From Basidiobolus meristosporus CBS 931.73 (Eukaryota > Fungi > Basidiobolomycota): a stretch of DNA of 36,169 nucleotides. The position numbers and the translations under genes are program-made. The stretch spans positions 1 to 36,169 of the forward strand of contig MCFE01000788.1 in assembly GCA_002104905.1 (NCBI GenBank), written 5' to 3'. Under the pieces are notes generated by a model. It had not been told where the DNA came from. It ran no database searches and was given only the letters and a program-made list of their open reading frames with translations. Below are positions 1 to 36,169 of the stretch, one piece after another (within the stretch, counting starts at the first letter, position 1; each line of letters begins with the position of its first letter).

Positions 1-357
1 GTAGAGAATCATCCTGAATTCAGTAGAGGGGAGAAATGTATGGCAGACTTAGCCTATATAGGAGAGGATTGTCAGAGATTAGGATGTATTACAGCTTAGA
101 GGAAGCCAAGGAATGGTGTGCTTAGCAGGAAGCAGAAGCTCTACAATGAGATATTTAATCATTTCAGAGTGAGGGTAGAGCACACATGTGGATATCTGAA
201 GAGATTCTGCATATTGGCAGGTAAATACAGAGGAAAGTCATATATAGGAGAAAACAGCAGAACAGGTAAGATAGTTAAGATACTTATTAATGCACAGTAT
301 GTTCATACAAGAAGACATCCACTGAGAGAAATGTGTCTGGAGCACTATGAAGAGTAA
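1..357 (+). mobile_element. Degenerate PIF/Harbinger (IS5-like, DDE_Tnp_4-type) transposase, C-terminal fragment running off the window edge
   Basis: Frame 1 from base 1 reads ...KCMADLAYIG...ITA*RKPRNGVLSRKQKLYNEIFNHFRVRVEHTCGYLKRFCIL. This matches the ADxGY and N..(S)..R..VE..(G).LK.F..L motifs of this family. There is an in-frame TAG at 97-99 and no CpG. Confidence 0.75.
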
Positions 358-454
358 ATAAAGCAAGGAAAGCACTATTCTGAGCAACATAAGTAAGATT
401 GAGTAAAATTACCAGTAACTGTATCATACCACTGGCATCATGGTAGAAATTACT

Positions 455-522
455 GTGCCAGATGGTGCCGTAGAGTGCCAGATCAATCTGGCACCATAAA
501 CAGGCTGGCACTATGTGGCACT
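455..522. repeat. Quasi-palindromic array of GTGCCA motifs with a perfect 9-bp hairpin core
   Basis: GTGCCAGAT at 455-463 and 475-483, GTGCCG at about 466. The inverted copy ATCTGGCAC is at 486-494, with further TGGCAC at about 507-512 and 517-522. Confidence 0.6.
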
Positions 523-546
523 ATCCAATGGAACATGTCTAATAAT

Positions 547-770
547 CACATAGAATAGGCTTAGGAAGGTCCCAAGAGCATGTGTGCAGAGTCTGGGGCT
601 GTTTGGACAACCTATCTAATTATCACGTTCTGGGTACCTGGTATTTTGGTAAAAATATTCCAAGTAGATCCTGACAAGGAATTTGGTCAGTATTCTCTAG
701 GATTTGAAGGTCATGATCTCAGTGACTAAGTTAGGTGCATATTTGGGTGGAATTACAAATTTATACAGCA
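547..770 (-). repeat. Partial copia-type LTR (copy A, truncated)
   Basis: Aligns by eye to 32785-33008 (cacatagaatagg...ggaaggt.ccaagagcatgtgtgca...gctgtttggaca...caaggaatttggtcagtattctct...cagca). Confidence 0.8.
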
Positions 771-1209
771 GTAGCAAATTCTGAAATATTTTAATCTTAT
801 CCAATATGTAACCTTCAAGTCTCTGATAAATACAATGAGCTGGCAAACTGTGAATGGTTAGGAAGAGTAGAAATAAAATTACAGATATGAACATGAAGAC
901 ACCTACACCTTTTACACCAAAATGCCAAGCAAATCCAAAGTGTGGTCTCACAAAGATTAACCAAAGGTGAGCACAACACCCTTATTACATCAGCTGAATA
1001 CCAAGTTTCAATATATTAATCACCCTGACTACCTCAGCACCAGGTTTCTAGCAGATAAGAAGAAGTGTTTTCTTGAAGAAGACTGGTCCAATTAGCATCT
1101 ACATCAATATGGTTAGCAGCTCCTCACCACTTCTGCGAAATTGGACTAAAAATCTGAAGGAAAGCCACCAGTAGAATATTAGCAAGTTACAGTTGGAGTA
1201 CTAGCATTC

Positions 1210-1559
1210 TGTTATTGCTAATATAGCAATTGCACCAAAATATTCACCTAGGTAAATCACTTAGAGCATTGCCTACAAATCTTGCATAATCCTGACCAAA
1301 TTCCTAGTTAGGATTTATCTTGAATATTTTCACTAAAATCTGAAGTACACTGGACATAAGATTTCTGAATATTGTCCAAAAAGCCCCTGCCTTGGCTCAC
1401 ATGCTGTTGGGATCTTCCTAAACATACTCTATTTCTTTGTCATGTAAGGCCCCATAAAAGTATATGTACCACTATTACATTTAATATATCATCAAGTGAA
1501 AACCACATAATCTACTTGCTTCCACAATCACAGCCTGTATTACCAAAACTCTGTCAACA
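1210..1559 (+). repeat. Solo copia-type LTR (copy B, ~350 bp), inverted relative to copies A, C and D
   Basis: It is the reverse-complement homolog of 32662-33008, with TG(TTA)...(TC)AACA termini. No clear target-site duplication. Confidence 0.7.
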
Positions 1560-2335
1560 ACTACCTGACAAATTCCAAGTATGAAAACTCTGATAGGGAC
1601 TGAGTCCTTATGAAATAGCATTGTATACAGATAATTGGGTCTTAACAATATCAGATATAAAGTACTTCATTGATGGGAATTCAGAAAATTCCTTCCATAC
1701 CACCAAGGTGTACCTAGATAGTTTCCTGTCCAATTGCATTATGTGTACTCTTAACACCCTGAAAAGTCTTCCAATTTCCTAAAGAGAAAATTCAGCAAAG
1801 AACAGTAGAACACTATGATTCAATTAGTTGAGCTGAAACTTTCTCTGAACCCACAACTATCAATATTGCTAGTACTAGCTATAAATAGGACAAGCTGATT
1901 TGCCTCCAGGTGGAGAGTAGGCCAATTAGAATTAATACCCAGCTTGGTAAGCAGCCACTTTGTTGAAGTAAAGAGTTATTGTCATCAATGCATTTTTCTA
2001 GCAACTTATCATGACTACTAGGTGTATTCTAAAGCCCTTGAGGCATTCTCTGCTTTTTTGAGCATTGAATTGGCAGTTTGTATTTGATATTTAGGCAGAA
2101 GCAGTGAATGGTACCAGGAGCTTTTTTCTGGTACTTTAGAGCTTCTTCTTTTACACCTCTGTGAGGGCATACTTCTCTCTAGATAATATCCTATATACAT
2201 CTGCTCTGTAGCATCATCTTCATTGTTACCATCCTGACTTGGGAATTAGATCTGTCCAGCTTTGTGGCAGAGGAACAAGTTCCAGTAATAGCAGTAGTAG
2301 CAGTTACAGAGAGTGACAGCATGGAGCTCATAACC

Positions 2336-2684
2336 AGTTGCAAGGGGCTGGTAAATATTAGAAGTGATTAGTTGAACAAGTTAATTATGTGGTTTTCACA
2401 CAATTGTTTATTGACCCAGAAGTGGTGCTTACACTTTATATAGTTTTGGCCAAACAAACATATGGATTATGCTGAGGAAGGTCCCAGGAGCATACATGTA
2501 AGGTTTTGGGCTGTTTGGACAGCTCTGAGATATTTCATGTTCTGAGTACCTGATATTTTAGTGAAAATTTTCAATGTAAATCTCAACAAAGGATTTGGCC
2601 AGAATTCTCAAAGGCTTGTAGACTATGATCTAAGTGACAAAGTTAAATGAATATTTAGGTGTAATCACAGACTTTACAACAGCA
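2336..2684 (-). repeat. Solo copia-type LTR (copy C, ~349 bp)
   Basis: Collinear with 32662-33008 across its length (ggaaggtccca.gagca...gctgtttggaca...ttctg.gtacctgatatttt.gtgaaaa...acagca). No clear target-site duplication. Confidence 0.75.
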
Positions 2685-4073
2685 ATCAAATCACTTGCAG
2701 TCTCTCCAAGACTCCTGCAACATATTCAACTTAAGTTGCAGGGTAGCTCTTTACAGGAGTTTGGAAAGCTGATTGATGTGGTGTGGTGGGGCAAAGGTTT
2801 TGTGTTTAAGAGCATTTGCAATGTGGGCTGTGTTTGATGCCCATGAGGAGCCAGACTGACTAGGTGTATGGGAGAAACACATAGAGCAACTGAAGATGTA
2901 CCAAAAATATAAGGGGCATGCATGTGGTTAGGATTATGTCTGGCAAAACTATAATCACAAAAGGGGGAAGAATGCAGAGCAATCACGTATCCCGGCACCA
3001 ACAAGTAGAAATTTTGCAGCCTTTGGCATTTTCATTGGCTTCAGACATGAAAGAAACAAAGGTAGCATTTATAAGGTATGCCATCCTTTGCATTAGCAGT
3101 ATCAAACGTGCATCACCAAAGTACCACCTGGCAATCATTGTGGAATGCGCGCCTTTACCATTTGAGTGGATTAGTGGAGGTGGTAGGTGAGGAAGCCATC
3201 CCACCAGAAAATCCCAATGGAACAACCACGACCCAAAAAGCCCCCCAAAAAGTAGTAGTTCACGGCTATAGCCGGAGTAAGGGATGTGAATGGGAGCAAA
3301 ATGACCAGGGCAGTATTACCGGTGACCGTGTTCCTCGAAACCGACCGAAATCCATCTGGCGGGTGCTCAAGTGACAATGATTAGGCTCCAAGAGATATCT
3401 AACCTTGATGAAAATCCGAGACCTTCACAGTAGGTCGATCGGGATTGAGGAAATATGCAGCAATTCTCACTATGTATCCACCCCAAATGCCATTCAGATC
3501 TATCGCACTCTGGCCATGTGTTGCTCAGTATACAGAAGTTACTACATATGTCGATTAGTGATCCAATCTAGGTTAATCCAGACAAACCATCCAATCACCC
3601 TGGAAGCACGCCGATGAGTGTGGAATGCGCCAATCCCCACAACACCCAGCGCTAGTCTGGCTTCAACTCAACTCGACGTGCAAAATCCCTTCCGGAGCAA
3701 GCATGTGGGTAAATCACACTGGCCATTACAACCACCGTTCATTGGAAGGCGGCAGATTGTTAGCCCAGTAGGTTGGTCGGATACATGAGGGTAGATTTGT
3801 CCCACTCGGGCGAATCAGGATTCATCGACCAGAGTTGGTGTTGGATTTGTTCGGTTAGGCTAAATTTACCAAGGGCAGCGCTTGTTGGACGCAAAATGCC
3901 TGGTGGATCCCACAACAACTACCAGTCACCCATTGCTAAATATATCAATACGAAACCATCATGTGCATCGGTTAGCAACGATGCAGCGCCCAAAAGGAGC
4001 TTAAATTAGTGCAGAACACGATGCGTGTACAAGCGCATCCAATCAAGGACCAGTTTTGCACCTCAGTTAGAAA

Positions 4074-4080
4074 TATAAAT
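4074..4080 (+). promoter_or_regulatory. TATA box candidate (TATAAAT) upstream of the Cys-rich secreted protein
   Basis: TATAAAT lies 40 nt upstream of the ATG at 4121. Confidence 0.45.
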
Positions 4081-4120
4081 TGGCACCATCACCGCCAGGC
4101 CCCCATATCCCCCCAGTTTG

Positions 4121-4500
4121 ATGATCGCCAAACCAGCTGTTGCACTGATCTGCCTGCTTGCCATCAGTGGGTTGGGTGAGGCAGTTGCCTGTACCTCAAA
4201 GCCCCGTTGCGCAAGGAAATGCCCACCCAACACACAATGCTCGTTTTCGGGGACCAAACCTGACGGGTGTCCTCAATCAGTGTGTCTTAGGAAACTTGAC
4301 CAATCCGGTTAGTGAGAACCTAGACCGCGGCACTGGACTGCCCTACTGACCGGTCACTTTACAATATAGATAGCGGTACCCGGACCTGTGTCCACTGCTT
4401 TGTTGGGCCCATCTGCCCACTATGTGCCAGGAACGAGATATGCGTCCACGACTATCGCGATTGTTCTCGATGCCCCACCGCTAGATGTGTAAGAGGGTAA
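4121..4500 (+). CDS. Small secreted protein (105 aa) with two tandem Opy2-like Cys-rich modules; exons 4121-4307 and 4370-4500
   Basis: Translation: MIAKPAVALICLLAISGLGEAVACTSKPRCARKCPPNTQCSFSGTKPDGCPQSVCLRKLDQSDSGTRTCVHCFVGPICPLCARNEICVHDYRDCSRCPTARCVRG*. It has a hydrophobic signal peptide. The 62-nt intron has a GTTAGT donor, a CTGAC branch site and a TAG acceptor, and joins the exons in frame. The modules carry 6 and 8 Cys. Confidence 0.75.
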
Positions 4501-5598
4501 TCCGGCGGTTTCAAGTCCCGCCAGGCAATGGCTGGGGTCGAGGGTTTCCCTTTATATTGGTTGGCATGAATAAAACCGGGCTGGTCAATCCCCCAGCTTT
4601 CCATAATTACATCAGTATCGGATGAGCACATGAGATATAACCACCCAGAACACGATCCCAGCCCGCCACTCGGCACACCGAGCAGTCAGGTTACCGAGTT
4701 TCCTGGCGCTTCTGCTGGAACATGACTTGCGACCTTGAGCTGTGCCAATAGAGATTGGACCATTGCAAGCGGACCGCCGGCAAACGGTAGTCAGGCATCC
4801 AGATCCGGCCTCACAAACCCGCAGGCGGCAATGACTGGCATGTGTCATGCTGAATCGGGATGGCAGACAGGATGGTTCTGCGACCATGAAAGGAAGCCAA
4901 TATGGGCCTATTGATGCATGATTGGGAACGCTCGCCACTCCAATCAGTCTAATCCGACTGATAACTGACTTGATTGAGCGAAGTTAATTAAAGTTACCAG
5001 GTGGATTGCAGCTTAATGCCTTACGCCAGATCCTATCCTCGTCGGCAGAAATGGTGCCCTCTAATGGATTTCATTGGGCAAGTCACTAGGTCACCCATAT
5101 TTAGCGAATTCCGGTTGGCAGTCGGTGGGTGTTGGTGGTTTATGATGCTCGATATCTGGGCTTCGTTGGCTGGTCTTCTGACGAACTTGACCGCCACTGC
5201 CATCATCATGGCATCGTCCAACCACCACGCAGATCACATCCATTCTGTGTGTGGGATGTTGGATGTTGCCACTAAGGAGGCTTGGCAGGAAATCCGCGAA
5301 ATCAACCATCCCGCCTGACCATTGATTGTCATACTCCCAAAATATCCAATCCTACACGCGATCCGGTTGGTTGAGCCAATGATGGCTCAGCACTCACCCG
5401 GTTGCTTCTAAATTAATTGAGTTTAATTTGATGAGACAATGTTTGCGTTCATTTGTTGAAAGAATAGGAGGCGGGCATCTTTCAACTCCCTAAAGATGGC
5501 TGATATACATACTACATCAACTACGGCTGACACGACCTTCCTTGACCAACCTACCACCAGCTAGTGTAGTGAACGGAACTCCGCCTCCGCTCGAACTC

Positions 5599-6558
5599 AT
5601 GGACGCCTCCCCTTCCTCTCCCAAGGAAACCCATAACTTGGATCAACTCAAGGAGTTGGTACTCAAGCGGATCTCCACCTTCGCCTACCTGCAGCGCGTT
5701 CAGAATGGCCAGGCCCATTACTTCAACACCATATTGTTGACCGCCGAAGATCTCGCCCACTTCTTTGATAACACCCGGCTAAGACGAAGGTAGGCTCAAG
5801 GTTGCTGGCTAATACGACACCGAGTTCTAATAGCCGGCCTTCACTGTAAAGATCCTACAACCTATTTATCCTGGGAACCAGTCTTGGGCCCATCCTAGAT
5901 ATCACCAATACTTCCGATTACATCAAGGCATTAAACAGCATGACTGTGGAGTATGAGCACTACGTCAACGAGGGCGGCAAGTCACGAAAGGTGAGTGGGT
6001 AAAGCGGCCAAGCATCATGTGGAACCCGGCTTCTCACCCGTTTCCAGAGGAACTTCTTCCGCAAATCCAAACCGGGTGAAGGATTCTCAGCCAACCTTCA
6101 AGATGGTGAATACAGATACCTGGATATCCCCACGACGGTACACGAATCCATCCCATGAAGCACCAACCCCAAACTAACCCATACTCAATACCCACTCCAA
6201 GCCCTTCGAACTAGACTACCTCGAGGTGCTGAACACGCTCTGCGACATCTTCGTCGTGACATACAACAAACTGATGGAGAATATCCAGGATATTGGCAGG
6301 GACTCCTTGAGCGAGCTGGTCATGAAGATTGATGCCAAATTCAAGGTAACTCTTTCGGATCGCTCGCCACTCCCACGATACGGCACTCACACCCACTGAC
6401 ATCCGCAGAAAATCGCCGCAATGATGTGCAAAGACTTGGATGTGCTAATACACAACGCTATCAAGGACGAACTGTTCATGATCGACCCACTGCGTATGTC
6501 CAAGCACGGTCCGGATGCGGCGGAAGAATGGGACACGCTGAACGCGCTTCATATTTAG
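5599..6558 (+). CDS. Conserved fungal hypothetical protein (237 aa); exons 5599-5789, 5852-5990, 6048-6137, 6202-6345, 6409-6558
   Basis: Four canonical GT-AG introns (57-64 nt) give one open frame: MDASPS...KRISTFAYLQ...HYFNTILL...LGTSLGPILDI...PFELDYLEVLNTLCDIF...HI*. The KRIST..YL and PF..D....TLCD motifs resemble an uncharacterised fungal family (from memory, not searched). Confidence 0.8.
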
Positions 6559-6812
6559 CTTGATAGATACGTACGGGCGGTGGCGAGTGGGTAGTAAATA
6601 ATAAAGAACTTCCAACTACAAGGTACCCAATGGAAACTTTATTGGCACATTCCAACTGAAGGGTCGAGGTGAGAGACGTGAAGAGTCACATCGAATGGTT
6701 CGAAAATGATCAGTGCGTGATAACGATGGGGCATTCATATCGATGTGCCGTATGAATGGGGAGGGCGCGAATGAGCATTTTCGGATCAACAGGTCACCAG
6801 GAATCCCTTGCT

Positions 6813-7399
6813 CTATAAGACGGACAAGTTTCCGAACTTCTCGTTGTATCCAGGTACGGTCCAGTTGCCCTTCTTGATCATATCTTCGACGACGGCTGGG
6901 ATGTCGGGTTTGGCCTGGATGACATCGTCCACAGTAAGGTCCTCGATAGGTCTAGCAGTCTCGATGTTGGTAAGGGTTTGCTTCAAGTCGGCCACCTCGG
7001 CGTCAAGCTGGGCAGCGGTGCTCTTGGCCTTCTCGACCTACAAGGTGGGGATACAGGGGTTACAATCGGTTCGTAGTAGCAACGCGGTTCAGAAAAATTA
7101 CATACGGCCTTGATTTCGAAGGCATCGATAACCTTGAGCTGGGAAGCCAAGTTGTACTTAACGGGAGAGAAAGAAGTGAAGGCTTTTTCAGCTTGCTCAA
7201 CAACCTTCTTATTCTTGAGAACAGAGCGGTAGTGAGCGAAATCGATGTCGGTCTTCTGCTCCTTCAATGCGTCAACATTACGCTTGAGTTCATCATAGCG
7301 CTTACGGAAGGAAGTAAGGGCAGCCTGGGTATCCTTCTTTAGGCCCAAGCTAGAGAGCTTGCTCCAGTCAATGTGAGTAACAGCGGCACGGGCGGACAT
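6813..7399 (-). CDS. ATP7: Mitochondrial ATP synthase subunit d (172 aa); exons 7399-7106 and 7037-6813
   Basis: MSARAAVTHIDWSKL...FRKRYDE...IDFAHYRSVLKNKKVV...IETARPIEDLTVDDV...KGNWTVPGYNEKFGNL. One 68-nt GT-AG intron. Confidence 0.95.
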
Positions 7400-8798
7400 G
7401 ATGTTTAAAGCTGACGGAATAAGCAAGAGTCGTGGCGAGGTTACTTACTACGGTCGACAGAAATATGGGGTAACCCAGATCAATTTTACATGGGCGGTGT
7501 ATCCTGGAAAAGTAACTGCCCGTGGACCCCAATTCTGTTGATTTCCTCAGCTGCCAGATAGTCAATGTTTGGGGCAGTTTCCGTCCTCTCAGTGCTGGAT
7601 GTAAAGATAGGAATTGATTGCCTTTCAATTAGCCCTATCCAATGAAATCCTGGATGGCTGTTCAATTTCTGCTCTGCGGATTTTGATTAGCAAAGTACAG
7701 TATGTGGATGGATTTGCCCTGGGCAAGCGGGTGGACTAGCGCTAATACACGAACCCAACCCACAAATAAACGTTGCTGATGGTTTCATCTCAATCGCCGT
7801 TCAAGGCACCATAGCGGTCGAGTATAGGCTTGTGCATCATGGATATCAGTGCAACGCAGGCGACCGGGTAAGCCTGTCCCTCAGTAGATTCGTTGTTGCG
7901 ACCAGCAAGGGGCATGAAAGATGGCATTCATTCCTCCATTGGCAACGATGAATTGTTCTGGAAGCAATCATGGGATCCACGAGACAAATTCAAATGGCTT
8001 CCTCCCATCCTGCAGGAAGACAGGAGTAGGCAGTTGACCACAGGATTTTGGGAGCCGTTTGCTCAGACCAATTAGCCCGGACAACGAAAAAGGGAATCTG
8101 GTGTCACTTTACTCATCAGATGGTAGTCACATGATACGCCCCATCAACATCTGCATCGATCGCAATCTCACTCGGGCCTTCAATGCTAACTAAACTCGTA
8201 TTATTGAATATACGAATCATGCATCTCACAAGGGAGTTGCTAGCAAAAGGGGTGCGTTAACACCCATCAAAGACATCCATGCGGCCAGACTATAGGCCTG
8301 GGTCCAAGCGGCAACCGTCTAGTGCAGGTTCATGGAATTATCAGAGATGGTTAGATCAGAAGACCATTGGTTTCATTTCTTGACCACAGCCCACGAATCG
8401 AGTGCCGCCGCAAGATGTGTCAGTTCATGATACAAGTCCGTTTGAGACTCTACCAAGTGCTAAACCTACCACCGTGCCATCTACGTCATGTTGGGCTGGA
8501 CATCTGCCAAACCATGGTTGTTCAGCCGTGATCCCTGCACAAGTCGCTGCTCTTTGTCAACAATGTCTCTCGGCTGTCCTGGATTTTAACGTATATAGAC
8601 TAGGTTCATGGCAGGAACGTTGCACACTATTAGAGGTATCGACGAGCTATGATGAGGTTGTGCATGGCCATTGACGCTGTAATTCACTGAAACCACCGAT
8701 TGACAATCGAGTTTCCATCGCATGCATCGCTCATGTTAGATCGATGGCGGAATCACTAACCATCTTGTAAAACTTGGCAACCCCATCATCGACTTGTT

Positions 8799-9670
8799 TT
8801 AATAGTTCAATCTTGGTGGATGATCACGGTTCCACTTGTTATTCACATGGTTAGAGCATAATATCGAGACGACGATTAGGAAGAGACATGGTAACAGAGT
8901 GGAGAATGCGCAAATACAAGTAATCTGTAACAGATATGCGTTGAATCGATAGTACTTCCCCAAGCAGCCTGGTAGAAGGCTTCTGGTAAAGCAGTTCTTG
9001 GATAAAGATGGATGATCAAGCGGTCCTTGGAACCCACAGCAATGCAACTACATAATTTAAGATATTCGGGTCAGTATGTGCAATCAGCGCTGGGCAAGCC
9101 CATCAACCTACGTTGTTTTGTATGATATATCGTTCTTGGAACCCGAAGCGCCGCCACTGGCTCCCCAGTTTAGCACGGAGATTCCATAGTGACCGCTTAT
9201 ATGCTATATATCCGATAGCAGCGACAAGTCCCATCAGTAGCCACTGAGCCATCGCCCATACGCTCAGCACCCTCCGGTTGTTCGTGAATATCCCATAAAA
9301 GCCTAAGGCGGCATTTAGGATCATACCTGCCCCAGCCACACTGGTGATAACCAGGATACCTTTATTACTCGTGACAACGACTTCCGCACGGAGATAGCCA
9401 TTCGCCCAGGTGACGATGGAGAAGAGGAGCCCTGCTAGGCCAATGAAACACTGCTACACGAGCGTAATTGGTAAGGAAATAAGCGCAATTTATTCCGCGA
9501 ATTACAGAAGTTACCAGTGAGTTAGCGATGAAGAGCAACCACTTGAAGCGATTCCAGGACTGTATTGGTCGATAGGTCACCTTGTTTAAATAACGTGTGT
9601 TTGCCCGATTGGGAAGCTGCTGAACCCTATGAGTGCTGAGGCCTCCTGACTCTCTAATTTGGACCACCAT
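8799..9670 (-). CDS. Fungal tetraspanin, Tsp2-like (~248 aa); exons 9670-9515, 9453-9112 (or 9450-9112), 9047-8799
   Basis: It has four hydrophobic segments and a large loop with CCG: LRAKLGSQW...IQNNLHCCGF...CFTRSLLPGC, then LCSNHV after TM4. Introns are 61 and 64 nt. Confidence 0.8.
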
Positions 9671-11221
9671 CCTCTAATTTTGAAAGAATTAAAGTCAAAG
9701 ACGGTACTGAGGTTCTGGCTGTTTGCTGGGATTTCGCAAGTGTGGTTTGAGGATTGCAATTAGCTGGAGGGATTGCGAATTGCTAAGCAAACATACGTGT
9801 AATGCCTGGTAGCCCAGATACGAGGGCATATTATTTAATAGCCGTGGGACGCTACCCCAGATGCACCCCAAAGCCACCTCGAGTTCACGCAGTGTGTACC
9901 TCTTGAATTGAAAATGCTCATCACCACATCCTCGATGGGAACCTGACACAGGCAAGCATGTCACCTTTATTCATTGCACCATTCACGTTGCAGTTCAGGA
10001 TTGCTGATGCAGTCATAGGGCCTTTGCATGGGTGTTACCAATCACGGAAGGCACATCCATCCGGCACTTTTGCTCATTTGGCGAAAGACCAACTGTCCGA
10101 ATTCTAGTAATGCACAACGATAGTTTCATCATATTCCTTGCTATCAGATAAACTGGACCCTACCACTACAGCATGTGTCACAAAACCCACTCACATTAAA
10201 GCCGATACTTGGATTGTTGCGATTTGACGTGGAACGGGAAGAGTATATCGGGCGGATTTCGAATACCCAGGTAAGACCTGCAGAAATATAAGCGTGGAAA
10301 TCTGGATACTGTCGCTGAGATCGATTGATGTACTCTTCTCTGTGGAAACGATATAGGGGAATCGGCAAGACAATATAAGGAGATCACCATAGAATTAAGG
10401 TGCTAATAAGAATTAGGGAAGCTCATGATGATGATGTCAACAACCAGTGCGTAATACAACATTTCTATTCTTAGCTAGTAGAAATCGCCTCTTAAGGGCT
10501 TACTGCCAGTGAAATTGCTGGAACCGACGACAATGTCTCATAGAAGCCCAAGAATACCACCTACTTTACCCTTTGTAATGGTAATATGGATGGAGTTACA
10601 TGTAGTGGTCAAAGATAAAACCTCGCTGACGATCCCAATATTCATTAAATCAGCACTACCGCATCACTACATCATATGGCTTGATTTAGTCAAGCTCCTA
10701 ATGGTTGTGAAACAGGACTCGAGGCTCCATATCCATACTTTGGATCTGTAGTAACGTCAGTAATGCAATATGACCTAATTGTCGTGGTGCTTGTAGGATC
10801 ACCCAATGATAAGGCTTACCAGTGGCTTTAACATGTATGGCCAGTGCACTACTTGACTGGATTTCTTCGAATTAAAGCTCCGCATACGGCAGAATGCCAA
10901 TTGACGAGTTTCAAACCCCATTGCACTTCGGTGACAAAAGATCCAAGTAACTGAGCAAGGTTCTGCGGGTCAGGCCCTGGCTCTAGGTGCTCAACGAGTT
11001 AAGCTCGATACCAGAGAAGCAACACCTCGGTCTGAACAGATCAGGTACAGGCTGCTAGCTATTTCTTTCTTGTGGCAATGATGAGCTGAGGATGGATCTT
11101 AGCAAGAAGACGTCCAAAAAGGCAAGTGTCTCATCAGTTTTTCTAATTGAGATCCGACAATCGACTCCGATTTGAACAGACTTTCGTCAAGACGCCCAGC
11201 CCGCTAATAACAAATAATGTT

Positions 11222-11647
11222 CTATCCTCCTTTGGGCATCATTATTTCAGCAAATCGAATACCAGGATTGAGCGGATTGTGAGACCAAATCGTAGAGTCA
11301 TACTTTGAATCGATTGTGCTAATGACGCTTACATCAAAGACAGTTGGTTGAAATAGAACAAACCACCTGTAGCTCTGATGACTGTAGCTAAACATTGTGG
11401 GGAAATATATGGTAGAAGGGGTCATTCCTTGTACCTTGCTCAGTTCTATCGAGTATTTTACGTGGTGATCTTTATCGGTCGTACGTAACTTTCGTCCCCC
11501 AGAAATTATATATTCATCCACTAAATTAGCGATCAAGCCTGTATTCTGTGATAGCGCTGTATAGCTATTGGGGGAATTGCCATATAGAGCAGTATGGTTG
11601 TCTCCTAAGAGGAGCAGAGTATATAAAGTGAGCAATCCACTGATCAA
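11222..11647 (-). other. Unassigned 141-codon ORF without an ATG start, divergent from the GPCR gene
   Basis: The frame is open for 141 codons from a TTG only ~74 nt upstream of the GPCR ATG. No motif was recognised, so it may be a gene relic or chance. Confidence 0.2.
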
Positions 11648-11720
11648 CAGAGAAGATTCTCAGTTCCCTTTGGCTTTGCTCCTTTGTATTAGCATTAATA
11701 TTTCTCAATAGAGACTCAGT

Positions 11721-13022
11721 ATGTCCACATTAATAAGAATCCTTCTTATTGTTACAAGTAGTTTAGGATTTATAAGCTGCCTCCTAGTGCTAGCCGTTAA
11801 TGTGGCATTCATGCGGCGGAGAAATGCTAGACATTACTTGGTTATGAGTCTAGCACTTGCCGGTACAGTATAATGCACATAGCCCTGACAGCTCCGAATG
11901 AGATAATAACGATTTACGCCCCTCTAGATCTACTTGCCTCCCTTAGCGTGTTGCTCTTTTGCGTCCTGTCTTTGTTCTATCCGGACAGCCTGGCCTTGTG
12001 CTACTGCATGGGATACATATTCCAAGTTGGAACCCAAGTATGTTGCAATGCATTGCTCCCGGCCCAATCCCAACCTCAACTAAACCGTCACCACAAGTCT
12101 GCCGATTTAGCGATATGCGTAATTGCGTCCGTGACCTATATATGCTTGAAGAAACCGTTGGTGTGGTTCAATCGGCAAACGTTCATTCAGAACCACCTAG
12201 GCAGCATTCTGGCGCTCGTGTGGGCTATCCCCATTACGACTGCCACAATAAGCATCTTCGTGGCTGGCTATTCACCAAGTACTTTAAGTGGTTCTTTCGC
12301 TTTATAATCATCACCATAGCTAATCTACTTCACCATCATCATCATCATCAGTAGTGACTGGTTGGTGCTGGATTTCCACAAAGCCAAGCTGGGTAATCAC
12401 CTTGTTTGCCCAAGGTCCCAAAACTTTGCTGATCATTGGGTTTGTCATCCTGAACTTGAATCTGGTCAGCGTCTTAAAGCAATCCCGAGCAGAGGTGGCA
12501 TCTACGAGAATCAACTCGATAGAGTATACAAATGCTCTGGTGCATATCAATAACATTCAGGCCATTCGAAGCTCAACCCCCTTGGATTTTCAGCTTGATG
12601 TGACCCCAACATCAATGGTCGTTTTAGAGGAGCCAGCATCCCCTTCTCTCAGCAACTATGACCATGAAGAGCCTATCAACAAAGGAATCCTGTCCAAGAT
12701 ATGCACGTTTGTTCAAGGGAAGACGATATTTATTCAGCGTCAGCTACCGTGCACTCGCAAGAGCAACCGCAACTCACTAGAGAAAGAGCTGACCAGAGCG
12801 ATCAACTATATGTACATACTACCCACTATATATCTAATTATATGGCTACCAGTCATCGTGGTGCTACTCGTGAACATGATAAGCGACACCTACTTGCAAC
12901 CCACAACATGTTTAATTATGCCTTCCTGTGGCGGCGCTATCAACTGCATTCTTTATGGGCTCAATAAAGATGTGAGGAATGTGTTAAAGGAGAAAATTCA
13001 AAGCTGTTTTGAGTGCATCTGA
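11721..13022 (+). CDS. 7-TM G-protein-coupled receptor (cAMP-receptor-like/Git3-like, ~367 aa); exons 11721-11862, 11928-12037, 12098-12278, 12352-13022
   Basis: Seven hydrophobic helices are visible, with YLVMSLALADL in TM2, GYSP..GWCWI in ECL2, a long third intracellular loop, YLIIWLP in TM6 and GAINCILYGLN in TM7. Introns are 65, 60 and 73 nt (the last has a NAGNAG acceptor). Confidence 0.8.
12334..12350 (+). repeat. (CAT)5 microsatellite at the 3' end of GPCR intron 3
   Basis: caccatcatcatcatcatcag sits directly before the acceptor. The poly-His seen in ORF 11959-12354 is this intronic repeat. Confidence 0.8.
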
Positions 13023-14022
13023 ATGCTCCACGAATGGCCACTCCCTACGAATCGAATCTCTCCCTGGAAGCTCCGCTGCTGCCATCGAAAAGCCCAGGAG
13101 GACCCCGACCGAAGCCATCTCCTCCAAATCCAATAACGCCAGCCATGGAGAATTGACGGAATTGATCCCATTCCCAGATGCTCACATGTTTTCAATTCGC
13201 CATAGATCGGTGCCATGCCTCATAATATCAATCAATACTGTAAATAGATATTTGTACATAACGAGTTGCGCAATACCTTATATCTCATTGTAACCATTAT
13301 TGTTTAGATTAGATACGCCAATCCTGAGAAAATAGCGAGACATCTCAGGCATCTCTGGTTAGCTTCAGTCACATATTACTTTCGCTCTCTTACCCAATTA
13401 TATGTTTTTTAGACAAATTGGCAATAAAGTTGTGCTATAGTCCCCATGCCCTTCACGTTGTTGCTAGGAAGTGCAAGTGTCAGTCAGCCATTGAGTAGCC
13501 CCACACTACAACGTTTGTGCGTTATTCTTCCACTTCACTGAGCATTACTAAAACTGATCATATATCCGAGGCTATTCCAAATCTCTTGCGTCCATGACTG
13601 ATCCCAGACTTCTGTGGTACGTGATAAAATAGCCAAGATATCCTCATTCCGGTCCCACGTTGGCAAACAATCCAAGCCCATCCGGTAATGTTTATCTGGT
13701 GCACAGTAGTCTAACTTTCTGGTCACCGGCTTTTATTTATTAATCGATGCATTTGATAAGACTCTGCGCAAACTGAGGCTCAACAAATTATGAAGCCCCT
13801 TTAAGCGTCCATGCCGGCGTGCTGTCTCAATAGTCGTACACGAATATTTATTACCTAGAGGTTGAATAAATAAATCAGAGTGGGCCGATTGGTCTATTCG
13901 GCATAATTGCCGTGTGAATCCATATTGAGGGTGTGCGAAGTTTTGGCCATTTTGACCAAGTCGAAGACGTTTGTTCCTTTTCTAGCAATAATTTGTAGCA
14001 GTGGAATTGGGATTTGGTACGA

Positions 14023-15368
14023 TCATGTATATTTATGGCGGTTTTTGGGGATCTGCTGTTGCTGATTTGATTGTGATAGAATTGTTGAAAGCCTTGGAAA
14101 GATGGGTAAATTTAGGGGCTGAGGAATGGCTTTAGGCATCTCGACATTTGAGCACCCCTTCAAGTCGGAAACATGCTTCACTACGGAATCTCTCCCTTGA
14201 GCTGGCTAAATAAGAGATTGGTATGCATATAATTGAGTAAGAAGGTAGATCTAATTATTGTCAACAAACACTTGGTAGCCTGGTAAATATTGATGGAAAA
14301 TTTGCGGAAGATTAGGATGTGTTGAGAAGGCGATAGGAGATATGGGTAGAGTTGGGATTCTATATCTTTTCTACAGAGTACTCAATATCCGCCCCAGTAA
14401 AATTTTTGATGGGCATCATCAGAACACCATACAAAAATAAGCAACAAATGATCAAGCACTTTACTTTCAAATGATCAAGGTTAGAGCAATCTTTAGGTAA
14501 AATATCATATACCATCTCCATGTTCGACCAATGGGACTCAGCCACAAGCTTTCTCATCAGCTTCGATCTGGACAATGTGTTTGGGTGCAGGTGGGGTAGG
14601 ATGGCATTATGAGTCCTTAGTTCCATGGTAGGAATTCCAGCAAGAAATTACAAAAGTTATGCTTAGAAGAAAATGGTTGCCACTTTTAGATTGTGGAGTT
14701 GAGAAAAAGCTGTGCCCCTGGGTGAGTTCTGAAAATCATCGAAAAGAATGTTCAGAGGCAGACCGCAGGAAGTTGTGTGCAAACTCTGAGGACTTTTGGT
14801 AACTTCCAGTATTTCCACTGCTTCCAAGAACTGGCGAATACCATATGAAATTTGTTTCCAGTCAATAAACCTCGATTTCACGATCAAGAAAGTACTACAT
14901 CTAATTATATGAATAGTCACGTGCTAGACTAATTCTTGCAGCATATACCGGGTTGTTAGCTTGATGGATTCATATACACTATGGGCAACCAAAATTTCAA
15001 TTAAATGTTCTTCCCATACCCAGCTTCTCACCAGATAGGGTTCGCTTGGCCAGGATGTGGGATCACTTCGGCCATTTTGGTATTTCCGTAATTCCTGAAA
15101 ATGGAGAAAGGATCCTTCTGTTTTATTTCCCACCAAACCAGAGCGACATTATTTCATCAAAATGCAGCGATGGTGACTTGGGCATCTAACCAAAATGTGC
15201 TATGCTTTCGGGAACACCCTGAAAGTGTGGGTATTTTAGGACACGATCCTGAACATCGGTCGACAGTTTGGGGCATTTGTGAGAGAAACTACTATGAAGG
15301 TGCCAGCTGTTCCGTTGCCATAAACATTGGCGCAAATGGACCGGACCAGAACTGGAACTAAGGTTCAA
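14023..15368 (-). pseudogene. Possible multi-exon or decayed gene of unknown function
   Basis: ORFs 14924-15136, 14663-14920 and 14360-14626 share one frame, interrupted by a few stops. Some plausible intron-like segments exist (73 nt GTTAGA..CAG and 54 nt GTATAT..TAG). One junction cannot be resolved and no family motif is seen. Confidence 0.25.
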
Positions 15369-18300
15369 GAATGGAAGCAGAGGAATCCGATGACCAAGTT
15401 AATCGATCATTTTGGGCGGCGATTAATCACTAGGCAGTGCGTTCCCGGCTGAGAGGCCGCTTCCAAACGAGACCAACCTCAACAATGGACTATTGAGACC
15501 GCAGGGCTTTGATATTTGCAAAAAGACGAGATACCGTTCCTGGCTTACATAGAATAGATGGTTAGGCTTGGAAAGATTTGATTCGCTACTCGGGAGGGTG
15601 AAACATAGGCTTCAGCAATCCTTAAGCCCTGCCTGCAATATGCCAGTCATCATTGTCTTCAAGAATCACCGGCTTTAGATGGTTCGGTTTTGGCGTATTT
15701 TGATCTTGCTGAGCTGGACTCCCGGATGCTTGGAAAGCGCACATCTGGCCACCTCCTACGGCCAAGGGAAACGCTGAGTGCACCACCGTGGGATTCATCA
15801 AATTCACCAGGGAATCCACTTTTCTATAGATCTAAGCATACCTCTGTCGTCGGTTCATTGAATCAGCACTCTCATCCAGACTGATACAATGCATTTCAAA
15901 TGGTGCATTAGGGCAAGCCCTTGAGGATCAATATGGAAATTCAACGGGTGTGCAAGGTGGATGAATTTCTGTAGGATGCCAGCCAAACCTCCTATTACGG
16001 ATACAAGTGGCACCACGTACCTCGACTGTTATACATTGGTGATCGTTTTCGAAGGTCTCAGAGGGGATGGATCTACTTAGTATGGAGGGAGGGTTGCACG
16101 TGATTGATGACCCCCAGTCTTCGAGTCAACATCACTCAGCTTCCCGTACTAGAAATCATCAACACACAACATCAGCCCATCAATCCCAGAAGGCGACGGC
16201 ATAGAGCGTGTCTGAATATGACGAACCACCCCTCTCACCGACCCGGAGAATAAATTTGGCATGGACGGTCATGCATGATGAACCCAACTTGACTTAAATC
16301 GGACTTCGCTCGATCCATCTTATGAACCCGCTGTAACTGCTGTGCAATTGTTGTACTACCGTGGTCATGTTTCTTCTGGTGAATACAAGCATCCCCTGTG
16401 GAGCATCTAAATTAGCAACAAATCTTGTGCAAATCTCCGTGTTCCACTGGATCAGTCCTCTTCTCTACCCCGGGTTGTCGGAGTCTCGAGACTCTACGGC
16501 GATAGGGACAATCTTCACCCCGCCTACAGTCAGAGCGCGCAGATTTGGTGGGATAGCTCGAAATGATGTCAATAAATGAATCCTCTAACATGGTGGTGCG
16601 AACTTGTTGAAGTACCTGTGTCGCCATGATGGGCTGTATGTGTTTATTTCACTTGATCATGTTAGCATCATGAAAGAGACGCATCCACTGAACGTGGCGA
16701 CTCCTCACTCTCACTTCCGCAACCAACTGGGAAGATTGACTCAAAATGGTTCGACTTCTCGGCAGAGCACTTCACATATACAACCCAACCCCAGAGAGTT
16801 GATAAGCGATTAAGTAAGACTTGGTGCGCGACACCACTTGTGTCACCGCGGTCTTCGTGGCTTCTCCACAAACTGATAGCTCAATATAGTGATTTCTACC
16901 CTCAACGGAATCCTAACTGAAACCTTATCGTTCGCCTTTCTGGCTTCTATATCCGGGGAAATGCATATCATCCCCTCCCAAGATGGAAGGTCTGAATCAG
17001 CTGGAATGGATTGTTTTGCGTGCGGGATAGCTCACCAACGTATGCAGCAGAAGGCTCACCTGATCATATGTAAACTGACCTCAGGCCGAATCCGATCTCC
17101 CCTCTGCACTGCTCGCACGATTTTCTCGACATCTTTCAAAAGGGTCAGTCTGGCTGCAATCCATTTTTCACCGAACCTCGCTCGAATATCCCATGGCGAG
17201 TCTGGACAACTCCTGCGCTGCACGGGTCGTCCTTCGGCCGATCCCATTGGTGGCAACCAACCACCACTAACCTAAAAATGCAACCCGGGAAGGCTGACCT
17301 AACCATTCCTTCCAAATTCACCCATTTGCTCAATCGAACATGTGCCAAATTAAGTGACGAGGTAATATTGGCATCAAACCTACTACGCGATTTGGAAGGA
17401 TGGCCGTGAATTTTCTCCTCCTTCCCCAAGCCCGCCAATCATTGCCCAGGCTGGGATACCGTTAGTGATATCTATCTGCATGATCATGGATCACCAAGTC
17501 TTAAAGCTTATTACGATTTCTAACTGCATTTAGTGAGCATCCAGCGTATAGGCTAGTGGCCAAACAGTTTCATAACCAGTATGGACGTTTCTGTCAAGCC
17601 ACTTGGTGGAGCGAGCATGTTCTGCTGTTGCTTGCTGTATCACGTAATTACTAATCCCTTCGACTCGACCAAACACACGAATCACTTTTCCATGGAAAGT
17701 TCGGCCTGATCGAGGGCAGCATGTGCCAGATTGATACTCCAGGACGCAGTATTCTGAATCATTTGACAGCAGGTGAGTTTCAGTTCTCATCGATGGGCAC
17801 TGGCTTTGCCGCCCTAATATGGCTCTGCGCTCCCTAGGGTGTGAGAGGGGGGATCTCAACGGCTGAGAGGCCTGCCTTGGCCAGTGTCCCCAAAGCACGC
17901 CCTGGGTGGCATCGGTGGTGCGTGGCATTACGTGGGGATGGATGAAACTAGAGTGGCTGGGCAGTGCCCAGGTTCCTGGGAGGTAGTGCGGCCCCTAGGT
18001 GCGATTTAGTTTGGAATTGTGGAAGCAAACAGGAGCCGGTTGAGTGAGGCTGACTCCCTATTGCGAGTAATTAAATTTGGGTAGCTGGATGTGGGGTAGA
18101 GTTTAAATTTCGCCTGTGACTATTGTTGTATACGCGCCTGTAATGGCTATTCAATCAGTGGGCATTTTCGGGAACACAACGCCTATAATCATGGGAAGAG
18201 TCCCTTTCATTGGTGGTGGCGTGTCAGCTGCAAGAGATTGATCTCTAAGTCATGCCGGATATGGGCTCAGTAGCAATTAAGTTAGGTCGGTAGCCAACCA

Positions 18301-18970
18301 ACGGGCCTGGTAATTACGAAGCCCGTTCGCATTGGATGGCATTTGTTTCGCCATATGATTGATCTTAATATTACTTGCATGTTGAGACTGATTTTCTCTT
18401 CCCATTTGCGGGCCCAATTTGGTAGTTTGATATTCTTTTTGTAATAAAGTAATTCCAGGCGTTCGCTCAAGTCATTCGCCTGTCCTGTCCAACCAAACCT
18501 CGCCCTATTAGTCGGTTCAGGAATGCCATTACACAATTGACTGGAGGTCCAGTGACTATAATCCACTGAGAACGTCGGCCACTGTCACCAATGGGAGCAT
18601 GGGTCCAATGATTCCATCGGCCAGTGTATATGTGCGCGTTTGAGTTAGATGAATTTCTGACATTTGCCACTGGTGGTACAGCCCGGTCATTTCCAATCGA
18701 TCATATCCCAATATGAAGTCTAAATACTGGTTACTGTATAACGAAGCCTGAAAAGATCACAACCGGATTGAAGGTGATGTCTACCAGATGCTGGTGTTCT
18801 GGGGGACACAAGGTTGCTTTTGATAAGGTCTCAGTACATGATGCTTTCGTGGAAAATCCCTGTGAATGGCTCATTCCGGATCATGATGGAAATATGTAGG
18901 GAGTGGTTTGGGTTCCAGATATATGAAATAACTCCATTCATCTTGGACTTCGCGCTCGCCTACCTATTTC

Positions 18971-18978
18971 TATATAAA
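18971..18978 (+). promoter_or_regulatory. TATA box candidate (TATATAAA) of the sugar transporter
   Basis: TATATAAA lies ~66 nt upstream of the ATG at 19045, followed by a pyrimidine-rich leader. Confidence 0.55.
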
Positions 18979-19044
18979 CTCGACGCTCCTCACCCTTCAC
19001 CCTCAGAAGTTCCTGAACTCTTTCCACAGCTCCTCACTCACCAT

Positions 19045-20435
19045 ATGGGTTTTTATGTCTATCTCACTGCTGCTGCCGCAGCCATTGGTGGATTACTCTT
19101 CGGCTACGATGTGGGGGTTATTAGTGGCGTCCATGTAATGCCTTCCTTCGAGCAGCGTTTCGACACTCAAGGCAAGGCGCTGAAAGTAGGATTCATCGTC
19201 AGTAGTCTTGTGTTAGGCTGTTTCTTTGGCTCATTTGCCGCCTCGTGGTTAGCCGATCGCTTTGGCCGCCGAACAAGCATTCTCATCGGAGGTATTGTGT
19301 TCACAATCGGAGGAGCTTTGCAAGCTTCTTCATTCGGCGTTGGCCAGTTGATTGCGGGCAGAATTATAGCTGGTCTAGCAGTTGGTTTGTTATCCATGGT
19401 TGTTCCGTTGTATCAATCTGAGTTGGCACCCAAAGATATCCGTGGCACACTCGTATCAATGCAGCAACTCGCCATCACCATTGGTATCCTAATCAGTTTC
19501 CTTGTCAACCTTGGCTGTGACAGTTTGGCTGGGGATGGAAGCTGGAGAGTCCCACTTGCCATCCAATGCGTGGCCTCGTTGATCCTGTCCATCACCATTC
19601 TGTTCCTCCCAAGATCCCCCGCTGGCTGGCCTCCCAAGGGAGAACCGAAGAGGCTTTGCAAGTCCTACGCAAAGTGGGCAACAAGCCTGATGAGGAAATG
19701 GAAGACATTAATGAGGCCCTCCGTCTGGAAAAGGAAATGGGCAATCCGACTTGGAGAGAGCTATTTGGCCCTCTCCTTCGTCGCCGTGTCATTATCGGTC
19801 TCGCTATCCAGGCATTCCAGCAGCTTACTGGCATCAATGCTGTCATGTACTATGCGCCAACGATTTTCAAGTCCGCTGGGCTTGATGGCACCAACTCGGC
19901 ATTGATTGCCACTGCCATCAATGGCGCAGTCAATGTGCTTTTCACCATTCCCGCCGTGTTATATGTTGACCGTGCTGGTCGTCGTCCATTATTGCTTATC
20001 GGGGCCGGATTCATGGCAATAGCGATGTTGATTGTCGGTACTCTGATTGCTATCTACTCACCCCGTAACTTCGATGTGATCGCCGCCGGATACTCCAGCA
20101 TTGCAATGATTTACCTGTTCGTTGCCTTCTTTGCCTTTACCTGGGGTCCTATTGGATGGATTTATCCTTCGGAGATCTATCCCACTAGAGTTCGTGCCAA
20201 GTGTATGAGTCTTACCACCGCCTCTAATTGGACCTTTAATTTCATCATTGGCCTTGTGGTCCCACCATTGATAGAATCTATCAACTGGGGAGTCTACGTA
20301 ATCTTTGGTGCTTGTGGTGTCCTGATGTTCATCTTTGTGTATTTCTGCGTTCCAGAAACCAAAGGGAAGAGTTTGGAGCAGATTGACCATATGTTTGGAG
20401 GCCGCCTCAACCTCGATGAAAAGAATGGAGCCTAA
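19045..20435 (+). CDS. MFS sugar porter (hexose/H+ symporter type), intronless, with a 1-nt deletion frameshift in the C run at 19616-19620
   Basis: Motifs present: GGLLFGYDVGVISG, DRFGRR, GRIIAG, PLYQSELAP..IRG, QQLTGINAVMYYAP, DRAGRRPLL, WGPIGWIYPSEI, PETKGKSLE. Restoring one C gives the conserved P.SPRWL motif and joins ORFs 18814-19905 and 19566-20435. Confidence 0.9.
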
Positions 20436-20884
20436 CCCAAGTAGGCTCCAAGGTGGGAAGCCGTTACTTGATTGCCGGTCCCCCTTCCCTTACGTTGCTT
20501 GGAGATAAGCAAGTCAACCAGGATAATTCCAATGTAGCTATAATAATTCTTCATTGCCGAACAATAAATATCAGTTTTGTTATGGATCTTGTTAGTGCCC
20601 CAAAATCACGGCGGCGAGATGAGAATGATACGGGTCGGTATCTCAAACGGGCGATGATCAGACGGGTGAAGACATACACCAGTGGACATTGGTGCACCCG
20701 TAAGGTGAGACTACATGACGTTTGATGTACGAGCTGGGGATCCGTTCGACGCGAGTTGATTGCGCAGAACGAATGCTCCCAACATGATGATTTATTAAGG
20801 TATCAAGGAATGTAACTTGTCTAGGGCACACAAAAAAGAAATGTTCGGTCGAGGTTGATGTGGGAACCTGCCCATTAATCATCG

Positions 20885-22503
20885 CTATCTCGAAGCCAGC
20901 CACTTCTCTTTCGAGGTGGGCCTGAGGATCCCGTGCATCTTCTCTTCGCCTATCGTGGTCCATTCACCGCCGTAGTTGTGGCCGGGCAGTACTACAACAT
21001 CATCCCGCAATGCAGTCAGCTTCTCTTGTATTGAGTGATACATGTCGTGTTTACATGCTCCAGGTAAATCCAGTCTACCGCAAGTGCCCAGGAACAATGT
21101 ATCCCCAGAGAATAACCGACGCTCGTTCACTAGCAAACATTGGCTGCCCGGCGTGTGTCCAGGGGTATGCAGGAATCGGATCTGCGTTTCGGTTCCTAGG
21201 GGAAGGACGAAGTCATCGGTGGTTGGCACGATTCTGTTGGGATCCAAGCATGGGTTCGATTCTCGAACATACTTGATGTCTTCTTGATGGATGTATGCTC
21301 GGACGTTCCCCCATTTCTTCAGAATCGTCGCCAACCCGGATACTCTGATCGGGAGTTGATCGAACGGCGGGGGCGGAGACCCTGGATTTTCCATCAATCA
21401 GTTGATCGATAAATCACGATTACGCATCGGCTACTCACCTCCAACATGATCGAAATGGTAGTGGGTAACAATCGCCCCTATACACCGAAGCTTCTCCCGC
21501 TTGATCACCTCCATCACTCCATGGGCGTCCCAACACTAAAGGGTGAGTGAGTACCACGAATATTCCTCAGTACCAATCAATCGAAACACGTACGGCATCC
21601 ACAACAACACACAGCCTCGATACCATGTCAGCGATGATGTAAATGAAGTTCTTCATTGCTGTGGCGTATTCGAAAATCTTGTTTTGGATCGGGTTGATGG
21701 ATGTGCCAAGGGCTATGTCACGCCCGGGAAGCAGCTGGAGTATGCTTATCCCTGGAAAATGTTCAAGGGTGTGTTGGTAATGCAATGGCCAGTCGGTACC
21801 ACATGCGACTATTTACCCATTTCGCCATTTTCCCTGTGAAATCGCGAGCGAAGCAGATTCATCTTGGCTTCTAGACATTTGGGATCCTGCATGAGGGGTT
21901 AGTCGAGAGGTACACATCATTTTGAGCTTCACCAATTACCAGAATTAGTGTCTTCTCGTAACTTAAGCATGCTTCCTTGTATCTCCTCAGACCCAGCAGA
22001 GATTCTCCAGCTCTGTAGTAGCCCTACGATTCAAATCTGTCGTTTAGTGCGGTGGCCCACGGTCCACGAGTAGGGGCAAAGCATACTTACTTTGCTCCAT
22101 TCCGGCTTTAGTCTGATGACTATCTCGGCATCCTTGTACGCCTCCTCATACTGCCGCAACATGCAGTATGCACCAGACCTGTTGGCGAAGATTAATGCTA
22201 TGAAATCCGTAGCATCCGTTTCTGTGATGGCAGGCTTGGACTTGATCAAGGCTCGGGTGTATTCCGCGACCGCCTCCTTATATGAATGCCTTTCGAACAA
22301 CTCGTTTGCGCGGCAAGTGATCCGATACAAAACTCCGTCAGAGGCGGCAGGGCTTTCGAAAGTAAGCGTTAATGAAATGAACATTGGCCGAACTCCAAAG
22401 AGTAGAAATCTGCAATGTCTTGAGGGGAGTACTAATAAGGATGAAGAGGCTTTGATGGATCCATCTCTCCGAATCGCAGCTGCTTTGAAAAGACGGGATC
22501 CAT
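20885..22503 (-). CDS. TPR-domain / metallo-beta-lactamase-fold (glyoxalase II-like) hydrolase fusion, 412 aa; exons 22503-22433, 22352-22091, 22023-21940, 21886-21817, 21751-21594, 21535-21439, 21381-20885
   Basis: Six GT-AG introns (80, 67, 53, 65, 58, 57 nt) give one open frame. The TPR part reads ANELFERHSYKEAVAEYTRAL / FANRSGAYCMLRQYEEAYKDAEIVIRLKPEWSKGYYRAGESLLGLRRYKEA. The MBL part has THYHFDH, HTPGHTPGS, SGDTLF and PGH. Confidence 0.85.
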
Positions 22504-24257
22504 CCAAAAGACTGACACGGAGTTTGAGGGGAGGAGGGGAAGGTGAAACCTAACTCACTTTAACCAACTCGAGGTAACAATCCTCTCTAATAACCTATTC
22601 TTAACTAAATGCGGACTCCATCCCTTACTTTTCTGACCAATATCAGTTCTCTGGAAGTGGTGCTGACGCTCTCGCTATGAGTTCCCCCCTCCCTTCCTCT
22701 CAAGCAGAGTTGCTGCAAAGCATACTCTCCTCTCACTGATGATGGAAACAACAAAACACGAAGGATCGAAGCAAACAGGTTCTTTCCAGGAAAGGGAACG
22801 TAGAAAGTGGAGCGATCTGGGCACGGGAGAGGGGAGAGTGTGACGAAGCCAAAGAAAATGAAAGTACCTTGTAATACGACGCTTGTTCAGTTGCATTTTC
22901 TGGTGTATTAGCTTGATTTGGTGGAATAATTACGGAGGGCTTTGAGAGGATCAGTCGAAATAGAAACGAGGAGCTGGAAATATTTAACGTGGAAGGTAAT
23001 CGATATTAAACAATCTAAGTAGCGAATCCAGGTTTCCTGGTCGAGGTATATATACCGCCGACGCTTTTCCACGAAGCCAAGGGCCAACCCCTTCTTTTAC
23101 CTGGCAAAAGAATAATACCTAATCCCTCCTAAATGTGCAGCGACAAGATACATATGCAGGGTAGAAGCCCAGCTTCGTCCATTCATGAAATGCATCCTTT
23201 TCATAATTCAGTCGATTTTGGTGGCTGTAGCGGGATGTGATTGGTCGGTGGCCTCTCCCTGTCGTTCATCTTTACCGTCGCTTTTGTCTTGGTCAATGAG
23301 TCCTGAGAAGCACATTTGTGCACAGCTATCCCTCCATTCATAAGATACAATGAAAGTCTATTAGCCCGAGTTCCAAGATTGAATCTATCCTTATGCAGAT
23401 TCCATCAACCAAGACTTTGATCTTCAAATTCAGGGCTGTTGTCTGATGAAGCAGCCAATGGGCCATGTATGAGGTAGGTATCTGGGAATAATGGGTCATT
23501 GTAGGAAACTGTGGGATGCCCTGGGATTGTGCCAGGCTGAGATTGGTGTGCGGAATAGCCGCCCAGACACAATGCTGTCACTCGCTCGATCTCGGGTATT
23601 TCTGGCCTCCATACGTGATTGTTTGTATGGTAGATCCGCGCCCAAGAGCCAAACAATCCGTCCTCGATGCTGGAGGCAATTGGCAGTTGAGCGTAGGCGG
23701 ATGGATTGGGGCTTACTGTAACGATAATGCCAAGGCAGGGCATCTCCGAGGCTGGACACATGGATTGTTAAAACCATGCCAAAAGCAAGCCCGCTTTCCT
23801 ATGCAGTTCAGTCCATTATGCTCGGAAGCCTCAACACCAGCCTCATTTTCTTTCGAAGCTTCATTGGTTGGAGCACTGGTGTGGCGCTAGCTTTCGTACT
23901 TGTTTATTGAATCTTCCATAACGACCAATCAGACACGGGGCAATCCAGAGTAACTTGAAAGAATTGGAATGCAGCCCTGGAATGCTAACCCAAATGCTAA
24001 GCAAACAATGTCTTCCCTATAACCCAAGTTGCCCCCAATGCCAAATCGGCACCAAATCACTAAAACCCAATTGGCACAGGCTCTCTTGAGGGGCTCAAGT
24101 TCGATTTAATCCTTTGTTAACGATAATGATAGTAATGGTGATAGTTGCACCCGTTACGAATGAACACATATTTGTTGATCAACAAACAAGCAGATCGATG
24201 GTGGCATTCAGCATTGAATTAGCTTCTCAAAGTGGAACATCACTTCCATGAAAATTT

Positions 24258-25787
24258 CTATAATGTACACATCCGTGGCGCCGCCTCGAAATGATCATAT
24301 TGAGCAAATGGCAAGGTATCTCGTTTTTGCGCTGCAATCTCGTCTATCACCAGGGGATCATATGGATGCCTCGCGAGTAGCCCATACAAATCCTGTGGCA
24401 ATTGTCGTATCAGCCGTGTTGTGGCATTGATAATGACCCGTGCGTTAAGGTCTGGTAGCGTACGAAGAAGCTTCATGGGGCTGTGTGGGTTCAATTTGAA
24501 TGAATAGAAAGCATCCCAAGGATGGTAAAGAAACATTATCTACCTGGATGAAACGAGAATTTCTTCTCGTATAAGTTGTAGTTGTGCAACGATACAAAGT
24601 ATATTCAAGTGTACGCCAAAGGACAATAGGAAGTCCCACAGTTTAATGGCTTCGCTCAGTGGGGGAGTACACACACAGAAGGTGAGTACGGCTAGGATAA
24701 AACATTGTCAAATCAAGTCCAATCCTGTTAGCCATTAAAAATAAAATTTTTGGTCTTACACGGAAAAGCATATATCTCGGCGGAGAGATTCTTCTCACGA
24801 AGGTACGTGTATAGCTTCAAGTCCAGGAACTTGAGGCAAACATCTAACAACTGGAATTAAAGTTGAGTCAAATAATGTAACCTAATGTTTGGGCTTCGCG
24901 AGTATACCTTCAACCCACAGTGAACTCCTTGTAAGGCGGGTTGCACATAAAGTGGGCATGAATATTGAAGGAATGTGTCAAAAGTATGGAAAGCGTCAAC
25001 TTCGGGTAATGCATATAGAAACGGTGCTGCCAAAACGTTCATCCCCTGGACATATGTAAATTGCCAGTTGTAAGCAGAATCACCACCTGTGAATGTAGCA
25101 ATATAGATATTTAAAATCGGGAGGTTGGATATAAAACAATATGCGGCATATTGATACCATTCTTTCCATGCTTCCATACAAAAGCATTGAGGACCCGGAT
25201 TAACTTGTTCTCTCCAACATCGGTCAGAAAACGTTTGTCGGTGGCTAAGGTTCGGAACGTATCGTTCCGAATTTTATCATAAAAGTGGGAACGCCCCTTT
25301 TCGACGTAAGATATATATTCTGTAGCTGAGCTTTGGTATACACCTAGAAGAATTTTCCATATTCGGCACCGTAAGGTTTGAGAGTTGGTCACACGGGGCT
25401 AAAGTAATAAAGGCGATGTGAGTACATACAAAGATATAAGGTAGTGAAGAAATAACTTACGGAGTCTGGTATTCCTTCGGATAGAATCAAACTCTTCAGT
25501 TGCTTCAAGGTTTCGTACATCTCTCTCTCAGTGTAATGAGTGTGATTTAATAAGGATTCAAACAGCTCTTGTCTATTTCTTGAATTATCGTCCGGCGAAT
25601 TGCTGAGATGGTTTGATTGAGTAGGAGAGATGCGAGGGATCCGCTTGAACTTTGTGGGAGTATCTCCAGTAACTATGCATGGACCTTTAGGAGAGGGTGA
25701 GCTCAATTTTGAGTTCGGAGAGAGCGGAGACCAAGCGGAAAATCGGTCAGGCGTTCGATTCTTAGCGAGTTTAGGTCTGGCAAACAT
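24258..25787 (-). CDS. BUB2: Bub2/Cdc16 TBC-domain GAP of the mitotic exit/septation checkpoint (402 aa); exons 25787-25461, 25398-25158, 25086-24908, 24850-24760, 24691-24544, 24480-24258
   Basis: Motifs: LRCRIWKILL, KIRNDTFRTLATD, YVQGMNVLAAPF, GVHCGLKLLD, AEIYAFPSVLT..CTPPL, LWDFLLSFGVHLNILCIVAQL. Five canonical introns of 57-71 nt. Confidence 0.9.
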
Positions 25788-26779
25788 TGGAGATATTGAT
25801 TTTGACAAGTGAAGGTGGAAGCAGTTCTTTGCTGTAATCAGTTTAAAGTCTTCATGTAAGAGTGGAGGAGGGCAAAACACAAGAGATCAAGGTGAGTTGA
25901 AATGATAAATTATAATTGACTACATTATAGGTGCACTAATGAAACATTTTCGCCGCTGTATGCACCCTGCGAGACCGATTCAGTTTCTATAGGCATGAAA
26001 ACAATCAGCATGCATTGATGATAATTAAATGATGACCCATTTCAAAAACTGCCTAGATATCAATGTGATATGGGCGAGATTAACCCGAAGCCGTATATTT
26101 ATAGAGCCTGTGGGGTAGCAATAAAATGAGGCTAAGTTGAAATCAAGTATCAATTGCTATCGACTCCGTCCACCCACACCAAATCATGCAACGTTTGAGA
26201 TAGGAATTTATATTCCTGTTATGGTCGGCAGCTATGACGAATACGGTATATAAGCTCAACCTAACCTAACAATTAGATAGTACGAAATTGATACGATTTG
26301 TTTACTGCAACTCATTCAGCCACCCCATTGGACTTCGTCCGAATGTGGGAAAGGCATTATTTCTTGGTGCCAGTGACCATTGTTGAAGGAGTTTATCAAA
26401 CATAGCATTCACCAATCCACCACGGCTAAGTTACACATAGAAGGCATGCTACAATGTCAACTCTGCTAGCCACATACAGCCAAGGCCGGATGGACTACAG
26501 TTCTGAGCTCCACTTGTCGATGTCTCGCATTTCAAAGAGGTCAGTGGGCCTGAGCCATGTGGCTATCGCCTAGTAGCCGTAAGACAAGCCGACTTCATCC
26601 GCTACTCTCTCCAGCTACAGGGGATACACGATTGCGAATTTGGCATGACCACACCATCACCGCCGTTTATCTAGGTTAGCCAATCTTGACGCCCTAATGG
26701 TGGATTATATCTCATCGTTGCTGGTGTTGGGGCAGAATATCCTCCCCAACCTTCAGTCTTTTCACACAAAGGGAACTCG

Positions 26780-26788
26780 TTATCTGAT
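26780..26788 (-). promoter_or_regulatory. Iron-responsive GATA repressor site candidate (ATCAGATAA)
   Basis: The plus strand reads TTATCTGAT, which is ATCAGATAA on the minus strand. This matches the ATCWGATAA consensus of SreA/Fep1/Urbs1-type factors and lies upstream of the ferric reductase. Confidence 0.55.
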
Positions 26789-26957
26789 TCGATGATCTGA
26801 TTGTCATAGCTGTACAGGAAGCAACTCCTTGCTCTCACCATATTCTAAACCCTGAACAAACCATGCCTCACTCTGTTTTTGGACATTCTAATCGCTAAAT
26901 GGAGTAACCCTTTCGAATTAGGAAAACATCGGTGGTTTACGTTTGAAAGAAACATAC

Positions 26958-26966
26958 ATCTGATAA
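26958..26966 (+). promoter_or_regulatory. Iron-responsive GATA repressor site candidate (ATCTGATAA)
   Basis: An exact ATCWGATAA match ~250 nt upstream of ATG 27218. Confidence 0.55.
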
Positions 26967-27217
26967 CTCTATGGTTGAACAGATTGGTCGAGCAACAAGA
27001 CTGGCTGATCTCTGTATCCCTTCCAGTGGAACATGAGTCTTGTACGGTGTCTTATTCTTGTCAATAATTCCGGTAGTGCGAGTGGGATGATTGGAGATCT
27101 CCTATCCCCTGAAGCGCTGCTGGGTATATATATCTTCAAATGATTCGTTTCAGCTTCCAGAATTGGTCTACCCTGCCTCGTCCGTTCTCCCCGCTACACA
27201 GCCATCAATATTTCGCA

Positions 27218-29102
27218 ATGGGCAAGGTTCCGCCCTGGTTAAGGCTATATCAGGATAATGCCAAAGAATTCTTGCTAGTCATTGCTTATCTAGTGTGCAT
27301 AAGAGCATTCTTCCATCTGTCGAGGTCCTTGATATGCCGTCAAAGTTGGTTTGCAAAGGGAGCTAGAATTGGCACCACCACATTACTCGGAATACCCGTT
27401 GTTGCACATCTACGAAGAATATTGCTGCCAGTTAGTCCACTCCTTGGGTTAACCATAGGCCAATGGGTGGTGATTCTATTGTATTTCGGCCTGGTCATAT
27501 GGTATTCAGTCAAGGTGGTATTCGCCCGCCTAACAAGAACTACCGATATCGCATTATCTTCCGGATATATATCCATAGCAAACATGCCGATAATGATAGT
27601 GCTGGCCAACAAAAACACCATCCTGACGAAGCTGCTTGGTGTAAGCCACGACAGCCTCAATTACCTACACCAAGCCTCAGGGATAGCAACGGCATTTACA
27701 GCAACGGTGCATACTGTTCTATTTAGCATGATCTGGCTGAAGTTTGGAAGCTTCCAAAGGTTCATCATGCTGCCATATGTCCTCTACGGGGTTGTCGGGC
27801 TCATCCTATTTATCATCCTGTGTTTATCATCAATAAGTTACATTCGACACCGGTGCTACGAGTGGTTTTTGGGAATCCATATCACAGCTTTCGTGCTGAG
27901 CATTGTGTTCGTTGCTCTCCATTTCTGCCAAGACAATGTGTATTTATTCTATGTATTCAGCGGATTTGCCCTCTTTGTTGTAGACAGAGCCATTCGGACC
28001 AGCCGAGCATTCTACTATAACCTGCTGCTTCGGTTGCACAGAACCCGAAAAGAAAAGATCCCCCTTGACAAGGTACAGTTGTTGCCCGGGAGTGTCGTAC
28101 GTATGGAATTTTTCAAGCCCATGAAATGGGCACCTGGACAGCATGTTTTCCTATGCATGCCTGGTGTTGCATTTGGGCAGTGGCATCCATTTACAATCAC
28201 GTCGACATACGAGGCAATAGAGGATAGTACGCCAGAGTGCTCTATAGTGGTTGTTATCCAAGCGCAAAAAGGCTTCACAAAGACTTTGTACGAACATATG
28301 CTAGCAAATTCTGGCACTCAACAGAACCTCCGTGTCCTGGTGGATGGCCCATATGGAGCCTACCATTCCATGCATAATTTTGAAACAGTCGTGTTGATAG
28401 CGGGAGGTACTGGTGCTGCGTTTACCATCCCCATCCTCTCCGACTTGATTCGTAGGAAGCTTCACGGGCCTTCAGTAACCACAAACAGAGTTCACTTCAT
28501 TTGGAGTATCAAGAAAAGAGGTGAATTTAGTTCAAACTATCAATCGTGATCTAGAGTAATGGAATACTGACCTCATTCGTTTAGCTCATATCTCCTGGTT
28601 TGTAGAGGAACTGCGCAAATGTATACTTTTGTCACCAGACGGATTTCTACATGTCCAGGTCCACATTACTGCGGAGCTAAAGGATGCGGCAACGAAGTCG
28701 TTAAATGATAGCCTCCTCGATGAAGCGAGCTCTTTGATAAGCTCCGGGGCTGATCACAAAGACTACACAACAATAACGCACACTAAACCAGTGCAGTCCT
28801 TGATAGATTTAGAATCTGCGGAATATTCCGAATTCCAGACGTATCCTCATCGACCAGATATTGGAAGCATCCTTGAGGATGCCTCACATATCGCAAGCAG
28901 TGATATTGGGGTATCAGGTTGGTTCAATGTGTTGGTAAACTGCCTCGCCTATTCACTGAACCTCTTGTTTTGAACTGTAGTTTGTGGACCAGTCAGCCTA
29001 GCGAAAACGGTGCGTCGATCTGTTAGTGAAAAAAGTTCCTTTTCAACGCGCCAGGGATCAACAGCAGGGATCTATCTGCACTGCGAGAACTTTGAATGGT
29101 GA
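27218..29102 (+). CDS. Ferric reductase-like transmembrane oxidoreductase (FRE family); exons 27218 (or 27140)-28520, 28585-28917, 28981-29102
   Basis: Heme-ligand His pairs (YLHQ..VHT; GIHI..ALH), the FAD site HPFT, and NADPH motifs DGPYG, AGGTG, VCGP and C-terminal ENF are all present. Introns are 64 and 63 nt. Two in-frame ATG starts are possible. Confidence 0.9.
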
Positions 29103-32100
29103 GCACACCATGGCGCCTTCCAATCATTGCTGTAAACCGAGGCCAAACCTCGATGCCCTTACGAAAGCGAAACACCCCACTGCACTGATCTTTTTTCGCG
29201 ACAATAAGTATTGTACTGTATCTGACCCAATTCATTCAATAAGTGTAAGTAGAACATTCACCAAGCCACATATTCCTGTCATTCGTCATCACAGATACCA
29301 TCCCTGTTTAATAAACTACAGCCATCCGTTGCTTAATACGATTTGCAGAGCTTCTCTCTCTGGCCTACAGTTTTGCTGCCAACTTTTGCAAGAAAACTAT
29401 GGAATCTAATAGAGCCAATAGCCCGCTCTCTCTTTATCAGGAAACATAGACTTGAACTACTATTCGATTGGCTGCTTTGGAAATAACTAACCTACCAATC
29501 ATTTACCACTTTAACGGCTGCCTGCAAATGCAGTAATTTCAAGGACAATGATGGCTGATCATTTGATAAGGATCTAATAATGCAGCACAATAATTGATTT
29601 TGTGCAACAACCCCAAGCAAGATGTCAAGTACTGATCCCTACGCTATTGCAGCCTATAGACTGGTTCCCAAAATGCTCTGCCTTCATTATAATTATTCCA
29701 CAAGATTGATATTAAGCAAGTAAAATGCGACTGCATCATCTAAGTAATTAAGCACAACTCATATACCCTGTGAATCATTAGTTCAAGTACATAGGCTTTT
29801 GTAAAGCTTATAAGCTAAACATGGATATGGCTTATATAAGGTAATGAAGAAACTATAAGCACAAAGTTTGCCAATAAAAGAGAGCAAGCTTGGGGCTCAT
29901 AGCCTGTTGCAAGATTCCAGGGACTATATAGGAAAGATGCAATAGCCCAGAGAAATCAGAAATCAATACAGAGACAGGATGAGTAGATAATGTGTGTGGA
30001 GTAATCATTAATCCAGGTAGAGAATGCAGTATTTTTGCTCCAATGAAGGGCCTCAAATAGCTTCATGACACAGACTAGGATTGAACCACTTCCCAATGTA
30101 CCAGCAGAGAAGCATAGTACAGTCTTTGAAGCATAACAAGAGTACTCAATGATGAAACCCTCACAAGGCATATCACAGCATTGGAGGGAAAAATGGCAAT
30201 GTTTATATCAAAGCCTAAAAGTCAAAAGATATTGAAGAATTGTGGAGTTTTCAAGTGTAATAACAATATGTGGGGTAATATTTAAAAAGCCCTAGGAGCT
30301 CTAGTATGCAATCATCTAAAGGTCATACAGTATGCACTTGACCTGTTGTATAAGCAAAATTGTGTGCTCAGACAAGTAAACAGACTTTGAATCAGGATTA
30401 GAATAATATCAATATGTCACTATCAAAGATATCAAAGTTGGATTTTATCTAATAATCAGTTGGTTTTCTGATAATATTATTATAGGATTGAGCTGGTATT
30501 TTTCATTCAAGTTTCTATTTGTAACTCTTTGTGGAAGTAATAAGTTGCTGAATACCAAACAGGGTATGATTGTGGGCTGGCACAGTCTTACTCAAGAGAT
30601 ATGTCTCCTTTTCTGTCCAACAGCCAGTACATGATATTTTGGTAGTTAATACTTTAGAGACACTTGGAACTCTGCAAATTCCCTAAAAAAATAATTTGGT
30701 TCTGCAAGTGGGTCCAATTCAGATCAGCTGTCAGGATCCCATGATGAGCCTGTCATAATGCAGTCAGCTTGGAATTATTGACCCTCTACATGATCATATG
30801 GCAGGATCATGATAGCACTTTGTTGGTATTACTGCTAAATAAAGTTGAAAACTGTATTAGAACAGCCTTTTGGCAAGAATTGCTTGGCATTTTGATGGTC
30901 CTAATGTGTTCTACAGTTGTTTGAGTAGACCCAACTAGCCAATACATCCAATTGCCATGAATGGCCAAAAATATTATTGTGTTTTGATGGCCTCTTTGCA
31001 GACCTCTGCTGGTATAATAATAGCAGTACAGCATCCTACAACCAGTTCTATATAATGCTACCATGCCAACTTACCAAATGGTATTTCCTTTTTCTACCTC
31101 CCCTTTCACTGTTGATATATTCCACTGTAGAAGCACCCTCTTTCTTTATTTACCCACTACTACCATAAATATTCCACTTATAGTCCAAGTAAAGAAATAT
31201 GACCTCCTGCTTTCTAACCACTACATACATGCACACCCACTGCAATTGACACACTTCTATCATCTCAACATCATGGCTCTTCAGTGTGATACTTGCAAAG
31301 TTACCATATACCTAGTAGTGCTGGTAACATATATATCTTGCAAGCATGTGCTTGGTTGCTGCCACTCTTGCCATGAATAACTCTGGTATATCTGCAAAAT
31401 ACTTTTGGCTCTTAGCCAATGTATTCCTTGTCCCAGATGGATTCTGGTCCCCCTAATACAATTGCTATGTACTTTTTTTATGTGTATTCTGTATTGAATG
31501 ATATAAAATTGGCTTGTGACCAGGAGAAACCTGGCATACTCTGATAAAGTTGTCCTAATAAAATTAGTTGCTTGCTGTGTCCAACCCAACTTTATATCAC
31601 CTGACTGATTACTCATGCACTGGTGCTGCCTAGCTTTTTGATGTCAAAGGCATAGGTGTCTCCATATGCACAGCTGTCCTGAGTATTTTCCAACTCTTCC
31701 TGGCTATCCTCTATGTGCCACCTCATCACATCCATGACAGACTTGAGAATAACTGTTTTGAGGAGATTGGGATACGGTAGTATCTGCCACTTGACTTGTC
31801 TTCCTATCTCTCTACACATCACTCCATAGAAAACTCCCAAAAGGTGAAGCAAGGCCCAATATTCTCCACACACCAAGTAAGATACAGTAGAGAGCTGATA
31901 CAGTAATGACAGAGATCTATGCATTCAGCTTTATGCTTTAAATATAGCTGCTCATACCTCATCATAAGCTCCTTGATATAAAAGCTGCAGATGTGCTAAG
32001 TTTGCAAAAGTGATCCACTTCTGGATAAATATTTCTACAATGTTAACATATATCTCCCTATACCTCTGGATTATTCTGGGTATAAATGCTTCAGAAAGCC

Positions 32101-32661
32101 ACCTACAAAATAAAAATCCAGCTCATCCAGTCCTTGCATTTATAACATTGCATATACATATGAATATTAATGAAGCTTGTGAGAAGTACTTTAGGCAGTA
32201 GATACTCTGTAATATTGTGCCAGTTCTTTCAGATATTTCCTGTATTTCAAAGGGCTTATTTGACTTGAAATGCCTCTTGCATAACTTGGTCATTGACATA
32301 GGAATATTGCTGAAGAGCAAATGCATTGCTCCCAGAGGAAAGCTTTTGCTCCAACAAATTTTGTCCATCTTGAGTATCTCCAATTTTTGATTAGTTACAT
32401 ACTCAGGTCAATGGCTTATAGCTTTCCAGCATTGCTGCAGGTGCATATTGACATCTGTCTATTCTTTCTGTGAAAAGATGATGTTCTTAGTGTTCATGTT
32501 TAGATAATAAAGATGTGAGAGAGTTATGGAGTAAATCCCCTGGATCTCACACATTCAATGGCAATATTGTCCTTTGTACCCAAAAAGGTAGGCTCTGTTG
32601 CTCATGACTGGAATAACTACAATGCAGGTAGCAATATGCACATTACATGATGGCCATTTGC

Positions 32662-33008
32662 TGTTGTAAAAGTGGTGGATATATTGGAAGTGATTGGGAG
32701 AACAAGTGGATTTTGCAGTCACACTTTATGATTTGTTGAATGTAATAGTAGTATTTATACTTTTACAAGGTCTTGGCATAACAAGCACATAGAATAGGTC
32801 TGGGAAGGTTCCAAGAGCATGTGTGCAAAGTTTGAGGCTGTTTGGACAATGTTGAGAATTTTTATGTTCTGGGTACCTGATATTTTGGTGAAAATAATCT
32901 GAGAAATCCCAACAAGGAATTTGGTCAGTATTCTCTAAGATTTGTATGTTATAATCTAAGTGACCAAGTTAGGTGAGTTTCTACGTGGATATAGAAATTT
33001 TCACAGCA
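32662..33008 (-). repeat. 3' LTR of the copia remnant (copy D, 347 bp)
   Basis: The minus strand starts TGCTGTGAAAA and ends TTTTACAACA (TG...CA with a short inverted terminal repeat). It has an internal TATAAATA and follows a purine tract directly. Confidence 0.8.
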
Positions 33009-33021
33009 CTTCTACTCCACT
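33009..33021 (-). other. Polypurine tract of the copia element
   Basis: AGTGGAGTAGAAG on the minus strand, between the RNase H stop and the LTR start. Confidence 0.6.
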
Positions 33022-34938
33022 AAATGCTCACACTGACTAGTCCTAGTTTTGACCTATAATATTCAAACTTGTCTCTAGCTAATGGGCTGATAAATATATC
33101 TGCAATCATTTCATCTGTAGAGCAGTAAACTAAGCTAACTAAGTTATTCTCTATAGCTTCACATATGAAATTATGTCTAATATCTATGTGCTTGGTTCTA
33201 GTATGCAAAGCGGGATTCCTATCTAATTGTATAATATCCTTGATTATCTTGAAAAAAGTTATAGTTATTTCTGGCATAAACCCAGGTTTTCAAAAATCTT
33301 TCTTAACCACAATGCTTTGTTTATAGGTTCACAGGTTGCCATTTACTCCGCTTCTATGGTAGGAAGTGCTATGGATGATTGCTTTCTTGAATCTCTTGAA
33401 TTTGCTCCTTTACATTAAGCTAGACTGAGTTTCTTCCTTCCTTTCCATGAAGTAGACTCACATGTAGATTGTATAATCATCAATAGAAGTGATTAAACAC
33501 ATCATCCTGCATAGGAATAAATTTGGCACACCTAGATCTGAGTGAGTTAGATCTAAGTTTTTCTTAGTTTTGATTAATGCAGAGCTCTTGAATGGTTGTT
33601 TGGCTTATTTCTAATACATTCAGGCTTTACCATGCTCCAAATTAGCTGGGGATCAGTTTTTACTCTGGAAATTAGCTCATCTTTGATCATTTTGTGTAAA
33701 TATTCAAGATTTATGTGTCCAAATCTCCTATGCCAAAGCATTGGTGTTTTTTCTTTTAAGTTACTTATTTTGGCTGCCAGATATGATGGAGTATAAGACA
33801 ACTTGTAAAGATTCTAATCTCTGATACCCAAAGCTAAATGTGAACCATTTTGATCAGTGATCCTGCATCCAGAATTACCAAGGCTGAATCTGAGTCCTTC
33901 TGCTTTGGTATTGCTTATAGACAGTAGGTTCTTGGCTATTTCTGGTACATAGAGTGCATGTTTGAAGGTGAATGTGCGGCTTCATTCACTGCCTCTGAGG
34001 TCAACTTGGATAGTACCTTCTCCAACTGCATAGTATGTTCTGTTGTCACCCATGAAAACTGTCTTCATTGCAATTTCTTGATATTTGGTTCAAAGTTTTT
34101 TTGGTGAGTAAATCTTTGAGAGGCTTCAGATAAGTATACCATTTCTGCAAATCCTTGTTTATGCTCATACTTAGTGCAGGTATTAATAGTATATCTTCAG
34201 TGGTTGCAGCATTTCCATATTCAAGCTTTTTAGCTGATTATTTCACCGCTTCTGGCATTGGTCAGATGTGTGTCCTTTACATTGGCAGTAGTGGCAAAGC
34301 AGGTTGCAGTTGCCTTTAAAGTGTCTTTGGTACCTTTTTTGCTAGTTATCATAGCGTATTAAAGTATCCTCTTCTTCCTAATTATTAGTACTTAATTTTT
34401 TTAAATCTTCATCCAGGAACCTTCCATATATGTAATATAAGGTCAAATCTTTAGTTCTGAGCTCTGGGACTAATATAAGGCCCTGAAGTTTGTTTATTAA
34501 CCTTCAGGATGGTAACTATCACATCTGCATCAGTAGTTGGTATGCACACAGATTCCTTCTCATCCACCGGCAGGGTAAATCTATTACCTAGATTTTTCAT
34601 TTGTTCTCCCTATGAAAAATTATTGAGATGATCCCGTCAAAAGGCCGTCACAAAGTTAATGTCCCATGACTGAAAGGTACTGATCTTGTCAGGACTCCGT
34701 CCAGAGACCGTTGAAAAATAATTGCACCCCAGATTTCACAAAAAACTTTGTCAAAATTTTTCATCACAACAATGTATAAGTGGTTTTTAATTGGTTCCCT
34801 GCCAATTTGCTCACTTTCTGATCCTGGACACTCTATTGCCTCCTATGTTTGTGTGAATTGATTGGCTATTGCCTCTTTTTCACACTCCTTACTTCCTGAC
34901 TCAACCGTTTCTCTTACTTTTCATCTTTACAAATTGAT

Positions 34939-36119
34939 TTATTTCCATTGAAACTTCAGTTGTACCTCAATTGCCAATTGTATTGACCTATGCAAGTCTC
35001 TATACCCTGCACTAACATTAAGCCCAACACCACACTCAACAAGTAACTCCATTAAAATCCACCACTCAATAAGTATTTCTGCTGTAACACTCTGGTTCCA
35101 CATCTTTGGTGGGAACCCAATGGCTTTATGCCACTGTTCATTCACTGGTTCCCACATGTCCTGGTCATCAGCCGGCACTGCAAGGTATAGCTCCTCATCT
35201 GCCAGTCTTTGCAATAAATCCTTGCAATATTCCAGTGCATTTTCTTGAGCACTGCTCTTGAAGAAGTGCTGCAACCTCTTGGTGTGCCTATTAATGTTCC
35301 AAAACTCCACTGAAGGCATTGTGATAGTCTTTTGAGCACTTGATGTTGTAGCCTTATCTGTCAGTGGGATCTCCATTCTGTCAACAATGGAGGCTGTGGA
35401 GGCTCTGGTAGACAAATTGCCTTTTTCAGCAAACTCATCTACCTTGCTGGAGTGTAGCTCAACTGGCTGCGCTTCCAACTCTTGTGAAAATAGCTGCTTT
35501 CTTGTTGGTAATTCTTCTTGGCTATGATGGGATTCAGTCTGTTCCTGGCTTGCAGCATCAATTGGCAAGAACTGCAGTTTTTCTTGCATGCCTCCCTATC
35601 TCAGGCTTGGGTGGACATTTTCCCTTTAACTTTTCCTTTATCACTGCCAGGTCTTTCACTGCTACTTTGTCTGAGTGCTTCTTGTAAAGAACTACATTTT
35701 CTCCTGGATAAACTCTGCTCTGACACATCTGTTTTGGCCTGCTTGTCCCTTGCTGACACTCTTCTGGCAACCTGACATTTCTTTTCAGCTTGTTTTGAGC
35801 TCTCAACTATAGTTGTGATGGGCTCCTGTAAAAGCGGCTTGTTTTTATCACTGCCAGGTCCTTCACTGCTACTTTGACTGGGTGCTTCTTGAGTGGTGCT
35901 ACGCTTTTTCCTTGATATATGTTGTGCTGGTGCATCCATGTCTGCCTGCTTGTCCTTAATTGGCACTCTTCCAGCTGCCTGACATCTCTTTGACGCTTGT
36001 CTGGAGCTTTTGGCCCTGCTTGTAACGGGCTCTTGAGGAAGCTGCTGGTTTTTAGCCATGGCACCCTTGTTCTTCTGCCTTTCATAGCTTCTGCTATTCT
36101 TAAGATACTTTCTTAGCAT
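34939..36119 (-). pseudogene. Degenerate ORF of unknown family, probably repeat-borne, broken at about 35590-35603
   Basis: Two adjacent minus-strand ORFs (172 aa and 216 aa) lie in different frames. The first has a K/S/Q-rich internal duplication, the second a Trp-rich helical part. The region is CpG-depleted like the TEs. Confidence 0.4.
35640..36053 (-). repeat. Two tandem 207-bp (69-codon) imperfect repeats
   Basis: TCACTGCCAGG occurs at 35641 and 35848. The units are KNQQLPQEP...QSSSEGPGSD and KNKPLLQEP...QSSSERPGSD. Confidence 0.85.
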
Positions 36120-36169
36120 ACCAATGCTGGCCCAAAATCTGTTTGCCTGCTTGAATCCAGGATAATGCT

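Follow-up and report, generated by a model that had tools for sequence, protein, structure and literature searches.

A predicted TPR-MBL fusion protein of Basidiobolus meristosporus: a candidate chaperone-docked metalloenzyme of an ancient eukaryotic family

On the minus strand of contig MCFE01000788.1 of Basidiobolus meristosporus CBS 931.73 (positions 1 to 36,169; this whole stretch of 36,169 nucleotides is referred to here as the window), a TPR-like open reading frame (22031-22507) is followed by two frames with the sequence of an MBL-fold enzyme (21567-21785 and 20885-21397). Three questions raised by this arrangement are: (i) whether the frames are parts of one gene, and with which exons; (ii) whether the gene is of recent bacterial origin; and (iii) what a protein composed in this way might do.

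The separate frames can be spliced into a single open frame on the minus strand, extending from 22384 or 22503, depending on the start codon, to 20885. As drawn in an earlier, sequence-only reading of the window, the gene has seven exons separated by six GT..AG introns of 53-80 nt each, and phase-aware joining of those exons yields 1239 nt with no internal stop, that is, 412 codons and a terminal TAG at 20887-20885. In our searches the exons were used singly, while the annotated protein of the same gene (P0167) and a paralog (P0001) represented the whole protein. A Pfam scan placed Lactamase_B in exon 7 (7.8e-12) and a weak TPR_2 in the frame that holds the second exon. Each of the translations of exons 2-7 is gap-free and collinear on the Basidiobolus paralogs P0001 and P0151; together with the stop-free frame, this bears out the proposal that the TPR and MBL frames constitute one gene.

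Five of the six introns can be accepted because the P0001 gene has the same intron positions, phases and exon sizes. When P0001 is mapped exactly onto its own locus, its introns fall after residues 92 (phase 0), 120 (phase 0), 143 (phase 1), 196 (phase 0) and 228 (phase 1). The five supported introns of the window gene, all within 21382..22090 on the minus strand (22090-22024, 21939-21887, 21816-21752, 21593-21536 and 21438-21382; 67, 53, 65, 58 and 57 nt in coding order), interrupt the same codons in the same phases, and the exons between them measure 84, 70, 158 and 97 nt in both genes.

The exons so defined follow the domain structure of the protein. The first coding exon of our preferred model (22091..22384, minus strand; 22352-22091 as exon 2 of the earlier model) specifies the N-terminus, TPR1 and TPR2, and its last codon is that of a clamp lysine; it is identical to residues 1-98 of P0167 and collinear with P0001 residues 6-92. 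The 84-nt exon (21940..22023, minus; collinear with P0001 93-120) encodes TPR3 and opens with G-Y-Y-R, which includes the clamp arginine. The 70-nt exon (21817..21886, minus; collinear with P0001 121-143) supplies the capping, or solvating, helix after TPR3 together with the two residues that lead into the MBL domain, and corresponds to helix 125-142 in an AlphaFold2 model of P0001. The N-terminal strands of the MBL fold are encoded by the 158-nt exon (21594..21751, minus; 75% identity with P0001 145-196), and the metal-binding motif T-H-Y-H-F-D-H-V-G-G by the 97-nt exon (21439..21535, minus; 88-94% identity with the paralogs). The last exon (20885..21381, minus; 75% identity with P0001) carries a PPPPFD insert, the remaining ligands (the H of HTPGH, the D of GDTLF and the H of PGHNY), the motif CGRLDLPG and the stop codon.

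The first exon of the seven-exon model (22433..22503, minus strand) is doubtful, since it matches nothing in any homolog, and of the six donors its GTACTC departs furthest from the canonical form. The paralogs begin with M-S-L-T-R-P..APDG, which aligns to M-F-I-S-L-T..SDG from the ATG at 22384; this ATG lies inside the proposed intron 1, and that intron would excise the conserved S-L-T stretch of the N-terminus. A start in exon 1 (22503-22433) was rejected for these reasons, and a model of six exons and about 399 amino acids, beginning at ATG 22384, is probably the correct one, as against 412 amino acids if exon 1 were real. Introns 2-6 of the earlier model are thus retained, while its exon 1 and intron 1 are given up. 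We note that the upstream ATGs at 22503 and 22464 on the minus strand open a frame of 23 codons, different from that of the main ORF, that ends with a TAG at 22434-22432. Given a start at ATG 22384, the segment 22503-22432 would more likely belong to the 5′ UTR and carry this short upstream ORF.

GenBank already annotates the gene as one TPR_2 and Lactamase_B protein, namely P0167, of 377 amino acids ('Metallo-hydrolase/oxidoreductase [Basidiobolus meristosporus CBS 931.73]'), the residues of which match the window exons at 100%. With ATG 22384 as its start, the annotated model runs on for four codons into intron 2 and then lacks six codons at the beginning of exon 3, including the G-Y-Y-R with which TPR3 opens; it also keeps intron 3 unspliced and leaves out the 70-nt capping-helix exon at 21886-21817. 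Judged by the sequence comparisons, the public model is wrong in this linker (window 21752-22090, minus strand) and the earlier splicing is right there.

Could the join itself be spurious, with two adjacent genes wrongly connected, or could the locus be a decaying copy, a pseudogene? We consider this extremely improbable. The same architecture in a single ORF is found in more than 100 proteins, transcriptome ORFs among them, and the frame in the window is open across all exons. Of 60 near-invariant columns of the family, the window protein keeps 58; of the other two, one deviates only through an artefact in the P0167 model. Several family members are complete ORFs in transcriptome assemblies, which supports the fusion at the transcript level in orthologs.

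The family is broadly distributed. With exon 7 as query and a cut-off of E <= 1e-30, a full HMMER search returned 62 cluster representatives; almost all are long proteins in which the match is C-terminal. By Pfam and source names, proteins with both TPR and Lactamase_B occur in Zoopagomycota (Basidiobolus, Syncephalis, Dimargaris and Coemansia), in Mucoromycota including Glomeromycotina, in Chytridiomycota and one aphelid, in the ichthyosporeans Creolimax and Amoebidium, and in bryophytes, one lycophyte and ferns; examples are ORY04160.1 and proteins of Marchantia, Rhizophagus and Creolimax. In B. meristosporus the family numbers at least five paralogs (P0001, P0166, P0167, P0169 and P0170). 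Among the best 120 full-length matches, none came from Dikarya, animals or seed plants, and because these groups are heavily sampled, their absence suggests that they have lost the family. Three Coemansia models (P0011, P0015 and P0019; 1000-1444 aa) have the TPR-MBL unit at their C-terminus, and represent either neighbouring gene models that were merged or a genuinely larger architecture.

Our literature searches found no paper on the combination of TPR and MBL domains, in agreement with the earlier statement that no characterised protein is known to have this architecture. The architecture is not unique, however, being common in the databases under automatic names. The sequence family is therefore not new. 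The novelty would lie in regarding it as a catalytic co-chaperone in which a TPR is paired with an MBL-fold enzyme.

With respect to origin, the earlier reading held that the MBL domain closely resembles actinobacterial proteins such as Mycobacterium Rv0634c, and that the gene was possibly of bacterial origin and later intronised. The two parts of this proposal fared differently. They were addressed with a tree computed in IQ-TREE from 112 MBL domains (short search, SH-aLRT support; no ETHE1 included), in which P0167 stands for the window gene. All 56 TPR-MBL proteins fall into one clade (SH-aLRT 100), and P0167 lies inside it (100), within a Basidiobolus subclade (97). The closest TPR-less relatives are indeed bacterial: the sister groups of the clade are MBL proteins of about 235 aa from Rokubacteria/Methylomirabilota and their relatives, with 45-49% identity over 85-95% of exon 7, whereas Elusimicrobiota sequences lie further out; these were the nearest bacteria that the searches recovered. 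GloC and GloB of E. coli (K-12 genome) are distant from the clade, GloC grouping with Bacteroidota and archaeal sequences. Twelve TPR-less sequences are also located inside the TPR-MBL clade, the deep ones including P0138 and P0080, and some of the twelve are fragments of fungal or plant genes. Exon 7 scores 128 bits against the bacterial sisters, 56 against human ETHE1 and 21 against human GLO2; on these scores, the family would not be nested in ETHE1/GLO2.

The bacterial sisters, and the fact that gene transfer from bacteria has been reported in Basidiobolus (PMC7466969), might be taken to favour a scenario in which this genus recently acquired a glyoxalase II-like gene that was then fused to a TPR and intronised. 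The branching within the clade tells against it, because the family tree follows the species tree. Plants form one group, ichthyosporeans are sister to fungi, and chytrids and the aphelid diverge before Zoopagomycota and Mucoromycota. All eight Basidiobolus copies cluster together within the fungal part, adjoining Kickxellomycotina, in a clade that takes in plants and holozoans with a support of 100.

Introns shared across groups are the second argument against recent transfer. Most of the five intron positions recur in Rhizophagus and a chytrid: the three MBL introns are common to Basidiobolus, Rhizophagus and Spizellomyces, and thus to chytrids and Glomeromycotina, while the two TPR introns are common to fungi and the liverwort Marchantia. 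The phase-0 intron after the first coding exon is shared by P0001, Rhizophagus, Spizellomyces and Marchantia. Homologous exons are found as well, the 84-nt exon in P0001, Spizellomyces and Marchantia, the 70-nt exon in P0001 and Spizellomyces, and the 158-nt exon in P0001, Rhizophagus and Spizellomyces. A recent bacterial transfer into Basidiobolus is refuted by the MBL tree and the shared introns, and we regard it as very improbable; acquisition and intronisation in this lineage do not accord with a fusion common to early-diverging fungi, ichthyosporeans and non-seed plants. The TPR-MBL fusion is an ancient, vertically inherited eukaryotic family, and its enzyme is bacterial-like only in a deep sense. 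A bacterial origin before the eukaryotic radiation is possible.

As to what the protein might do, its TPR half resembles a well-defined class. Hop, PP5, CHIP, SGT and TOM70 hold the acidic C-terminal tails of Hsp70 and Hsp90 through TPR domains of this kind. In a PDB search, the second exon of the earlier model matched Hop first (9.5e-10), followed by SPAG1, RPAP3, SGT2, TOM70, PP5, CHIP and Sec72; the family profile gave 1.5e-49 with Hop and about 1e-20 with PP5, and matched CHIP more weakly. The domain can be assigned from its sequence to the Hop/PP5/CHIP type, the Hsp70/Hsp90-binding kind. The AlphaFold2 model of P0001 (pLDDT 95, pTM 0.90) has seven helices in residues 11-142, making up three TPR motifs and the capping helix, and the MBL fold begins two residues later, such that the linker is almost absent.

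The carboxylate clamp reportedly consists of five residues, K-N-N-K-R in Hop TPR1 numbering. In the alignment of 56 family members, the last four columns are N in 47, N in 53, K in 55 and R in 50. The window protein has these four (an N in FANRS, the K and R in K-GYYR across the exon junction) and T in place of the first lysine, so that the clamp noted earlier is present in four of its five positions. That first column, which corresponds to P0001 residue 17, is K or R in only 22 of the 56 members: it is K in plant, ichthyosporean, aphelid and chytrid members and T, V or A throughout Mucoromycota and Zoopagomycota, where a K or R is conserved two residues upstream. The C-termini of the 56 members contained no acidic, EEVD-like tail that could bind the protein's own clamp.

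Docking of the TPR on Hsp70/Hsp90 tails would be a reasonable inference from these residues. It is nevertheless conceivable that the domain has another role, either packing on the enzyme as a regulator, as in PP5, or recognising the C-terminal carboxylate of a substrate for the active site. The nearly absent linker, the pTM of 0.90 for the two-domain model and the poor conservation of the first clamp lysine are in keeping with such a role. So high a pTM points to contact between the TPR and the enzyme, and this packing might signify autoinhibition or the presentation of substrate instead. Nonetheless, the other clamp residues, N, N, K and R, are 84-98% conserved over more than 1 billion years of divergence, and all close solved relatives of the TPR bind Hsp70/Hsp90 tails. 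Moreover, regulation and docking are compatible, PP5 doing both. A TPR that is not a chaperone dock is accordingly quite unlikely in our estimation.

The chemistry of the enzyme domain is a more difficult matter. The motifs THYHFDH, HTPGH, GD and PGH are all present in the window protein, providing the ligand set HxHxDH, H, D, H of GloB/HAGH-type glyoxalase II. All seven metal-site residues are kept, and the T, H, H, D and H of T-H-Y-H-F-D-H, along with the remaining ligand columns, are invariant in the 56 members. The C-terminal helical domain with which GloB binds glutathione has no counterpart in the window protein, which ends 33 residues after the PGH histidine, where E. coli GloB goes on, and human GLO2 is the weakest of the three comparisons made above. 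The sequence-only reading had described a hydrolase in which the full binuclear site is kept. The ligands of that site are confirmed, but the set cannot decide between a hydrolase and a dioxygenase, because ETHE1, which also keeps the second-site residues, has a single iron and acts as a dioxygenase, with no activity as a glyoxalase II (PMC4383860).

Among solved structures, the last exon matched 9rhq at 4.4e-18 and ETHE1 at 5.6e-14, and the solved sequence relatives occupy a narrow range of scores (9rhq, which is unnamed, Myxococcus PDO, ETHE1, BLEG-1, Beggiatoa PDO and YcbL). In Foldseek, the order was persulfide dioxygenases (PDOs), then short glyoxalase II enzymes, with GloB-type enzymes last. 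By global similarity of sequence and fold, PDOs hence stand slightly above glyoxalase II-type hydrolases.

One may consequently ask whether the domain catalyses the reaction of ETHE1, a mono-iron persulfide dioxygenase; it would then convert glutathione persulfide to sulfite in a TPR-tethered, cytosolic form of sulfide detoxification. Among the solved proteins closest to it in sequence are Myxococcus PDO (4ysb), human ETHE1 (4chl) and Beggiatoa PDO (8zbd), which with 5ve3 are the best fold matches and near-best sequence matches; the top 21 Foldseek matches of the P0001 model are almost all PDOs; and the equivalents of ETHE1 R163, D165, H195 and Y197 are invariant in the family, as are those of the Fe ligands H, H and D. 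The local motifs, in contrast, are those of GloB and GloC. PDOs have the motif T-H-hydrophobic-H-A-D-H-hydrophobic-T/S (PMC6060420), in place of which the window protein has T-H-Y-H-F-D-H-V-G, as in GloB/GloC (DHVGG, against HADHIT in the PDOs compared). Likewise GRxDFQ (GRTDFQ in those PDOs) is replaced by GRxDLP, as in GloC, and the NPR stretch of the aligned PDOs is absent. The alignment to 4chl stops 45 residues before the end of that protein, and the query has only 17 residues left, such that the region of C247, essential in type I PDOs, is missing; a mitochondrial-type architecture is absent too. The family further differs from ETHE1 and the PDOs in its TPR and in the PPPPFD insert after the first motif. 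Finally, the neighbourhoods of the bacterial sister genes, which were inspected for sulfur and glyoxalase partners, contained no sulfur genes and yielded only DUF502 and an HtrA-like protease, a result that says little about the chemistry. We therefore think a dioxygenase rather unlikely.

A GloC-like thioester hydrolase is favoured instead, because the motifs are GloB/GloC-like and the cysteine-bearing C-terminus of type I PDOs is lacking, and we would put it, from its sequence, at slightly short of an even chance. The short glyoxalase II enzymes (GloC/YcbL, E. coli b0927 and Salmonella 2xf4; BLEG-1; TTHA1623) are likewise compact MBL proteins without the GloB helical domain; GloC/YcbL shares the motifs DHVG and GRxD[FL]P and has 37-40% identity to exon 7, and DHVGG and GRxD[LF]P are common to the family, E. 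coli GloB/GloC and the bacterial sisters. GloC nonetheless belongs to a separate and distant clade of the tree, and has neither a TPR nor the PPPPFD insert. Closest of the TPR-less relatives are the bacterial 'MBL fold metallo-hydrolase' proteins of about 235 aa (Rokubacteria/Methylomirabilota) and 9rhq, which have the same motifs but no TPR and no introns, and a proline-rich insert that is shorter or absent.

Two further features of these proteins may be mentioned. Directly after HxHxDHVGG, all eukaryotic members have the proline-rich insert, PPPP-F/Y-D and about 30 residues (window 21330-21381); in the bacterial sisters, as in GloB and GloC, this insert is either short or lacking. On all four Rokubacteria-type contigs, the start of a DUF502 gene overlaps the stop of the sister MBL gene, which suggests a conserved two-gene operon.

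The product of the gene is thus a single protein of about 399 aa with two domains, three TPR repeats and a capping helix being followed by an MBL-fold enzyme of the glyoxalase II/ETHE1 branch. The protein would be cytosolic; an N-terminal targeting signal is possible, the start codon being predicted. Its TPR groove would dock it on the EEVD tail of Hsp70 or Hsp90, or on another acidic C-terminus, and the metalloenzyme would work next to the chaperone, its substrate being a small thiol-linked molecule. The most likely reaction would be hydrolysis of a glutathione-type thioester, as carried out by the short glyoxalase II GloC; the alternative would be an ETHE1-like oxidation of persulfide. For this account as a whole, a two-domain protein acting as a chaperone-docked metalloenzyme on a thiol-linked substrate, we judge that the balance leans somewhat in favour.

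There is precedent for such an organization among the catalytic TPR co-chaperones (PP5, CHIP and Cyp40/FKBP52), in which a clamp-type TPR of three repeats with a capping helix is likewise fused to an enzyme. Enzymes tethered to Hsp70/Hsp90 by clamp-type TPRs (PP5, CHIP and the immunophilins) are central to the fate of client proteins. The window protein differs from them in that its enzyme partner is an MBL fold, a pairing that we did not find described in the literature, that the first clamp lysine is missing, and that chaperone binding is predicted. If the proposal is true, the MBL-fold partner would bring a new chemistry, the removal of thioesters or persulfides, to the repertoire of TPR-tethered chaperone enzymes.

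A bolder version can be offered, if only tentatively and as one that we hold to be unlikely: the TPR-MBL family may be an unrecognised catalytic co-chaperone, docked on Hsp70/Hsp90, that arose near the last eukaryotic common ancestor and removes thioester or persulfide adducts at the chaperone; animals, Dikarya and seed plants would have lost it, while in Basidiobolus it would have expanded to five copies or more. Conservation of the family extends from liverworts to chytrids and includes the tractable organisms Marchantia, Mucor/Rhizopus and Spizellomyces. For the locus itself, the practical outcome is twofold: the gene model is corrected, and a reading by horizontal transfer is rejected, in a genus where such readings are common.

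The window contains several other features, all on the plus strand. An MFS sugar transporter at 18814-20435 is divided between two ORFs that overlap and differ in frame (Sugar_tr, 4e-55 and 2e-85), a split that probably reflects an intron; it is convergent with the TPR-MBL gene and ends about 450 bases from its 3′ end. The ORF at 12354-13022 has weak matches to the C-terminus of a Gpa2-coupled glucose receptor and to rhodopsin-type 7TM proteins, and is possibly a GPCR exon. At 27140-28549 lies an ORF of the ferric reductase/NOX type, with Ferric_reduct, FAD_binding_8 and NAD_binding_6 domains.
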